The notes beneath the pieces are model-generated. The model did no database searches. It saw nothing but the letters and a program-made list of their open reading frames with translations, and had not been told where the DNA came from. The position numbers and the translations under genes were made by a program. A stretch of DNA of 64,000 nucleotides from Patescibacteria group bacterium. GTDB lineage: Bacteria > Patescibacteriota > Minisyncoccia > Minisyncoccales > PWPS01. Position 1 is the first letter of the stretch. Each line of letters begins with the position of its first letter. The DNA lies in NCBI GenBank assembly GCA_051745165.1, contig JBNJDU010000002.1, positions 5,479 to 69,478 of the forward strand. The letters run 5' to 3'. Shown piece after piece: positions 1 to 64,000 of the stretch.

Positions 1-220
1 CGGGGCTGCTATCCCTATTTATATTATTTATTATTAGTTGTACATTATTTGGTGCTCCTGTAATATTTGCCTCGATTGTATAGTCGTTAAAATTCGATAT
101 TTGAAGATCAGGTATAATATCAATATTTGAAATAGAATCTTCTGCTACAGATATAAGAGGAAAGAATATTATTAGTGCTAAAAATAAAAATTTGGCCCTT
201 TTTATTAAGTTGTAATTCAT
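1..220 (-). CDS. Partial CDS (N-terminal part in window): secreted hypothetical protein with signal peptide (MNYNLIKRAKFLFLALIIFFPLISVAEDS...)
   Basis: ATG at 218-220 on the minus strand gives an open frame running off the window start. The N-terminus has a hydrophobic signal-peptide-like segment. It is not in the ORF track because no stop lies inside the window. Confidence 0.35.
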   Translation of the reverse strand, partial: MNYNLIKRAKFLFLALIIFFPLISVAEDSISNIDIIPDLQISNFNDYTIEANITGAPNNVQLIINNINRDSSP

Positions 221-351
221 TAAAGTTTGTTATAAATATTATAAAGATGGCACTATTTCAAATAATTAAATTAAGTTTTTATAATTTAACTCTTATACTA
301 ATATTGCACTAAAAACTAAAATAAAGCAATTAAATTTTATTAACAAAACAA

Positions 352-392
352 AAAACCCAGCTAAGTGCTGGGTGTTTTATATGGCTCCGCGG
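352..392. repeat. 38-bp repeat copy 1: A-tract, hairpin CCCAGCtaagtGCTGGG, T-tract, then tatatggctccgc; followed by a degenerate tRNA-Asn 3'-end-like segment (to ~410)
   Basis: Near-identical to 1156-1196. The downstream segment tgtttt..gctccgcgga..attcgaac resembles the 3' part of the tRNA-Asn gene at 8908-8979. Confidence 0.6.
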
Positions 393-584
393 ATTGGATA
401 AAATTCGAACATACCTATTAAGGCACGGATGGGAATAAGTATTGCTATAAGTATGTAAAAACTACCCTTTTAGCCGACAAAAATAAAGATTTTGTTGCTT
501 TTTAGAATACTTACAGAGGTTTTTAATACTTTAATAACTATTTTTTAACTTAGATTAATTATTACTAAAAAAAAGACCCCCGAA

Positions 585-612
585 AATATACAATCTTACG
601 GGGGCGTAAATA
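585..612 (-). terminator. Rho-independent terminator after ORF 657..1088 (GC-rich hairpin plus T-run on the minus strand)
   Basis: Hairpin acccccg...cgggggc followed by an A-run on the plus strand (T-run on minus). Confidence 0.5.
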
Positions 613-656
613 GCGAGATCAAAATTCTTCAAATTTAGGAATTATTTATTTTTAAA

Positions 657-1088
657 CTAGGAAGGTTCATTAAAGTGCTTTTCAATAGCTAAAGATTGTA
701 TCTCTCTAACATCTTTATCAGACAAAGAATCAATATTAGGTTTGTTGGAAAATAATTCTCTATATGCTTTATTCAGGGCTATAAATCGATTTGATCCAAA
801 AGAAGGGCTAGGTGGAAACTTAAACCATTTAATTCTTTTTTTATAAAACCAAGATAGTTTATTATTTTTATTTGCTTTACTTAAAAATTTTTTAGCTTTA
901 TTTATTTTCCTTTCCATCCTTTCTTTTATCCGCTTATAGGAATTTTTATTAGTTTCCATCACTGACTTATTATTTTTCCAGCGCAAAGAAATTACTCGAA
1001 AATATAATTTTAATCCTAGTAAAATTTCCTCTTGTCGTTTAATCTCTCTTCTAAAATTATCTATAACTGTAGAGTTTTCCTTTGTCAT
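657..1088 (-). CDS. Hypothetical basic protein (143 aa), no recognisable domain
   Basis: From the ORF track; Lys/Arg-rich. It is flanked on both sides by the 38-bp hairpin repeat. Confidence 0.45.
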   Translation of the reverse strand: MTKENSTVIDNFRREIKRQEEILLGLKLYFRVISLRWKNNKSVMETNKNSYKRIKERMERKINKAKKFLSKANKNNKLSWFYKKRIKWFKFPPSPSFGSNRFIALNKAYRELFSNKPNIDSLSDKDVREIQSLAIEKHFNEPS

Positions 1089-1155
1089 AAATTTGCTTTA
1101 TGATTTTTATAAGCATCTTCCTTATTAAATTTTACCACTCTAAAATTTAATAATC

Positions 1156-1196
1156 AAAACTCAGCTAAATGCTGGGTGTTTTATATGGCTCCGCTT
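1156..1196. repeat. 38-bp repeat copy 2 (aaaactcagctaaatgctgggtgttttatatggctccgc)
   Basis: 36/38 identical to copy 1. Immediately followed by a 9-bp perfect inverted repeat (gcttagtag...ctactaagc, 1195-1272) enclosing ~60 nt. Confidence 0.6.
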
Positions 1197-1284
1197 AGTA
1201 GACCAGTTTAGAATATTTGATTGGGGTAAAATAGAAGCAGAAGTAGAATTTTTTCAAACGCTACTAAGCTAGTTTAATTTATTT

Positions 1285-2925
1285 TTACCACTGGAAAATC
1301 CTTAAAAAGAAAGTTTTTATGGAATTGAATATTCTTACAATAAAAATTTCTCTCTCTTTTTCTTCGCTTGTTTTTTCCGTTATTTCTCCTCTTTGCTTTG
1401 GTTGGTTATCTGTTATTATTTTCTCCTCTTTTTCTTCTCCTTTATCATCTTTTTCGCCTTCTTTAGCTTCTACTAATCTTCCATCCTTTTCCTCTTTTTC
1501 TTCTCCGTTATTTTCATATTCTTCACTTTCTACTAACTCTTTATTCTCACTATTTTTGTTACTCTTACCATCTCCACTTTTTTCTTTCATAGTAAAATTT
1601 ACACTTTTACTTGATTTTTCCACCTCAAAACTGCCTTTATAATCTTCATAATTTTCTAATTTAGCAATAAACCAATATTTTCCAGTTTCAAAATTTTCCT
1701 CAACTTCACCATCTAAGCTAGTAGTTATTTCATTAACTTTTCCTGTAAAGTCTTCATAGGAATAAATTTCAATAGAAACACCCTCTAAACCATTTTCCTC
1801 ACTAAAAATCAGGGGGTATTTCTTTTTTTGGAATTCCGCCAAAATAGAGTAATTTCCTTTTATAGCAATGGTTGTATCTTCTAGATTAGGATCAGAAATA
1901 TTATCCACATCACCATTCCAGCCAATAAATTTATAACCCGGTTTAGGCTTTACCTTTAGTTCAATTTCATCTCCCCAGTTGTAATTAAATATTCCTTCTC
2001 CCGGATTAACTATATTTCCACTAGTTCCCGAATTTAATTCTAATTTATGCTTAGTTTCTTCAACAGTAATAGTAGTTGTATAACCAAGTTTTTCAGCTAT
2101 TTGATTAGCTTCATCCTCGTTAAGATTTCCACTGATCTGTATTTGTCCCCCGGAAATTTCTTCTTGAATAGTTGCTCTTTGAATTCTCTCTTCATTTAAA
2201 TAAATAGCAATCGACTTTCCAATATTTTCTTTAGTTAATTCTCGTAAAATTTCCGATCCTTGATTATTAAGTTTAATATGAATTACAGCACGATTAGTCA
2301 TCTCGTTAATATATGGTTCTGCATTGACTATATGCTTTTCATCTAAATTAGTAGAAGTAAAAATGCCTTCAAATGCTATTTCCCAATTATTTATCTCTTC
2401 ATCTAATACTGACTTTTGTTCTTCTGTAATATTTTCAATATCATTTATACTTAAAAGTTCTTTAATTTCTTCCTTTTTAGAATTAATTTTCTCAACTTCT
2501 TCGTCCCTTTTCTCTACTTTAAATTCTAAAGAAATATCTTCAACATCTCTTTTATCAAAAGTATATTTATATTCTTCATCTTTATAAGCTCTGAATTTAA
2601 ACCCAACTATATAATCACCAGGCTCTGTAAATTTAAAATTCCACTTAAATTCCCAACCTCTTCTAGGTTTTTCTATTTTTTTCTTTTTCATAAACTCCTC
2701 TTCAATAGAACCTTGCTTTTCCAAAATTTTAATTAACGGTTCAAATTGCCATTTACTTTCACCTTTATTTTCATCTTCAAGCTCTAAAAAAACTGGGACT
2801 TCTATTTTTTGACCTTGGTTTATAATATCAGGAAATTCCATACTAATACTTTTCTCTACACCAGCAAAAGCTGTTAGTGGGAACAAAAAAGATAGCAGGA
2901 AAATTATTATTTTATTTAAAGACAT
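1285..2925 (-). CDS. Secreted surface protein with signal peptide and a Listeria-Bacteroides (Flg_new-type) repeat; acidic, Lys-rich C-terminus
   Basis: N-terminal signal peptide [21 protein letters not shown]. The motif KPKPGYKFIGWNGDVDN...ILAEF matches the bacterial surface-protein repeat consensus. Confidence 0.55.
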   Translation of the reverse strand: MSLNKIIIFLLSFLFPLTAFAGVEKSISMEFPDIINQGQKIEVPVFLELEDENKGESKWQFEPLIKILEKQGSIEEEFMKKKKIEKPRRGWEFKWNFKFTEPGDYIVGFKFRAYKDEEYKYTFDKRDVEDISLEFKVEKRDEEVEKINSKKEEIKELLSINDIENITEEQKSVLDEEINNWEIAFEGIFTSTNLDEKHIVNAEPYINEMTNRAVIHIKLNNQGSEILRELTKENIGKSIAIYLNEERIQRATIQEEISGGQIQISGNLNEDEANQIAEKLGYTTTITVEETKHKLELNSGTSGNIVNPGEGIFNYNWGDEIELKVKPKPGYKFIGWNGDVDNISDPNLEDTTIAIKGNYSILAEFQKKKYPLIFSEENGLEGVSIEIYSYEDFTGKVNEITTSLDGEVEENFETGKYWFIAKLENYEDYKGSFEVEKSSKSVNFTMKEKSGDGKSNKNSENKELVESEEYENNGEEKEEKDGRLVEAKEGEKDDKGEEKEEKIITDNQPKQRGEITEKTSEEKEREIFIVRIFNSIKTFFLRIFQW

Positions 2926-2946
2926 AAATCTCTCTTTCTTTATTTT

Positions 2947-3858
2947 TTAATATCCAACAGCTTCCGCGCCATATTTAGCTTGCTGACGTGTAAACCCATC
3001 ATATTCGAGTTGTTCAATCAATCCTTCTCTAGAAAATGAAGTGTAATTTAAGTAATCTTCAGCACTTTTTGCTGCCTGCTTATTCCAATCAGCTCCGCAG
3101 TTTTCTGCCCCATACACAGCTTCTTTGTGTGTAAACCCATCATATTCGAGTTGTTCAATCAATCCTTCTCTAGAAAATGAAGTGTAATTTAAGTAATCTT
3201 CAGCACTTCTTAATGCATTCTTTTCACCTAACGTTGTATTGTCTGACTCTGGCTTTGATTCACAAACATTATTTGTGCATTTATACCCATCCGAGCAATT
3301 TCCGTGATCATATACTATTTCACAACTTTCAGTTTCTTCACTAAGCCCGACACACTTTTCTCCCCCGTAAGCAGGTTTAGGATCATCACAAGTTCTAGTT
3401 CTTATTTTCTCTCCCTCAACTCTACTTTCCCCACATTCTAAATCAGGAGGGTTGATTTGACATTCACTCCATTTACTCCATCTACTCCAACCGCCATCAA
3501 TTGGTTTAGGCTTCTCTGGCTCTGATTCAGATTCCTCTTCTATTTTTGTTGTATCTGTTTGTGTCGGCTGCTCTACCTCCTTTACCTCCTCTGTTATTGA
3601 TTCTTCCCGAGATTCTTTATTTTCCACTACATCAGATTCTGATTTAGGAACATCAAGTTCAGGATCTACTTTTTCGGTTGTTTCTGTAGTTATTCCAAAT
3701 AAAACAAAAAATACAATAAATGCTCCACCAAATAATAAACTTGTCTTTTTTCTGGTAACCTTTCCTTTAATAAAGCGTTCAAAGGAAGATGGTTTAATAA
3801 GTCCATAAATTAAAGATCCTAATGAAAGAAGGATTAGAAATAAAAATAAATCATCCAT
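2947..3858 (-). CDS. Membrane-anchored protein (2 TM) with a thrombospondin type-1-like repeat (WSRWSKWSEC...CGES...IRTRTC..PKPAYGGEKCVG) and two tandem Ltp-family (phage superinfection-exclusion lipoprotein, PF07553-like) repeats
   Basis: The tryptophan/cysteine spacing matches the TSR consensus WSxWSxWSxC...CG...RxRxC..PxP..GGxxCxG. The C-terminus has two 47-aa repeats (SAEDYLNYTSFSREGLIEQLEYDGFT...). The underlying DNA is a 141-bp-period tandem repeat. Confidence 0.7.
   Translation of the reverse strand: MDDLFLFLILLSLGSLIYGLIKPSSFERFIKGKVTRKKTSLLFGGAFIVFFVLFGITTETTEKVDPELDVPKSESDVVENKESREESITEEVKEVEQPTQTDTTKIEEESESEPEKPKPIDGGWSRWSKWSECQINPPDLECGESRVEGEKIRTRTCDDPKPAYGGEKCVGLSEETESCEIVYDHGNCSDGYKCTNNVCESKPESDNTTLGEKNALRSAEDYLNYTSFSREGLIEQLEYDGFTHKEAVYGAENCGADWNKQAAKSAEDYLNYTSFSREGLIEQLEYDGFTRQQAKYGAEAVGY
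2988..3221. repeat. Tandem DNA repeat, period 141 bp, 2 copies (~93-bp near-identical core) inside CDS 2947..3858; encodes the duplicated Ltp-like module
   Basis: gtgtaaacccatcatattcgagttgttcaatcaatccttctctagaaaatgaagtgtaatttaagtaatcttcagcactt occurs at 2988 and again at 3129. Confidence 0.8.
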
Positions 3859-3977
3859 AATTTCTCTTTCTTATATTATTTTTAATAATTTCACTACTTT
3901 TCTTATTTAACTATACCACAAAGCAAAATCCAGCTAAATGCTGGGATAAATAAAGAATATTTATCTTAAAATACGGA

Positions 3978-4199
3978 TTAAAAAGTGAACTTATCTGAGG
4001 AATTTAAGTTTTCTTCTCTCTTGATCAGTTGACATAGGGCCTTCTCCCTGGCTTCTAAATCCCTCGGATCTTCCATATCTATCGAAGATCTGTTGTACTT
4101 TATCAGTAAACGCCGAGCTTTCTTCTGCGAAACTCCTAGATATTTGGCCACCCTTTTGTGTCTTCCTTTTAGAGATAGTTGGGCATCTTTCTGAGTCAT
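3978..4199 (-). CDS. Small HTH DNA-binding protein (Fis/IS3-OrfA-like helix-turn-helix; VAKYLGVSQKKARRLLIKY)
   Basis: 73-aa ORF from the track; the HTH motif resembles Fis-type/transposase HTHs. Could be a regulator or a recombination directionality factor of the island. Confidence 0.45.
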   Translation of the reverse strand: MTQKDAQLSLKGRHKRVAKYLGVSQKKARRLLIKYNRSSIDMEDPRDLEAREKALCQLIKREENLNSSDKFTF

Positions 4200-4210
4200 A
4201 ATCTTTAAAT

Positions 4211-4360
4211 TTATTTTTTATTTTTCCTTTTCTCTTTTTTCTTCAAGCCTTCTTTTAAACCTTTCACTATCTTCTCTGTGAACTTTGTCTTTGATTTCTG
4301 ATTTCCTGAAGAGTTTTTTGTAGGTGTTGAGTTAGATTTTTTATTCTTTTTGCTATTCAT
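4211..4360 (-). CDS. Possible small basic protein (49 aa, MNSKKNKKSNSTPTKNSSGNQKSKTKFTEKIVKGLKEGLKKKEKRKNKK), immediately upstream of the HTH gene
   Basis: Hand-translated from the minus strand. Not in the ORF track (short). Low complexity, so it may be non-coding. Confidence 0.2.
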   Translation of the reverse strand: MNSKKNKKSNSTPTKNSSGNQKSKTKFTEKIVKGLKEGLKKKEKRKNKK

Positions 4361-4461
4361 AAATTTTAATTAAATAACATATTTATTATGAGTTTTTTCG
4401 TCTTATAAAAAAGGGAAGCTAAAAGGTATTTTATTAGGAAAGTATTGCAATCAAAACAATC

Positions 4462-5226
4462 TTATAATTCAATTGGTTGCCGTATAGGTACACCCTCTAG
4501 TTCAATAAATTTATCTTTCCAATCCTGACTTCTCATCTCGACTTTTTTGAGTTTTGCATCTTTGGGTATTTCATATGTTGCTTTCTGGTAATTAGTTAAT
4601 CCTGGAGCTATTGTTTCTGTATTAACAAATGTTTGGTCTTCTTGCTTATTAAATTTTCTTCCTTCATCATCTATTAGCTGTCCCAACGACCAACTAACTA
4701 ATATTTCTTCTTTTGTTTTGTTTTTTAATCCGATTTTTATCACCATAAGCTTTCCCTCAGCCCATAATCTATCTTCTCTTTTTATTTTAATAGAATTAAT
4801 TTCAATTTCTTTGCCTAAATTGAACCTATTAATTCCCGTCACTGTTTTTGAAGCTCTTTCTGTTTTATTTTCTAAATAGTCGACTCCTATTGTTGTTCCA
4901 GTTAAAAAAAATAAAGTTAAAACTAAGATAATTATTTTTTTAAATGGCAGAAGTTTGGAACTTTTCTCTTTTCCATACGCAATATAAAGAATAATTCGAT
5001 AATAAATCACGCTTAAGATTAGATATAGTAAAACAGAAAAAGATAAAGAACTCAAGGTTGAAACAAAAAAACTTTCACCACTTGAAGTAGCCACGATTAA
5101 TATAGCGATGAAAATAATTACATCCGAAATATAAATAAGTGACTTTGCCAGTCTATGCCACCATTTATTTTCTAATAAGCGTTCCTCTGCTTTGTTTTTA
5201 TTATTTTCTTCTTCCATCTTTTTCAT
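4462..5226 (-). CDS. Membrane protein (2 TM) with a C-terminal extracytoplasmic beta-rich domain (DUF4352-like)
   Basis: The ORF track gives a hydrophobic N-terminal region followed by a soluble domain. The domain assignment is from memory and weak. Confidence 0.45.
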   Translation of the reverse strand: MKKMEEENNKNKAEERLLENKWWHRLAKSLIYISDVIIFIAILIVATSSGESFFVSTLSSLSFSVLLYLILSVIYYRIILYIAYGKEKSSKLLPFKKIIILVLTLFFLTGTTIGVDYLENKTERASKTVTGINRFNLGKEIEINSIKIKREDRLWAEGKLMVIKIGLKNKTKEEILVSWSLGQLIDDEGRKFNKQEDQTFVNTETIAPGLTNYQKATYEIPKDAKLKKVEMRSQDWKDKFIELEGVPIRQPIEL

Positions 5227-5413
5227 TGTTGGTTTTATTGTTTTTCTTTATTACTTAACTATACCACAAGATAAAACTTTATCTAAGTTATAAGATAATG
5301 GGTAGTTTTTTCGTCTTATAAAAAGGGGGTTAATACCGCTACTATGGTTGCCTATTAATTTACTAAATTGTTGATTTTAATTAGAATAAAATAAGATACT
5401 TAATAAAAATGTA

Positions 5414-6172
5414 ATGAATTCATCTAAAAATCAATCAAAAGAAAAACTTTTAACTTACCTTGATCACTTTATAGAGTCAGATTTTTTTCAAAAAATGGTA
5501 AGAGAAACAAGAGAAGAACTAAACATCCCCAAAAAGGGACTTAATAAATCAAAAGACGAACTTACAAGCTGCTCTTGGGATAAGTATATTTTATATATTC
5601 CGGAAGAATTAAAAGGCGATAAAGGGGAGATATTAAGATTTGTTAACAGTCAAATGGGGAGAGCTTATGAAAAATTTCCTGTAAATGATATCCGGATAAC
5701 TGCTATTTTTACTGTATATATTTATTATAATTTAAAAATATATAAAATTTTAAACAAAACAGACAATATCTGTTCTATTGAGGATATTAAGCAAACAATT
5801 CAGGAAAGAGAAGGATTAAAATTAAATTCTAAGGAAATAAATAGAATGATTGGAACTGATACATACCCTGTAATTTTAAAAATAAACCCTTCTGCAAGTC
5901 AGCGAGATATAGTTTCTTATATTAAAGATAATTGGAAAATTATTAAATATCATCTTGATAAGTATGAAAATAAATCAAAATTAGGAAAAATAAGATCTAG
6001 AGATCCAAAAATTAAAGAAAGAGATCGATTTATTTATAAAAATAGAGAAAAACCATATAAAGAAATAGTTTCTTTGGTTCAAAAAAAATTCCCTGAAGTA
6101 AGCGATTCGATTGATCAAGGTTCTGTTGGAAAAATAATTTCACTTGAGAGACAAAGAAGGAAAGAAGTGTAG
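5414..6172 (+). CDS. Hypothetical basic protein (252 aa), island-borne
   Basis: ORF track. No recognisable motif. Followed by a hairpin terminator at 6210-6236. Confidence 0.45.
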   Translation: MNSSKNQSKEKLLTYLDHFIESDFFQKMVRETREELNIPKKGLNKSKDELTSCSWDKYILYIPEELKGDKGEILRFVNSQMGRAYEKFPVNDIRITAIFTVYIYYNLKIYKILNKTDNICSIEDIKQTIQEREGLKLNSKEINRMIGTDTYPVILKINPSASQRDIVSYIKDNWKIIKYHLDKYENKSKLGKIRSRDPKIKERDRFIYKNREKPYKEIVSLVQKKFPEVSDSIDQGSVGKIISLERQRRKEV

Positions 6173-6209
6173 TACACTTATTTCTTATACAATTTAATAT
6201 ACGTCTTAT

Positions 6210-6236
6210 AACCTGTTATCAAGCAGGTTATTTTTT
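6210..6236 (+). terminator. Rho-independent terminator (aacctgttatcaagcaggtt + T6)
   Basis: Perfect 6-bp stem followed by a T-run, directly after the 5414..6172 stop. Confidence 0.6.
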
Positions 6237-6276
6237 ATGGCTAAAAATTAAATTAGTATTTCAACTGCCAAGAAGT

Positions 6277-6417
6277 ATGGATCTAACCAAACCTTCAATT
6301 AAAGAGCTTCAAAATATCCTCGAAAAGGATTACGGAGTTTCTTTAAACGAAAAAGAAGTTAATTCCTTTGGAGTTTTAGTCCTAAAAATTTTACAAACTA
6401 TAAGTAATAAAAAATAA
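6277..6417 (+). CDS. Possible small protein (46 aa, MDLTKPSIKELQNILEKDYGVSLNEKEVNSFGVLVLKILQTISNKK)
   Basis: Hand-translated. Its stop lies 2 nt before the next ORF start (6420). Not in the ORF track. Confidence 0.2.
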   Translation: MDLTKPSIKELQNILEKDYGVSLNEKEVNSFGVLVLKILQTISNKK

Positions 6418-6419
6418 AT

Positions 6420-6854
6420 ATGAACAATGAAGGGCCAAATAAAATTATGCTAAGGAAAGGAGTTGATAACAATCCTGAAGATGCTTTTAAAGGCTTAGAC
6501 CATCCCTCTAAAAAAACAAAAGAAAATGCTCAAAATGAAATAAAAAAGTTTACAAAAAGAAATTGGCTTGCGTACAGTCCAGACTTAGCAAAAATTCTTA
6601 ATTCTGTAAAAGCGGGAATTTTTCTCTCACAACTCATCTATTGGCACGGAAAAGGTGCTGATTCTGAAAAGTTTTACAAGACGATAAAAGAATTAAAGGA
6701 AGAAACAGAATTAAGCAAAGGAGAGCAATATAGAGCTCAAAAAATATGTGAGAAAAAAGATTTAATCGAGGTTACTTATGACAAGATTCCACCAAAGAGA
6801 CACTACAAAATTAAAATTAAAAAGATAAAAGAATTATTAAAAGGCATTGATTAG
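6420..6854 (+). CDS. Winged-helix DNA-binding protein, DnaD/phage replication-organizer-like (weak call)
   Basis: The segment GIFLSQLIYWHGKG...FYKTIKELKEETELSKGEQYRAQKICEKKDLIEV resembles replication-initiator/DnaD-type wHTH domains. No decisive motif. Confidence 0.35.
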   Translation: MNNEGPNKIMLRKGVDNNPEDAFKGLDHPSKKTKENAQNEIKKFTKRNWLAYSPDLAKILNSVKAGIFLSQLIYWHGKGADSEKFYKTIKELKEETELSKGEQYRAQKICEKKDLIEVTYDKIPPKRHYKIKIKKIKELLKGID

Positions 6855-7209
6855 TGAATGTAGGCGGTTATTATATGAATTTTATCAAGCATTTAAAGGT
6901 TTTAAAATAAGTCATATATTACAGAGATTACCTTTCATAGATTACTTACAGAGCTTTCTCTTTACAAGAGAGGATTCCGTAAATATAGACATTTACGAAA
7001 TCCAAAAATATACCTAGAAAGAAAAATTAAATAATAAAGAAATTTATTTATTTACCTTGAAGTGCTATAATAAAAGTAGACATTGCCATTATTATTTTGA
7101 GAGTAGGAAGGGGCGTTTCTGTTTTGTTCTCGAAAGAGGCAATGTCTAGCAGAAGCGTCCCTTTTTGTTTATTAGCTTGCTCTTACTATATTTATTAAAT
7201 TTTTATTTT

Positions 7210-8934
7210 ATGATTTCAAATAAAAAAGCGGACAAATATTTTATGTATTGTCGTAAATCAAGTGAATCTGAGGATCGACAAATACAATCTATAGACGCAC
7301 AAAAAAGAGAGCTTAAGAAAATAGCAAAGAAGGATAATTTGAATGTAGTGGATATATTAACTGAATCAGCTTCAGCAAAGGAGCCAGGAAGACTAGTATT
7401 TAATAATATGATTAAGAGAATAGAAGATGGAGAAGTTGATGGTTTATTAGTGTGGAAAGTTAATCGATTAGCTAGAAATGCTCGTGATGGAGGAACAGTT
7501 AAGTGGCTTTTACAAGATGGAGTAATAAAGCACATAAAAACATTTTCAGGAAATCATTACCCCGAAGATAATGCTGTTGTTTTATCTGTAGAAATGGGTA
7601 TGTCTGCACAGTACTCAAGAGATTTGAGTACTGACACGAAAAGAGGTTTACGTGAAAGATATGAGAGAGGTTATCCGAACGGACAAGCTCCCATTGGCTA
7701 TAAAAATGATTTAAGTAAAAAGCCTGGTAATAGAGGATGGAAAGTTAATGAAGATCGCTTTCCTTTAGTTAAAAAGCTTTTAAAGTTGTATTTAACAGGA
7801 GATCATTCTGTTAGTAGTCTCAAAAAGATAGCCAATGATAAGTTTAATTTAACTACTCCAGAGAGAAAGAATAAAGGAGGTAAAAAGATTTCTAGATCAT
7901 ACATTCATCATATGCTACAAAATCCAGTGTATGCAGGCTTCTTTCTTGTAAACGGCAGTAAAAGATATGAGTTAAACCCTAAAGTACCTACAATGATAAC
8001 GGAAGAAGAATATAATAAAATTCAAGATATTCTAAGCGATAAAAATAGATCTAGAACTTCCAGTTTAGAAAAAAGCTTTCCTTACAAAGAAGGTGGGAGG
8101 ATGATTTGTGGTTATTGTGGAGGGGTAGTCTCTGCAGAAAGAAAAAGCCAAGTAATTTGTTCTAATTGTAATAAAAAGTTTTCCAGGATAAGTAAAGATA
8201 AGTGCCCGAGCTGTGGAACTGAAATAAGTAAAATGGAGGATCCTACCTTTTTGGATTATAAATACTATCACTGTACTAAAAATAAAGACTCAGAGTGTCC
8301 TAGTCCGTATATAAGAGAAGAAAAGATAAATGAGGAGGTGAGCACTTTCCTTAAGAATAATTTGGAGATATCCCCTTCCTTGCGTGAATGGTGTGTTAAA
8401 AATGTAAAACAACTAGAAAAGGATAAGAGGCAACGGATTAAAAAACAAAAAGATAAATGGGAGGAAGAGTTAAAAGAAAAGGAAGAAGAGTATGACCGTC
8501 TTTTAAGAATGCAATTAAAGGAAGATTTTGATATGGATAAAGAGGATTTTAATAGACTAAAAAACGAAATAAAATCAGAAAAGAATGCTGTTAAGAGTAA
8601 ACTGAAAGAGTTAGAAAGCAATTCTGATAATATAGAAAAGAAACTAAAAAAGACACTTGATATCACTACAGGAGTTTCAAATATATTTAAAAAAGGAACC
8701 AGTGAAGAAAAGAAAGAAGTTTTATCAAAAACTGCTTCGAACTTAACTGTTAAGAAGGATGAAATCCAAATTTCAAGTCAAAACCACTTCTCTATCTTAT
8801 TGGAGGCTCTTTCGGCAGTTAAAGATGAAAACCCCTCATTCGAACCCCGAAATAGTACCCCTTTTAACGGAAAAACCGAGGTTGAAGCCTCGGCTTGTCC
8901 TGTTTTGCTCCGCGGACAGGATTCGAACCTGTGA
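7210..8934 (+). CDS. Large serine recombinase (resolvase/invertase N-terminal catalytic domain YCRKSSESEDRQ, recombinase domain, Zn-ribbon, coiled-coil), i.e. a phage-type integrase
   Basis: The ORF track frame starts at 7165, but the catalytic Ser motif and spacing favour the Met at 7210. The 3' end of the ORF reads through the tRNA-Asn terminator into the tRNA gene (overlap 8908-8934). Confidence 0.85.
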   Translation: MISNKKADKYFMYCRKSSESEDRQIQSIDAQKRELKKIAKKDNLNVVDILTESASAKEPGRLVFNNMIKRIEDGEVDGLLVWKVNRLARNARDGGTVKWLLQDGVIKHIKTFSGNHYPEDNAVVLSVEMGMSAQYSRDLSTDTKRGLRERYERGYPNGQAPIGYKNDLSKKPGNRGWKVNEDRFPLVKKLLKLYLTGDHSVSSLKKIANDKFNLTTPERKNKGGKKISRSYIHHMLQNPVYAGFFLVNGSKRYELNPKVPTMITEEEYNKIQDILSDKNRSRTSSLEKSFPYKEGGRMICGYCGGVVSAERKSQVICSNCNKKFSRISKDKCPSCGTEISKMEDPTFLDYKYYHCTKNKDSECPSPYIREEKINEEVSTFLKNNLEISPSLREWCVKNVKQLEKDKRQRIKKQKDKWEEELKEKEEEYDRLLRMQLKEDFDMDKEDFNRLKNEIKSEKNAVKSKLKELESNSDNIEKKLKKTLDITTGVSNIFKKGTSEEKKEVLSKTASNLTVKKDEIQISSQNHFSILLEALSAVKDENPSFEPRNSTPFNGKTEVEASACPVLLRGQDSNL

Positions 8935-8979
8935 CATCCTCCTTAACAGGGAGGCGTTCTACCGCTGAACTACCGCGGA
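8908..8979 (-). tRNA. tRNA-Asn (anticodon GTT)
   Basis: Cloverleaf folded by hand: acceptor TCCGCGG/CCGCGGA, anticodon loop cTGTTAa, T-loop GGTTCGAATCC. No encoded CCA. A hairpin plus T-run terminator lies 3' of it. Confidence 0.85.
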
Positions 8980-9001
8980 ATATTTGGTTTTAAGCGTTAT
9001 T

Positions 9002-9029
9002 ATTTTAGCACAATAACAAATTCAGTCAA
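9002..9029 (-). promoter_or_regulatory. Sigma70-like promoter for tRNA-Asn (TTGACT-16nt-TAAAAT on the minus strand)
   Basis: -35 at 9024-9029 and -10 at 9002-9007 (reverse complement), ~22 nt upstream of the tRNA 5' end. Confidence 0.5.
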
Positions 9030-9049
9030 CTTTAATTTTTTACTAAAGA

Positions 9050-9076
9050 TATGTGTGAGAGGTTAAACCTCTCACA
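9050..9076 (-). terminator. Perfect hairpin tgtgtgagagg-ttaaa-cctctcacaca downstream of rpoD
   Basis: 11-bp perfect stem. A second inverted repeat (agttaagggtta..taaccctttaact) overlaps the rpoD stop. Confidence 0.5.
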
Positions 9077-9106
9077 CAGTAATAGTTTAAAGTTAAGGGT
9101 TAAAGC

Positions 9107-10321
9107 TTAGTAACCCTTTAACTTTTTAACGTCATCTTTATTTCTTATTTTCTCTAATGCTTTAGCTTGAATCTGTCTGATACGCTCCCTAGTAACGTCA
9201 AAAACCTGCCCTACTTCCTCTAAGGTATGAGTTACGCCGTCTTCAAGCCCAAACCTCATGGAGAGTATTTTCTTCTCTCTATCGTCCAAATCAGCCATTA
9301 CCTCGTGCAATCTTTCTTTTAATAATTTTCTTCCCGCATCCACGGATGGTGGAGTAGTTTCTTCATCTTCAATAAAGTCAGCTAATGTAGAATTATCTTC
9401 ATCATCACCAACCGGTGCTTCAAGTGAAGTTGCGGTTTGATAAATTTTTATGATGTGCCTAACTTTATCGACTTCAAGCCCCATTTCAGCAGCTACTTCT
9501 TCTGCAGAAGGTTCTCTTCCTAAAGATTGGAATAAGTCCTTTCTTACTTTTGTATACTTAGAAATCTTTTCTACCATGTGGACCGGAATTCTAACTGTTC
9601 TGGACTGATCAGCTAAAGCTCTGTTTATTGATTGTCTAATCCACCAAGTTGCATAAGTAGAAAATTTATAACCTCTTCTCCAGTCAAATTTTTCAACGGC
9701 TCTAAAGAGACCAAGATTACCTTCTTGGATTAAATCTAAAAAGCTAAGTTTTGGAGATCGTCCAATGTATTTTTTAGCAATAGAAACTACTAATCTAAGA
9801 TTAGCTCTAATCATTCTTCTTTTTGCCTCCATGTCTTCTTTTTCAATCCGTTTTGCAAGCTCTACTTCTTCTTCAGCACTAAGTAAAGGTTCTTTTGAAA
9901 TCTCTTTTAAATAAGTTTGAATAGAGTCAATCTTGTTTGGGGTTATTCCTCCCATTCCTTCTTGATCTTCATCCTCTAAAAGGCTTCTTTCTTGCTTTAC
10001 TTGTATATTGCTTTTTTCTAATCTCTTAACTACTTTTTCTAATTTTTCTGAATCTTCTTCTGCCTCCGGATAAAACTCAAAAATATCTGAGTGGTATAAA
10101 ACTCTTCCTCTGTTTCTTCCCATCTTCATTAACTCTCTCATCTTTTTAGGAAGCTTTTTCTGATTATTGGGCTTTTTCTCTTCCTCATCGTCTTCGTCGT
10201 CCTTATCTTCATCTTCTTCTTTTTCTTCCTCTTCATCTTCAGTCTCTTCTTCAGTATCTTCATCTTCATTTTCTTCCTTCTCCTCCTCTTTTTTATTTTT
10301 TTTATTTTTTTTCTTAGTCAT
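9107..10321 (-). CDS. rpoD: RNA polymerase sigma-70 factor RpoD (with acidic N-terminal extension)
   Basis: Regions 2.x-4.x are conserved ([42 protein letters not shown]). Confidence 0.9.
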
Positions 10322-12032
10322 GACTATTTTCTTGAAGTTTTTTAGATAATTTATAAGCTTCTTGAGTTAGTTTCTTAAGCTGCTCAGTATTGTTTTGATT
10401 TTCTGCTTTTTTAATTTCCTTTTGAATTTTTTTAAGTTTAAATTTAATTTTTTCTTTTTTAATTTCTTTTAAGCAATTTTTAACTTCCTCTTTTTCATTA
10501 CCCACTCCTCTTTCTGGTCGAAGAGCAAAATAATCTATCGTCTTTTTCATTTTTTCATCTTTTTCCTCGTCATTTTTAATTGCTTGCAATATATTTTTAC
10601 CTCTTCTTGAAAATATTTCAAAGTCATCTATTAAACCTATCTTTTCTGGATCTTTAGCTACTAGCGATATAACTCTTTCTTCTAAAACTGCTTTTCTTGA
10701 TTTCTTTCTTTGCTCTCTTTTTTTATTATTTTTAGCTGTTTTTCGCTTATTTTTTTTACTTTTAATACTTTTTAATTGATCAGACACCGCCTTTTCACTA
10801 ATATCCAACTTATCCGCTAATTGCTTAACCCAGTGTGATTGCTCTATGCGGTTAGGTATTTTTTTAATTATAGGGAGAAGCTCTTTAGCAATTTTCTTTT
10901 TTTCTTTAGATTTAGACAAGTCTCTTCCAGAAAAAGCGTCTTCGAAATAAAACTTCATAATTTCTTTAGCGTTTTCAACTGCAGACTCCCATTTACTCTT
11001 GTCTTCTTTAACTAAATCAGCAGGATCCATGTCATTAGGTAAAGTAATAACCTTTACATCAAAATCAAGTTTTCTAGCCATTTCGATTCCTTTTTTAGTT
11101 GCCGAAGCCCCAGCATCATCCATGTCGAAAGCGGTAAACAAATTATGAGTATATCGAGATAATATTTTTAATTGCTGCTCTGTTAATGCAGTTCCTGAAG
11201 TAGAAATAACATTTTTAAAACCAGCCTGATGGGCCATTATAACGTCCGTATAACCCTCTACTAAAATACATTGATCTTGCCTTCTTATTTCTACCTTTGC
11301 CTTATCTAACCCATAAAGAACTTTACTTTTGTCGTATAGAGGGGTTTGAGGACTATTAATATACTTCGCTGTGTCATCATTATCACCAAAGATACGTCCT
11401 CCAAAAGCTATTGGATTTGCAGAAGGATTGTTGATGGGAAACATGATTCTTCCTCTGAATCTATCATAAGAATGATCATTTTTCTTGATTGCTAATCCAG
11501 CCTCAACAATTTCTTTTCTTTTATATCCTTTTGAAATCAAAAATTTGGAAAGAGCTTGCCAAGAATCAGGACTATATCCTAACCTCCACTTATTAATTGA
11601 CTCCTCAGAAATTCCCCGTCCAATTAAGTATTCCTTAGCTTCTTTACCTTTTTTTGAAGCTTCTAGCTGTTTTTGGAAAAACTTAGTAGCCAAATCATAC
11701 ATTTCAGAAAACTTCTGTTTTTTACTAGCCTTTTTAGGATCTCTTTTCTTTATATCAACTCCTGCTTTTTTAGCTAATATCTTCAAAGCTTCATAAAACT
11801 CAACACCTTCAATCTTCATAACAAAGTCAAACATATCTCCACCATCATTGCAACCACCAAAACATCTCCAAGACTGTCTGGAGGGAGAAACAAAAAATGA
11901 AGGCGTTTTCTCTGCATGAAAAGGACAAAGGGCTCTCAAGTTGGAGCCCACCTTCTCCAGCTCAATATATTCTTTAATAACATCCTCTATATCAAGCCGT
12001 GATTTAATCTCTTCAACTGTATCTTCGGACAT
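10314..12032 (-). CDS. dnaG: DNA primase DnaG
   Basis: Zinc-finger [20 protein letters not shown] and TOPRIM domain ([25 protein letters not shown]). Confidence 0.9.
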
Positions 12033-12086
12033 ATCTTTTTTATTATAAAGAAAGTAGGTTTTTATTTCAAGCTTTAGTTAAAATGT

Positions 12087-12115
12087 TTGACAAGCAGTTC
12101 TTATTCCACTAGAAT
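12087..12115 (+). promoter_or_regulatory. Sigma70-like promoter TTGACA-17nt-TAGAAT upstream of the glycosyltransferase cluster
   Basis: Consensus -35 and near-consensus -10 with 17-nt spacing, ~100 nt upstream of the 12212 ATG. Confidence 0.55.
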
Positions 12116-12134
12116 TTTTACTACAAACATCATT

Positions 12135-12178
12135 TTTCTTAAAGCAGGGTTTCGAGTTTCTTAAAGCAGGGTTTCGAG
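12135..12178 (+). repeat. Perfect tandem duplication of 22 bp (tttcttaaagcagggtttcgag x2) in the 5' leader of the GT4 gene
   Basis: Read directly from the sequence; it lies between the promoter and the start codon. Confidence 0.85.
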
Positions 12179-12211
12179 AGGAGCCCTTTTTTAAGGAAAA
12201 ATGTAAATAAT

Positions 12212-13534
12212 ATGAAAATTTTATTTTTATACGACTTCCCTCTTTGGGGTAACGGATCAGGTGCCTATTTGAGAAGTTTGGTGAAAGAATTTGTAGACAT
12301 GGGGCACGAAGTAGGAATTATCGCTCCTGAAGAGAGAAGATTTTTAGAAAGCAAAATTAAGCAATATAAAGTAGATGCTCCTCAGATTCCGGTATTTAAT
12401 AGTCACCCGGAATTAAAAGGGGCTAAAAGATACTCTGAACTCTCTCCTAGAGAGATTACTGAAATATATGAAGCCTACCTGGAAACAACCATGGAGGCTA
12501 TCTTTAATTTTGATCCTGATGTGTTACATGTAAACCATTTGGCTCTTATCACCTGGCCAGCACGATATGTGTCAGCGCTTATGGATACAAAGTACATTAT
12601 TACTGTTCACGGAAGTTGCCTTACAAACACTTTAGAGAATAAAGAATATTTACCTTTAACCGAAGATGCGGTAAGGCAAGCAAAAGCAGTAACAATGGTA
12701 AGTAAATCTACCAAAGACAGATTTTTTGATCATTTTAATGAAGACGAAGTGACTAGATCAAGAATAATTCCTGGAGGTGTTGATATTAGCAACTTTCCAA
12801 AAGAAGTAGACACTTCTCATATTGAAGATAAATATAATTTGAAAGGTAAGAAGGTTGTCTTTTTTGCTGGCCGCCTTACTTCTGAAAAGGGAATGGAGTA
12901 TTTAGTAAAAGCCGCAGACAAAATTGATGGGGAGATATTTATTGCCGGAGAAGGAGCAATGCGGAAAGATTTAGAAAAAATGATTGCTAAAAATAATCTT
13001 GGAAATGTTCACCTTTTAGGATATTTATTAACAGAAGAACTTATTCCTTTCTATTATCGTGCCGATGTTTTTGTCTCTCCTTCAGTAGTAGCTGAGGCCT
13101 TTGGTTTAACTATAACGGAAGCAATGGCAGCTAGAACCCCAGTAATCGCAACTAAAAAGGGTGGGATTCCATTAATTGTAAAAGATGGTAAAAACGGTCT
13201 TTTTGTAAAAGCGAAAAGTGCTGACGATATAGCTAGAAAGTGTAACAAACTACTTAATGATGATGAGCTTAGAGAAAAGATGGGTAAACGAGCAAGGAAA
13301 GACATTGAAGAAAAGTTTACCTGGCGTAAAGTTGCTGAGAGATTTGAATTTTTATATAAAATAGTCACTGGTGAATACTATAAAGAAAGAAAAAGAATAA
13401 GAGAAAAGGAGAAAGAATATAAGAAAATGAAAAAGAAAGATCTAATCAAAAAGGCAAAAGAAAAAGATTTAGATTTTAAAAAGTCAGCCACCAAAAAAGA
13501 GCTAATCAAAAAGCTCATCCAAAAAATAAAATAA
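12212..13534 (+). CDS. Glycosyltransferase family 4 (GT-B fold; EAFGLTITEAMAARTPVIAT motif) with Lys-rich C-terminal tail
   Basis: Conserved GT1/GT4 C-terminal motif and overall architecture. Confidence 0.8.
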   Translation: MKILFLYDFPLWGNGSGAYLRSLVKEFVDMGHEVGIIAPEERRFLESKIKQYKVDAPQIPVFNSHPELKGAKRYSELSPREITEIYEAYLETTMEAIFNFDPDVLHVNHLALITWPARYVSALMDTKYIITVHGSCLTNTLENKEYLPLTEDAVRQAKAVTMVSKSTKDRFFDHFNEDEVTRSRIIPGGVDISNFPKEVDTSHIEDKYNLKGKKVVFFAGRLTSEKGMEYLVKAADKIDGEIFIAGEGAMRKDLEKMIAKNNLGNVHLLGYLLTEELIPFYYRADVFVSPSVVAEAFGLTITEAMAARTPVIATKKGGIPLIVKDGKNGLFVKAKSADDIARKCNKLLNDDELREKMGKRARKDIEEKFTWRKVAERFEFLYKIVTGEYYKERKRIREKEKEYKKMKKKDLIKKAKEKDLDFKKSATKKELIKKLIQKIK

Positions 13535-13538
13535 ATAT

Positions 13539-14135
13539 ATGACTATCGTCATTTTGGGGGGCGGAATTGATGACGGAAAACTCCCTGAGCAAGTAAAAAA
13601 ACGATTAGATAAAGCGATCAACGTCTCTAAAGAAAGAGGTGTTGATCGTTTTTTAGTTTGTGGTAGATGGAGCTTTCTTTTTACTGATTCGGAGACCCCT
13701 TCTACTACAGAGGCAAGACTGATGAAAAAATACTTAATAAACCAAGGGGTTAACGAGAATAATATATTTTTAGAGGAGAAATCAATGGACACGATAAGTA
13801 ACGCCTACTACGCTAAAACTGAATACTTTTTACCAGAAAAAGAAAAAGGTGCTATTGTAATTAGCTCTAATTACCATATCCCTAGAGTGAAATATATTTT
13901 CGAAAAAACATTCGGCGAAGAGTATAGCTTAGAGTTTATAGGAATTGAAACTGATAATTCTCAAAAACTACTCAAACGACAAGAAAGACTTTTAAAGGAA
14001 ATGAGAAAGTTAACTAGTGATATGAAAAATGGTGATCATGAATTTTTAAAAACTTTGTTTTTTAATGCTGATTATTATAAAAGAAAACGTCCTGCTTGGG
14101 TAAAAAACAAAACAAGCAAAGGAAAAATAAAATGA
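13539..14135 (+). CDS. DUF218/YdcF (SanA/ElyC-like) family protein
   Basis: N-terminal IVILGGGI...G motif and domain length typical of DUF218 envelope-biogenesis proteins. Confidence 0.55.
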   Translation: MTIVILGGGIDDGKLPEQVKKRLDKAINVSKERGVDRFLVCGRWSFLFTDSETPSTTEARLMKKYLINQGVNENNIFLEEKSMDTISNAYYAKTEYFLPEKEKGAIVISSNYHIPRVKYIFEKTFGEEYSLEFIGIETDNSQKLLKRQERLLKEMRKLTSDMKNGDHEFLKTLFFNADYYKRKRPAWVKNKTSKGKIK

Positions 14136-15247
14136 ATAAAAATATAAAAATTGTCTTTTACTGTAGCTGGGGTGGTTTTGGTCATGTTGCAAGAAGTTAC
14201 TCAATAATAAGCAAACTACCAAAGGAAGGTAGCTACACTGTAGCTACTCCGGAAGATTGGCCCTTTAAAAAGCCTAATAAAAACTTTAAGTATAAAAAGC
14301 TTCATAAACCAAAAAGCAGAATCAGATTAGAAGGGGAAGAGCTAATAGTCCAAGATTATGAAGAAGGCGCTCAAGATGTAAAAGGATATAAAAAACATTT
14401 ACACCAATTTATAGATCTTTTAAAACAAGAGGACCCGGACTTAGTTGTTGTTGATAATCCAGCTGAAGTTTCTTTAATTACTAAAATTTTAGGATATAAA
14501 ACTGTCGTAATGTACGAAACCTTGAACACAAATGACCTGCGCTGGAGAATGGCTTGGAAAAGTGCTGATAAATTGCTCGCCCCTTATCCTGAAGAATTTC
14601 TTAAAGAAATAGATTTTCCATACTTAGAAAATACCTATTGCTCAGGCGGCTTTACTCGATTTGAATCTAATCCAGAATCGAAAAAGATAACTCAAGAAAA
14701 AGCTAGAGAAAAGCTAAACCTTTCTTCAGAGGAAAAATATATACTTATAACTGTTGGTAAAGGAGAGACGGCTAAAAGTTTAATCAAAAAAATGCTTTCA
14801 AATTTAGCACAAGTAGACTACAAACTTTTATTAGCCTATCCTAATCCAGATCAAGAAATAAAAAATCTAGTTCAAAAATATAATAAACTAGAAGTTATTT
14901 CCGGAGTATTTGAAGAAATGTATCTTTACCTTATCAGTAGTGATATTATAGTTGCTGGAGCTGGCTATAACTCAGTTATGGAAGCTTTCTCTTTTCAAAA
15001 ACCAACTATTTCCATACCACTAAGTAATATTTATAACGAACAAATCTTCAAAGCGAAAATATTTTCTAAACTAGGTGCTTTGAGTTATGTTGATCCAGAT
15101 AACCCAGAACTAGTCTATGACAGAATAAAGGAATTAGAAAAAAAGAATAATGCAGAAGAAATGATAAAAATTCAAAAAAGAATAGTGGATGGAAGTGGAT
15201 CCAAAAGAGCTGCAGATAAATTAGTAGAACTAATAAAAAATGACTAA
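14132..15247 (+). CDS. GT-B glycosyltransferase, MurG/GT28-like (FYCSWGGFGHVARS nucleotide-sugar binding motif)
   Basis: ORF track frame. Start moved to the Met at 14132 to avoid an overlap with the upstream gene. Gly-rich N-terminal loop and C-terminal AGAGYNSVMEA motif resemble MurG-type transferases. Confidence 0.5.
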   Translation: MNKNIKIVFYCSWGGFGHVARSYSIISKLPKEGSYTVATPEDWPFKKPNKNFKYKKLHKPKSRIRLEGEELIVQDYEEGAQDVKGYKKHLHQFIDLLKQEDPDLVVVDNPAEVSLITKILGYKTVVMYETLNTNDLRWRMAWKSADKLLAPYPEEFLKEIDFPYLENTYCSGGFTRFESNPESKKITQEKAREKLNLSSEEKYILITVGKGETAKSLIKKMLSNLAQVDYKLLLAYPNPDQEIKNLVQKYNKLEVISGVFEEMYLYLISSDIIVAGAGYNSVMEAFSFQKPTISIPLSNIYNEQIFKAKIFSKLGALSYVDPDNPELVYDRIKELEKKNNAEEMIKIQKRIVDGSGSKRAADKLVELIKND

Positions 15248-16415
15248 AATAAAAAAACTAATTGCTTTTTTACTAGCTCCTATTTTTCGCCTTTTCAAGA
15301 AAAATGAAATTTGGATAATGGGCGCTTCGCAAGGAAAAAAGTTTACCGACAATGGTGCTGTTTTGTATAGATATTTACTCGAAAACAAGCCTGAAATTAA
15401 CACTTATTGGATAATAAATAAAGACTCTCCGGATTTATCTAAGGTAAAAAAGACGGGTCCTTTTGTATATAAAAACACAATCAAAGGTAATATATACGTT
15501 TTACTCGCCGACGTGCTAATAACTACTCATAATATACATAAAGATTTTTCTGCTTATTCTGTAGATAAATACAAGGACAAATTCAAAGTCTTTATTTCTC
15601 ACGGAATAGAAGGTTTAAAAATAAAAGCTCCTCACCATGCTAAAGTACATAAGATTTACGATCTATCTATTGCCGTTTCGGAATTTGAAAAAGAAATTAA
15701 AGTTAATGAGTGGGGCTTAGAAGAAGATAAAATATGTGTAACTAACCTTCCTCGCTATGATGTTTTAGATAAGCATAAAAATAAAAAAACAGAAGAAGTA
15801 AAGCAAATATTCTATATGCCAACTTGGTGTCCCGAGTATAGAAAAACTTTTGACCAAGATTATTCTGATTTAACTAATGAGCAAATAGAAGAATTTAAAA
15901 ACCGAGAATATTTTCAAAAGATTAGCACTTTTATTTCCCACCCAGAATTAGCCAAACTTTTAGAGGAAGAGGATATAAAAATGGATGTCTTTTTTCACCA
16001 AAGCATCAACCCCTTTATGAGTAAGATAATTAAACAATCCCCTTGCTCCGAAAGAGTTTCTATTTTATCAAATGGTTCTCATATACAGCAAAAACTAATT
16101 AATGCTGATATATTAATAAGCGACTATTCAAGTGTTGTTTGGGATTTTTTGTATATGAATAAACCAACTATTTTCTATCAGTTTGACCAAGAAAAACACC
16201 TGCAGACAACCGGAACTTATATCGATGTACCAGCTGATTTATTTGGACCAGTAACAAAAAGTCCTGAAGAAAATATAGAAAAAATTAAAGAAATTATAGA
16301 AGAAGATAATTATAAATCTAAAAGAAAAAAAATTAAAAATAAATTCTTTAAATATGATGATGACAACAACTGTAAACGACTGATCAATGCTATACTTGAA
16401 AAAAAGAAGAATTAA
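15240..16415 (+). CDS. CDP-glycerol glycerophosphotransferase family protein (TagB/TagF-like, PF04464-like)
   Basis: Characteristic segments WIMGASQG..FTDNGAVLYRYL, FISHGIEG, YMPTW, YSSVVWDFLYMNKPTIFY. Confidence 0.65.
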   Translation: MTKIKKLIAFLLAPIFRLFKKNEIWIMGASQGKKFTDNGAVLYRYLLENKPEINTYWIINKDSPDLSKVKKTGPFVYKNTIKGNIYVLLADVLITTHNIHKDFSAYSVDKYKDKFKVFISHGIEGLKIKAPHHAKVHKIYDLSIAVSEFEKEIKVNEWGLEEDKICVTNLPRYDVLDKHKNKKTEEVKQIFYMPTWCPEYRKTFDQDYSDLTNEQIEEFKNREYFQKISTFISHPELAKLLEEEDIKMDVFFHQSINPFMSKIIKQSPCSERVSILSNGSHIQQKLINADILISDYSSVVWDFLYMNKPTIFYQFDQEKHLQTTGTYIDVPADLFGPVTKSPEENIEKIKEIIEEDNYKSKRKKIKNKFFKYDDDNNCKRLINAILEKKKN

Positions 16416-16425
16416 TGGATTTAAA

Positions 16426-18021
16426 ATGAACAAAGAAAATAAAAAAATAATTTTAATTGATTTTTTATTTCTTAACCACTATAGCTTGGGCCTGCTAATC
16501 CTTAAAAAACTAATGAAAAATAATGGTCTTGATGTTGAAATAGTAAATCTATCGAAAGAGATAAATAGGGGCAATATAGACAAAAAGAAAATTTATCAAG
16601 ATTTAATTTCAGTGATTTCTAACAAAAAACCCACTCATGTTGGTTTTTCTGCTATGAGTGCTAATTATGTTGATATTCTTGTGGCTGCAAAAAAAATTAA
16701 AAAAGAACTTCCGGAAGTAACAATTTTCTTAGGTGGCCCTCAAGCATCTTTAACTGATGAAGCAACTTTAACTAATTTTCCTTCTATAGATTTTATTTAC
16801 CGAGGGGAGGTCGAAGGTGCTATAAATGAGCTATCTGAATATATTAAAGGAAATATTAAACCGAAAAAAGTCCCTAATCTCTCATATCGGAAAGGTGGGG
16901 AGATAGTTCAAAATAAAGAAGTTTCTTTAATTAAAGAAAGAGAATTACCAACTATAGAATATGATAAAGAATATTTAAATGAACATAAAGTGGTATGTGT
17001 TGAAGGAGGAAGGGGTTGTCCATTTAATTGCACTTATTGCTCTTCATCCAACTATTGGCAAAATAATTTTAGAATGAAACCTATCGAGAATTTAATTTCT
17101 GAAATGGAGAAAAATACAACTAAAAATCAAGATCGAGTCAGTATAATACATGACATTTTTACTCTAAATAAAAAGAAAATAGAAAAATTTTGCAAAAAAA
17201 TACAAGATAAAGAAATACAATGGTCCTGCTCTGCAAGGGCAGATTCTTTAGATAAAGACTTAATAAAGTTAATGAAAAGATCCGGCTGCGTTGGTATTTT
17301 TTTAGGAATTGAGACTGGCGACCAAAAAATTCAGAAAAAAATAAATAAAAATTTAAATTTAGACCATACAGATAAAATAATAAACGATATTAATGATGTG
17401 GGTGGAATAAAAATAGTAACTTCTTTTATTGTCGGTTTTCCATTCGATAAGCCAACCTCATTTTACAATACACTTAAAAGGATTTTTAAGTATAAAAAAA
17501 ACGAATGTGAAATTAAAATGTTTACCCTTAAACCGGAAAAGGGATCCTCTTTATACAAAGAGTATAAAAACAACTTATTTTTTAATAATTATTTCTATCT
17601 AGATAATTGGTTCGCTGAAAAGATAGAAAATGAAACTGAAGCAATTAAGCTGATAGAAGAAAATCCAGATCTGTTCAGTCATCACTATCGAATAAAACCT
17701 GAACATTTTAATGCTTATTATTTTGAAGGTTTAGAAAAAATAGGAAAAGCAATCTTAACCTCCACCCCTCAAGCTTTTTATCTCTGGATGAAAAAATTTG
17801 AAAATCATCCGGAAACCTTCTTTAAGGAGATAAAAGATATAATGGGTTGGAAGAGTCCCTACACTATTACTAAAAAAGAGCTCTTAAAATTAAGTAACAA
17901 AAAAAATATTTTGCTCTCGTTTATGGCTTATTTCGAAACTAACAAACAATATATAGATAAAGACATAAAAACCACCTACAACAAAGAGTTAAGAGAAGCA
18001 AAAGAAAGATTAAGTAATTAA
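16426..18021 (+). CDS. B12-binding-domain radical SAM protein (CPFNCTYCSS = CxxxCxxC)
   Basis: N-terminal cobalamin-binding-like domain followed by the radical SAM core. Start set at the Met at 16426, after the upstream stop. Confidence 0.75.
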   Translation: MNKENKKIILIDFLFLNHYSLGLLILKKLMKNNGLDVEIVNLSKEINRGNIDKKKIYQDLISVISNKKPTHVGFSAMSANYVDILVAAKKIKKELPEVTIFLGGPQASLTDEATLTNFPSIDFIYRGEVEGAINELSEYIKGNIKPKKVPNLSYRKGGEIVQNKEVSLIKERELPTIEYDKEYLNEHKVVCVEGGRGCPFNCTYCSSSNYWQNNFRMKPIENLISEMEKNTTKNQDRVSIIHDIFTLNKKKIEKFCKKIQDKEIQWSCSARADSLDKDLIKLMKRSGCVGIFLGIETGDQKIQKKINKNLNLDHTDKIINDINDVGGIKIVTSFIVGFPFDKPTSFYNTLKRIFKYKKNECEIKMFTLKPEKGSSLYKEYKNNLFFNNYFYLDNWFAEKIENETEAIKLIEENPDLFSHHYRIKPEHFNAYYFEGLEKIGKAILTSTPQAFYLWMKKFENHPETFFKEIKDIMGWKSPYTITKKELLKLSNKKNILLSFMAYFETNKQYIDKDIKTTYNKELREAKERLSN

Positions 18022-18039
18022 TCTAAATAGGTAATAAAC

Positions 18040-18972
18040 TTAGAGAATAAAGTTTAGAAAAACCCCTAAAACAATAATTCCGAGAGACAAAACTCCTCCG
18101 TAGTAAAAGAGGAGTTTTTTCTTCATTGCTTTTTTTAAAAGAATAAATTGAGGGAAGGAAAGGGCAGCAACTGACATCATAAAAGCAACTGCGGTACCTA
18201 CCGGTAATCCTTTAGCTATAAGGCTCTCAGCAACTGGTATAACTCCCATTATGTCGGTATAGACCGGAACTCCAACTATAACAGCTCCAGGGACTGAGAA
18301 CGGACCAGAAAGGTAATCAGCAATAATAGTTTCAGGGACGAGCCCATGAATTAGCGCTCCTACTGTAACTCCTAGCAAAACATAAGGAAGAATTTGCTTT
18401 AATATGCTCAATCCGTCTTCATATGCAGACTTTAATCTTTCCTTTATAGTAAGCTTAACCTCTTCCATTTCAATATCTGTTGATCCTAAATCAAAATTAA
18501 TTAAATGTTTTTCCATTCCTAGTTTTGTAAGTAAAATACTACCCAAGACAGCAACCGTAATACCACCTATTAAATAAGCAAGAGTAAACTTTAGCCCTAA
18601 TGTTCCAAAAAGAACTATTATAGCAGCTAAATTAACCATTGGAGAAACAAAGAGAAAAGTAATTATAATTCCAAAAGGAATTCCAGCCGAAACTAAACCT
18701 AAAAATATAGGAATTGTTGAACAACTGCAAAAAGGTGAAATTATACCTAATCCAGAAGCTAAAAAATACCCAACAATAGATTTCTTTCCTTTTAAATAAT
18801 TTCTAATCTTCTCCGGAGGAAAATAAGTTCGAAGAAAAGCAATAATAAAAATAACAAATCCTAAAATAAAAAGGATTTTCAAGTTATTATAAAACCAATA
18901 TTCAACCACTTCTGCAATCCTTCCAGTTAAAGGCAAGTATGAAACTATAAATTGAGCTATTGATTTAAACAT
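18040..18972 (-). CDS. arsP: ArsP-like permease (COG0701 family; conserved SPFCSCSTIP motif)
   Basis: The TPFCSCS-type motif in a TM helix is the hallmark of organoarsenical efflux permease ArsP and relatives. The gene sits in an ArsR-headed operon next to a redox-active disulfide protein. Confidence 0.6.
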   Translation of the reverse strand: MFKSIAQFIVSYLPLTGRIAEVVEYWFYNNLKILFILGFVIFIIAFLRTYFPPEKIRNYLKGKKSIVGYFLASGLGIISPFCSCSTIPIFLGLVSAGIPFGIIITFLFVSPMVNLAAIIVLFGTLGLKFTLAYLIGGITVAVLGSILLTKLGMEKHLINFDLGSTDIEMEEVKLTIKERLKSAYEDGLSILKQILPYVLLGVTVGALIHGLVPETIIADYLSGPFSVPGAVIVGVPVYTDIMGVIPVAESLIAKGLPVGTAVAFMMSVAALSFPQFILLKKAMKKKLLFYYGGVLSLGIIVLGVFLNFIL

Positions 18973-19201
18973 TTAAATATTCTTCAATTCTTTCTCTAGT
19001 AGGAACTTTTCCTTTTGATTTTACCTCCCCATCAACAACTATTGCAGGCAGGCTCATAATTCCCTCTTTGATTGCTTTAGCAGAGTCATTTACTTTTTTA
19101 TATTCTACATCCAAGTCATTATCTTTAATAACTGTCTTTACTATACTTTCAACTTGACTGCATTTAGAACAACAATTAGTGCCATAAATAGTAACTTTCA
19201 T
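18965..19201 (-). CDS. Thioredoxin-family redox-active disulfide protein (CxxC: NCCSKCSQ)
   Basis: 78 aa; resembles the small redox-active disulfide protein 2 family that commonly pairs with COG0701 permeases. Confidence 0.65.
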   Translation of the reverse strand: MKVTIYGTNCCSKCSQVESIVKTVIKDNDLDVEYKKVNDSAKAIKEGIMSLPAIVVDGEVKSKGKVPTRERIEEYLNV

Positions 19202-19827
19202 AATAGTTTATTAATTATATTTATAATCTCTTTCGCCTTTTGTTGATTGTTTTCAAAATAAATAGTTGGTCTTCTACTAGCCTTAATTCTTCTTCCAAAT
19301 TCATCGGTAACATGAACTAATTCAGATTTTGAATAGTTAGTGTTTTCAAAAGAAGTAATAATTATCCCTTCTTCTATTTTAGAATACGGATCTTTAACTT
19401 TTTCTAAGTCATCCTCTAATTGAGGAAAACTGTTTAAAACTTCTTTTTTATTAAGGTCAGTATAGAAATCAAATTCATCTAGCTCAGTTTCAGTAACAGT
19501 TAATTCTTCCTTTGCTAAAAAAGAATAGCCATTATCTATTTTTAAACTTTTTAAATTAGGTTCATTAGACTTCAATTTCCTGCCAGAGATTACAAAATCA
19601 GCCTCCCCATTCTCAAAAATTTCAAGCGCCTCCTTAGTAGAAGAAGCTCTAACAATCTGAAACCCTTTTTCACTAAGCTCAGGCAGATAGTCATGATAAG
19701 TAGGACAACTAACAACAGTTAAGCTTCTTCCTACCTCTGCTTTTAAGAAATTATCGTCTATATCAAAATTGTAAGAGAGAAAAATAAATGCAAAAACAAA
19801 TATAAAAGTCAAGATTTTCTTTTTCAT
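19198..19827 (-). CDS. Secreted hypothetical protein (signal peptide), possible small periplasmic-binding-like fold
   Basis: ORF track; N-terminal signal peptide. No decisive motif. Confidence 0.4.
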   Translation of the reverse strand: MKKKILTFIFVFAFIFLSYNFDIDDNFLKAEVGRSLTVVSCPTYHDYLPELSEKGFQIVRASSTKEALEIFENGEADFVISGRKLKSNEPNLKSLKIDNGYSFLAKEELTVTETELDEFDFYTDLNKKEVLNSFPQLEDDLEKVKDPYSKIEEGIIITSFENTNYSKSELVHVTDEFGRRIKASRRPTIYFENNQQKAKEIINIINKLL

Positions 19828-19830
19828 GTT

Positions 19831-20967
19831 TTAAAAACCAATAAGATAATAATAAGATAAAAAGAATAAAACGATAGTTCCTGCTAAATAAACCCAGGTT
19901 ATAAGGTTAGACTCCGCAATCCATACCTCTTTGGTAATTACTGCTCCAGCAAAAATAATAAGCTCAATAAGCATATAAAAGAACAAATATAAAACTATAT
20001 AGGCTCCATAACCCAGCCAACTTAGTCCGCTTTCTGCTAAAATGCTTCCGTAAACCATAGGCAATCCAAAAGAGCAAGGCAACTCAACTAAAGTCATAAT
20101 GGCGGCAAAAAAGATTACGCTTCCTGCTAAAACAAGGACTTCTGTCTTTTCATTAAAAGATTTTTTAAGTTTTTTAGTGGCTTTATTAGCTAATTTACTA
20201 CTTGAAGACTGACAAGTAGGTCCGTATTTTAAAAACTTTAAAAATTGATAAAAGAAGTAAACTCCACCCAAAAGTGAGGCTATTCCAATAACAATATTCA
20301 AAGGCCCAATAAACGAAGCTAACGCTTCAAAAAGAGCTGTCCAGGCAAAAACTAAAGTTCCGTATATAATTACAGCAGTTAATATAAAAAGACCGCCATA
20401 AAACACAATCTTCTTTCTAGAATCAAAAGCTAAAACGATCATTAAAATTAATATCAAAGCACCTATAGAACAAACATTAAGCCCGTCTAAACTACCAATT
20501 ACTACCGCTAAAAATGGTAAAGACCAATCCTCAACATCAACCCTCCCTACAAAAGGAATATCTACTTCCCCTCTTACTTGATCTATTTCATGCTGAACAT
20601 TCTCACCTTCAATTGCTCTTTTAATTAAACTCTTATCCTCTTCAAAAAATCCAATAAATAAATTATCTCCAATAAGAGTTGTGGGGGTCATTAAAGTATA
20701 ATCTTTAAATCCTTTCTCATTTAAAAGACTTTCAAAGTCACTCCTTTCTTCTTGATTTTCTATGATATAAGAGCGTATTTCTACAGATGGATACTCTTCC
20801 TTAATTTCGCTTTCTAAAAACTCTTTTTCTTGAGCACATGTGCTACATCTTTCATCTTCAAAAAAATGAATAGCCTCTCCTTGCTCTGGTTTTTCTTGAG
20901 CAAATCCAAAAACCGGAACAATAAATAGCAAAAGAACCGCTAATAAGAGAGTTATTTTTTTAATCAT
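19831..20967 (-). CDS. Thiol:disulfide interchange membrane protein: N-terminal thioredoxin-like CxxC domain (CSTCAQ) fused to a CcdA/DsbD-like multi-TM domain
   Basis: Signal peptide, CxxC motif, then ~6 TM helices that carry Cys residues. Confidence 0.55.
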   Translation of the reverse strand: MIKKITLLLAVLLLFIVPVFGFAQEKPEQGEAIHFFEDERCSTCAQEKEFLESEIKEEYPSVEIRSYIIENQEERSDFESLLNEKGFKDYTLMTPTTLIGDNLFIGFFEEDKSLIKRAIEGENVQHEIDQVRGEVDIPFVGRVDVEDWSLPFLAVVIGSLDGLNVCSIGALILILMIVLAFDSRKKIVFYGGLFILTAVIIYGTLVFAWTALFEALASFIGPLNIVIGIASLLGGVYFFYQFLKFLKYGPTCQSSSSKLANKATKKLKKSFNEKTEVLVLAGSVIFFAAIMTLVELPCSFGLPMVYGSILAESGLSWLGYGAYIVLYLFFYMLIELIIFAGAVITKEVWIAESNLITWVYLAGTIVLFFLSYYYLIGF

Positions 20968-20978
20968 AGTAGTAAATA

Positions 20979-21284
20979 TTACAAAAAGTTATTAATTATA
21001 TTTTTATATTTCTTTATCTTCTTCTCATTTAAACTGTAAAAAACATTCAAGCCATCTTTTCTTGAATCAACAATCTCAGCTTCACTCAAAACTTTTAAGT
21101 GATGAGAGGCTAAATTTTGAGGAAGTTCTAGTTGTTCTTGAATATCACAAACACATCGCTCTCCTTGTTTAAGTAAGCAAATAATACGAATTCTGTTTTT
21201 AGCAGAAATAAGCTTCAAAAAATCAGCAACATTATCTATTTCAAATGATTTTTTTGACTTCTTTTTGCAACATTCGTTAGTCAT
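20979..21284 (-). CDS. ArsR/SmtB-family HTH transcriptional regulator
   Basis: Segment ICLLKQGERCVCDIQEQLELPQNLASHHLKVLSEAEIV. Confidence 0.8.
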   Translation of the reverse strand: MTNECCKKKSKKSFEIDNVADFLKLISAKNRIRIICLLKQGERCVCDIQEQLELPQNLASHHLKVLSEAEIVDSRKDGLNVFYSLNEKKIKKYKNIINNFL

Positions 21285-21296
21285 AATAATAAATTA

Positions 21297-21314
21297 TATC
21301 AATGCTCATTGATA
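21297..21314. promoter_or_regulatory. Candidate ArsR operator: palindrome TATCAATG-ctc-ATTGATA directly upstream of the arsR start, overlapping a putative -10
   Basis: Perfect 7/8-bp inverted repeat 13-30 nt upstream of the arsR ATG on the minus strand. TTGACA is found ~25 nt further upstream. Confidence 0.45.
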
Positions 21315-21349
21315 ATGATAACAAAAAACCCTTTATTGTCAATTAAAAA

Positions 21350-21375
21350 ACCCACCTATTAGTAGGTGGGTTTCA
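21350..21375 (-). terminator. Rho-independent terminator (cccacctattagtaggtggg + T-run on minus)
   Basis: 7-bp perfect stem flanked by A/T runs, between the 21394 gene end and arsR. Confidence 0.6.
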
Positions 21376-21393
21376 TTACCTTTTTAAAGATGT

Positions 21394-21825
21394 TTAATAT
21401 TCACAACCAACCTGTTCTCCTAAAGTGGAAGGGTCTCTAGCTCCCTCATAAACTTCTCCGCTAATTTGTATTTCAGGAACATAGCCAGTCTCTGCATTGT
21501 CTTTACATTCTTGTTGCTCCTCAGCAGTTCCTTCTTGAGTACACTCTACATATACTGGATCAACTGCCTCTTCACCCCCTAAGGAAGCAACTAACTGTTG
21601 GCATGCTGGGCATGTTGCGGATCCGTAGATAACTAAATCATTTTCTGCAAGACAGTCAACAAGTTCACCTAATTCTTCGCTCCCTTCTTCTTCGACTACT
21701 TCTTCATTGTTATTTTCTGGAGTGTTAGTTGGTTCTTCTGGATTAGTTTCAACCATTCCAGATAAAAATATTGCTCCAGAAATTACAAAAACAGCAATTA
21801 TAATAGCTAAGATGTCTTTATTCAT
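21394..21825 (-). CDS. Secreted Cys-containing thioredoxin-fold-like protein (CPAC motif), acidic N-terminal region
   Basis: Signal peptide; YGSATCPACQQLV resembles a glutaredoxin/thioredoxin active-site context. Confidence 0.4.
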   Translation of the reverse strand: MNKDILAIIIAVFVISGAIFLSGMVETNPEEPTNTPENNNEEVVEEEGSEELGELVDCLAENDLVIYGSATCPACQQLVASLGGEEAVDPVYVECTQEGTAEEQQECKDNAETGYVPEIQISGEVYEGARDPSTLGEQVGCEY

Positions 21826-21918
21826 ATGTTTTATTTATATTATTTTTTTACACTTTTATTCTAACACAAGCAAACTCCTTTATAAAGATCTAATTTAAGT
21901 AGCTTGCAAGACAAATGC

Positions 21919-22004
<86 letters not shown>

Positions 22005-22013
22005 AAATTTTAA

Positions 22014-22550
22014 TTAACTTCTTGGTAAATCAGAAATAATTTCTGATATAGTTGGATATTTAGCAGATAATTTATATTTAAAAAGTCCAACTACTGTTAA
22101 AACATCAGACATTTCATCTTCTAGACTTTCTGGACCAGTAAATACCTCTGCTGTTTCTTCTATTAGTGTCTTAGTATAATTATTAATCACTTCATCGCTA
22201 AGCTTTTCTCTCAAATAGTTAATAATCTTTTTAAATTCTCCACGATCCAACCAAATTCCTTCACAAACATTACAAATATCTACCTTTATATCCGAGTCAT
22301 CATAAGCAACTTCATACATCGGAACTTCACATTTAGGACACATCTTCTCTTCTTTTGAAATGGTAAATTTAGTCCTATCTTCCCAAAGATCAATATCCAT
22401 CCAATCCAAATTTTTATCTTTTACATCTTTAGCTATGCGGAGTTCTCCTTTGTCAAACCAAACCCCTAAGCCTTGAGGGCAATAATCAACCTCTGTATTA
22501 TAAAAAATTGCTTGTTTTAAATCTGTTTTTGTGTGGGTAGGACATTTCAT
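22014..22550 (-). CDS. Zinc-ribbon protein (two CPxC...CxxC TFIIB-type zinc-ribbon-like motifs)
   Basis: The ORF track gives 22014..22736, but the first 62 codons overlap the groEL 3' end out of frame. The Met at 22550 (MKCPTHTK...) is the likely start. Confidence 0.45.
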   Translation of the reverse strand: MKCPTHTKTDLKQAIFYNTEVDYCPQGLGVWFDKGELRIAKDVKDKNLDWMDIDLWEDRTKFTISKEEKMCPKCEVPMYEVAYDDSDIKVDICNVCEGIWLDRGEFKKIINYLREKLSDEVINNYTKTLIEETAEVFTGPESLEDEMSDVLTVVGLFKYKLSAKYPTISEIISDLPRS

Positions 22551-22641
22551 AGTGGTTTTATAATAAACTATTTTTACTGATTTTTCAAATAAAACTTCCC
22601 GCCTTCTAAGCGGGAAGTTTTCTCTTTTCTTTTTAATAGGG

Positions 22642-24309
<1,668 letters not shown>

Positions 24310-24341
24310 TTACTTCGAGTAAAACTCTTAGTAAAAACTTA

Positions 24342-24635
24342 TTAATTTTCTACAATAGCTAAAATGTCTTCTTCTTTTGCGATCAAATATTCTTCTTCAT
24401 CAATTTTAATTTCGTTTGGTCCGTACTTGGTAAAGATTACTTCGTCTCCTTCTTTTACCTCTGGCTTTATTCTTTCTCCATCCTTATCTCTTTTTCCAGG
24501 ACCTGTAGCCATTACTTCTCCTCTTTCTGGTTTGCTTTCACCAGCAGAATCGGGGAGAAGAATTCCGCTTTCGGTCTTTTCTTCTTTCTTTTTTGGTTTT
24601 ATAACAATATTGTCAGCAAGTGGTTTTAAGTTCAT
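24342..24635 (-). CDS. groS: Co-chaperonin GroES
   Basis: 97-aa GroES fold motifs (GILLPDSA..., mobile loop). Confidence 0.9.
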   Translation of the reverse strand: MNLKPLADNIVIKPKKKEEKTESGILLPDSAGESKPERGEVMATGPGKRDKDGERIKPEVKEGDEVIFTKYGPNEIKIDEEEYLIAKEEDILAIVEN

Positions 24636-24668
24636 ATTTTTCTTTTTTTAATTTATAAAAGCGACCTT

Positions 24669-24695
24669 TTAGCAGAGCTTACCTCTGAGTGCTAA
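24669..24695. promoter_or_regulatory. CIRCE-like HrcA operator (TTAGCAgag-N9-GAGTGCTAA; right half-site perfect, left half degenerate) between promoter and groES
   Basis: Compared with the CIRCE consensus TTAGCACTC-N9-GAGTGCTAA. A TTGACA-16-TAATAAT promoter on the minus strand lies just upstream (24700-24735). Confidence 0.5.
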
Positions 24696-24760
24696 CAACA
24701 TTATTATTTATGAATTTGTCTTTGTCAAGCCTTTAAAATCAAGCTAAGAATAGTCTTTAT

Positions 24761-25138
24761 TTGTCATACAAAGATGATATGATACAATTAGTTAAAATGA
24801 GTAAATTAATTGCACAACTTCTTGCCGGAATAGCCGCTTTAAAACTGGCTCATGTATATCTTCCAGGAGTACTTTTTGAGGGGAGTACTGAAATGCTGAT
24901 TTTTGCCGGTTTAACTTTAGGAGTTTTGAATTTTTTCATAAAGCCAATTTTAAAGATAATTACTCTCCCTTTACAAATATTGACATTGGGACTTTTTTCT
25001 TTTATAATCAACATCGCTATAGTATACTTCGTAGATCTCGCATTTTATGAACTTATTTTTGATGGATTTTGGCCTTTAGCCTACTTTATTGTATTATTAT
25101 GGCTAGTTAACTTAATTTTATCTTCACTTTTAGAATAA
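24761..25138 (+). CDS. DUF360/YvlD (phage holin family 4-like) small membrane protein
   Basis: Four predicted TM helices; pattern similar to the Phage_holin_4_2/YvlD family. Confidence 0.5.
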   Translation: MSYKDDMIQLVKMSKLIAQLLAGIAALKLAHVYLPGVLFEGSTEMLIFAGLTLGVLNFFIKPILKIITLPLQILTLGLFSFIINIAIVYFVDLAFYELIFDGFWPLAYFIVLLWLVNLILSSLLE

Positions 25139-25144
25139 AAATTT

Positions 25145-25366
25145 ATGCAAATTGAACCATTATTACCTTACGCGCAAATTATAGTAGCTGCTCTTTTGAT
25201 AACTGTAATTTTATTACAGCAAGGACAAGCAGCTATGGGAGGATCTTTCGGTCAATCCGGAGAATTTTCAACCACTAGAAGAGGACCTCAAAAACACCTC
25301 TTTACTTTAACTATTATTTTAGGTGTTTTCTTTATTGGCTTGGCGATTCTTAACCTACTAATATAA
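25145..25366 (+). CDS. secG: Preprotein translocase subunit SecG
   Basis: Two-TM 73-aa protein with LLQQGQ..GG..G motif typical of SecG. Confidence 0.75.
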   Translation: MQIEPLLPYAQIIVAALLITVILLQQGQAAMGGSFGQSGEFSTTRRGPQKHLFTLTIILGVFFIGLAILNLLI

Positions 25367-27331
25367 ATGAATCTCAAAAGAAAAATAAGCTCTTTACTAA
25401 GGAGCTTAAAGATTTTTATTGAGGATAGTAGCAAAAAGGAGTTGACATTAGTCAGCGGAATTTTAGGATTTATAGTTATAATTATTCTTTCCTCTTTTAT
25501 ATATTTTAAAAATACTGAAATAGCACCCACCGAAGGAGGTGAGTACACAGAAGGTCTTTTAGGGTCTCCTAGATTTTTAAATCCTATTTATAGTCAAAAA
25601 TCAGAAGTAGATAAAGACTTAACTGAGATCTTATATTCTGGATTGATGCATTACGGAGAAGAAAACAAAATAGAACCTCTTTTAGCTGAATCAGTAGAAA
25701 CTGAGGACAATAGAAGGTTCGAAGTAACTTTAAAAGATGATATTTATTGGTCTGATGGAGAAGAAATAACTACAGAAGATATTGAATTTACTCTTGAAAT
25801 GATTCAAAGCAGGAACGTGCAAAGTCCTCTACGAGTTAGTTGGGAGGGAGTAAGAATTGAAAAAGAAAATGAAAAAGAATTTTCTTTTCTACTAGAAAAT
25901 GCTTCTCCATTATTTATTGAAAAACTAACTTTAAAACCAATTCCAGAACATGTTTGGAGTGAAGTTTCAGCAAATGATTTTCAATTTTCTGAATACAATT
26001 TAAATCCTGTAACTTCTGGTCCTTACAAGGTAAAAGAATTAAATAAAAATAACGAAGAAGAGGTAAGGTCAATTACGCTCACTAAAGATTCTAACTTTTT
26101 CGGTGAACAGCCTTATATAAATAATTTAAACTTTAAGTTTTTCAAAAGTGAAAAAGAATTGCTGGAAAACAAAGATAAGCTTGACGGCTTTGCTCTGCCA
26201 AGCATTCAAAATAATATAAACTCCTCATTCAATAAATATAACTACAATCTGCCTAGATATTTTGCTCTTTTCTTTAATTCAGAAGACTTCAATAAAAATA
26301 TAAGGAAAGCATTGCGAAAAGCTACAAATAAAGAGGATATAGTAAATTCTTTAGATAATGTAGATCGAGTTGACTCTCCTATTATTCCTAGTTTTTATAA
26401 CTTTGATAATCCAGAAATTGAATATGAATTTAATAAAGAGGAGGCTTTAGAATTATTTGAAGAAGAAGGTTATGCTTTAAATGAAGATAATGAGTTAGAA
26501 AAAGTAGTGCAAGAAGAAACTTCTTTTGAATTTACAGAAAGACTTAGCGAGGATGATCAAGGAGAGGAAGTTAGACAACTGCAAAAATGTTTAATAGATT
26601 TAACTGAAAACCACGAAGATCTTTTTCCTAATGGTGAAATGACTGGCTACTTTAACGAAGAAACTGAGGAAGCTGTTAATAGGTTTCAAGAGCTTTTCCG
26701 AGAAGATATATTAGACCCTCATGGATTTCAAAATCCAACAGGAATGGTTGCTGGATCTACACAGGAAAAATTAAATGAATTCTGTGGTGGAACAATTCCA
26801 GAACAAAGAGAACAATTTACTATTGAAATAACAACAATAAATCATCCTCTTTTATCAACAGTTATAGAAAAGTTAAGCGAACAATGGTCTGACTTAGGAA
26901 TAAAGGTTGATTCTAAAAAAATTGATTATCAGCAAATTCAATCTAGTGTCATAGAAGAAAAAAACTACGAAAGCTTTCTTTTTGGAATTAGTATGGAAGC
27001 AATCCCCGACCCTTTTAGATGGTGGCACTCATCTCAGGTAGATTCTCCCGGATTAAATTTTACTAATTATCAAAATGAAAAAGCTGACGAATATTTAACC
27101 AATGCTGTTACTTCAACTAATGAGGAAGAGAGAATAAAAGCTTTGAATGATCTTCAAAATCAAATCCTGGAAGACGTTCCAGCAATATTTTTGTATTCAC
27201 CCCATTACATTTATTTAGTATCAGATGAAATTAAAGGACTTAAAGAAGGAAAAATAATAAACACTTCCCAAAGGTTTAAAAATATAAATAACTGGCACAT
27301 TAATACTAAAAGAGTATGGAAAAACAACTAA
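25367..27331 (+). CDS. Secreted solute-binding protein family 5 (OppA/DppA-like) with an inserted peptidoglycan-binding-like (PG_binding_1) domain
   Basis: N-terminal TM/signal. The SBP_bac_5-like N-lobe motif is PLLAES..LKDDIYWSDGEEIT.EDIEFTLE. Internal segment GEEVRQLQKCLIDL...GYFNEETEEAVNRFQ is PG-binding-like. Confidence 0.5.
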   Translation: MNLKRKISSLLRSLKIFIEDSSKKELTLVSGILGFIVIIILSSFIYFKNTEIAPTEGGEYTEGLLGSPRFLNPIYSQKSEVDKDLTEILYSGLMHYGEENKIEPLLAESVETEDNRRFEVTLKDDIYWSDGEEITTEDIEFTLEMIQSRNVQSPLRVSWEGVRIEKENEKEFSFLLENASPLFIEKLTLKPIPEHVWSEVSANDFQFSEYNLNPVTSGPYKVKELNKNNEEEVRSITLTKDSNFFGEQPYINNLNFKFFKSEKELLENKDKLDGFALPSIQNNINSSFNKYNYNLPRYFALFFNSEDFNKNIRKALRKATNKEDIVNSLDNVDRVDSPIIPSFYNFDNPEIEYEFNKEEALELFEEEGYALNEDNELEKVVQEETSFEFTERLSEDDQGEEVRQLQKCLIDLTENHEDLFPNGEMTGYFNEETEEAVNRFQELFREDILDPHGFQNPTGMVAGSTQEKLNEFCGGTIPEQREQFTIEITTINHPLLSTVIEKLSEQWSDLGIKVDSKKIDYQQIQSSVIEEKNYESFLFGISMEAIPDPFRWWHSSQVDSPGLNFTNYQNEKADEYLTNAVTSTNEEERIKALNDLQNQILEDVPAIFLYSPHYIYLVSDEIKGLKEGKIINTSQRFKNINNWHINTKRVWKNN

Positions 27332-27888
27332 AAAATCCGGATATAAGATATATCGAAGACATGAAGGATGTAATTTATGATCAGGATTGGCTGGAGTCAG
27401 TCGAAAACTTTGAAGTTTATTACATGTATAGAGGTGTAGATAAAAAAAACGGATTAAGATATGATATTACAGAAATACCTTTCAGAATGTTTGGAAAAGA
27501 ATATCCAAAAACAAAAGGGCATTATCATCCTGGAGATTACGGAGAGATATATCAGGTTTTGGAAGGAAGAGCAATTTACCTGCTTCAAGATAAAAATGCA
27601 GAGGACATTGTTGCAATTGAAACAAATCCTGGCGAAGTAGCTATAATTCCTCCCGGATACGGACACATAACAATAAATCCCGGTCCAGAGAAATTAAAGA
27701 TGGCTAACTGGGTATCCCCTGAATTTGATTCTCTCTACGAGCCTGTCTTAGAAAAAGAAGGGGCTGGTTACTTCTATACAACTGAAGGCTGGGTCAAAAA
27801 TAAAAATTATAAAAATCTTCCGGAGATTAAGGAAGTAGATCCAGAAAAAGAGCTTCCTGAAGATTTAGAATTTCTAAAAAATAAATAA
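27316..27888 (+). CDS. Cupin-type (archaeal-type) glucose-6-phosphate isomerase-like protein
   Basis: Motifs TKGHYHP..GEIYQVLEG and IPPGYGHITINPG match the cupin PGI family pattern. Assignment is from memory. Confidence 0.45.
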   Translation: MEKQLKNPDIRYIEDMKDVIYDQDWLESVENFEVYYMYRGVDKKNGLRYDITEIPFRMFGKEYPKTKGHYHPGDYGEIYQVLEGRAIYLLQDKNAEDIVAIETNPGEVAIIPPGYGHITINPGPEKLKMANWVSPEFDSLYEPVLEKEGAGYFYTTEGWVKNKNYKNLPEIKEVDPEKELPEDLEFLKNK

Positions 27889-27895
27889 AACTAAA

Positions 27896-27980
27896 GCCCA
27901 GATGGCGGAACGGCAGACGCGCTAGTTTCAGGGACTAGTGCCTTCACGGGCATGTGGGTTCGAATCCCACTCTGGGCACA
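27896..27980 (+). tRNA. tRNA-Leu (anticodon CAG), long variable arm
   Basis: Hand fold: acceptor GCCCAGA, anticodon loop tTCAGgg, long variable arm, T-loop GGTTCGAATCC. Confidence 0.8.
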
Positions 27981-28113
27981 ATTAAAATATTTTTTGATTA
28001 GTAGTTTTAGTTACTAAAACTCATAATTAAAGAATATTAATAAAAGCAAGTAAGTTACTCTCAAAAACTTACTTTAACCAAAACGGAAACGAAAGTTTTT
28101 GTTTACATGAATT

Positions 28114-29790
28114 ATGTCGAAGAATGAAAAAGAAAAAGTAAAGATAACTCCGCTTGGAGGTTTAGGAGAAGTAGGAAAAAATATGACCCTTCTAGAGTAC
28201 GAAGGGCAAATCCTAATTATCGATATGGGACTTAGCTTCCCGGAAGATGAAAACCCCGGAGTTGACTATATAATTCCTAATATTTCTTACCTAAAAGGTA
28301 GAAAAGATGATATTTTAGGAGTTATATTCACTCATGGTCACTACGATCATATTGGAGCAGTTCCCTACTTTTTAAATAAGTTAGGAAACCCTCCTTTATT
28401 CGCCTCTTCACTAACAATGGGAATTATTGAAAAAAGACAGGACGATTTCCCAAATCAACCAAAGCTAAACAAGACAGTTATTGAAGATGGTTCTAAAATA
28501 GAATTAGGGCCGTTTAAGATTGAAGCCTTTCATCAAAACCACAACATTCCTCAAAATTTAGGGTACTTCATAGAAACTCCAGTTGGAAATATTTTACATA
28601 CTTCTGACTTTAAGTTTGATGAGCATCCTCAAAATGGACCGGCAACAAATTACGAAAAAATTAAAGAATTTGGAAATAGAGGAATTCACCTCATGCTTTC
28701 TGATTCTACCGGTGCAGAAGAAGAAGGTCACTCTTTGTCAGAAAAAACAATTTCGGAAAATATTGAAAAAATATTTCAAAGATCGGATGGTAGAATTATT
28801 ACCGCTACCTTCTCTTCACTAATTAACAGAGTGCAAGATATAATTGAATTGTCTGAAAAGTATGGAAGAAAGGTTATTATTGAAGGGTATGGAATGAAAA
28901 CCAATGTCGAATTGGCAATTAATTTAGGTTTAATTAAAGCAAGTAAAAACACATTTGTTGATCGCAGAAAAGCAGATAGCGTTCCACCGGAAAAAACAAC
29001 TATAATTTGTACTGGTGCACAAGGAGAAGAAAGAGCAGCTTTAATGAGAATCACACAAGGACAACACAGATTCTTTGAGTTGCAAGAGAGAGATACGGTA
29101 GTATTTTCTTCTTCAGTTATTCCCGGAAACGAAAGATCAGTCCAAAATCTTAGAGACGACATTTTAAGACAAGGAGCAGATATTTATCATTACAAAATGA
29201 TGGATATACACGCTAGTGGTCACGGATGTAGAGATGAATTAAGAGAAATGATAGAAATGGTAAAACCTAACTATCTTGTTCCTGTTCATGGACAATACTC
29301 AATGATGGTTAGACACAAGGAGTTAGCTGAAGAGACTAATATTCCGCAAAAAACAATTCTTATAGAAAATGGAGATCCGCTTGAAATGACTTCTCAAAAA
29401 GTATATAAAACAGGTGAGCAAATCAACACCAAACCGGTAATGGTTGATGGATCCGGAGTCGGAGACGTTGGCGGAGTAGTTCTTTACGACAGAAAAGAGC
29501 TTGCCGAAAGTGGAATATTCGTAGTAATTGTTGTGCTAGATAAAAAGACTAAAAAACTACAAAACTCACCAGACATTATATCCAGAGGGTTTGTTTACCT
29601 CAGAGAATCACAAGACTTATTAGCGGAAACAAGAAAAAAGACGAGAAACATTGTTAAAGAAGCCTCTAAATCAAGAAAAACTAGTAACGCAAAGCACATC
29701 AAGAAAGAAATGGAGCAAAAGATCGAAGACTTCCTTTACAGCAAAACTAGAAGAAGACCTATAGTTTTACCGGTAGTTATTGAAGTGTAG
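28114..29790 (+). CDS. rnj: Ribonuclease J (metallo-beta-lactamase/beta-CASP RNase)
   Basis: Zinc-binding motif HGHYDHIGAVPYF and C-terminal domain. Confidence 0.9.
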   Translation: MSKNEKEKVKITPLGGLGEVGKNMTLLEYEGQILIIDMGLSFPEDENPGVDYIIPNISYLKGRKDDILGVIFTHGHYDHIGAVPYFLNKLGNPPLFASSLTMGIIEKRQDDFPNQPKLNKTVIEDGSKIELGPFKIEAFHQNHNIPQNLGYFIETPVGNILHTSDFKFDEHPQNGPATNYEKIKEFGNRGIHLMLSDSTGAEEEGHSLSEKTISENIEKIFQRSDGRIITATFSSLINRVQDIIELSEKYGRKVIIEGYGMKTNVELAINLGLIKASKNTFVDRRKADSVPPEKTTIICTGAQGEERAALMRITQGQHRFFELQERDTVVFSSSVIPGNERSVQNLRDDILRQGADIYHYKMMDIHASGHGCRDELREMIEMVKPNYLVPVHGQYSMMVRHKELAEETNIPQKTILIENGDPLEMTSQKVYKTGEQINTKPVMVDGSGVGDVGGVVLYDRKELAESGIFVVIVVLDKKTKKLQNSPDIISRGFVYLRESQDLLAETRKKTRNIVKEASKSRKTSNAKHIKKEMEQKIEDFLYSKTRRRPIVLPVVIEV

Positions 29791-29796
29791 ATTTAC

Positions 29797-29931
29797 TTAA
29801 TATTACTTCTTAAGAACCACTCCTCAAGAATCGCCAGCGACGATTCGGGAGTTGTGCGCTCGTTGATTGATTTTAGCAAAGCTGAAAATCGTGCTCAATC
29901 AACTCCGCGAACTTCTAAGAAGTAATATTTA
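29797..29931 (-). repeat. Copy A of a ~135-nt conserved structured element (19-bp terminal inverted repeats aatattacttcttaagaa / ttctaagaagtaatatt); candidate ncRNA or MITE
   Basis: Its reverse complement aligns with copy B (61524-61657) and copy C (31111-31221), with covariation in three internal stems. Confidence 0.6.
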
Positions 29932-29993
29932 CGTTCACGGTTAACAAAATTAGTTAATTAAACTATAATTGATAAAAGTTTAACTAAAAAAAT

Positions 29994-30974
29994 ATGAGAA
30001 TATTCAGTGGAATTCAACCTACAGGAGGGCTTCATATCGGAAACTATTTAGGAGCTATAAAACAATGGATAGAGCTACAGGAAGAAAATGAGTGCATTTA
30101 CTCTATAGTTGATCTGCACGCCTTAACTTCTGACTACAACTCTGAAGAGTTACGAGATAAGATAATTAATACTGCTATCGTTTATCTTGCCGCCGGAATA
30201 GATCCAGAAAAGTCAACTATTTTCATCCAATCCGAAGTTAAAGAGCATACTGAATTAAGCTGGTACTTAAATACAGTAACACCAGTTGGAGAATTGGAAA
30301 GAATGACTCAATACAAGGAGAAATCCAAAAGCAAAAAGAAAAGATCTAATGCTGGTCTCTTAAATTACCCCATTTTAATGGCTGCCGATATTTTGCTTTA
30401 CGATACAGAAATCGTACCCGTTGGAGAGGATCAAATTCAACATATAGAACTGACTAGAGACATTGCTAAAAAGTTCAACAAGCAGTTTGGAAAAACATTT
30501 GAAATTCCAGAAGCAAAACTCCCTAAAAGTGGAGCAAGGATTATGAGCTTAAAAAATCCTCAAAATAAAATGTCCAAATCAGGAAAAAAGGGAAACGCTA
30601 TATCCTTATTTGACGACCCTGAAGTAATAAAGGAAAAGGTTATGTCTGCAGTAACTGATACTGACAATAAGATTAAATACGATATCAAAGATAAACCAGC
30701 AATCTCTAATTTGCTAGTTATTTACAGCGAATTCAAAGAACAATCCATTGCAGACAGTGAAAAAGAGTTAAAAGGAGATAGTTATAAACAGTTTAAAGAA
30801 AAATTAGCTGAACTCTTAATTGAATCTTTAGCTCCATTTAGAAAAAAAAGGAAAGAGCTTGAATCACGAAGAGAAGTTTATGTTGAAGAAATACTCTCAC
30901 AAGGAACTAGAAAAGCAAAATCTTACGCCTCTTCAAAAATTGTTGAAGTGCGTAGAAATATGGGGCTCATTTAA
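29994..30974 (+). CDS. trpS: Tryptophanyl-tRNA synthetase
   Basis: Class I aaRS with HIGH-like (GGLHIGNYLG) and KMSKS (KMSKSGKK) motifs. Confidence 0.92.
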   Translation: MRIFSGIQPTGGLHIGNYLGAIKQWIELQEENECIYSIVDLHALTSDYNSEELRDKIINTAIVYLAAGIDPEKSTIFIQSEVKEHTELSWYLNTVTPVGELERMTQYKEKSKSKKKRSNAGLLNYPILMAADILLYDTEIVPVGEDQIQHIELTRDIAKKFNKQFGKTFEIPEAKLPKSGARIMSLKNPQNKMSKSGKKGNAISLFDDPEVIKEKVMSAVTDTDNKIKYDIKDKPAISNLLVIYSEFKEQSIADSEKELKGDSYKQFKEKLAELLIESLAPFRKKRKELESRREVYVEEILSQGTRKAKSYASSKIVEVRRNMGLI

Positions 30975-31002
30975 TAGCTAGCTATCAGCTTTTAATAATA
31001 TA

Positions 31003-31029
31003 AAACCACTCGAATATCGAGTGGTTTTT
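31003..31029 (+). terminator. Rho-independent terminator after trpS (aaaaccactcgaatatcgagtggttttt)
   Basis: 7-bp stem plus T5; symmetric A-tract, so possibly bidirectional. Confidence 0.65.
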
Positions 31030-31063
31030 ACTATTTAAAATATTATCTAATAAACTCTTAAAA

Positions 31064-31108
31064 ATAGGTCGAACCTATCAGAAGTAGTTAAAAATAGGTT
31101 GGACCTAT
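31064..31108. promoter_or_regulatory. Two tandem palindromic sites AAAAATAGGT-N3-ACCTAT, 30 bp apart
   Basis: ATAGGTcgaACCTAT at 31064-31078 and ATAGGTtggACCTAT at 31094-31108; immediately 5' of element copy C. Confidence 0.4.
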
Positions 31109-31110
31109 TC

Positions 31111-31221
31111 TATCGGAGAGGATTTTGCATGGTCTTTTCGTTAGAAAAGAAAATCCTCGAGAGCACAGAGCCCGAATTCCCGCTGGGAATTCTTGAGGCT
31201 CGGTTCTTACAAAGAGGGTAT
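31111..31221 (+). repeat. Copy C of the conserved structured element (5' outer stem absent or replaced; 3' end overlaps the stop region of the convergent phosphohexomutase gene)
   Basis: The 3' 65 nt are ~80% identical to copy B. Hairpins aggatttt...aaaatcct and gaattcccgctgggaattc covary with B and A. Confidence 0.55.
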
Positions 31222-31230
31222 CGAGCGCAC

Positions 31231-32556
31231 TTATGATTCCTTTATCAAAGAAACAAGTTCTTCTGTTTTTTCTTCTAAAAGTTTTTTACTTTCTGCCTCC
31301 AACCTAAGTCTTACTACATCCTCTGTGTTTGATTTTCTTAAATTAAACCACCAGTTATCAAAATCAATATAAACACCGTCTAAATTAATACTAAATCCTT
31401 CCGGAAAAGCTTCTCTCGCCCTTTCTAAAGCCTTATCTTTATCATCTACCTCCATATTTATTTCTTCGCTTTGGTAATAAATCTTAAGCGGTTCAGTTAG
31501 CTCAGAGAGAGTTTTATCTACATTTCCCAAAAAGCTAATCATTTTGATGGCGATAAAAAGCCCATCATCAATGCAGTAATTATCTTTATGCATTATATGA
31601 CCAGAAAGCTCAGCCCCCATTAAACCTCCTTCATTAACTAATTTCTCTTTATAAAAAGGATTTCCTACTCTCATCATCTCTGGAATCCCTCCTGACTCAG
31701 AAACTTTTTCTGGAGTTATTTTTGAAAATCTTAAATCAAAATATACTTTTTTCTCTTTTGATTTTTTTAATTCTTTTTGAGCTAAAAGGCTAATGATTAA
31801 ATCTGGATAAACAATCTCTCCTTTTTCATCTACAAAAAAGGCTCTATCTCCATCCCCATCAAAAAACACACCTAAATCTGCTTTTTCTTCTTTCACTTTA
31901 TTGATAAGCTCTTCCATATTTTTGGGTTCTGGATTCGGTAAGTGATTAGGAAAAGCAGGATCTAAATCTTCATATAAGCTAACTACTTCTGCTTTAATAT
32001 TTTTAAATACTTCCTTGCCAGTTACAGAGGCAACACCATTTCCATAGTCGACTACTACTTTCAAGTCTTCTTTATGATCAACAAACGAGAGAATATGCGA
32101 AATATAATCTGGTAATGGATCTTTCTTCTCCACACTCCCATTACCTTTTTTAAACTTTTCTTTTTTAATTAGGTTCTTTATCTTTTTTATTCCTTTCCCA
32201 TACACTTGCAACCCATTTTCTTTAATTAGCTTTAACCCATTATATTCCGGTGGATTATGAGAAGCAGTTACCATTACTCCTCCGGAATGACTGTACTTAC
32301 AAACTGCGAAGTTTAAAAGCGGGGTTGTAGCAACTCCGATGTCAAAAACAGTAGCTCCAGAATCTATCAATCCCCTTTTAAGCTCTTTGAAAAGTGCGGG
32401 AGAAGTTTTTCGAGCATCTCTCCCAACTACAATTTCCGGATTTTCTTCATCAAGAAAAGAAACAAACCCCCTTCCTACTAAATAGGCAGTTTCTTTGTCT
32501 AATTCTTCTGGAGATAAGCCCCTTATATCGTATGTTTTAAATATTTTATCCTCCAT
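31231..32556 (-). CDS. Phosphomannomutase/phosphoglucomutase (alpha-D-phosphohexomutase family)
   Basis: Active-site TASHNPPEYNG, metal-binding DGDGDR, sugar-binding motifs. Confidence 0.85.
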   Translation of the reverse strand: MEDKIFKTYDIRGLSPEELDKETAYLVGRGFVSFLDEENPEIVVGRDARKTSPALFKELKRGLIDSGATVFDIGVATTPLLNFAVCKYSHSGGVMVTASHNPPEYNGLKLIKENGLQVYGKGIKKIKNLIKKEKFKKGNGSVEKKDPLPDYISHILSFVDHKEDLKVVVDYGNGVASVTGKEVFKNIKAEVVSLYEDLDPAFPNHLPNPEPKNMEELINKVKEEKADLGVFFDGDGDRAFFVDEKGEIVYPDLIISLLAQKELKKSKEKKVYFDLRFSKITPEKVSESGGIPEMMRVGNPFYKEKLVNEGGLMGAELSGHIMHKDNYCIDDGLFIAIKMISFLGNVDKTLSELTEPLKIYYQSEEINMEVDDKDKALERAREAFPEGFSINLDGVYIDFDNWWFNLRKSNTEDVVRLRLEAESKKLLEEKTEELVSLIKES

Positions 32557-32645
32557 ATAAGTGTTAATTTATTTTTTAAATTATAACATATAAATTTGAT
32601 AGTAATAAGTTTTTGATTTATTATTAAAAAAAAGGGGTTGGTAAC

Positions 32646-32674
32646 TTGATGAATATCAAGTTCAATGTTATAAT
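32646..32674 (+). promoter_or_regulatory. Sigma70-like promoter TTGATG-17nt-TATAAT for the rpsF-ssb-rpsR operon, with palindrome CTTGATgaatATCAAG overlapping the -35
   Basis: Read directly; ~55 nt upstream of the rpsF ATG. Confidence 0.55.
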
Positions 32675-32728
32675 GCTGTGAACTAGAAACATTAAAAGAA
32701 AGCGAAGAATTTAAAATAAATAGAAATT

Positions 32729-33193
32729 ATGAATCTTTACGAACTTACATATTTAATAAAACCAGAATTAACTAGCGACGAAGTTAAAGAATTTAACCAA
32801 GAACTAACAGACGAATTAAAAGAAGCGAATGCAACTCTATATAAGATGGAACAACCTAAAAAAAGAAACCTCGCCTACGAAGTAAAAGGCTTTACCGAAG
32901 GTTATATAGCTTGTATTGATATGGACATCGCCTCTGAACAAGTAAAATTGATTGAAGAGAAATTAAAAAGAAAAGATGAAATTCTTCGATATTTAATCAT
33001 TTCAAAAGAAGAATTAGAGGAAGAAGAAGAACCTAAGGATGAGGAGGAAGAACCTAAGGATGAAGGTGATGATGAGGAAGAAGAAGACAAAGAGGAAGAT
33101 GATGATGAAAAAGAGGAAGAAGAAGACAAAAACAAAAAAGAAGATAAAGTAAAATTAAATGAAATCGATGAAAAAATCGATGAAATAATATGA
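32729..33193 (+). CDS. rpsF: Ribosomal protein S6 with long acidic (Glu/Asp/Lys-rich) C-terminal tail
   Basis: N-terminal 95 aa match the S6 pattern (YELTYLIKP..., LAYEVKG...GYIACIDMDI). Confidence 0.85.
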   Translation: MNLYELTYLIKPELTSDEVKEFNQELTDELKEANATLYKMEQPKKRNLAYEVKGFTEGYIACIDMDIASEQVKLIEEKLKRKDEILRYLIISKEELEEEEEPKDEEEEPKDEGDDEEEEDKEEDDDEKEEEEDKNKKEDKVKLNEIDEKIDEII

Positions 33194-33642
33194 ATTTTAA
33201 TAAAGCTATCATCGCCGGTAATTTAACTGATGATCCGGAAAAAAGAGCAACTGATTCTGGAACTACAGTAGTTAATTTCTCTGTAGCTACAAATCGGTAT
33301 TACAGCAATCAATCCGGAGAAAGACAACAAGATACTGAGTATCATGATGTAGTCTTTTTCGGAAAAACTGCTGAAAATATTGCTAAATATTTATCTAAAG
33401 GATCTTCAGTTCTTATTGAAGGAAGGCTTCAAACTAGAAGCTGGGAAGGTCAAGACGGAAACACGCGCTACAATACAGAGATAGTAGGTCAAAGCATTCA
33501 ATTCGGACCAAGAGAGAATGGTAATTCAGGTGGTTCAAATAGACAAAACCAACAATCCAAAAGCAATAAAAAAGAAAAAGACGAAGAGATCCCAGTAATT
33601 GAAGAAGATGAAGATATTGATGTAGAAGATATCCCCTTTTAA
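33190..33642 (+). CDS. ssb: Single-stranded DNA-binding protein, C-terminal DIPF tail
   Basis: OB-fold motifs and the canonical acidic tip ending in ...DIPF. Confidence 0.9.
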   Translation: MNFNKAIIAGNLTDDPEKRATDSGTTVVNFSVATNRYYSNQSGERQQDTEYHDVVFFGKTAENIAKYLSKGSSVLIEGRLQTRSWEGQDGNTRYNTEIVGQSIQFGPRENGNSGGSNRQNQQSKSNKKEKDEEIPVIEEDEDIDVEDIPF

Positions 33643-33681
33643 CCATTAATTGTTAATTAAAGTATAAACTATAGAAAAGTT

Positions 33682-33891
33682 ATGAGACAATGTTACTTTT
33701 GCCAACACGAAGTCGATAGAATTGACTTTAAGAACACTGAAGTTTTGCAGAAATTTACTGACAAAACTCATAAAATAAAACCAAGAAAAAGAAGTGGACT
33801 TTGCGCAAGCCATCAAAGAAAGCTTGCTAGAGCTGTTAAAAGAGCAAGGCAAATGGCTCTTATTCCTTACCAAGAAAACGTAAGGGTTTAG
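33682..33891 (+). CDS. rpsR: Ribosomal protein S18
   Basis: Motifs CYFC...IDFKN...L.KF....KI.PRKRSGLC..HQRKLA.AVKRAR. Confidence 0.85.
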   Translation: MRQCYFCQHEVDRIDFKNTEVLQKFTDKTHKIKPRKRSGLCASHQRKLARAVKRARQMALIPYQENVRV

Positions 33892-33910
33892 CAAAGAACT
33901 AAAACAATAA

Positions 33911-33942
33911 GAAAGACCCCGCCTAGAGCGGGGTCTTTTTGT
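33911..33942. terminator. Bidirectional rho-independent terminator (gaccccgc-ctaga-gcggggtc flanked by A/T runs) between rpsR and recA
   Basis: 8-bp GC-rich stem, A-run 5' and T-run 3'; the adjoining genes are convergent. Confidence 0.7.
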
Positions 33943-33966
33943 TTCTTCTCTATTAAATTTATAAAA

Positions 33967-35040
33967 TTATTTTTCTTCTCTCTTTTCTTGCATCTTTTTC
34001 TTAATTTCTTCTTCAATCTCTTCAGCTAATTCTTTATTTTCTTCTAAAAAGTCCTTAGAGTTGCTCTTTCCTTGTCCTAGTTTTTTATCATTATAACTAT
34101 ACCAAGAACCCGCTTTTTCAACTACATCCATTTCTACACCTACTTTAAGAAGGTCTCCGTAATAAGAAATTCCTTCGTTGTAATAAATGTCGAATTGAGC
34201 TTTTCTAAATGGAGCTCCAACCTTGTTTTTAACTACTTTTGCTACTACTCTATTACCAATTATCTCTCCTTTAGATTTAATCTGTGCTCTTCTAGAAAGG
34301 CTAATTCTTACTGAAGAATAAAATTTGAGAGCTAAACCACCAGAAGTCGTTCTTGGATTTCCAAACTTAACTCCAATTTTCATTCTAGTCTGATTCAAAA
34401 ATATTACCGTCGTATCTGTTTCGGAAATAACTTTTGAAAGCTTTCTCAGGGCTGATGACATCAATCGGGCTTGTTTTCCGATCTGTTGATCACCTACCTC
34501 ACCTGCAATCTCGCTCTTAGGCGCTAGGGCGGCTACCGAGTCAATTACAATCACATCAACCTCTCCAGATCGTGTTAAAGTTTCTACAATCTGCAAAGCT
34601 TGCTCTCCGGAGTCGGGTTGAGAGATTAAAAGCTCATCAATATTAACTCCTATTCTTTTAGCGTATCCAGGATCTAGAGCGTTTTCAACATCTATAAAAG
34701 CGGCAACTCCTCCCTTTTTCTGTGCTTCAGCAACAGTGTGTAATGAAAGAGTTGTCTTACCGGTAGAAGCAGACCCAAAGATTTCAATAACTCTTCCTCT
34801 AGGAATTCCTCCCACTCCTAAAGCCATATCAAGTGAAAAAGAGCCCGTAGGAATTGAATCTACATCTACAGCTCTTAAATCTTTTAGCTTCATTAAAGAC
34901 CCCTCTCCAAACTTCTGCTTAATTTCTTTCATTGCCTCTTTCAGCTCTTTACTTTCCATCTTGCTTTCCTTCTTTTCTTTTTTCTTCTTTTTTTTACTTT
35001 TCTTATTCTTTTCTTCTTTTTTCTTCTTTTTTTTAGCCAT
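33967..35040 (-). CDS. recA: Recombinase RecA (with ~27-aa poly-Lys N-terminal extension if the first ATG is used; alternative start at the Met near 34960)
   Basis: Walker [11 protein letters not shown]1/L2 loops, conserved core. Confidence 0.95.
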
Positions 35041-35077
35041 GTTAATTTAATTATTGATTATTATTTAAATTATTATT

Positions 35078-37213
35078 TTAATCTTGATCAGAATTTAAGT
35101 CTTCAGCAGTAAACTCTTCATCTTCTTCATTATCATTATCTCCGTAAACTACTCTTGGCTTAGATCCTCTGGAAGGGCCAACGATATTTCTTGCTTCTAA
35201 CATATCAAGAATTCTAGCCGCTCTTACATACCCAATACGTAGTTTTCTTTGAAGCATCGATGCAGAGGCTTTATCAGCTCGTATAACCAAATCTTTCGCA
35301 TCTTCATATAACTCGTCTTCTTCCATGTTTTCTTCCACCTTTTGAGCTCTGTCCTTCTCTAACTCGTCCTCTAGGTCCTCACTAAGATCATCATCTTCAT
35401 CGATATCATCCTCAGCTTTATCAACTAACCAATTTACAACCTCTTTCACTTCTTCTTCAGAAACAAAAGGTCCTTGAACTCTCTTTGGCTTTGAACTATT
35501 GGAAGAAACAAAGAGCATATCACCAGCACCGAGAAGTCTTTCCGCTCCACCCATATCCAGAATTGTTCTTGAATCAACCTGGGAAGCAACTTGAAAACTA
35601 ACCCTGGAAGTAATATTAGCTTTAATCAGGCCAGTAATAACCTCAACAGAAGGGCGTTGTGTTGCTAATATAAGGTGAATTCCAACTGCTCTAGCCATTT
35701 GAGCAATACGAACAATACCGCTTTCAATTTCATTTTGCTTTTTCGCCATTAAGTCAGCTAACTCATCTACAACTAAAACGATATAAGGCATTACCTCCTC
35801 GTCATCTTGCTTTTTAGCCCAGTCATTATAAGTTCCTATATTTCTTTTTTTAGCTTCAGATAAAACATCAAACCTTCTTTCCATCTCTCCAATAAGCCAC
35901 TGCAAGGCATTATTTGTTTTTTCTGCATCATAAATTACGGAAGTTAGTAGATGAGGCAATCTTTTGTATAAGGAAAATTCTACTCTTTTCGGATCGACTA
36001 ATATAAGTCTCAAATCCTCTGGCGAATTTTTATATATAAGACTAAGTATTAAAGTATTTAAAAATATAGTTTTACCAGATCCGGTAGCACCGGCAACTAA
36101 AAGGTGAGGCATCTTAGCTAAATTAGCAAAGATTTCATTACCAGATACGTCTTTACCAACAGCCAAAGTAAGATCTGAATCGTGCTTTTTATAATTTTTA
36201 CCTAAAAGGTCTCCCAACCTAATCATCTCTCTGTCTTCATTGGGAACCTCAATACCAACTAATGATTTTCCTGGGATTGGAGCTTCGGTTCTTACCGGAT
36301 GCTTTGCTAAAGACAAAGCTAAGTCATCAGAAAGTGATGTTATCTTAGAAAGCTTAATTCCTTCTGCTGGTTTTAAGGTGTATTGAGTAACCGTTGGACC
36401 AACATTTATTTCTGACATGTCTACATCTATATCAAAGTTGGAAAAAGTTTTTTGAATTACTTTTGAATTCTTTTTAGTGTCACCAGGATCAGCGCTACCT
36501 CCTCCTTTTTCTAATAATTTAACTGGAGGAATAAGCTTTTTTCCGGGAAGGGTTGTTGATTTTTCCTTTTCTGTTTCTTCTTCTTTTTCAACCTTTTCTT
36601 CTTTATCGTTGTCTTCTATTTTTTTAGTTTCAAAACTAGGTGCAAATATCTTTTTTATTACAGAAGGTTGAGTTCTTTTTCTTTCTCTTCTTCTTTCAAA
36701 AAAGTTTTCTACCGCTTCAACAAAAGAAGCATCTTTATATAAAAGATTCCAAAAAATAACAAGTCCAATTAAAGTTCCAATTGAAAAAATAAGTAAACTA
36801 GCCGGTCTTCCAAGAAAATCTTCTAAACCGTTACTCATTGCAGATCCTATTATCCCTCCTATTTCCGCATCATTAATCCGATTAAAGCCACTACCTAAAA
36901 CAGTGAAAAATCCAGTTGCTCCCGAAAGTACAAGCAGAAATCCCGCGACAAGCGGGGCTACAAACTGCTCATATTCAGTTCTAATAAAAATCCAGCCGGA
37001 GATAAAAATTAACAGAGGAACTAAAGCAGCCATTCCACCAAACAAACTTTCAAAACCCTTTCTAAGAAAAGATCCTCCTTCACCAGCTTGATCAAAGGCG
37101 CTTAAAACGCCAATCATTGCAAAAAGAAAGAGAAGGAGACCGGTTATGATTCTCCTTATTTTACTAGAAAAGAATGGCTCCTTCTCTTTTTCTTTTTTCT
37201 TTTTCTTTCCCAT
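35078..37213 (-). CDS. ftsK: DNA translocase FtsK/SpoIIIE
   Basis: N-terminal TM domain, linker, motor domain with Walker A GATGSGKT, C-terminal gamma winged helix. Confidence 0.9.
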   Translation of the reverse strand: MGKKKKKEKEKEPFFSSKIRRIITGLLLFLFAMIGVLSAFDQAGEGGSFLRKGFESLFGGMAALVPLLIFISGWIFIRTEYEQFVAPLVAGFLLVLSGATGFFTVLGSGFNRINDAEIGGIIGSAMSNGLEDFLGRPASLLIFSIGTLIGLVIFWNLLYKDASFVEAVENFFERRRERKRTQPSVIKKIFAPSFETKKIEDNDKEEKVEKEEETEKEKSTTLPGKKLIPPVKLLEKGGGSADPGDTKKNSKVIQKTFSNFDIDVDMSEINVGPTVTQYTLKPAEGIKLSKITSLSDDLALSLAKHPVRTEAPIPGKSLVGIEVPNEDREMIRLGDLLGKNYKKHDSDLTLAVGKDVSGNEIFANLAKMPHLLVAGATGSGKTIFLNTLILSLIYKNSPEDLRLILVDPKRVEFSLYKRLPHLLTSVIYDAEKTNNALQWLIGEMERRFDVLSEAKKRNIGTYNDWAKKQDDEEVMPYIVLVVDELADLMAKKQNEIESGIVRIAQMARAVGIHLILATQRPSVEVITGLIKANITSRVSFQVASQVDSRTILDMGGAERLLGAGDMLFVSSNSSKPKRVQGPFVSEEEVKEVVNWLVDKAEDDIDEDDDLSEDLEDELEKDRAQKVEENMEEDELYEDAKDLVIRADKASASMLQRKLRIGYVRAARILDMLEARNIVGPSRGSKPRVVYGDNDNEEDEEFTAEDLNSDQD

Positions 37214-37254
37214 ATCTATTTAATTGTACCACAAATGAGGCTAAATTAAAGGAA

Positions 37255-40200
37255 TTAATTATCCTTTTCACTAAAACCAGTTCCAGCGGGGATCAACTTA
37301 CCAATAATTACATTCTCTTTAAGACCTTTAAGTGGATCAATTTTTCCTTCTAGAGAAGCTTCTATTAATACTTTAGATGTTTGTTGGAAAGAAGCAGCTG
37401 AAAGGAATGAGTCCGTGTTGAGAGCAACTTTGGATATTCCTAATAGAATTGGTTCTGCTTTCGGTGCCGCTTTACCTTTTTCATCCATTTTTTCTTCTTT
37501 TTGTTTGAAAACGTCTCTTTCTATAATCTGTTTTGGAGTTAAGAAACTGTCACCAGGGTCAGTAACTCTCATTCTAGAAGTCATTTGCTTAACAATAACT
37601 TCTAAGTGCTTATCGTGAATATCAACACCTTGAGAAACATATACTTTTTGAGCTTCCTGTAAGATATGTCTCTTAGTTTCTGTGAGTCCTCTGGTCTTAA
37701 ATACTTTTTTAAGATCTAAATTACCTTCACAAAGCTGTGTTCCTGGTTCAACTCTCTCACCTCGCTCAACCCAAATTGCTTTATTTGGATCAATTTTATA
37801 ACTTTTAACTTCTTCTTTCTTAGTGTTTTCTGCATCTACTCTAATTTTAACAATCCTGTCTTCTTCATTTACTTCAATAACTTTACCAGCCACTTCAGAC
37901 ATTTCCGCTTTACCTTTTGGATTTCTAACTTCAAAAATCTCTTGAATTCTAGGAAGACCCATAGTAATATCAGTTCCGCCAGCCACACCACCTGTGTGGA
38001 ATGTCCTCATTGTAAGCTGTGTTCCTGGTTCACCAATGGCTTGAGCAGCTACAATACCAACTGCCTCACCTAGTTTAACCATCTTATTATGACCTAACTC
38101 CCATCCATAACATTTCTGACAAACTCCACTAGCTGCATTACAGGTCATTACCGAACGAACTCTAACTCGTTTAATATCACTTTCTTTAATTTTTTCAGCT
38201 GCTTCACTATCTATTATTTCACCAGACTTAACAATTACTTCTCCATCAATTTCAATATCTTCCAAAGAAGTTCTGCTTGCAATCTTGAAGTAGAAATCTT
38301 GATCTAACTCATCAGCATCTTCTTTCTTAATTACAATTCCTTCATCATCACCGCAGTCTTCTTCTGTAACTATAACTTCATGAGAAACATCAACTAATCT
38401 TCTAGTCAAGTAACCTGCACTTGCAGTTCTTAAAGCTGTATCAACTGTACCTTTTCTAGCACCATGTGTAGAAATAAAGTATTCCAACACATCAAACCCT
38501 TCTTTAAATGAGCTTTTAACTGGAAGTTCAATAACATCACCAGAAGGATTAACAACTAAACCTTTCATTCCTGCCATCTGAATTGGTTGTGACCAAGACC
38601 CTCTTGATCCGGAATCAGTAATAGTTAAAACTGATCCATATTCTGGTAATCCTTTAGGTACTAAATCTTCAATTTCATTTTTAGCTTTAGTCCAAATTTC
38701 AATTATCTTATCTGATCTTTCATCTTCAGAGAAAAGTCCTTGTTCATAATAATCTTCTACTTCTTTTGTCTTTTCTTCTGCTTCCTCTATTACGCTTTTC
38801 TTTTCTTTAGGAATAATAAGATCATCCATTCCCCAAGAAATACCAGATAAAGTAGAGTACTTATATCCTAGATTTTTAATATCATCAAGCATGTGATGAG
38901 CTTCACTAGGTTCATACTTTTTAATTATTTCGGCAACTACCTGTTTTAGTTTTCCAGATCCCATTGCTTCATTCTGGAAAGGTATCTCTTCAGGAAGAAT
39001 ATCATTAAATATTATTCTACCTACGTTAGTTTCTTTTATTTCTCCATCGATTCTAATTTTTACTTTAGCTCTTATATCAACTAAATCATGGTCTAAAGCT
39101 AATTTAGCTTCTTCAGGTGAGCCAAATACTTTTCCCTCTCCTTTTGCTCCTTTTTCAATTTGAGTTATCCAATAGCATCCTAGAACCATATCTTGAGAAG
39201 GAGATACAATTGGTTTACCTGTAGCTGGCTTAAGTAGATTCTCAGAGGAAAGCATTAACTCTTTAGCTTCTTTCTGTGCTTTTTTAGAAAGTGGAAGATG
39301 CACCGCCATTTGATCACCATCAAAGTCAGCATTAAATGCCTCACAAACCATTGGGTGTATTCTGATAGCTTCTCCTTCGGTAAGTACAGGTTCAAATGCT
39401 TGAATTCCAAGTCGGTGTAAGGTTGGTGCTCTATTTAAAAGTACTGCCTTTCCTTTTACAACTTCTTCCAGGATAGGCCAAACTTCATCATCCTTCTCGT
39501 CAATCATTTTAGTCGCTCCCTTTACGTTGTAAGCTAAATCATTATCTAAAATCTTTTGGATAATAAATGGTTTAAAGATCTCTAATGCCATCTTTTTAGG
39601 AAGGCCGCACTGATTTAAATCTAATTCAGGACCAACAACAATAACTGATCTACCTGAGTAATCAACTCTCTTACCAAGTAAATTCTGTCTGAATCTTCCT
39701 TGTTTACCTTTAAGCATGTCCGCTAAAGATTTGAGGAGTCTTTGTCCTCCGGTAGACGCTTGAGTTACTACTCCTTTTCTCATTTGATTATCAATCAAAG
39801 CATCAACACCCTCTTGAAGCATTCTTTTTTCATTTCTAACAATAACTTCCGGAGCTTCAATATCAAGTAAATTCTTGAGTCTGTTATTTCTATTAATTAC
39901 TCTTCTGTATAAATCATTAAGATCAGAAGAAGCATAACGACCACCATCAAGTTGAATAATTGGTCTTAAATCAGGAGGAAGTACAGGGATTACAGTTGGG
40001 AACATCCATTCCGGTCTAATATCAGCCTTCTGCATTGATCTAAAAACCTTGAGTCGCTTTAAATATTTCTTTCTTTTTGATTTAGAATTAGTTTCTTCCT
40101 TTAATTCAGTTAATTCTTTAATTTTGTCTTCTAAATCAATGTTTTCAAACATTTCTCTCAATGTTTCTGCACCTGTTCCAGCTTTAAAAATATCACCATA

Positions 40201-40824
40201 TTTTCTTTTATATCGGTGATACTCAACCTCAGTCAAAATTTTCTTTCGCTGAATAGATTTAATTTCTTCTTTAGTTTTATCTCTGGATTTTCTAAGTTTT
40301 TCTAAAGTTTGGTCTAATTGCTCACCTTCAAGATTTTCTTTTCTTTTATCTTTTTTCTTCTTAAATTCTTTTTTAAGTTGTTTTAAAATTCTTTCTTTTG
40401 CTTCTTTATCAACTTCAGTAACTATATATCCTGTGAAGTAAACTACTTTTTCAAGTTTTTTCTTAGAAATTCCTAAAACAAGCCCCATTTTAGATGGGAT
40501 TCCTCTTAAGTACCAAATATGAGAAACGGGTGCTGCTAGCTTGATGTGTCCCATTCTCTCTCTTCGTACTGAAGATTTAGTTACTTCTACTCCACATCTA
40601 TCACAAACAATTCCTTTATATCTAATCTTTTTATACTTACCACAGTAACACTGATAATCCTTTTCAGGACCAAATATTCGTTCGCAAAAAAGACCATTCT
40701 TTTCTGGTTTTTGATTTCGATAATTAATCGTTTCCGCTTCAGTAACCTCTCCATGAGACCAATCTAAAATATCCTCAGGAGAAGCCAATTTTATTTTTAT
40801 TGCGTCTACATCTTCTACACGCAT
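37255..40824 (-). CDS. rpoC: DNA-directed RNA polymerase subunit beta'
   Basis: [12 protein letters not shown] catalytic motif, zinc-binding N-terminal Cys cluster, trigger loop. Confidence 0.97.
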
Positions 40825-40859
40825 AGTATTAGTTTTTATTATTTTTCCCTTGGGGTTTA

Positions 40860-43800
40860 TTATTTCTCTTCTTTAATTTGAATGTTTAATCCAATAGCTT
40901 TCATTTCAGATAGTAAAAGCTGGAATGAAGCAGGTAGATTTGGCTTCTTAATTTCTTCACCTTTTAAAATTGCTTCGTAAGCAGCAGCTCTTCCAGGAAC
41001 ATCATCTGATTTTATAGTCAACATTTCTTGCAAGGTGTGCGCTGCTCCGTATCCTTGTAGAGCCCAAACTTCCATCTCTCCGAATCTCTGTCCACCGAAT
41101 TGTGCTTTACCACCCAGCGGTTGCTGAGTAATAAGAGAATACGGTCCAATAGCTCTCATGTGTAGCTTATCTTCAATCATGTGAATCAATTTCAGCATAT
41201 ACATATAACCAACAGTAACTTTTCTAGGAAATTTCTCTCCAGTTCTTCCGTCATACAAAGGTAGTTGTCCGCTTTCAGGCAACCCTGCTTTTCTAAGTTC
41301 TTCTTTAATATCTTCATTAGTTGCTCCCGACAAAGAAGGAGTTTCAGCTAAGTAGCCTAATTCTTTAGCAGCAAGTCCTAAGTGAGTTTCCATGATCTGT
41401 CCAATGTTCATTCTAGAAATAACACCGAGTGGGTTAAGAACAACATCAACAGGAGTTCCATCTTCCAAAAAAGGCATCTCCTCTTCCGGTAGTACAGTGG
41501 AAATAACACCCTTGTTACCATGTCTACCAGATAACTTATCACCGGTTTTAATCTTTCTCATTTGAGCAACTCTAACTTCTACTTTTTTAATTACTCCAGT
41601 ATCTAATTTATGTCCTTGTTCTCTAGAAAATACTTTAATTCCAACAACTCTTCCTTTCTTACCATGTTTCATTCTAAGTGAACTATCTTTTACATCTTTA
41701 GCTTTTTCTCCAAATATAGCTTTCAAAAGTCTTTCTTCGGGGGTAAGTTCAGATTTTCCTTTTGGTGAAATCTTACCTACTAAAATATCACCCGGTCCGA
41801 CTTCAGCACCAATTCTAATAATTCCCTCGTCATCTAAGTGTTTAAGTTTTTCTTCGGAAACGTTTGGTATATCGTTTGTAGTTACCTCCGGTCCTAATTT
41901 AGTTTCACGTACGTCACAAGTAAAGTTTTCAATGTGAATTGAGGTATAAATATCATCTTTTACCAATCTTTCGGATACTACAATAGCATCCTCATAGTTG
42001 TAACCTCTCCAAGGTAAGAAAGCAATTAATGGATTTTGTCCTAGGGCTAAACGGCCATCAACAATCGATCCACCATCAGAAATAATATCTCCCTGTTCAA
42101 CTTTTTCTCCCTTATCAACCGTTGGCTTTTGATGAAAGCAAGTATAATTATTAGTGTGAGAAAAGGTCTCTAATTCATGCTCATATTTCTTTCCATCTTT
42201 GTCCTCAATAATAATTTTCTTACCATCAACCGCTACAACCTCTCCGTCAGCCTTGGCTAAAACAGCATGCCCCGAATCTTTTGCTACCTTTTTTTCCATA
42301 CCCGTTCCAACATGAGGAACAGCAGGTTTGAGCAAAGGTACAGCCTGACGTTGCATATTTGCTCCCATTAGAGCACGATTAGCATCATCATTTTGTAGAA
42401 ATGGAATTGTAGAAGCAGCAACTGAAATTAACTGTTCAGCAGATACATCGATGTAATCAATCTCATCTTTATCTACCATTCCTGGTTCACCTTCAACTCT
42501 TGCTTCAACTCTTTCCGGGACTATTTCTCCGTCCTCAATTTCAACACCACCATGAGCAATTTTATATTGCTCTTCTTCATGAGCATCTAAATATTCTACC
42601 TCTTTAGTTACCTTCCCATTTTTCACTTTATAATAAGGTGTTTCAACAAATCCATATCGGTTTACTCTAGAAAAAAGAGCGAAGTGATTAACTAAACCTA
42701 CATTAGATCCTTCAGGGGTTTGAATTGGACAAATTCTTCCATAGTGGGAAGATTGTACATCTCTAGCTTCAAACCCAGCTCTTTCTCTAGTTAATCCTCC
42801 TGGTCCAGTAGCAGTAAGTCTTCTTTTATGCTCTAATTCGGCTAATGGATTTTCTTGATCCATAAATTGAGAAATAGCAGAAGACGAGAAAAACTTCTGA
42901 ACTTCGGAGGCAAAAGGTCTAGCATTAATTAATTTTGAAGGGTCAAGATTATCATCTTCAGCAGTTGAAATCTTATCCTTAACATTTCTGTCTATCCTCA
43001 TTAGAGCCTTTCTTAAATTATTTTCCAATAATTCTGTAAAAGCTCTAACTCTTCTATTTCCCAAGTGATCAATCTTATCTTCAGTAGCTTCTGGGTCATT
43101 ATTTAATCTAATTATTTCCTTAATTACTGCTATTACATCTTCTGTCTTTAAAGTCCTGTCTTCTGTTGTAATATCTCTATCCTCTTCTAGTTTTAGTTCG
43201 GGAAGTCGTTGCCACATTCTCCATCGCCCTACTTCAGAAAGATCATATCTATCAAAATTAAAGAATGTGTTTTCAATTAATTCTTTTGCTGGATCAGCCG
43301 TAACTGCTTCTCCTGGTCTCATTCTTCTATAAATCTCCATTACTGCTTCTTTTCTATTCTTAGAAGGGTCTCTTTCTAAAGTTCTTTTAATATAAGAAAT
43401 ATCACTCTTATCAATTTCATTAAAGATCTCTTTAATCTCTGCGTCAGTTCCTTTTTCCATCTTTTTTTCACCAACTCCAAGCGCTCTAAGTAGAGTGGTT
43501 ACTGGAACTTTTCTTCTTCTATCAATTCTAACTCCAATAAATCCATCTGGTTCGGAAACAAATTCTAACCAAGTTCCTCGATTAGGAATAATCTTTGCAC
43601 CGAAAACTTGTTCTCCTTTCTTTTCATCAGAAGTGAAAAAGGCACCTGGCGATCTAATAAGCTGCGAAACAGCAACTCTTTCAACACCGTTTACAATAAA
43701 AGTTCCTCTTCTGCTCATTAGAGGAAAATCACATAAAAATATTTCTTGCTTTTTAGTATCTTCTGTCTCCAAGTTTACGAGTTCTACTTCTACTTTAAGT

Positions 43801-44048
43801 GGAGCGGTGTAAGAATCATTATTTTCTTTTGCTTCGTGAGCATTTTCGTACTTGGATTCTTCTAATTTATAATCTGAAAAATAAATCTCCCATTCTTTAC
43901 CAGAGTAGTCTTTAATAGGAGAGGCTTCTTTAAATAAATTTTCTAACCTTTCTTCCCAAAATAAATCCCAACTTTCTTTTTGGAGATCTAATAAATAAGG
44001 AAGTTCGAGAGTATTTTTTCTGCGACCGAAATTTTTAACTTTTGGCAT
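40860..44048 (-). CDS. rpoB: DNA-directed RNA polymerase subunit beta
   Basis: Conserved rifampicin region and catalytic regions; full length. Confidence 0.97.
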
Positions 44049-44232
44049 AATTTTTTAACTAGCTTTAACAAACAAAACAGGCCCTACTCAAACTATAGGG
44101 TTTATTTCTACGTTTTTTTATTAATAAAAAAGCTTAGACAAAGAGAGTAAATCGCTTACTATTTTATTCAAATTTCGAACTGGTAGCTTTAGTGCTACTT
44201 ATTCTACTTTTTTTAAAAAGGTTTGTCAAGGG

Positions 44233-45315
44233 CTAGTTGTTATTATACCGCATACTCTCCACAATTCCAAGGCCTGTAAAGAAGAAAAGCGTTGAACTTC
44301 CTCCATAAGTAACGAAAGGCAAAGGAGTTCCCATTATCGGTAGAAGCCCTAAATTCATCCCGATATTTACAAAGCTCTGAAACATTACAATTATTAAAAA
44401 TCCAGAAACAAACAACCGAGGAAAATTAAATTTTGTATTAAATATAATTTTAAACATCCGCCAAAATAAAATCCCAAAGGCAAAAATTAGAAGAGAAACA
44501 GTTAAAAATCCCATTTCTTCAGCAATGGCTGCAAATATAAAATCGGTATGCGGTTCAGGTAAAAATCCGTACTGAGTTTGAGTTCCCTCTCCTAACCCAG
44601 TTCCAAGCAATCCGCCATTTCCAATTGCTATTTTAGCATGGTTTCCGCCCCATCCTATTCCTTGAGGATCAAATTGCGGGTTAATAAAGCTAATCACTCT
44701 ATCTTTTTGATAATCTTGCATCAAAAATCCCCAAACTAAACCTAAAGAAACAATTCCAATAGCTGATAGAGCTAAAAAGTGCCTTAATTTAATACCAGAA
44801 ATTAAAAGTATTCCGCCCCATAGAACTAAAAATATTGCTGCTGTTCCCATATCGGGCTGTCTAAAAATTAGGTAAGTCGGGATAAAAGCGTAAATGCCAG
44901 ATAAAATAATATGTCTTATCTTATACAGCTCTACATGCCGCATAGAGAAGTACTTTGCAAGTAGAATAATTAAAGTTAACTTGGCAAATTCTGCCGGTGA
45001 AACCATGATCGGTCCTATTCGGAACCATCTTTGGACATTTCGTATCTTAGGGCCAAAAAGAAGAAGTCCGATAAGCAAACCTGTGGATAGCAGATAAAGT
45101 CCTAAAACAAGCAGGGAATTTTCTTTAAGAATTCTCCAATCAAAAAAAGATAAAATAAAATAAATTAAAATTCCCGATCCAACAAAAAAAGCTTGCCTAG
45201 CAGCAGTTTCCATACCAGCTGAACTATAAATTGATAGAACACTAATGGAGGTAATAATTCCAATAGCTCCTAATATAAAAAAGTCTAAATTTAAAAATCT
45301 ATCTATTACCTTCAT
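44233..45315 (-). CDS. SEDS-family peptidoglycan glycosyltransferase (FtsW/RodA)
   Basis: 10-TM topology with conserved periplasmic loop motifs (QPDMGTA, PEPHTDFIFA). Confidence 0.85.
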   Translation of the reverse strand: MKVIDRFLNLDFFILGAIGIITSISVLSIYSSAGMETAARQAFFVGSGILIYFILSFFDWRILKENSLLVLGLYLLSTGLLIGLLLFGPKIRNVQRWFRIGPIMVSPAEFAKLTLIILLAKYFSMRHVELYKIRHIILSGIYAFIPTYLIFRQPDMGTAAIFLVLWGGILLISGIKLRHFLALSAIGIVSLGLVWGFLMQDYQKDRVISFINPQFDPQGIGWGGNHAKIAIGNGGLLGTGLGEGTQTQYGFLPEPHTDFIFAAIAEEMGFLTVSLLIFAFGILFWRMFKIIFNTKFNFPRLFVSGFLIIVMFQSFVNIGMNLGLLPIMGTPLPFVTYGGSSTLFFFTGLGIVESMRYNNN

Positions 45316-47381
45316 ATCAGTTTTTTAAATTCTTCTTCATTTAAAATCTTTACGTTTTTTTCTTTTGCTTCTTTTAGTTTTGAACCTGGATTCTCACCAA
45401 CAACCAAATAGTCAGTATTACTAGAGACTGAAGAGGTTGGTTTTCCTCCTAAAGATAAAACTCTTTCTTTTGCTTCTTTTCTAGTAAGAGAATCTAAACT
45501 ACCGGTAAAGACAAAAGTTTTCTCCGCTAGTTGATTGCTTTTTTCTTCTGGTTTTTTTATTTTAATTCCTGCTTCTTTTAAATCTTCAATTAACTTAATA
45601 TTATCTTTTTTTGAAAACCATTTTTTTATTTCTTCAGCAACTACCGGACCTATATCATTTATCTCTAAAAGATCTTCTTTTGAAGCTTTTTGAAGATTTT
45701 CTAGGCTTTTAAATTCATCAGCCAAATCAATTGCCGTTCTCTCCCCAACTTGTTTTATTCCCAATGAATATATAAATCGAGAAAGAGTAATTTCTTTACT
45801 TTCTTCTATTGATTTTATTAAATTATCGGCTGATTTTTCAGCAAACCTTTCCAATGGCAATAGGTCTCCCTCCTCTAGTAAAAATAAGTCAGCAGGAGAA
45901 GAAATTAAACTTTCTTCCATTAATTGCTCAATGACCTTCTCACCCAGGCCATCAATATCAAAAGCTGATTTAGATACAAAGTATTTAAGATATTCTCTAT
46001 TTTTAGCAGTACAATCATCACTAGGGCACCTCTTAACCACCTCACCTTCAGGCTGAACTAATTCGCTTCCACAAACGGGACATTTATTAGGAAACACAAA
46101 CTCCTCTTCATCACCAGTCCGCATATCTTCTAAAACCCTGACTATATAAGGGATAACGTCTCCAGCCCGGCCTACAACGACAGTATCTCCAACTTTAACC
46201 CCAAGCCTTCTTATTTCATCCTCGTTGTGCAAACTGGCTTTAGTGACCGTTACTCCCCCTATCTCAACTGGTTCCAACACTGCAACTGGAGTAGCACTTC
46301 CTGTGCGCCCAATTTGTATTTTAATATCTTTAACTTTAGTAGTTGCTTTTTTAAGTGGAAATTTATAAGCAATAGTTCCTCTAGGAGCTTTTCCAGTTAC
46401 TCCTAATCGTTCAAAAAGATGGTTATCATTAACAAATACAGCAACTCCATCAATTTCATAACCTAAAGAATCTCTTTTTTCAATAGCTTCTTCTCGAAAT
46501 CTAAAAACATCCTCTAAGTGGTAACATTTTTTTTCACCAGTAGTTTTAAATCCTAAACTCCTAATCATCTTATGCTCTAAATCATGAGTTTCAGCTCCAA
46601 AAGGCTCTACAGTTTCCTCTGTCTTTAAGTTAGCAGTTAATTCGTAAGCAAAAAACTCAAGATTGCGATTGGCAACTACTTTGGGGTCTAATTGTCTAAT
46701 TGTTCCTGCGGCTAAATTTCTAGGATTAGCATACGGATCTTCTCCACGAGCCTTTCTTTCTCTATTAATTCTATCGAATTCACTATGAGGAATATAAACC
46801 TCTCCACGAACAACAATATCTTTTTTTTCTTCAAGCCATTCTTTTTTACTAGAAAGAGCCTTGTCTTGATCTGTAAATTCTTTAGGACTTCTTAGCTTTA
46901 ATGGGATTGATTCAACTGTTTTAACATTCTTAGTCACCTTTTCTCCAACCCGACCATCACCTCTAGTAGAAGCGATTTCTAAAACAGAGTCTCTATAAAC
47001 AAGCTCTAATGCTAAACCGTCAACTTTATATTCACAAAAAAATCCAGAAATGTTTTGATCAACATGTCTTTCCATTCTTTTCTTCCAGTCGCGTAAATCT
47101 TCTTCTGTAAACCCGTCTTGCATTGAAAGCATCGGAGAGAAATGCTCATATTTTTCAAACTTTTCTAAAGGTTCTCCTCCTACTCTTTGAGTAGGAGAAT
47201 CTTTAGTAATAAACTCTGGAAATTTATTTTCTAAATCAAAAAGCTCTTTTTTAAGGGAGTCTAAAGCTTCTTCTGAAATTTCCTGCTTATCTAAAACATG
47301 ATAATTATATCGATGCTTCTTTATTGTTTTTTTAAGCTTTTCTATTCTTTTTTTTGCTTGTATTTTGTCCATTTTAATCAA
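45312..47381 (-). CDS. ligA: NAD-dependent DNA ligase LigA
   Basis: Adenylation motif KVDGLALEL, OB, Zn-finger (CPVCGSELV...C), HhH and BRCT domains. Confidence 0.93.
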   Translation of the reverse strand: MIKMDKIQAKKRIEKLKKTIKKHRYNYHVLDKQEISEEALDSLKKELFDLENKFPEFITKDSPTQRVGGEPLEKFEKYEHFSPMLSMQDGFTEEDLRDWKKRMERHVDQNISGFFCEYKVDGLALELVYRDSVLEIASTRGDGRVGEKVTKNVKTVESIPLKLRSPKEFTDQDKALSSKKEWLEEKKDIVVRGEVYIPHSEFDRINRERKARGEDPYANPRNLAAGTIRQLDPKVVANRNLEFFAYELTANLKTEETVEPFGAETHDLEHKMIRSLGFKTTGEKKCYHLEDVFRFREEAIEKRDSLGYEIDGVAVFVNDNHLFERLGVTGKAPRGTIAYKFPLKKATTKVKDIKIQIGRTGSATPVAVLEPVEIGGVTVTKASLHNEDEIRRLGVKVGDTVVVGRAGDVIPYIVRVLEDMRTGDEEEFVFPNKCPVCGSELVQPEGEVVKRCPSDDCTAKNREYLKYFVSKSAFDIDGLGEKVIEQLMEESLISSPADLFLLEEGDLLPLERFAEKSADNLIKSIEESKEITLSRFIYSLGIKQVGERTAIDLADEFKSLENLQKASKEDLLEINDIGPVVAEEIKKWFSKKDNIKLIEDLKEAGIKIKKPEEKSNQLAEKTFVFTGSLDSLTRKEAKERVLSLGGKPTSSVSSNTDYLVVGENPGSKLKEAKEKNVKILNEEEFKKLI

Positions 47382-47781
47382 TTGGTCTACTGATCTGAAT
47401 GCCCCTCTTCACACCTCTATAGTTTCCTACTGAGGTTATAACTAACCTGTTAACTCCATCTTCAGTGGTAGTACTCTTTCTAAGAATATAACTTTGTTCA
47501 GGATCAAGAGGGCTGCCTTGTGCTTCTTCATAAATAACAACTTCATTTTCTTCACCTTCCACAATGTCACTCCATCTATAAAGGGCTTTTTCAATTCCAG
47601 CATCAGCAGCATAAAAGGCACTTGTTGAATAGCTAAGTTCTTCGATCATTCCAATTCGCTGTATTAAAACAGTAGTAACTGCTATTCCAGCACTAAACAG
47701 CACTCCAACAAGAAGAACTGAAAAATAAAGAATTGAGCCTTTTTTATTTCTTTTTTTCATTTTAATTATTAGATTTTTCAA
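47374..47781 (-). CDS. Membrane-anchored hypothetical protein at the end of the pilus operon (possible minor pilin-like protein without the canonical prepilin motif)
   Basis: N-terminal TM helix; position after three pseudopilin genes. Confidence 0.35.
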   Translation of the reverse strand: MKNLIIKMKKRNKKGSILYFSVLLVGVLFSAGIAVTTVLIQRIGMIEELSYSTSAFYAADAGIEKALYRWSDIVEGEENEVVIYEEAQGSPLDPEQSYILRKSTTTEDGVNRLVITSVGNYRGVKRGIQISRPID

Positions 47782-48370
47782 TATCCAACCTTCTTTTTGT
47801 AACTGTGGTTTGAATCCGCGTCTTCCACCATTTACTATTAGTTTCTTCTACTCTTAAGCTTAAGGTAACTGACGGTTGATCTAAAAACAAATCACCATTC
47901 CCATCCGGAAGAAGATTAGAAGTACTATGAAATCCTTTAATATCTAAGAGTCCGGAAGTGAGGTTGTATTCCTCCCAATTCCCATCTTCTCTAACCCCCT
48001 TTTTTAACACTTTCTCCTCTTCGTCGAGAAAGAATTTGATGCAACTATCTTTATAATCAATAAACTGAATACCTTGCTGTTCGTTTCCATTATCATCTTC
48101 AGGAACTCCGTATGTGTAATTTTTTGAATCACTTTCATTTAGACAGCTTCCTGCTGAGTCACTTTTTGCCATTCTAATAGTTCTCCCCATATATTCCATA
48201 GCATAACTAATTTCTCCAATTGTTTTTTGAACAGCCATTGTTCTTCTTTGCATTTCAAAGTTAGCTATAAAAATACCGGTAATAATAGACATTAATCCTG
48301 AAAAAACTCCAATTACTACCAATAACTCAATTAAGGAAAAACCTTTTTCATTTTGGTTTATTTTTTTCAT
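47762..48370 (-). CDS. Type IV pseudopilin/minor pilin (prepilin N-terminal motif GFSLIELLVV)
   Basis: Class III signal peptide with conserved Gly-Phe..Glu5. Confidence 0.7.
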   Translation of the reverse strand: MKKINQNEKGFSLIELLVVIGVFSGLMSIITGIFIANFEMQRRTMAVQKTIGEISYAMEYMGRTIRMAKSDSAGSCLNESDSKNYTYGVPEDDNGNEQQGIQFIDYKDSCIKFFLDEEEKVLKKGVREDGNWEEYNLTSGLLDIKGFHSTSNLLPDGNGDLFLDQPSVTLSLRVEETNSKWWKTRIQTTVTKRRLDIEKSNN

Positions 48371-48379
48371 TTTTTTAAA

Positions 48380-48934
48380 TTAGTACCAATTAAAAAGCTT
48401 TGTCGATGCTTCATGTTTTTTAGGCTCTCCTTTTTCAGTCCAGCTTATTTTTGCTGTTACTAAAAGATATTCGGTAGTTTGACCATCCTTATAGGTGTGT
48501 TCTTTTTTCTCTACAGTTATTTCTCTAATAAAATCAGTCTCCTCTCCAGGTCCGTAACCAAACAAATTTGTATCATCTTCTATTGTTAATTTTTCACCCT
48601 CCTTTCCTCCTAATTGTTGAGAGTCGTAGTGAACACTGCCGGTATTACTAGGTTCATCTTCAGCAATTAATCCTTCAGCCCAATACCAATCCTCATCACT
48701 TCCAGAAGAATATCTCTCATTAAAATTTTCATCTCTTATTCTTCGAACAACTTCAAACCCTTCTTGAGCTAAATAACTAGCGATAAGGTTTGCAGATAAA
48801 GGCATTGTAGCAGTAAAAGCATTAACAATCATAGAAACAACAGACAAGAGACCAACTACAATCACTAAGCAGGCAACTAAAAGTTCAATAATTGTAAATC
48901 CTTCCTGGCTGTTTTTTATTGTCTTGAAGTCCAT
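48380..48934 (-). CDS. Type IV pseudopilin/minor pilin (GFTIIELLVA)
   Basis: Prepilin-type N-terminal cleavage/methylation motif. Confidence 0.7.
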   Translation of the reverse strand: MDFKTIKNSQEGFTIIELLVACLVIVVGLLSVVSMIVNAFTATMPLSANLIASYLAQEGFEVVRRIRDENFNERYSSGSDEDWYWAEGLIAEDEPSNTGSVHYDSQQLGGKEGEKLTIEDDTNLFGYGPGEETDFIREITVEKKEHTYKDGQTTEYLLVTAKISWTEKGEPKKHEASTKLFNWY

Positions 48935-49410
48935 ATTAATCCCGCTTTATTTATTTTTATTATTATATCATCCTCTTCTTCTGATTTATAATTTACAACT
49001 ATTTCAATTCGATTATGGTCTATTAGCTCATCGGCATTATTCCAAAAAGATACATCTGGTTCTGGTGATTGAAATCCGATTTTGTAACCAACCCCTTCTT
49101 TAATTTCAACTTGATTCTCTAAAAGATAAACTTTCTGCTTATCAGTTCCTTTAAATAAAATTATTCTATCCTCCTCAACGTCAACCGTAAAATAATCTAC
49201 TTGGTTTCCTGTTTCTTGATTGGTAACTTTAGTGGCTGATAAAGCAGTGCTTCTAGCTTCTTCAATATAACTAACAATTGCATCTGCTTGATTATCCAAA
49301 AATGTTTGCCTTCCCATTTGCTTATAATTTGCAAAAACAATAGTAGAAATAATACCTACTATTGCCATAGTAACAATAAGTTCTACAATGCTAAAACCTT
49401 TAGAATTCAT
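48916..49410 (-). CDS. Type IV pseudopilin/minor pilin (GFSIVELIVT)
   Basis: Prepilin-type N-terminal cleavage/methylation motif. Confidence 0.7.
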   Translation of the reverse strand: MNSKGFSIVELIVTMAIVGIISTIVFANYKQMGRQTFLDNQADAIVSYIEEARSTALSATKVTNQETGNQVDYFTVDVEEDRIILFKGTDKQKVYLLENQVEIKEGVGYKIGFQSPEPDVSFWNNADELIDHNRIEIVVNYKSEEEDDIIIKINKAGLIWTSRQ

Positions 49411-50198
49411 ATTAAAAAATTAAAATACCAATTAATAACTGTTTGCCCATAAAACAAACCAACTAAAGTTCCGACTATTAAAAAAGGACCGAAAGGAATC
49501 ATATCCTTTCTACTTTTGCTTTGAAAGATAATAAGTCCTATTCCAATTATAGCACCAGATATAAAAGAAAAAAACAAAGCTACAATACTATGGGGAAAGC
49601 CTAATAAAAAGCCTAATAAAAAACTGTATCTAACATCTCCAAAGCCAATTCCTTTTCCTTTCGATAAAAAGTATATAAGAAAGAAAAAAATAAAGATTCC
49701 AATTCCAGAAAGTAGATGGTTTATAAAAAATGACAGCGAGCTGACTTGATATGCATCTATGCCTATTTTAAAGAAGGAAATTCCAATTGCCGGATAAATA
49801 ATTTTATTCGGTATTATAAGATGCTTAAGGTCATAAACAAAAATAAAAACAAGTAATGATAAAATAATTAAAAATAAGAAAAAAGAAGTATATTCTAATA
49901 AACTTTCAGGCTTAAAAAATAGATAAGAACCTAAAAATAAAAATCCATTAGCAAGTTCAACTAAGGGATATTGCCAAGAAATTTTTTGATTGCAATAACG
50001 ACACCTTCCCTTTAAAATTAAAAATGAAAAAACTGGTACCAAATCAAAAGCAGAAAGTTCATGACCGCAATTAGGACAAAATGATCTTCCAGTTAATGTT
50101 TTATCTATTTTAAATCTGTATATAAAACAATTTAAGAATGATCCAATAGCAAGACCAAAAAGAAAAAGGGATAAATATATCATTTCGTTAAAAATCAT
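49407..50198 (-). CDS. pilD: Prepilin peptidase (A24 family, PilD)
   Basis: N-terminal CxxC...CxxC zinc motif (CPNCGH...CRYCNQ), multi-TM with catalytic Asp residues. Confidence 0.85.
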   Translation of the reverse strand: MIFNEMIYLSLFLFGLAIGSFLNCFIYRFKIDKTLTGRSFCPNCGHELSAFDLVPVFSFLILKGRCRYCNQKISWQYPLVELANGFLFLGSYLFFKPESLLEYTSFFLFLIILSLLVFIFVYDLKHLIIPNKIIYPAIGISFFKIGIDAYQVSSLSFFINHLLSGIGIFIFFFLIYFLSKGKGIGFGDVRYSFLLGFLLGFPHSIVALFFSFISGAIIGIGLIIFQSKSRKDMIPFGPFLIVGTLVGLFYGQTVINWYFNFLI

Positions 50199-50226
50199 CT
50201 AGGTTTGTTTATAAATAAAAACCGCT

Positions 50227-50260
50227 TTACAAATAAGCGGTTGTTTTAAGAATGCAGTCA
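50227..50260 (-). terminator. Rho-independent terminator/attenuator between the pilin genes and pilD (aaccgctt-tacaaat-aagcggtt + T-run on minus)
   Basis: 8-bp stem followed by T-run on the minus strand. Confidence 0.55.
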
Positions 50261-50292
50261 AATTATCAACCTTGCAAAGTTCATCTAATCCT

Positions 50293-50790
50293 TTAAATAG
50301 CTTCTGGGCATTCATAAGCGTTTCTTCGATTAGCCTCTACAGCAGGATCTAATTGAGTTTCTAAAGCATTACCATTACTATCAATGCAATACCAATGAGT
50401 ATCTCCTTGTTCATTAGCATTAGTGCAAAGTGCAGCCCAGGCTAAATACTTTTGGTTATCAACTTCAACTTGATATGTATTAGGTTCCGCATACCCTAAA
50501 GAATCATGCTTTGCTGCAGCACAAAGTGGAAGCTCACCAGCAATTCTATTCCAGTTCGATGATTCATTATAAGCAGTTACTCCAGTAACATTTCCTCCGT
50601 AAGTACCCCCATTATCATAATAAAACATTTCTGCACTACTTCTTACTTGAGAAAGTTCAGATTTTATTTGTGTATCATAAGCTGACTCCCTTGCTCCGCT
50701 AATTGACACAAAAGCGATACCAGAAAGAATTCCGATAATTGCTACTACAACTAAAAGTTCAATTAATGTAAAACCTTTTTGATTAGTCAT
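50293..50790 (-). CDS. pilA: Type IV major pilin paralog 2 (PilA-like)
   Basis: N-terminus MTNQKGFTLIELLVVVAIIGILSGIAFVS is identical to paralog 1; the C-terminal two-thirds is divergent. Confidence 0.85.
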   Translation of the reverse strand: MTNQKGFTLIELLVVVAIIGILSGIAFVSISGARESAYDTQIKSELSQVRSSAEMFYYDNGGTYGGNVTGVTAYNESSNWNRIAGELPLCAAAKHDSLGYAEPNTYQVEVDNQKYLAWAALCTNANEQGDTHWYCIDSNGNALETQLDPAVEANRRNAYECPEAI

Positions 50791-50792
50791 TA

Positions 50793-51251
50793 CTATGGAG
50801 TAGTAAATATATTTTCACAACTAGTTTGTGAGTCGTCTGGAGTTCCTTCATACTCACCAGCGTTACCTTCGCTATCTACACAATAATAAACCGTGCTTCC
50901 CTCAGAAGCAGCACAAAGTGGAGCCCAGGCAGCATAGGATTGCCCTTCAATACTTATCTGATATTCCTCAGCAGGATCCGTACCCTCTAATAAAGCTACA
51001 CTACACATTGGAATTTCTCCATAAATTCGGCTCCAGCCATCAGAAGAGTCGTATCCAGCATAAGTACCCCCATTATCATAATAATATTGCTCTGCGTTAC
51101 TTCTTATTTGAGAAAGTTCAGACTGAATTTGTGTATCATAAGCTGACTCCCTTGCTCCGCTAATTGACACAAAAGCGATACCAGAAAGAATTCCGATGAT
51201 TGCTACTACAACTAAAAGTTCAATTAATGTAAAACCTTTTTGATTAGTCAT
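50793..51251 (-). CDS. pilA: Type IV major pilin paralog 1 (PilA-like)
   Basis: Prepilin motif and a C-terminal Cys pair. Confidence 0.85.
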   Translation of the reverse strand: MTNQKGFTLIELLVVVAIIGILSGIAFVSISGARESAYDTQIQSELSQIRSNAEQYYYDNGGTYAGYDSSDGWSRIYGEIPMCSVALLEGTDPAEEYQISIEGQSYAAWAPLCAASEGSTVYYCVDSEGNAGEYEGTPDDSQTSCENIFTTP

Positions 51252-51317
51252 GATTATAATATTAATATTTAATCTTCTTATCTTATAACAGTATACTAAA
51301 ATTTAGTAATGAGTCAA

Positions 51318-52535
51318 TTAAAGACTCATACCAACCTGATAAATTGGCAGCAGAACAGAAATTACTAAGCCGCCAACAACAGCTCCTAAAAGAATAATAA
51401 GAACTGGTTCTGCAATTTTAATATATCGCTGCATGCTTCTGTCAACTTGATCTTGATAAAAGCGGACTATGCTTTTTAAAATCTTTTCCATTTCTCCTGT
51501 TTTTTCACCAACAACTATCATTTGTGTAACTAGATTTGGGAAATACTTTGGATATTGTTGGAGTGAGAAGCTTATATCTTTTCCCTCTTTAACATTCTGT
51601 TGTGTCTCCTCTACAATCTCTTTATACACATTGTTGCTTAAAATATTCTTAGTAACCTCTAAAGATTTAACCATATCAAGACCACTAGAAATTAAAGTAG
51701 CCATGCTTTCAGAAAAATAAGTAATATAAATCTTTTTAGTAAACTTTCCAAAAATTGGAATTTTAAATATCAATCTATCAAAAATATCTTTTCCTTTCTC
51801 CGTCTTAGCAAATCTAAATAAAGCCGCAAAAAAGGCTACAATGGTAAAAAAGGTAGCTACTCCCCAGTTAACAAAGAAATTAGAAAGAGAAATTACAAAT
51901 TGAGTTATCGCTGGGATTTCGGTATCCATATCTTGGATCATTTCAACCATGTCGGGAATAACATAAAACATTAAAAATGCAACCACAAAACTAAAAACAA
52001 AAATAATAAAAAGAGGGTATATCATTGCTCCAATAAGCTGTTTCTTGAAATCGCTCGTTCTTTCAATGTGCTCCTCTAAATAAGAAAGAGACTGGGATAG
52101 ATTACCAGAAGCTTCTCCCGATTCAATTGCTCCGATATAAAACTCTGAAAAAACATCGTTATGTACCTCTAAGGCTTTCGAAAATGGTTCACCTTCTTCA
52201 ACTCTATCTGCTATGTCTTTTACTTTTTCCTTTAATTTTTTGTTTTTTATTTGTTGAGAAAGAATTCTAAGCGACTCAATAATTCCTATTTGCGACTCAA
52301 GCATAATGGATAACTGTCGAGAAAACATAACTAAGTCAGTATCTTTTACACGATCCAAAAAGGGAACATTAAAACTAACCTTTTTCTTATAAAAGGAAAT
52401 ATTCTTTTCATCAATGCGCATAACATAAAGATCCTTTTGCTGCAATTTAAGCAAAGCCTCTCCTTTGGAGTCTGCCTCTACTATTCCTTCTTTATTTTTC
52501 CCATCGTCAGTTTTTGCGTGATATTCAAACTTCAT
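51318..52535 (-). CDS. pilC: Type IV pilus assembly platform protein PilC (GspF family)
   Basis: Two GspF repeats and 3 TM segments. Confidence 0.88.
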   Translation of the reverse strand: MKFEYHAKTDDGKNKEGIVEADSKGEALLKLQQKDLYVMRIDEKNISFYKKKVSFNVPFLDRVKDTDLVMFSRQLSIMLESQIGIIESLRILSQQIKNKKLKEKVKDIADRVEEGEPFSKALEVHNDVFSEFYIGAIESGEASGNLSQSLSYLEEHIERTSDFKKQLIGAMIYPLFIIFVFSFVVAFLMFYVIPDMVEMIQDMDTEIPAITQFVISLSNFFVNWGVATFFTIVAFFAALFRFAKTEKGKDIFDRLIFKIPIFGKFTKKIYITYFSESMATLISSGLDMVKSLEVTKNILSNNVYKEIVEETQQNVKEGKDISFSLQQYPKYFPNLVTQMIVVGEKTGEMEKILKSIVRFYQDQVDRSMQRYIKIAEPVLIILLGAVVGGLVISVLLPIYQVGMSL

Positions 52536-53603
52536 TTAATCAATTAATTTTCTTAAGCTTTTAGGTTTGCTAGAATAAGTAATAGCATCCTCTAGGGTTA
52601 TTTCGTTATTTTTAACCAAGTCACTAAGATATTTATTTAAACTAATCATACCATCTTTGGAGGAAGTTTCTACCGTAATATCCAACTCGTGAATTTTATT
52701 TTCTCTTATTAAATTAGAAATTGCTGAATTATTTTTTAACACCTCACAAGCAGGAATTAAACCTCCTGACTTCCTAGGCAAAAGACGTTGAGAAATAATA
52801 CCTAAAAGTGATGCTGATAATTGAGCTCTAATTTGACCTTGTTGATTAGCTGGGAAACTATCAACTATTCTGTGAATTGTCTGACTTGCTGAATTAGTGT
52901 GAAGCGTTGAAAAAACTAAATGTCCAGTTTCAGCTGCAGTTATTGCTGTTTCAATAGTTTCCGGATCTCTCATCTCACCTACCATTATAACGTCTGGATC
53001 TTGCCTGAAAGAGGACTTTAATGCTTTAGCAAAGGAGTCTGTGTCCTGCCCAACTTCACGCTGATCAATTAAAGCTTTGTCATCATCAAAAATATACTCT
53101 ATCGGATCTTCAATAGTAATAATGTGTTTAAACTGATTTTTATTTATTTCATCAATAAGTGTAGCTAATGTGGTTGATTTACCATGAGAAGTAGGACCCG
53201 TTACTAATACTAACCCCTGACTAGCTCTAGCAAATTCATAAAGGTCTTTTGGTAAATTTAATTCTTCCAGAGTTTTTATCTTAGGAGGAATTCTTCTTAA
53301 TGCACAAGATATATCCTTGCTTTGATTAAAGATATTGACTCGAAACCTATCTCCTCCGTTTTTTTGGTAAGAAAAATCAACTTCTTTTTTCTCAATGAAT
53401 TTTTCTCTTTGCTCTTTAGTGGCAATTTCAAAAGCAATTAATTTAGCTTCCTCAGCATCAATTTTATTCTCCTCTCTTATTTTTTGAAGTTTGCCATTAA
53501 CTCGAACAATAGGATGGTGACCTACTGAAATATGTAAATCAGAAGCTTCTAATTTAGAAGTATAACTTAATAATCTATCTATCTTTTCTTTTATATCAGA
53601 CAT
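52536..53603 (-). CDS. pilT: Twitching-motility retraction ATPase PilT
   Basis: ~355 aa; Walker A GPTSHGKSTT; PilT-length protein lacking the GspE N-terminal domains. Confidence 0.85.
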   Translation of the reverse strand: MSDIKEKIDRLLSYTSKLEASDLHISVGHHPIVRVNGKLQKIREENKIDAEEAKLIAFEIATKEQREKFIEKKEVDFSYQKNGGDRFRVNIFNQSKDISCALRRIPPKIKTLEELNLPKDLYEFARASQGLVLVTGPTSHGKSTTLATLIDEINKNQFKHIITIEDPIEYIFDDDKALIDQREVGQDTDSFAKALKSSFRQDPDVIMVGEMRDPETIETAITAAETGHLVFSTLHTNSASQTIHRIVDSFPANQQGQIRAQLSASLLGIISQRLLPRKSGGLIPACEVLKNNSAISNLIRENKIHELDITVETSSKDGMISLNKYLSDLVKNNEITLEDAITYSSKPKSLRKLID

Positions 53604-53605
53604 GC

Positions 53606-55369
53606 TTAGTTTTTAGTTTCTTTTTTAGTTTCTTTTGTTGCTTTAAGAACTACTTCAACAGAAGTCTTCCCTTCTAAAGCTTTCAGAATTCCGTCCTGCC
53701 TCATGGTGATCATCCCTTGTTCAAAAGCTTGCTTTTTAATAGGATCCTCTCCTCTATCCTTAAGAATCAGTTTGCTCATTTGATCAGTCATCTCTAAAGC
53801 TTCAAAAATACCAATTCTTCCACTAAAGCCAGTTGATCCACATTTATCACATCCAACCGGTTTGTATATTTTAATATCATTCAAGTCTACACGTTTTCTT
53901 AATTGAGGTGGAAGAGACTCAATTTCTTTTTTGATTACTCTTTCTACTTCTGGTTCTGGTCGTTCTTCTTTCTTACAATTATCGCAAAGTTTCCTAACTA
54001 ACCTTTGAGCAATCGCGGTGTTTAAAGAAGGGGGTACTAAATAAGGTTTTATTCCCATGTCAATTAGTCTCGGGATAACTCCAACTGCATCGTTAGTGTG
54101 GAGGGTAGAAAGGACAATATGTCCGGTCAACGCAGCGTGAACTGCTAATTCAGCAGTTTCCTGATCACGAATTTCACCCACCATAATAATGTCAGGATCT
54201 TGTCTTAATATTTGCCTAAGTCCATTTGAAAAATCATATCCAATTTCATGTTTTATTTGAGACTGATTTACTCCCTCTATAAAATATTCAACTGGATCTT
54301 CTAACGTAACAATATTAACCTCTTCTGTATTTAATACTTTAAGTAACGAGTAAAGTGTGGTAGTTTTACCAGATCCAGTAGGACCCGTTGCCAAAATCAT
54401 TCCTGTTGGCCTATCAATTCCTCGTTGAACAATATTTTCTGTAGACTTTCTCATTCCAAGCTCACTAACACTCATCATTCCTTGATCTGGATCTAAAACT
54501 CTAAGCACTACTTTTTCACCTAATGTAGTGGGCATAGTTGCCACACGAAAATCAATGTTTTTCCCAGCAATTTTTGAAAAAAATCTACCATCTTGCGGCA
54601 ATCTTCGTTCTTCAATTTTTAAATTAGAAAGAATTTTAATTCTAGCTATAACAGCCTGATGGATCTTAATGGGCAGGATTAAAGAAGAGTGTAAAACACC
54701 ATCAATTCGGTATCTTACCTCAAGCTTTTCACGACCCGGTTCTATGTGTATATCTGAAGCACCACCTTCAACTGCTTCTTTTAAAATTACAGAAACAACT
54801 CGTACAATAGGAGCTTCTTCAGCCATCTTTTCAACATCTTCTTCTTTCGCCTTTTCAGCTTCCTCGGCTATTTCCTGCTCCTCCTCTCCCATAGCTCCTA
54901 GAGCAGCTCCAGCTCCTTTTCGCAGATCTCCATACTGATTTAAAATATCATTAAAAGTGGAAAAAGTAATTAGCTTTATATCATATGAGAAGTTACCTCT
55001 TCGTGATAAAAAATGTAAAACTTCTTGAGCTTTTAAATCTTTTGGAAAAACCATTCCAATCTCTATCGTTTTCCCGTTTTTATTAAGAGGGACCATTTTA
55101 TAATGTTTTGCAGAATCTTCTGGAATTAAATTCGCTATATCTGGTAAAATGCTTCCTAGTTTATCTAAATTTACATTTTCCTTAAAAGGAACATTAATAA
55201 TGTCGCTTTTTATTTTAAAAAGCTCATTTTCAGATATGGAGAGGTCTGGGTCATTTAAAATAACATCTTCCTGGCTTTTACCTCCTGACTTTACTCGCTT
55301 TTCTAACTCAGCGTATTTTTGCTGATTTATCACATCTCTTTTTTTTAAGGCCTCTATTAATCCTTTCAT
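53606..55369 (-). CDS. pilB: Type IV pilus assembly ATPase PilB (GspE family) with C-terminal tetracysteine motif
   Basis: Walker A GPTGSGKTTT and CDNC...CDKC zinc motif. Confidence 0.9.
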   Translation of the reverse strand: MKGLIEALKKRDVINQQKYAELEKRVKSGGKSQEDVILNDPDLSISENELFKIKSDIINVPFKENVNLDKLGSILPDIANLIPEDSAKHYKMVPLNKNGKTIEIGMVFPKDLKAQEVLHFLSRRGNFSYDIKLITFSTFNDILNQYGDLRKGAGAALGAMGEEEQEIAEEAEKAKEEDVEKMAEEAPIVRVVSVILKEAVEGGASDIHIEPGREKLEVRYRIDGVLHSSLILPIKIHQAVIARIKILSNLKIEERRLPQDGRFFSKIAGKNIDFRVATMPTTLGEKVVLRVLDPDQGMMSVSELGMRKSTENIVQRGIDRPTGMILATGPTGSGKTTTLYSLLKVLNTEEVNIVTLEDPVEYFIEGVNQSQIKHEIGYDFSNGLRQILRQDPDIIMVGEIRDQETAELAVHAALTGHIVLSTLHTNDAVGVIPRLIDMGIKPYLVPPSLNTAIAQRLVRKLCDNCKKEERPEPEVERVIKKEIESLPPQLRKRVDLNDIKIYKPVGCDKCGSTGFSGRIGIFEALEMTDQMSKLILKDRGEDPIKKQAFEQGMITMRQDGILKALEGKTSVEVVLKATKETKKETKN

Positions 55370-55435
55370 TTTGTTTTAATAGTATCTTATCTTCTTCTAA
55401 TTTTATTTTTACGGTTGTTCGCCTTATTTTTTTAT

Positions 55436-56359
55436 TTAAATAACCTCTCCGTCTTCAGTCTGGTCTTCAAGGTTTTTAATTAAATTATTGATTCTGTTCT
55501 TAAAATTATTAATATTTTCAACAGTTTCTTCTCCAGTTTCTCCTGCATTAACAACTTCTTCTAATTGTTGAAATTCAGTTTCTAATTCAGAATAAATATT
55601 TTTAGCTTCATTTATTAAGTCTTCCTCAAGAGTTTCTTCTGCTTCTTCAATTTGATCATCAAGCTCAGAAAGGTCATTACCAGCCTCTCTCAAAAGATTT
55701 TCAACTTCCTTTTGTTGCTCATTTTCTAGAGATTGGTTATTTTCAAGGCCATTTCTTACGATATTTATTTCTCCTTGCGCATCTTGCTGCTCAGAGATAT
55801 ATTTATCCATCCCTTCAGTTGCTTGAAATTTTAAAACCTCTCCCTTTCTGTCTCTTTCAAAATTAACTACTGTCTCTCCACTTGTATTTATTATTTTAAA
55901 ATCATTTTCGTCGCTTAAATTACTAAACTTAAGTTCGTACCACCTACCTTCAAAAAAGGTTAAAGTAGGAGCCTTTTCTTCTTCAATTATTTCTGGATAA
56001 ACACCTAACCACTCGTTCTCCTTTAGTTCTAATTCAATATTAAAAATAGCCCACCAATTCTTTAGTTCTCTTTCCTGGGGTATTTCTGGTGATTTAAATG
56101 GATTCGGGTTTCTAATCTGATCCCAGGGTAAAAGAGGCTCATCGCCTTTCTGAAACTTATTTAAATTTTGAAAAGTATAACTATCTAAAAAAGCAAAGTC
56201 TACTTTAGGTGTGTTTTCTAGGCTTGTATCAACTGCCGCCTTATAATTTCCTTTAGTAAAAAATAATTGCCAAACTATAATCCCAGCTATAGATAAAGTT
56301 ATAAATACAACTACGTAAAAATACCGAGAATCACTATTATTTTTATGGTTATTTGTCAT
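55436..56359 (-). CDS. Pilus-operon membrane-anchored hypothetical protein with acidic coiled-coil C-terminus
   Basis: Single N-terminal TM helix; position between pilO-like and pilB. Confidence 0.4.
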   Translation of the reverse strand: MTNNHKNNSDSRYFYVVVFITLSIAGIIVWQLFFTKGNYKAAVDTSLENTPKVDFAFLDSYTFQNLNKFQKGDEPLLPWDQIRNPNPFKSPEIPQERELKNWWAIFNIELELKENEWLGVYPEIIEEEKAPTLTFFEGRWYELKFSNLSDENDFKIINTSGETVVNFERDRKGEVLKFQATEGMDKYISEQQDAQGEINIVRNGLENNQSLENEQQKEVENLLREAGNDLSELDDQIEEAEETLEEDLINEAKNIYSELETEFQQLEEVVNAGETGEETVENINNFKNRINNLIKNLEDQTEDGEVI

Positions 56360-56360
56360 A

Positions 56361-56885
56361 TTAATAGGAGTATGTTAGTAAAGTTACAGCATAATTAAGT
56401 AGATGCGATTCCTCCTGTCTAGAATTTTCTATATTCAAATTTTTAATACTGATAATCCTAGTAGAACTTTCTAGTTCAGAAATAAAGCTTTTAAAATTAG
56501 GATAGTCTCCTTCTAAATTAAAATTAATTTCTATTTCCTTAATATTTGGTTTATCAGAAAGTTCCGCTACAGAAAAATCTCCTACTCCTTCAATTCTTAC
56601 TCCTGTCTTATAAGAAATTCTTCGTATTTCAGAAAAAAGAGAGGGTACATAATGATCTTCAGGAACTCCGCTATTTATTTTTTTTATTTTATCATTATAA
56701 CCATTATTAAAACTATTAATCATAGTCTTTAGGGATTGATTATAAGCAATCATATTTTCAAGGTCTTGCTCCTTAGCATCAGCTGTTATCATAGACTCCC
56801 TTAAATCTTGATACTCAGGCCAAATGGCAAAAATCATTGTTCCTAAAGAAACAAAGAGGCAAATTGTAGTTATAATAGGTTTCAT
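56361..56885 (-). CDS. PilO-like pilus assembly protein (single TM, periplasmic domain)
   Basis: Size, topology and operon position; weak sequence evidence. Confidence 0.4.
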   Translation of the reverse strand: MKPIITTICLFVSLGTMIFAIWPEYQDLRESMITADAKEQDLENMIAYNQSLKTMINSFNNGYNDKIKKINSGVPEDHYVPSLFSEIRRISYKTGVRIEGVGDFSVAELSDKPNIKEIEINFNLEGDYPNFKSFISELESSTRIISIKNLNIENSRQEESHLLNYAVTLLTYSY

Positions 56886-57694
56886 TATGGTTTAAATATA
56901 TTTTGATCTACTTGAATATTAATATTGAAATTAACTCCTAATTCATTATCAGTTTCTGAAATTTCAGCAAGTTCAACTTCTTTAATCGGTTCAATATTTT
57001 GAATCACGCTTACTTCATACCAATCACCCTTTATTAAGTTTCCTTCTGCTCCTAAGCCGTCAAAATGATAATCATCACTATTAATTTCTTGCAAAATAGT
57101 AGCTTCTCGGCTGTCTTTCTCTTCCAAAGAAGCTCTAGTTTGCTGAGTAACAGGGCTTTGGTATAACTCAACAAAATTATTTTTAAATTTAACTTTATCT
57201 TCATCAATTCTTTCTACAGAATCCATTTTTACCCATCCAGTTATCTCTCTATCTAGCTTAAAGTTTTTTAATATAGTGTATTGCTGTTCCAATGCGGTAA
57301 AATCTAAAATTGACCCACTTAATGTTATTTTGCCTTCCTCAGCATTAAGATCAATTGAATTTAAATGAGCTAGCGGGTGTATTGCATTTTCTAGAAAAAG
57401 AAAAAAATTATCTAGATCTCTCCTATTCCAAAATAAATGAGAATAATCATCTATATTTTTTTTATGATTTGCTATTACTTTTTTATTTTTATTAAATTCT
57501 TCCTTATCTTGTAGTCGTACTAATATTTCTTCTCTATTTTTAATTTGGGATTGCATTTCAGAATTCCATTGAGAAATAAGCAAATAGCCACTTATTGAAA
57601 ATAAGAGTAAAATTATAGAGTAATAAAAAAGTACATTAAAAGAATCGGGTAAATCAAAAGATTTTTTATTTTCTGGTTTTATGTCTATTGCCAT
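56885..57694 (-). CDS. PilN-like pilus assembly protein
   Basis: Single TM after a short cytoplasmic N-terminus; directly follows pilM. Confidence 0.4.
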   Translation of the reverse strand: MAIDIKPENKKSFDLPDSFNVLFYYSIILLLFSISGYLLISQWNSEMQSQIKNREEILVRLQDKEEFNKNKKVIANHKKNIDDYSHLFWNRRDLDNFFLFLENAIHPLAHLNSIDLNAEEGKITLSGSILDFTALEQQYTILKNFKLDREITGWVKMDSVERIDEDKVKFKNNFVELYQSPVTQQTRASLEEKDSREATILQEINSDDYHFDGLGAEGNLIKGDWYEVSVIQNIEPIKEVELAEISETDNELGVNFNINIQVDQNIFKP

Positions 57695-57699
57695 GCTTT

Positions 57700-58737
57700 T
57701 TATTTTTTAGATCTTAATCCTTCCATCGCCATTCCAATAGACACTGAACATAACGGAGAAAGGTCTTTAATTATTGGTTCTAATACAGATGGATAATTTA
57801 ATTTTCCAAATGGATTAGCAACAACTACAGAAAAAGTAGAAGACAATTCCCTCTTTACTTCTTCAAATTTAATTCCTCCACCAGTTACCAATATTTTATT
57901 AATTTCCTCACCCCTCTCTCTTTCATAACTATCACATACATTTTTAATTTTCTTTGACATTTCTTCAGCAAGCGACTTTCTTATTTTTTGCGGTACTCGT
58001 GAAGCTTTGTCTTTTTCATTTTCATTATAATCAACCTCAGGCAATATAGCAATGTCTTTAGTAAAATCCTTACCTGAAATATCTAAGCTGTGACTATGTT
58101 TAGGGATTTTATCCTCTATTATATTTACTGTTGTAGATTGATCCCCGATATCAACAACTACTATAGTTTCATCTTCTTCTCCAAAAACCCTAGCCAATCC
58201 AAAGGTTTCCGCATCTAATGATCCAACTTCTAATCCGGATTTTTTTGCAATTGATCTATAATTTTTAATAATGTCATTTGGAACCGCAAGCAAAAGAACT
58301 TCTACCATCTCTTCCCCTTCTTTTTTTCTTAATTTTGTTAAATTCCAATCTAAAGTAACCTCATTAAGGGGAAGAGGCACTCTTTGTCGTGCTTGAAATT
58401 GAATAGCAGATTCAACCTCTGATTTTTTCATTTTAGGAACTTCAAAGGATGTAAAGAAACTGCTAAAATCCGGTATAGAAAAAACACTTCTTTTAGTTTT
58501 AATATTTGCTTCTTTTAGTATCGTATTAACAGTATCTGAAATAGCACTAAGAGATGAAGAGAATGCGCCTTCACTTTTAGCTCTTAATTTGCGCCCAGTA
58601 ATATCTTCAATTGATGCTATGCCATAATTCTTTAAAGAAATTTCTTCCCCTTCCTTTGAGAGCTCTATTATTTTAATAGAGGTTGCTCCAATATCAATGC
58701 CCAAACATTTTTTAGGATCTTTTGAAAATAAAGGCAT
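57700..58737 (-). CDS. pilM: Type IV pilus assembly protein PilM (actin-like ATPase fold)
   Basis: N-terminal GIDIGATSIKIIEL motif. Confidence 0.8.
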   Translation of the reverse strand: MPLFSKDPKKCLGIDIGATSIKIIELSKEGEEISLKNYGIASIEDITGRKLRAKSEGAFSSSLSAISDTVNTILKEANIKTKRSVFSIPDFSSFFTSFEVPKMKKSEVESAIQFQARQRVPLPLNEVTLDWNLTKLRKKEGEEMVEVLLLAVPNDIIKNYRSIAKKSGLEVGSLDAETFGLARVFGEEDETIVVVDIGDQSTTVNIIEDKIPKHSHSLDISGKDFTKDIAILPEVDYNENEKDKASRVPQKIRKSLAEEMSKKIKNVCDSYERERGEEINKILVTGGGIKFEEVKRELSSTFSVVVANPFGKLNYPSVLEPIIKDLSPLCSVSIGMAMEGLRSKK

Positions 58738-58798
58738 GTAGTAAAATTAACTTCTTATTTTAGTGTAAAGGATATATTTGTTTTGATCAATTTAAATG

Positions 58799-58883
58799 CG
58801 GTGGGGGTGGGATTCGAACCCACGAACCCGTAAGGGTTGGCGGTTTTCAAAACCGCTGCCTTAAGCCACTCGACCACCCCACC
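58799..58883 (-). tRNA. tRNA-Ser (anticodon TGA), long variable arm
   Basis: Hand fold: anticodon loop tTTGAaa, long variable arm, T-loop GGTTCGAATCC. Confidence 0.8.
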
Positions 58884-58932
58884 ATTTTAATTTTGAATTT
58901 TGAATTTTTAATTTCGAATTTTGAATTTTGAA
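58884..58932. repeat. Heptanucleotide tandem repeat (ATTTTGA-like) x ~7, upstream of tRNA-Ser(TGA)
   Basis: Units attttaa/ttttgaa/ttttgaa/ttttta.. read directly; imperfect. Confidence 0.6.
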
Positions 58933-59037
58933 TCGAACACAGCAGTCATTCTGAGCGAAGCGAAGAATCTCTTTATAATAATTCTCAATTATTAATCTTT
59001 AATTATTTTTTATCCTTACCTATTAATATTCTTAATG

Positions 59038-59123
59038 CGGAGAGGGAGGGATTCGAACCCTCGGTACCAATGAAGGTACAACACCTTAGCAGGGTGCCCC
59101 AATCGACCGCTCTGGCACCTCTC
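59038..59123 (-). tRNA. tRNA-Ser (anticodon GCT), long variable arm
   Basis: Hand fold: acceptor GGAGAGG, anticodon loop cTGCTAa, long variable arm, T-loop GGTTCGAATCC. Confidence 0.75.
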
Positions 59124-59212
59124 CCTCTTGAAGTTGAGTATAATAAAAAACAAAAATATTTTCAACTAGAAAAAATAAAGATTTATGATAAAATAAATTA
59201 AAAGCTATAAAA

Positions 59213-59285
59213 GCCCTCGTAGTTTAACTGGATAAAACACAAGCTTGCGGAGCTTGCAATAGAGGTTCGAGTCCTCTCGAGGGCA
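59213..59285 (+). tRNA. tRNA-Arg (anticodon GCG; unusual for a bacterial Arg tRNA)
   Basis: 73-nt cloverleaf: acceptor GCCCTCG/CGAGGGC, D-loop with GG, anticodon stem CAAGC/GCTTG, loop tTGCGGa, T-loop TTCGAGT. Confidence 0.65.
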
Positions 59286-59350
59286 CAACATTTTTTACTA
59301 AAAAGAAGTAAAAATAAATATTTTATGGTTAACAACCAATAGTTATTTGC

Positions 59351-61441
59351 ATGAAATTATCTGATCCTATAGGAAAAGCGCCTAAAATAGGAGCAAAATA
59401 CAAAGCTAAACTTAAAAAAATGGAGATCCGAACTATAGGGGATCTCCTTTTCCATTTTCCTAGTAGATATGAAGACTTTTCTCAGATAACTAAAATTTCA
59501 AATCTCTCCCCAAAAAAACAAGCCACTATTAAGGGAGAAGTAAAAGTTATAAATTCTGGAAAAACATCGAAGAAAAAAATTCCTTATACTGAAGCTTTAC
59601 TTCAAGACGAAAGCGGTCCAATAAAAATTATTTGGTTTTATCAACCTTATTTAGCCAAAACAATAAAAAAAGGAGAAGAGATTTTTATTTCTGGTAAACC
59701 AAAGTATGGTAATGAAGGACTGCAATTTGTTAATCCTTCTTACGAAAAAGTTAAAAAAAATACTATTCATACTGGAGGTTTGGTTGCTATTTATCCAGAA
59801 ACTGAAGGGGTTTCTTCTAGATGGTTGAGATACGTAATAAAATCTCTTTTAGAAGAGTTCTCATCAAAAGTTACAGAAACTCTTCCTAGGCAAATTATAA
59901 AAAAATATAATTTATTACCTATATCGAAGGCACTTAGAAAGATACATTTCCCCTCTTCTTGGGCTCAGGCAAAACAAGCTCAAAAAAGATTTGCATTCGA
60001 AAGACTTTTCTTTATTCAACTTGCTTCTTTAAAAAAGAGGATGAATATAAAAAGAGAGGACTCTACTCCTGTTGAGGTTGATATGGACTATGTTAAAGAT
60101 TTTGTAAGTTCACTGCCTTTCAATCTTACTGACCCACAAAGAAAATCAGCTTGGCAGATATTGCAAGATATACAAAAACCCCATCCGATGAATAGGCTCT
60201 TAGAGGGTGATGTAGGTTCCGGAAAAACAGTAGTAGCTGCAATAGCTACTCTAGCTACAACTAAAGGAAGTTACCAAGTAGCTTTTATGGCCCCAACAGA
60301 AGTGTTAGCAACTCAACACTTTAAAAAAATCTCCACCATGCTAGAAGGTTTTCGCTTGAATATAGGATTCCTAACTGGAAAAAAAGATAAGTTTAAATCT
60401 AAGAAATTAAAAAATCAATTTATTGAAATTTCTAGAGAAAAATTATTGGAAAAAGTAGAAGATGGAGAGATGGATATACTGATTGGAACTCATGCCCTAA
60501 TACAAGACAAGGTAACCTTTGACAGATTAGGACTAGTTATAGTTGATGAGCAACACAGATTTGGAGTGAAACAGCGCGCTAAACTCTGTAAAAAAGATGT
60601 TATTCCTCACCTTCTTTCAATGACTGCCACTCCAATCCCTAGAACTTTAGCCTTAACTCTTTATGGAGATCTAGACATATCAATTATTGATGAACTTCCC
60701 GCTGGTCGTAAAAAAATAAAAACAGAAGTGGTAAATGAGAAGAAAAGAAACGAAGTTTATTCTTTTACTGAAAAAGAGCTAAATAAAGGTAGACAGGTTT
60801 TTGTAATTTGTCCTCGAATAGAAGAATCAGATGAAGATGACAAAACAGCTTGGGCAGAAGTAACCTCGGTTGAAGAAACCACAAAAAAACTTAAAAAAGA
60901 ATTCTCTGAATATACAGTTGAGCCATTACATGGAAATTTATCCTCAACAAAGAAGGCAAAAATAATGGAAAGATTTAAAAATAAAAAGATTGATATTTTA
61001 GTTTCAACCTCGGTTATTGAAGTTGGAGTTGATATTCCCAATGCAACAGTAATGATTATCGAAAGCGCAGAGATGTTTGGATTAGCTCAGCTACATCAAT
61101 TTAGAGGCCGAGTTGGACGAAGTGATTATCAGTCCTATTGCTTTCTCTTTTCAGGGTCAAATTCAGAAAAATCAAGAAAAAGACTTAAAGCTTTAGTTGA
61201 ATCAGAAGATAGTTTTGAATTAGCTGAAAGAGATTTAGAGTTGCGTGGTCCAGGAGATTTAGCTGGTAAAAGGCAGTGGGGAGTGGCAAGCTTTACAATG
61301 GAAGCTCTAAAAAATAGAAAGCTTGTTCAAGAAACAAAAGAAGCAGCAAAAGATATTTTAGAAAGTGATTATAATTTAAGTAATCATAAATTAATAAAAA
61401 AGAAACTAAAATCAGTGGAAAGAAATCTTCATTTTGAATAA
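59351..61441 (+). CDS. recG: ATP-dependent DNA helicase RecG
   Basis: Wedge domain plus SF2 helicase motifs (GDVGSGKT, DEQH), TRG motif region. Confidence 0.9.
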   Translation: MKLSDPIGKAPKIGAKYKAKLKKMEIRTIGDLLFHFPSRYEDFSQITKISNLSPKKQATIKGEVKVINSGKTSKKKIPYTEALLQDESGPIKIIWFYQPYLAKTIKKGEEIFISGKPKYGNEGLQFVNPSYEKVKKNTIHTGGLVAIYPETEGVSSRWLRYVIKSLLEEFSSKVTETLPRQIIKKYNLLPISKALRKIHFPSSWAQAKQAQKRFAFERLFFIQLASLKKRMNIKREDSTPVEVDMDYVKDFVSSLPFNLTDPQRKSAWQILQDIQKPHPMNRLLEGDVGSGKTVVAAIATLATTKGSYQVAFMAPTEVLATQHFKKISTMLEGFRLNIGFLTGKKDKFKSKKLKNQFIEISREKLLEKVEDGEMDILIGTHALIQDKVTFDRLGLVIVDEQHRFGVKQRAKLCKKDVIPHLLSMTATPIPRTLALTLYGDLDISIIDELPAGRKKIKTEVVNEKKRNEVYSFTEKELNKGRQVFVICPRIEESDEDDKTAWAEVTSVEETTKKLKKEFSEYTVEPLHGNLSSTKKAKIMERFKNKKIDILVSTSVIEVGVDIPNATVMIIESAEMFGLAQLHQFRGRVGRSDYQSYCFLFSGSNSEKSRKRLKALVESEDSFELAERDLELRGPGDLAGKRQWGVASFTMEALKNRKLVQETKEAAKDILESDYNLSNHKLIKKKLKSVERNLHFE

Positions 61442-61470
61442 AAAATCCGCCTATTGGCGGTTTTTATTTA
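61441..61470 (+). terminator. Rho-independent terminator after recG (aaaaatccgcc-tatt-ggcggttttt)
   Basis: 6-bp GC stem plus T5. Confidence 0.7.
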
Positions 61471-61523
61471 AAGTTATATTATGTTAAAATTAACTACTTT
61501 ACGAATGCCTTTCCTTAAAATGA

Positions 61524-61657
61524 AAATACCCTCTTTGAAGAAGTCCGCGGAGCTGATTTAGCAAGGTTTTTGGCCTTGCCAAAATAAATCAGCGAGCGAA
61601 CAACCTCCGAATCACCGCTGGTGATTCTTGAGAGGTGTTTCTTCAAAAGAGGGTATT
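61524..61657 (+). repeat. Copy B of the conserved ~135-nt structured element (outer stem ataccctctttgaagaag / cttcaaaagagggtat; inner hairpins ctgatttagcaagg..ccttgc..taaatcag and gaatcaccgctggtgattc); candidate ncRNA or MITE
   Basis: Complete copy. Homologous to A (reverse complement) and C, with compensatory substitutions. It abuts the tRNA-Glu 3' end (10 nt away). Confidence 0.6.
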
Positions 61658-61666
61658 GAATGAATG

Positions 61667-61741
61667 TGACCCCGACGAGATTTGAACTCGTGTTACTAGG
61701 ATGAAAACCTAGCGTCCTGGGCCAAGCTAGACGACGGGGCC
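61667..61741 (-). tRNA. tRNA-Glu (anticodon TTC)
   Basis: Hand fold: acceptor GGCCCCG, anticodon loop tTTTCAt, T-loop GAGTTCAAATCTC. Confidence 0.8.
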
Positions 61742-61818
61742 ATTTATTCAATTTTAATTTATGGTCTAAAACCAAGTTCTGTTGTAGTATAATGAAATAT
61801 TAAAAAAAATCAAGTCCA

Positions 61819-62916
61819 ATGAAAATATTAGCAATTGAAACCTCTTGTGATGATACTTGTGTAGCAATACTCGAAGAAAAAAATAAGGAAAATCGTTTTT
61901 TATCTTCAGTAGTTTCTTCACAAATTGAAATTCATAGAGAATGGGGCGGAGTTTATCCTACCCTAGCAAAAAGAGAGCACCAGAAAAATCTAGTTCCCGT
62001 TTTAGAAAAATCTCTTAAAGAAGCAAATTTATTAAAAAAGGGAAATTCTTATAAAAATATTTCTAAAATTTTAGAAAGAGAAGAAGATTTAGCTAACAAT
62101 CTAAAGGATTTTCTAAAAAAATATAACAAACCGGATATTGATTATTTGGCTGTAACTATAGGTCCTGGATTAGACCCTTCTTTATGGGCAGGTATAAACT
62201 TTGCAAAAGCATTATCTTTTGCATGGGATGTGCCGGTTATACCAATAAATCATATAAAAGCTCACTTTTTTGCCCCTCTAGTTTTAAAAAATGGGAAGCT
62301 TCCTGCAGTTTCTCTACTAGCTAGCGGAGGTCACACTCAATTAATAGTTTCTCAAGACTTAAGTTCACATAAAGTAATTGGCAAAACTAGAGATGACGCA
62401 GCTGGAGAATGTTTTGATAAGACAGCTAGAATTTTAGGATTAGACTATCCTGGAGGACCAGAGATAGCAAAATTAGCTGAAAAAGATACAAATTTAGAGA
62501 TAAGTCTACCAAGACCAATGCTAAAGTCTGATAATTATGATTTTAGCTTCTCGGGTTTAAAAACAGCTGTTTTATATAGGTGGAGAGACGAAAAAGATAA
62601 GTCTGAAGATTTTAAGATAGCAATGGCAAAAGAGATTCAAGAAGCTATTACAGATGTTTTAGTAGAAAAAACATTTAAAGCAGTAGAAGAATTTAAAGTC
62701 AAAACAGTCGTTGTCGGCGGAGGTGTCTCCGCCAACTTAACTCTTAGAAAAAAGATAAAAGAAAAAGGAAAAAACTTAAAAGTTATACTTCCCGATTTGG
62801 ATTTTTCGACAGATAACGCTAAAATGATTGCGGTGACCGCTCTTTATGAAAAAAATAAGTCACAGACATTGGACTGGAAATCGTTAGAATCAAACCCTAA
62901 CCTTAAAATTAACTAA
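61819..62916 (+). CDS. tsaD: tRNA N6-adenosine threonylcarbamoyltransferase TsaD (Kae1/Gcp family)
   Basis: N-terminal ILAIETSCDDTCVAIL and metal-binding His motifs; C-terminal GGGVSAN. Confidence 0.85.
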   Translation: MKILAIETSCDDTCVAILEEKNKENRFLSSVVSSQIEIHREWGGVYPTLAKREHQKNLVPVLEKSLKEANLLKKGNSYKNISKILEREEDLANNLKDFLKKYNKPDIDYLAVTIGPGLDPSLWAGINFAKALSFAWDVPVIPINHIKAHFFAPLVLKNGKLPAVSLLASGGHTQLIVSQDLSSHKVIGKTRDDAAGECFDKTARILGLDYPGGPEIAKLAEKDTNLEISLPRPMLKSDNYDFSFSGLKTAVLYRWRDEKDKSEDFKIAMAKEIQEAITDVLVEKTFKAVEEFKVKTVVVGGGVSANLTLRKKIKEKGKNLKVILPDLDFSTDNAKMIAVTALYEKNKSQTLDWKSLESNPNLKIN

Positions 62917-62939
62917 AAAATTTGCTATACTAGATTATT

Positions 62940-64000
62940 ATGGATATACCAAAAGCATACAAACCAAATAAAAAAGAGGACGGAATTTACAAGCTTTGGG
63001 AGGAAACTGGTTACTTTAACCCAGAAAACCTACCGGATAGACACAGCGAACCTTTTTCTATCCTTATGCCTCCTCCAAACGCCAATGATCCCTTGCATAT
63101 TGGCCACGCACTTTTCATTACTCTTCAAGATATAATGATTCGATACAACCGAATGAATGGTAAAAAGGCTTTGTGGCTTCCCGGTGCTGATCATGCCGGA
63201 TTTGAGACTCAAATTGTTTTTGAAAGAAAATTAGAGGAGAAAGGAAAAACAAGATTAGATATGGAACGTGATGAATTTTACGAAAAAGTGTGGGACTATA
63301 CTCAAGAAAATAGAGACCTGGTTCGGAACCAAATTAAAAAATTAGGAGCTTCTTGTGATTGGAGTAAAGATACTTTCACACTTGACGACAAAGTAGTTAA
63401 CACTACCTACAAAACATTTAAAAAAATGGCCGATGAAGGTCTAATTTATAGAAGAAAGCGATTAGTTAATTACTGCACTCACCATCAAACTGCTTTTTCT
63501 GATTTAGAGGTTGAGCATGAAGAAAGAACTTCTCCACTTTACTATATAAAATATGGTCCTTTTATTCTCGCGACTACCAGACCTGAAACTAAATTTGGAG
63601 ACACAGCGATTGCTGTTCATCCTGATGATAGAAGATATAGAAAGTACGTCGGTAAAGAAATTCAAATAAACACTTTACTTGGAGAAAGAAAAATTAAAGT
63701 AATAGCTGATGAAGCGGTTGATCAAGAGTTTGGTACTGGAGCAGTAAAAGTAACTCCGGCCCACTCTGAAGTTGATTATGAAATATGGCAAAGACACAAA
63801 GATGAAATGCCTGAACCTATAGAAGTTATTAATAAAGAAGGAAAAATGACTTCTGCTGCCGGACCGTACGAAGGAATGCCAGTTAAAAAAGCTAGAAAAA
63901 AAGTTGCTGAAGATATGAGAGAGCAAGGAACACTGCAAAGAATTGATGAAGAATACGAACATAATATGTCTGTTTGTTATAAATGCGGAAAAGAAATAGA
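62940..64000 (+). CDS. valS: Valyl-tRNA synthetase, N-terminal ~353 aa (partial; continues beyond the window end)
   Basis: Hand translation MDIPKAYKPNKKEDGIYKLWEETGYF...PPPNANDPLHIGHALFITLQDIMIRYNRMNGKKALWLPGADHAGFETQ shows the HIGH motif and ValRS-specific context. Not in the ORF track because no stop lies in the window. Confidence 0.85.
   Translation, partial: MDIPKAYKPNKKEDGIYKLWEETGYFNPENLPDRHSEPFSILMPPPNANDPLHIGHALFITLQDIMIRYNRMNGKKALWLPGADHAGFETQIVFERKLEEKGKTRLDMERDEFYEKVWDYTQENRDLVRNQIKKLGASCDWSKDTFTLDDKVVNTTYKTFKKMADEGLIYRRKRLVNYCTHHQTAFSDLEVEHEERTSPLYYIKYGPFILATTRPETKFGDTAIAVHPDDRRYRKYVGKEIQINTLLGERKIKVIADEAVDQEFGTGAVKVTPAHSEVDYEIWQRHKDEMPEPIEVINKEGKMTSAAGPYEGMPVKKARKKVAEDMREQGTLQRIDEEYEHNMSVCYKCGKEI

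What the first reader, a model, noticed from the sequence alone, without database searches (positions are those of the whole stretch)
31064..31221. Copy C: truncated or variant element preceded by two tandem 15-bp palindromes and overlapping the stop region of the phosphohexomutase gene
The 3' two-thirds of copy C is ~80% identical to copy B, but the 5' outer-stem partner is missing. In its place are two tandem sites, AAAAATAGGTcgaACCTAT and AAAAATAGGTtggACCTAT, spaced 30 bp apart (about three helical turns), which looks like a dimeric transcription-factor or recombinase binding array. The 3' outer-stem sequence (ttcttacaaagagggtatcgagcgcac) runs into the last codons and stop of the convergent gene 31231..32556. 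Either the element inserted at the very end of that gene and supplied its terminal codons, or this arm doubles as the gene's terminator. The tandem palindromes lie downstream of both flanking genes, so they are not an obvious promoter operator, unless they drive the element as an RNA gene.
Basis: seen in the sequence. Interest (0 to 1): 0.6.

Follow-up and report, generated by a model that had tools for sequence, protein, structure and literature searches.

The report
Broken copy of gene-end repeat
This is a damaged copy of a small, hairpin-rich mobile DNA repeat that sits exactly at the ends of genes in a group of tiny-genome (CPR/Patescibacteria) bacteria. The two small palindromes beside it are a one-off local duplication, not a recurring protein-binding array.

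Summary
The two palindromes (31064-78 and 31094-108, 30 nt apart) are real, and copy C does lack its 5' outer-stem arm.

Copy C (31113-31230, + strand) belongs to a ~147-nt three-way-junction repeat family (P1/P2/P3). The window holds three copies. More than 20 further copies were found in related Patescibacteria MAGs and metagenomes. The family has no match in Rfam, plasmids or phages.

The family is mobile:
- Orthologous pgm|trpS, rnj|trpS and tRNA-Glu spacers are empty in some relatives.
- In others they are filled, with different subfamilies.
- One copy is nested inside another.

In nearly all copies the 3' tail abuts the stop codon or tRNA 3' end of a convergent gene, always in the same orientation.

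Copy C ends at 31230. The pgm stop codon is 31231-33, so C abuts the gene without overlapping it. pgm C-termini are collinear whether or not an element is present, so no codons come from the element.

Homology of C to the family starts at TCGGAG (31113). The first ~30 positions are replaced by unrelated sequence holding a 21-nt direct repeat (TTAAAAATAGGTYGRACCTAT, two copies). That unit is unique in 198 kb of window plus related loci.

On the pgm-sense strand each unit reads as a weak hairpin followed by a T-run, so a weak terminator is possible. Nothing supports an operator or recombinase array.

Two things remain open: which strand of the element acts, and why it sits at gene ends.

The parts
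31002..31028 (.). Strong bidirectional intrinsic terminator (AAAACCACTCGA-ata-TCGAGTGGTTTT) just after trpS. It is context, not part of the element, and is the first canonical terminator that pgm-sense transcription would meet.
   Evidence: 12-bp stem, 5 GC pairs, T-runs on both strands
31058..31078 (-). Repeat unit 1: TTAAAAATAGGTCGAACCTAT. On the pgm-sense (-) strand it reads ATAGGTTCGACCTAT followed by TTTTAA, a 6-7-bp AU-rich hairpin plus a T-run.
31088..31108 (-). Repeat unit 2: TTAAAAATAGGTTGGACCTAT (19 of 21 identical to unit 1). On the - strand it reads ATAGGTCCAACCTAT followed by TTTTAA. Units 1 and 2 can also pair with each other into a ~16-bp hairpin (-20.7 kcal/mol on the - strand, z = -4.4).
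31113..31118 (+). TCGGAG: the J1/2 junction, and the first position of copy C homologous to the family (the truncation breakpoint).
31119..31157 (+). P2 hairpin of copy C (AGGATTTT...AAAATCCT with an inner hairpin TCTTTTC/GAAAAGA), fully paired.
31158..31167 (+). J2/3 junction CGAGAGCACA (family consensus CGAGCGCACA).
31168..31201 (+). P3 hairpin GAGCC-CGAATTCC-CGCTG-GGAATTC-TTGA-GGCTC. It co-varies with A and B.
31204..31222 (+). Orphan 3' strand of the outer stem P1 (TTCTTACAAAGAGGGTATC). Its partner is absent.
31223..31230 (+). Conserved 3' tail GAGCGCAC, ending 0 nt from the pgm stop codon.
31231..31233 (-). pgm (phosphoglucomutase/phosphomannomutase, 441 aa) stop codon TAA. It is not part of the conserved element core.

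Best explanation
**What copy C is.** Copy C is a 5'-truncated, probably inert copy of a ~147-160-nt non-autonomous mobile repeat family found in a clade of Patescibacteria (CPR).

**The intact element.** It folds, as DNA or RNA, into a three-way junction:
- a ~20-bp outer stem P1 made from its two ends;
- two inner hairpins, P2 and P3;
- conserved junctions: TTCGCGGAG, CGAGCGCACAA and the loop CGCTG;
- a conserved 3' tail, YGAGYGMA.

**Shown.**
- The family is mobile: orthologous sites are filled in some genomes and empty in others, subfamilies turn over at one site, and one copy is nested inside another.
- It lodges with its 3' tail flush against the 3' end of a convergent gene (a TAA or TAG stop, or the tRNA-Glu 3' end), always in that orientation.
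- In C, the first ~30 positions (5' tail plus the 5' strand of P1) have been replaced by unrelated sequence, so P1 cannot form. P2, P3 and the tail are intact.
- The replacing sequence carries two copies of a locus-specific 21-nt unit.

**Inferred.**
- The element moves through a transposase supplied in trans, MITE-like. TA or TA-like dinucleotides flank many copies.
- It is tolerated or retained only at gene ends in these very compact genomes.
- It is co-transcribed as the 3' UTR of the gene it abuts, where the big hairpin would act as a 3'-end structure (terminator or stabiliser).
- The palindrome units are a by-product of the rearrangement that removed the 5' arm. Read on the pgm strand (hairpin + T-run, twice), they may give weak termination ahead of the strong terminator at 31002-28.
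For: **A real, structured family.**
- 23 distinct sequences show 95.9% of cells paired, against 39-49% in slid controls. 46 of 55 pairs show compensatory changes.
- The window holds three copies, with the model run without filters. There are 7 loci in 3 CPR MAGs and 5 metagenome loci.
- No Rfam family matches. Plasmids and phages give no match.

**Mobility.**
- The pgm|trpS spacer is 6 bp and empty in L013. It is also empty in L016, L018 and L023.
- The same spacer is filled at offset 0 with different subfamilies in the window, L015, L020/21 and L022.
- The rnj|trpS spacer is empty in L013, L016 and L018 and filled in the window and L015.
- The tRNA-Glu site is empty in L027 and filled in the window, L011, L025 and L026.
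- A nested copy sits inside the old copy in L015.
- 5' fragments of older copies lie upstream of full copies.

**Gene-end rule.** The element ends at offset 0 from the stop codon of a long convergent ORF in 9 of the first 18 hits. Most of the others abut tRNA-Glu. A positive gap occurs only at L004/L009, where a terminator hairpin intervenes, and the L005 copy has no assigned gene end. All copies have one orientation.

**Truncation of C.**. P2 and P3 of C are fully Watson-Crick paired.

**No codons donated.**

**The palindrome unit is local only.**

**Hairpin + T-run on the pgm strand.**

**No transposase next to copies.** The neighbours are housekeeping genes.

**TA or TA-like flanks.**. TA termini and TIRs are typical of bacterial MITEs (PMC5896051).
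Against: - **Target-site duplication is unproven.** Matched TA...TA flanks are seen in only about 5 copies. Others show TG, CA, AG or AA.
- **The gene-end rule is unexplained.** Neither a TA target nor selection alone clearly accounts for 0-nt abutment in one fixed orientation.
- **The acting strand is unresolved.** Counts are 38 G·U against 22 A·C on the + strand (p = 0.05, on an alignment fitted to that strand), and 14 against 13 in the inner helices.
- **Intact elements are not canonical terminators.** After P1 on the gene-sense strand there are only 5.5 T in 14 nt.
- **The palindrome hairpins are weak.** Each has 2 GC pairs in 6, folds at -5.8 to -6.9 kcal/mol and has 4-5 T. The genome's clear terminators have 11-13-bp GC-rich stems.
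- **No expression data** exist for this locus.
- **The truncation event itself cannot be reconstructed.**
Confidence: 0.62

Rival explanations
1. The two palindromes are a tandem operator or recombinase-binding array (a dimeric protein bound at two sites three helical turns apart). It would regulate or mobilise the element.
For: - Two near-identical 6-3-6 palindromes lie 30 bp apart.
- They sit exactly at the breakpoint of the truncated element.
Against: - The unit is unique in the window and in about 134 kb of related loci that hold more than 20 element copies.
- It is absent from all 8 orthologous pgm loci.
- There is no promoter and no regulator or recombinase gene nearby.
- No other family copy carries it.
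Confidence: 0.07
2. The palindrome region is the decayed and duplicated original 5' arm of copy C, or leftover 5' fragments of older element copies. Such fragments are seen upstream of full copies in other loci.
For: - 5' fragments of older copies commonly sit just upstream of family members.
- The distance from a leader-like TCAGAAG to TCGGAG is 33 nt in C and 30 nt in the full-length L026 copy.
- Short shared strings (CAGAA, AAATA) appear in the alignment.
Against: - The 5'-arm HMM finds nothing in 31036-31112, even at E <= 50.
- The best local alignment of that region to 15+ 5' arms scores 17, against a shuffle mean of 16.9; 252 of 500 shuffles score as high.
Confidence: 0.15
3. The family is a free-standing structured small-RNA gene transcribed from the + strand, and C is a functional variant whose 5' hairpin (the two palindromes paired) replaces P1.
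For: - Covariation in all helices is very strong.
- G·U outnumbers A·C on the + strand, 38 against 22.
- The palindromes fold into a -19 kcal/mol hairpin on the + strand, next to J1/2.
Against: - Nothing conserved resembling a promoter lies upstream of copies. The 5' flanks are unrelated or are older fragments.
- Copy A's + strand faces away from any co-directional gene.
- The pairs are 93% pure Watson-Crick, and the inner helices show no strand bias at 14 against 13. That pattern is more typical of DNA palindromic repeats.
- Presence/absence and nested copies indicate a mobile repeat.
- All other C-type copies keep a normal P1.
Confidence: 0.1
4. The palindrome + T-run units are genuine (duplicated) intrinsic terminators of pgm. 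They were selected because truncation destroyed the element's own 3'-end hairpin.
For: - On the pgm strand each unit is a hairpin followed by a T-run, and together they form a -20.7 kcal/mol hairpin followed by T-rich sequence.
- pgm orthologs without an element carry a terminator hairpin right after the stop (L018, L023).
- At the empty tRNA-Glu site of L027, a plain hairpin + T8 occupies the element's place, and its arms resemble P1.
Against: - The stems are weak, AU-rich and short, unlike the genome's clear terminators.
- A strong bidirectional terminator lies only 30 nt further on.
- The unit does not recur.
- No transcript data exist.
Confidence: 0.25

Closest known systems
Bacterial MITEs with TA termini (Neisseria Correia/nemis, ERIC/IRU, pneumococcal RUP, Coxiella QMITE1/2)
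   Same: - Small (100-400 bp) and non-coding.
- The two ends are inverted repeats that pair into a long stem.
- Many dispersed copies, with presence/absence between relatives and nested insertions.
- Located in or next to 3' UTRs.
- TA-like flanks in many copies (definition in PMC5896051).
   Different: - Its inner part is a conserved three-way junction whose two hairpins co-vary.
- It has a strict single orientation and 0-nt abutment to stop codons or the tRNA 3' end.
- Target duplication is not demonstrated.
- No parent IS or transposase was identified.
- The host clade is CPR.
REP/BIME and REPIN elements mobilised by RAYT (Y1 HUH) transposases
   Same: - Palindromic intergenic repeats concentrated just downstream of genes.
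- Complementarity is kept almost purely Watson-Crick.
- They are hot spots for further insertions.
- They are thought to act on mRNA 3' ends.
   Different: - REPs are ~35 nt and REPINs are simple long hairpins. This element is ~150 nt with a branched fold.
- No RAYT gene was seen in the DNA examined.
- There is no flanking GTAG-type signature.
Rho-independent (intrinsic) terminators
   Same: - The palindrome units read on the pgm strand are a hairpin followed by a T-run.
- The element family occupies the place where relatives carry terminators.
   Different: - The unit stems are short and AU-rich (2 GC pairs).
- Intact elements have only a U-rich UUCGYUU, not a U-tract, after P1.
Integron attC sites / Vibrio cholerae repeats
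   Same: - ~60-140-nt imperfect palindromes placed directly after the stop codon of the preceding ORF, in a fixed orientation.
- They are folded as single strands, and some have branched tips.
   Different: - The flanking genes here are syntenic housekeeping genes, not cassettes.
- There are no R''/R' core sites (RYYYAAC/GTTRRRY) and no integrase nearby.
- The central sequence is conserved here, whereas attC conserves structure only.
Bacterial class C group II introns (insert after terminator hairpins) and IS200/IS605-type single-strand elements
   Same: - Strand-specific insertion at gene 3' ends, or next to short motifs, without obvious duplications.
- One copy (L004) lies right after a terminator T-run.
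   Different: - This element is far too small for a group II intron, and no domain V/VI was found.
- Its ends pair with each other, unlike the separate subterminal hairpins of IS200/IS605.
- No TnpA or TnpB gene lies nearby.

Membership tests
Window repeat family (copies A and B; model R1) | Significant match to the covariance model built from full copies | tested here: met
   C scores 74.9 bits, E about 1e-19. It is the third and last hit in the window with filters off.
Window repeat family (copies A and B; model R1) | Complete outer stem P1 formed by the 5' and 3' ends | tested here: not met
   The 5' arm is absent. P1 pairs are flagged non-canonical or gapped. Homology starts at model position ~30. 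No displaced arm exists in the window.
Window repeat family (copies A and B; model R1) | 3' tail abutting the 3' end of a convergent gene | tested here: met
   The tail ends at 31230 and the pgm stop is 31231-33, an offset of 0.
MITE (non-autonomous DNA transposon) | Small non-coding unit with terminal inverted repeats | tested here: met
   The unit is ~147 nt. The P1 arms form ~18-20 bp of inverted repeat in intact copies. C itself has lost one arm.
MITE (non-autonomous DNA transposon) | Multiple dispersed copies with insertion polymorphism at orthologous sites | tested here: met
   Empty and filled states are seen at the pgm|trpS, rnj|trpS and tRNA-Glu sites.
MITE (non-autonomous DNA transposon) | Target-site duplication (e.g. 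TA) flanking each copy | tested here: inconclusive
   TA...TA flanks occur in about 5 copies. Others show TG, CA, AG or AA on one side. Many 5' flanks are older fragments.
MITE (non-autonomous DNA transposon) | Parent IS or transposase sharing the same ends | not tested
   None was seen among the neighbouring genes scanned.
   The motif is unique in the window and in 26 loci. It is absent from orthologous spacers and from viral contigs.
   It lies downstream of both genes. No credible promoter is present. The neighbours are trpS, pgm, rnj, rpsF and ssb.
Intrinsic terminator (palindrome units, - strand) | GC-rich stem-loop directly followed by a U-tract | tested here: inconclusive
   The stem is 6-9 bp with 2 GC pairs, at -5.8 to -6.9 kcal/mol, followed by 4-5 T. 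The paired form folds at -20.7 kcal/mol. The units fall below the scanner's GC threshold.
Any Rfam 15 RNA family | Match at or near the gathering score | tested here: not met
   Nothing credible was found on either strand for C or B. The best hit was 17 bits, to a C/D-box snoRNA model whose gathering score is 45.
Integron attC | R''/R' core sites and cassette/integrase context | tested here: not met
   No RYYYAAC...GTTRRRY ends appear in the aligned copies. The context is syntenic housekeeping genes.

The most novel reading that the evidence does not exclude
The family may be a new class of structured mobile element (or co-opted 3'-end RNA module) in CPR bacteria. It would home, strand-specifically, to the nucleotide right after a gene product's end: a stop codon, a tRNA discriminator or a terminator. 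The mechanism would not be one known for MITEs, for example an RNA- or single-strand-DNA-guided or transcription/translation-coupled step. Copy C would be a by-product of that mechanism, such as an incomplete, target-anchored copy that keeps the gene-side end.
Probability: 0.2. Interest if true: 0.8.

Novelty: new variant of a known kind. Interest (0 to 1): 0.45.

Why it matters
Copy C by itself is a dead, rearranged repeat, and its palindromes are of local interest only.

The family it belongs to is not in Rfam, and none of the five literature searches run found it. It shows unusually strict behaviour for a small bacterial repeat:
- it abuts stop codons and the tRNA-Glu 3' end with no gap;
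- it always lies in one orientation;
- subfamilies turn over at the same site;
- all three helices carry heavy compensatory change.

If this placement reflects a targeting mechanism or a host 3'-end function, it would bear on how transcripts are ended and stabilised in ultra-compact CPR genomes. It would also bear on how selfish DNA survives where intergenic space can be as short as 6 bp. In practice, these repeats break MAG assemblies, since many copies lie at contig ends, and they can mislead gene-end annotation.

Tried and rejected
1. **Known RNA family.** Rfam at gathering score on the whole window, and in permissive mode on C and B, gave nothing credible.
2. **Element-derived pgm C-terminus.** Rejected by the C-terminal alignment and the ortholog lengths.
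3. **Palindromes as a decayed 5' arm.** The nhmmer search and a Smith-Waterman test against shuffles were both negative.
4. **Displaced 5' arm elsewhere in the window.** None found.
5. **Simple 30-bp tandem duplication.** TRF calls nothing, and only 21 of the 30 nt are repeated.
6. **Palindrome recurrence.** None in the window, the loci or viral contigs.
7. **Plasmid or phage origin of the family.** No BLAST match.
8. **Transposase, reverse transcriptase or integrase next to copies.** The genes scanned are all housekeeping.
9. **Intact element as a canonical terminator.** T-richness after P1 is only modest.
10. **Deciding the acting strand from G·U against A·C counts.** Inconclusive.
11. **P1 as a captured local terminator stem.** Suggested by L027, but rejected as a general rule. 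P1 is similar across non-homologous loci, and the empty-site terminators of L018 and L023 are unrelated to it.
12. **Stop-codon usage as a test of a TA target.** There is no TGA among about 13 element-adjacent stops, but TGA is only 12% genome-wide, so p is about 0.19.
13. **Literature on CPR repeats, MITEs or structured RNAs.** Five searches were run (a sixth was rejected for a malformed term) and none found this family.

Full report
**1. What is at the coordinates**

- The spacer lies between trpS (29994-30974, +) and a phosphoglucomutase/phosphomannomutase gene (31231-32556, -), and both genes end facing it.
- ATAGGTcgaACCTAT (31064-78) and ATAGGTtggACCTAT (31094-108) are the only two matches to ATAGGTNNNACCTAT in the 64 kb. 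Chance predicts 0.24, and 4 of 100 shuffles give two or more.
- The palindromes are the cores of a 21-nt direct repeat, TTAAAAATAGGTYGRACCTAT, at 31058-78 and 31088-108. The copies are 90% identical with a 30-nt period.
- The two units are also 94% complementary to each other.
- TRF does not call a tandem array, because the 9 nt after each unit differ.

**2. Copy C and its family**

- The stretch to the right of the palindromes matches two other places in the window: B (61519-61665, +) and A (29791-29935, -).
- A conserved P3 pattern retrieved 7 loci from three CPR MAGs and 5 metagenome contigs. It retrieved none from viral contigs. Many of these copies lie at contig ends, as repeats do.
- Nine full copies gave an RNAalifold three-way junction with helices P1, P2 and P3. 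32 of 55 pairs showed compensatory changes.
- A covariance model then found further copies in the same and in newly fetched loci.
- On 23 distinct sequences, 95.9% of cells pair, against 39-49% when partners are slid. 46 of 55 pairs change on both sides.
- With filters off, the window has exactly three copies. C scores 74.9 bits, against 143.6 for A and 167.8 for B, and its P1 pairs are not formed.
- A 5'-module HMM matches C only from 31114, at model position ~30.
- Aligned with full-length C-type copies (L026, L025, L011), homology begins at TCGGAG (31113) and runs to the tail.
- No 5' arm is found elsewhere in the window.
- Identity to B is lower than stated: 76.7% over 73 nt and 66% over the shared ~120 positions.

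**3. Relation to the pgm stop codon**

- The conserved tail ...TATCGAGCGCAC ends at 31230. The stop codon (TTA on the + strand) is 31231-33.
- The element therefore abuts the stop codon without overlapping any codon.
- Syntenic orthologous loci (recA-ssb-rpsF-pgm-trpS-rnj) settle the codon question:
  - In L013/L014 the two stop codons are 6 bp apart, with no element.
  - L016/17, L018/19 and L023 also lack an element. L018 and L023 carry an ordinary terminator hairpin right after the stop.
  - L015, L020/21 and L022 each have a full element flush against the stop.
- The last ~50 residues of pgm align collinearly in filled and empty genomes, and all close orthologs are 439-442 aa.
- The element does not supply terminal codons.

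**4. The family is mobile and obeys a gene-end rule**

- The same pgm site holds different subfamilies in different relatives. Older 5' fragments often sit just upstream of the current copy.
- The rnj|trpS site is empty in L013, L016 and L018. It is filled in the window (copy A) and in L015.
- In L015 a second, diverged copy is nested inside P2 of the old one.
- The tRNA-Glu site is filled in the window (B), L011, L025 and L026, and empty in L027.
- Across copies, the model's 3' end falls at offset 0 from the stop codon of a long convergent ORF. This held for 9 of the first 18 hits, and later for L015, L020 and L022. Other copies abut the 3' end of tRNA-Glu.
- A few copies show offsets of -2, -5 or -10.
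- A positive gap is seen only at L004/L009, where the copy follows a terminator hairpin and T-run downstream of rpsI. The L005 copy has no assigned gene end.
- Orientation is always the same.
- For RNase J, the Pfam C-terminal domain runs to the last residue, so there too the insertion is after the native end.
- Fragment arrays are most simply explained by a new copy inserting into or beside an old one, followed by deletion between the direct repeats. L015 looks like an unresolved intermediate. This is inference.

**5. What moves it and which strand matters (unresolved)**

- Neighbouring genes are housekeeping, and no transposase, RT or integrase was seen.
- Many copies are flanked by TA on both sides, and others by TG, CA, AG or AA.
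- For copy A, a TA duplication would reconstruct the original stop as TAA and explain the present TAG. This is suggestive, not proof.
- TA termini and terminal inverted repeats are typical of bacterial MITEs (PMC5896051).
- Non-Watson-Crick pairs are rare (about 5-7% of cells).
- G·U exceeds A·C on the + strand, 38 to 22 (p = 0.05), on an alignment fitted to that strand. In the inner helices the counts are 14 to 13.
- This near-pure complementarity fits a DNA-level palindromic repeat at least as well as a one-strand RNA gene.
- No conserved promoter-like sequence precedes the copies.
- The gene-sense strand, by contrast, is necessarily co-transcribed with the abutting gene.
- After P1 on that strand the sequence is U-rich (UUCGYUU) but not a canonical U-tract, with 5.5 T in 14 nt.
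- At the empty tRNA-Glu site of L027, a plain hairpin + T8 occupies the element's place. Its arms resemble the outer arms of P1.
- That is compatible with a 3'-end/terminator role for P1, but it is a single case.

**6. The palindromes**

- The unit is absent from all other element copies, from all orthologous spacers, from 198 kb of window plus loci, and from viral contigs.
- The region 31036-31112 shows no detectable similarity to the 5' arms. nhmmer finds nothing, and the Smith-Waterman score of 17 matches a shuffle mean of 16.9.
- No promoter lies nearby.
There each unit reads ATAGGTyyrACCTAT + TTTT(AA).
- Folding energies are:

| Form | MFE |
|---|---|
| Unit 1 (31056-86) alone, pgm strand | -5.8 kcal/mol |
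| Unit 2 (31086-116) alone, pgm strand | -6.9 kcal/mol |
| Two units paired together, pgm strand | -20.7 kcal/mol (z = -4.4) |
| Two units paired together, + strand | -19.1 kcal/mol |

- These hairpins are weaker than the genome's clear terminators, which have 11-13-bp GC-rich stems. One of those lies 30 nt further on, at 31002-28.
- I therefore treat the units as a locus-specific duplication created during the rearrangement that removed C's 5' arm. A weak pgm-sense terminator role is the only concrete functional reading, at about 25-30%. A protein-binding array is unlikely, at about 7%.

**7. Comparison with known systems**

- The family works most like bacterial MITEs or REP-type repeats. 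It is small and non-coding, its ends pair, it is dispersed and polymorphic, it nests, and it lies at gene 3' ends.
- Membership in the MITE class is not established. Target duplication is inconclusive and no parent IS is known.
- It differs in three ways: a conserved, co-varying three-way junction; strict orientation and zero-gap abutment to gene ends; and its host clade.
- It is not an Rfam family, an attC site or a group II intron fragment.

**8. Verdict**

Truncation and the significance of the gene-end position hold. Codon donation is refuted, and the binding array is unsupported.
- Copy C itself is ordinary decay of a repeat. The family-level gene-end rule is the interesting and unexplained part.

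Noticed in passing
window 29791-29935 (-), 61519-61665 (+); loci L001-L026: Every family copy has its 3' tail flush against the stop codon or tRNA-Glu 3' end of a convergent gene. Most offsets are 0 and a few are -2 to -10. The only positive gap is at L004/L009, where a terminator hairpin intervenes, and L005 has no assigned gene end. Orientation is always the same. Neither a TA target nor selection alone clearly explains this.
   Followed up: partly
L015 5826-6090: The ortholog of window copy A is interrupted in its P2 hairpin by a second, diverged full copy (5875-6020). About 23 nt of the old copy are missing at the junction. It looks like an unresolved intermediate of the 'old 5' fragment + new full copy' arrays seen elsewhere.
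   Followed up: partly
L012 8140-8956; L026 1480-2340: These regions hold arrays of full elements, several 5' fragments of other subfamilies, and duplicated 3' fragments of tRNA-Glu (TGACCCCGAGGGGgAATTGAACG...). L026 also has a ~480-nt unassigned stretch (1700-2180) with no Rfam or ARAGORN hit.
   Followed up: partly
L027 2318-2364: At the empty tRNA-Glu site there is a plain hairpin, AAAAAAAATACCTCC...GAGGTATTT, which is a hairpin + T8 on the tRNA strand. Its arms and downstream 12-15 nt resemble the outer P1 arms and tail of the element. In this genome the tRNA-Glu gene encodes CCA, unlike in the window.
   Followed up: no
L011 1850-2030, L012 8100-8230, L015 4560-4700, L018 4640-4860, L026 1170-1430: A second, unrelated-looking repeat (GTCATyCTGAGCGAAGCGAAGrATC..., GGGAATGAC, CCCGCGAAAGCGGGAATC) crowds the same spacers. 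Its GAGCGAAGCGAAG string resembles the element's 5' tail AAGCGAAG.
   Followed up: no
window 29941-29969 (+): A near-consensus promoter (TTAACA-17-TATAAT, 11 of 12) for trpS lies immediately beyond element A. The element therefore sits between the RNase J stop codon and the trpS promoter.
   Followed up: no
window 31223-31230 and 31158-31167 (and the same positions in all copies): The motif CGAGCGCA occurs twice per element, in junction J2/3 and in the 3' tail. At the nested insertion in L015, the new copy's tail is fused to the old copy's J2/3 motif.
   Followed up: no
L024 (CAYWPY010000002.1) and L001, L003, L005, L006: The MAG labelled 'uncultured Candidatus Saccharibacteria' shares the recA-ssb-rpsF-pgm...rnj synteny (69% pgm identity) and the repeat family with the window's 'Patescibacteria group' MAG and with a Nealsonbacteria MAG. 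The taxonomic label may be loose. Several of its contigs end inside the repeat.
   Followed up: no
window 61536-61558 (+): There is a weak match (17 bits, E 0.02, gathering score 45) of the P1/J1-2 region of copy B to the C'/D-box half of archaeal snoRNA sR23 (UGAAGA...CUGA). Other copies lack CUGA, so this is probably chance.
   Followed up: partly

What the first reader, a model, noticed from the sequence alone, without database searches (positions are those of the whole stretch)
61524..61657. Novel ~135-nt repeated element with a secondary structure conserved by covariation (three copies in this window)
Three intergenic loci are homologous over ~65-130 nt at the primary-sequence level: B (61524-61657, + orientation), A (29797-29931, reverse complement) and C (31111-31221, +). 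More importantly, where the stems differ they differ by compensatory changes. (i) The 8-bp stem of hairpin 1 is ctgattta/taaatcag in B, ttgattga/tcaatcaa in A and aggatttt/aaaatcct in C, each closing an internal sub-hairpin and an AAAA bulge. (ii) Hairpin 2 is gaatcacc-GC-ggtgattc (B), gaattccc-GC-gggaattc (C) and gaatcgtc-GC-ggcgattc (A, with one G-U pair). (iii) A helix bracketing hairpin 2 is cctc/gagg (B), gagcc/ggctc (C) and ctcc/ggag (A). (iv) A 17-19-bp outer stem differs between A and B but is complementary within each. Conserved single-stranded segments (tcCGCGGAG, CGAGcG, TTCTTGAG) are identical or nearly so in all copies. Sequence drift with structure conservation is the signature of a functional structured RNA, or at least of a DNA element selected for cruciform structure such as a MITE or REP-like element. 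I do not recognise it as tmRNA, SRP RNA, 6S RNA, RNase P RNA, a T-box or a common riboswitch. Copies sit next to trpS, a convergent trpS/pmm junction and a tRNA-Glu 3' end.
Basis: seen in the sequence. Interest (0 to 1): 0.85.

Follow-up and report, generated by a model that had tools for sequence, protein, structure and literature searches.

The report
Structured mobile repeat behind gene ends
A roughly 150-165-base non-coding element, found only in a small group of ultra-small (CPR/Parcubacteria) bacteria, keeps a three-armed fold through many compensating mutations and is always parked directly behind the end of a neighbouring gene on the opposite strand; it is real and undescribed, but whether it works as an RNA or as folded DNA is still open.

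Summary
The window has exactly three copies: B at 61519-61665 (+), A at 29789-29935 (-), and C at 31109-31232 (+), which lacks its 5' outer arm. No Rfam family matches. Pattern scans and a covariance model found about 20 distinct copies in related CPR genomes and none in viral, phage or plasmid collections. The fold is a three-way junction of 52 pairs. Of these, 94.9% are canonical and 41 show changes on both sides, far above the slid-register controls. Hairpin 1 carries a conserved GCAYGG bulge plus a second covarying helix, not a sub-hairpin with an AAAA bulge. The "single-stranded" CGCGGAG and CGAGCG pair with each other (new helix P1b), leaving a GGA/GA loop. New findings are as follows. 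Nearly every copy ends about 10 nt from the stop codon or tRNA end of a convergent gene. Copies are nested, truncated in arrays, absent from some orthologous sites, and non-syntenic within subfamilies. Orthologous copies are 75-93% identical where four-fold sites are saturated. There are no target-site duplications and no nearby transposase. The best reading is a structure-constrained mobile element of a new family, with its mechanism unresolved. A genuine new RNA class is not excluded.

The parts
61519..61665 (+). Copy B, complete. It has a 5' box AATGAAA, P1 (61526-61542 with 61639-61656), P1b (61543-61548 with 61596-61601), a GGA/GA loop, P2a (61552-61560 with 61585-61593), a bulge at 61561-61567, P2b at 61568-61584, the P3-P4 arm at 61603-61636 and a tail at 61657-61665. 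It abuts the 3' end of tRNA-Glu (61666-61741, minus strand).
   Evidence: R1 scores it at 169.5 bits.
29789..29935 (-). Copy A, complete, on the minus strand. It has P1 (29913-29928 with 29800-29816), P1b (29907-29912 with 29854-29859), P2a (29895-29903 with 29862-29870), P2b at 29871-29887 and the P3-P4 arm at 29819-29852. Its tail ends at the TAG stop codon of RNase J (gene 28114-29790, plus strand).
   Evidence: R1 scores it at 151.8 bits. The stop codon sits at offset +2 of the model match.
31109..31232 (+). Copy C, truncated at the 5' end, so there is no P1 5' arm. It keeps P1b/J (31109-31117), P2a (31118-31126 with 31150-31158), P2b (31134-31149), the P3-P4 arm (31168-31201), an orphan P1 3' arm (31204-31221) and the tail CGAGCGCAC. 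The tail runs into the TAA stop of phosphomannomutase (31231-32556, minus strand).
   Evidence: R1 scores it at 112.8 bits. Twelve of 17 P1 pairs are broken.
31062..31108 (+). Two tandem small hairpins, AAATAGGTYGRACCTAT, occupy the place of copy C's missing 5' arm.
61666..61741 (-). tRNA-Glu(UUC) without an encoded CCA. The element begins right after the discriminator base plus C.
   Evidence: Empty orthologous sites encode the CCA.
29941..29969 (+). trpS promoter-like site TTAACA-17-TATAAT, just outside the 5' side of copy A. This is context, not part of the element.

Best explanation
The element belongs to a previously undescribed family of non-coding, structure-constrained interspersed elements. 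The conserved length is about 150-165 nt, and the family is confined to a small clade of Parcubacteria (Nealsonbacteria-like CPR bacteria).

Shown: it folds, on paper, into a three-way junction. The parts are a 17-bp closing stem P1; an arm made of P1b, a GGA/GA loop, P2a, a GCAYGG bulge and P2b; and an arm made of P3, a C/UUGA loop and P4 with a GCU loop. The stems drift by compensatory changes while the loops and bulges stay fixed. Copy number and position differ between related genomes. Copies occur nested inside one another and as arrays in which only the gene-proximal copy is complete. Almost every copy is placed with its 3' tail directly against the stop codon or tRNA end of a gene on the other strand.

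Inferred: the element is copied to new sites by a trans-acting enzyme that has not been identified. The conserved loops (GCAYGG, GGA/GA, CGCUGG, GAAT/ATTC) would be its contact points.

Also inferred: because of its fixed orientation, the neighbouring gene's transcript runs through the complement of the element. There the closing stem followed by a T-rich box (TTTCGTTCTG-like) takes the place that a plain intrinsic terminator occupies at empty orthologous sites. The host may therefore retain copies as 3'-end hairpins.
For: Family and fold.

Mobility:
- A copy is nested inside the orthologue of copy A in L026.
- 3'-truncated copies lie upstream of complete ones in L001, L007, L011, L013, L016, L017 and L028.
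- The A and C sites are empty in L018 and L023, and the A site is also empty in L021. The B site is empty in L029, L030, L031, L033 and L034.
- Each window copy's nearest relative lies in another genome at a different locus: C-L009 90%, A-L005 78%, B-L017 86%. The window copies are only 57-71% identical to one another.
- Many copies sit at contig ends.

Anchoring: nine copies have a long convergent ORF whose stop codon overlaps the 3' end of the model match. Eight are at offset +2 or +4, and L009 is at +12, inside the tail. The copies in the window, L016, L027 and L028 abut tRNA-Glu, and L017 and L028 hold further copies next to tRNA-Glu 3' fragments. L033:829-981 abuts a pilin-like gene.

Constraint: orthologous B-site copies are 75-93% identical, while four-fold sites of the adjacent tsaD gene are 38-41% identical. 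Unpaired columns are at least as conserved as paired ones, 0.80 against 0.75.

Terminator replacement: empty B sites carry CCA, then 13 nt, then A(T/C)ACCTC-loop-GAGGT(A/G)T followed by a T run. Filled sites carry ATACCCTC...GAGGGTAT enclosing the element, with no CCA.
Against: No transposase, integrase or reverse transcriptase lies near any copy. All neighbours are housekeeping genes, so the enzyme is purely hypothetical. There are no target-site duplications and no conserved terminal inverted repeat, and no precise empty/filled pair from close relatives was available. The 'empty' A site in L018 keeps 11 nt identical to copy A's outer arm, so some absences may be deletions rather than ancestral states. 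Conservation of orthologous copies far above neutral sites fits a host function better than a purely selfish element. The inner helices show no strand preference (11 G.U against 13 A.C). The T-rich box behind P1 on the complementary strand is interrupted (CTTCGCTT in many copies), so termination is doubtful. On that strand P1 would carry A.C mismatches.
Confidence: 0.45

Rival explanations
1. A host-functional, cis-acting RNA module at the 3' end of the upstream gene's transcript (the complement of the reader's strand). It would act as a terminator, 3'-end protector or processing signal that has been duplicated to several genes.
For: Only about 10 nt separate the stop codon or tRNA end from the element, so the neighbour's transcript must enter it. 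At empty B sites a plain terminator with a similar stem sits at the same place. Orthologous copies are conserved far above neutral sites and show compensatory changes. A T-rich box follows P1 on that strand.
Against: P1 would carry A.C mismatches on this strand, 20 cells against 3. The GGA/GA loop becomes UCC/UC. The U-tract is weak in many copies (CUUCGCUU). L008 is co-directional with its neighbour and far from a gene end. This reading does not by itself explain nested or truncated copies.
Confidence: 0.22
2. A family of genuine structured small RNAs transcribed from the reader's strand. These would be either free-standing or the structured 5' domain of antisense RNAs running into the convergent gene.
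For: Covariation is strong and unpaired nucleotides are conserved. The tandem G.A-type loop and the G.U tolerance of P1 are seen on this strand. Subfamilies are conserved across genomes like paralogous genes.
Against: There is no conserved promoter upstream. The upstream sequence is variable or is a truncated older copy. There is no terminator after the tail. In L013 every gene lies on the other strand. Positions are non-syntenic, and nesting or truncation is unusual for sRNA genes.
Confidence: 0.2
3. A recombination site for a site-specific recombinase, analogous to an integron attC site or to the att site of an island that targets tRNA-Glu.
For: Like an attC site, it lies right behind an ORF, folds on the strand antisense to that ORF, keeps structure more than sequence and has an extrahelical base in the long stem. 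In L017 and L028 the element is duplicated together with a 22-nt 3' fragment of tRNA-Glu on either side of a roughly 470-nt stretch.
Against: No RYYYAAC/GTTRRRY boxes are present (read directly from the sequences). The neighbours are core genes in conserved synteny, not cassettes. No integrase lies nearby, and the copies are not in co-oriented arrays of cassettes.
Confidence: 0.08
4. An ordinary decaying MITE or a chance similarity with no constraint on structure.
For: The element is multi-copy, intergenic and has a long terminal inverted stem.
Against: 41 of 52 pairs show compensatory changes, and slid and shuffled controls fail. Orthologous copies are conserved at 75-93% where four-fold sites are saturated. 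There are no target-site duplications.
Confidence: 0.05

Closest known systems
REP/BIME and REPIN elements mobilised by RAYT (Y1 HUH transposase), and IS200/IS605-derived palindromic elements
   Same: They are non-coding, intergenic and often sit behind gene 3' ends. They are recognised as folded single strands, their hairpins are maintained by compensatory change, they have no target-site duplication and they are mobilised in trans.
   Different: REPs are 20-40-nt simple palindromes with a GTAG-type head. This element is a roughly 150-nt three-way junction with several invariant loops, a strict orientation lock and a fixed 10-nt distance to the gene end. No RAYT or TnpA gene was seen.
Integron attC sites (for example the Vibrio VCRs)
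   Same: They lie immediately after an ORF and fold on the strand antisense to it. Structure is conserved more than sequence. They have a long stem with an extrahelical base and a branched distal part.
   Different: The element has no R''/R' core boxes, no cassette arrays and no integrase. The neighbouring genes are syntenic housekeeping genes and a tRNA.
Structured interspersed repeats and MITEs of other bacteria (ERIC/IRU, pneumococcal BOX/RUP, Neisseria Correia elements)
   Same: They are 100-150 nt long and multi-copy, are transcribed with neighbouring genes, and form stable hairpins that can affect mRNA ends.
   Different: Those elements have conserved terminal repeats and often TA duplications, and they occur in both orientations. 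Here the termini are the most variable part, and both orientation and position are fixed.
Intrinsic (Rho-independent) terminators
   Same: On the neighbouring gene's strand, a stem followed by a T-rich stretch sits where a terminator sits at empty sites.
   Different: The 'loop' is about 100 nt of conserved structure, the T-tract is interrupted, and the stem carries A.C mismatches on that strand.

Membership tests
Any Rfam 15 RNA family | Covariance-model match at or near the gathering score | tested here: not met
   The only hits in the window are tRNAs. With permissive E-values on copy B and on L028, the best non-tRNA hits were 13-28 bits, far below gathering.
Classical MITE | Target-site duplications flanking each copy | tested here: not met
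   The best 7-mer match between the two flanks of the same copy averages 4.6, against 4.75 for flanks of different copies.
Classical MITE | Conserved terminal inverted repeats matching an autonomous IS element | tested here: not met
   The distal part of P1 is the most variable part of the element. No IS or transposase lies in the window or the fetched loci. Whole genomes could not be searched.
Classical MITE | Multi-copy, with presence/absence polymorphism | tested here: met
REP/REPIN-RAYT | Short palindrome with a conserved head tetranucleotide, and a RAYT gene flanked by repeats | tested here: inconclusive
   The element is much larger and branched, and no RAYT gene lies in any locus held.
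Integron attC | R'' (RYYYAAC) and R' (GTTRRRY) boxes at the two ends of the stem | tested here: not met
   Read directly from the sequences: neither box is present at the stem ends.
Integron attC | Arrays of co-oriented cassettes next to an intI gene | tested here: not met
   The neighbours are RNase J, trpS, pmm, tRNA-Glu, gatC, mreB, topA and rpsI, in conserved synteny.
Intrinsic terminator (complementary strand) | A G+C-rich stem directly followed by a run of U | tested here: inconclusive
   The simple scan does not call it, because its loop limit is 3-8 nt. My hand count of the flanks printed gives 4-7 T in the 10 nt after P1, against 8-9 at empty-site terminators.
Kink-turn RNA motif | Canonical stem, 3-nt bulge, tandem sheared G.A/A.G, then a non-canonical stem | tested here: not met
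   The loop is GGA opposite GA, so tandem G.A is possible, but the bulge is 1 nt rather than 3. This is a resemblance only.
Independent sRNA gene | Own promoter and terminator conserved with the RNA | tested here: not met

The most novel reading that the evidence does not exclude
The element is a new class of structured RNA, a three-way junction with a tandem-G.A loop and invariant GCAYGG and CGCUGG loops. It is itself mobile and is installed precisely at the 3' boundary of genes, both protein-coding and tRNA. This might happen through an RNA or single-strand intermediate that replaces the gene-proximal part of a resident copy, which would explain arrays in which only the copy next to the gene is complete. 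That would be a structure-guided way of targeting gene ends, not known from any described bacterial element.
Probability: 0.2. Interest if true: 0.85.

Novelty: new variant of a known kind. Interest (0 to 1): 0.6.

Why it matters
CPR bacteria have tiny, repeat-poor genomes, and no structured repeat or non-coding RNA of this kind turned up in Rfam or in five full-text literature searches. A conserved three-way-junction element that is both mobile and locked to the exact 3' boundary of genes raises two questions. One is how a gene end, whether a stop codon or a tRNA discriminator, can be recognised as a target. The other is whether streamlined genomes recruit such elements as 3'-end signals. The covariance model also gives a ready marker for this clade and a candidate ligand for an unknown nucleic-acid-binding enzyme.

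Tried and rejected
- Rfam at gathering and permissive thresholds gave nothing.
- The viral-contig scan, the phage search and the plasmid search found no copies.
- The target-site duplication idea came from the similar flanks of copy B (AATGAA on both sides). It was rejected because flanks of the same copy are no more alike than flanks of different copies.
- The idea that the distal outer stem is captured host terminator sequence was rejected as a general rule. The same ATAYCCYC/GRGGRTAT stem occurs at many unrelated loci. It remains possible for the tRNA-Glu site.
- Protein coding was rejected: no start codon or conserved frame is seen in the element, and the stems covary.
- An internal promoter-like match in copy A (TTGAGC-17-TAAAAT) is not conserved in the other subtypes.
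- Five of ten literature searches were run, on CPR/Patescibacteria with MITE, REP, attC and structured RNA as terms. They found nothing relevant.
- The source contig could not be fetched. It is an NCBI MAG contig of 74,616 nt that carries protein MGM0438986.1.

Full report
**Observation.** The three stretches were read directly and aligned. A degenerate 25-mer from hairpin 2 matches exactly three times in the 64-kb window, against none in shuffles. All three fold much better than shuffled sequence on either strand. Rfam 15 finds only seven tRNAs in the window at gathering threshold. With permissive E-values on copy B it finds nothing relevant.

**Relatives.** One scan of the genome collection with CGAATNNNCGCTGGNNATTCTTGAG returned seven true copies. 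They lie in MAGs labelled Nealsonbacteria or Saccharibacteria, and several sit at contig ends. The scan also returned three chance hits. A relaxed pattern found five further loci in metagenomes and none in viral contigs. BLAST searches against phages and plasmids found nothing.

Covariance model R1, run with filters off, finds only the three known copies in the window: 169.5, 151.8 and 112.8 bits, with the next hit at 14 bits. In the fetched loci it finds additional, more divergent or partial copies. About 20 distinct copies are now known. TsaD of the window is 100% identical to NCBI protein MGM0438986.1, from a 74.6-kb MAG contig.

**Structure.** RNAalifold and pair counting support the following helices:
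- P1, an outer stem of 17 bp.
- P2a, 9 bp.
- A conserved 5' bulge, GCAYGG.
- P2b, about 7 bp and strongly covarying.
- P3, 5 bp, with an internal loop of C opposite UUGA.
- P4, 8 bp, with the basal GAAT/ATTC invariant and a GCU loop.

Inspection of the supposedly single-stranded junctions revealed a further helix, P1b, between GTYCKC and GMGNAC. Pair 30-89 is G-C in 9 copies and U-A in 8, pair 27-92 is U-A in 10 and C-G in 6, and pair 26-93 is G-C in 11 and A-U in 5. P1b leaves a GGA/GA internal loop. Almost everything is therefore paired in a tight three-way junction.

On 19 copies, the 52 pairs are 94.9% canonical, and 41 pairs show changes on both sides. The covariation score is 0.513. No shuffle out of 500 reaches these values, and registers slid by 1-3 columns give at most 55.9% paired and a score of at most 0.134. 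Unpaired columns are slightly more conserved than paired ones, 0.80 against 0.75. Copy C has lost the 5' arm of P1, and two local hairpins stand in its place.

**Position and orientation.** Nine copies have a long ORF on the opposite strand (94-723 codons) whose stop codon overlaps the 3' end of the model match. Eight are at offset +2 or +4, and L009 is at +12, inside the tail. These ORFs are RNase J, phosphomannomutase, a GatC-like protein (twice), MreB, topoisomerase I, a ZIP-like transporter, an unidentified protein (L001) and a multi-pass membrane protein (L009). The protein names other than RNase J and phosphomannomutase are my reading of the translations, not a database result.

The copies in the window, L016, L027 and L028 abut the 3' end of tRNA-Glu. 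L017 and L028 hold further copies next to 22-nt tRNA-Glu 3' fragments. L033:829-981 abuts a pilin-like gene. There are two exceptions. L007 lies 48 nt from rpsI with a terminator in between, and L008 is co-directional with ybeY and 270 nt upstream of it.

On the other strand the neighbouring gene's transcript necessarily runs into it.

**Mobility.** Orthologous regions were fetched through TrpS and TsaD homologues.
- *A site (RNase J | trpS).* It is filled in the window and in L026, whose TrpS is 85% identical. It is reduced to 35-69 nt in L018, L021 and L023-25.
- *C site.* It is 6 nt long in L018 and a plain bidirectional terminator in L023.
- *B site.* It is filled in the window, L016, L027 and L028. 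It is empty in L029, L030/31 and L033/34.
- *Nesting.* In L026 the orthologue of copy A is interrupted by a second, complete copy.
- *Arrays.* In seven loci a complete copy is preceded by a 3'-truncated copy of a different subtype. The breakpoints cluster in the bulge (GCAY|, five or six cases) or in the GGA loop (two cases).
- *Subfamilies.* They cross genomes and loci. Each window copy is closest to a copy elsewhere (B to L017 at 86%, C to L009 at 90%, A to L005 at 78%), whereas the window copies are 57-71% identical to each other.
- *Caveat.* L018's short spacer retains 11 nt identical to copy A's outer arm, so some empty sites may be deletions. An internally deleted mini-copy also exists.

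No target-site duplication is detectable. No transposase, integrase or reverse transcriptase lies in the window or beside any copy.

**Constraint.** The genomes carrying B-site copies are saturated at four-fold degenerate sites of the adjacent tsaD gene (38-41% identity among L016, L027 and L028). Their elements are nevertheless 75-93% identical and differ partly by compensatory changes in P1, P2b and P3. The element is therefore either under purifying selection in place or renewed by copying.

**Strand.** The inner helices show 11 against 13. It is not a canonical kink-turn, because the bulge is 1 nt. That strand has no evident promoter.

**tRNA-Glu site.** At empty sites the tRNA has an encoded CCA, followed after 13 nt by a canonical terminator, A(T/C)ACCTC(C)-loop-(G)GAGGT(A/G)T and a T run. 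At filled sites the CCA is absent and the complement of the element starts right after the discriminator base plus C. Its outer stem, ATACCCTC...GAGGGTAT, and a T-rich box sit where the terminator would be. This suggests that the element replaces, or was born in, a terminator hairpin. The same stem sequence at unrelated loci shows that the stem now travels with the element.

**Interpretation.** Three things are shown: the family is real and undescribed, its fold is under constraint, and it is or was mobile. The mechanism is inferred.

In kind it resembles REP/REPIN, attC and ERIC/BOX-type repeats, but it fails the defining features of each that could be tested. I therefore file it as a new variant of a known kind, structure-dependent interspersed elements, rather than as a member of any named family.

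Noticed in passing
window 31062-31108: Two tandem copies of a small hairpin, AAATAGGTYGRACCTAT, sit exactly where copy C's 5' outer arm should be. The motif occurs nowhere else in the window or in the fetched loci.
   Followed up: partly
L016:1848-2100; L021:10990-11260; L026:6560-6800; L028:8660-8930: A different family of short repeats fills the enlarged intergenic gaps next to the element in several relatives. Examples are GTCATTCCCGCGAAAGCGGGAATC, TTTTCGAAGRGATTC and CAGTCAAGCTGGGAATGAC.
   Followed up: no
L028:9197-9690 and L017:8818-8956: A conserved non-coding stretch of about 470 nt is bounded on each side by a 22-nt 3' fragment of tRNA-Glu plus a copy of the element. It looks like the remnant of a small island integrated into tRNA-Glu. 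It has no Rfam match.
   Followed up: partly
window 61666-61741 versus L029:9865-9942, L030:2619-2696 and L033:5822-5899: tRNA-Glu lacks an encoded CCA wherever the element is present (76 nt) and has it wherever the element is absent (78 nt).
   Followed up: yes
window 8907-8979: The 3' end of tRNA-Asn (GUCCGCGGAG) is identical over 10 nt to the P1b/GGA-loop segment of copy B. Other subtypes differ there, so this is probably chance.
   Followed up: no
L017:8244-8300 (the same sequence as L010:3973-4029): An internally deleted mini-copy of 57 nt keeps only the outer stem, the CTCGGAG box and the tail. This shows that deletion derivatives arise.
   Followed up: partly
window 29941-29969: A near-consensus promoter, TTAACA-17-TATAAT, for trpS lies just outside copy A. 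In relatives without the element, the TATAAT sits 5-8 nt after the RNase J stop codon, so the -35 region differs between filled and empty sites.
   Followed up: partly
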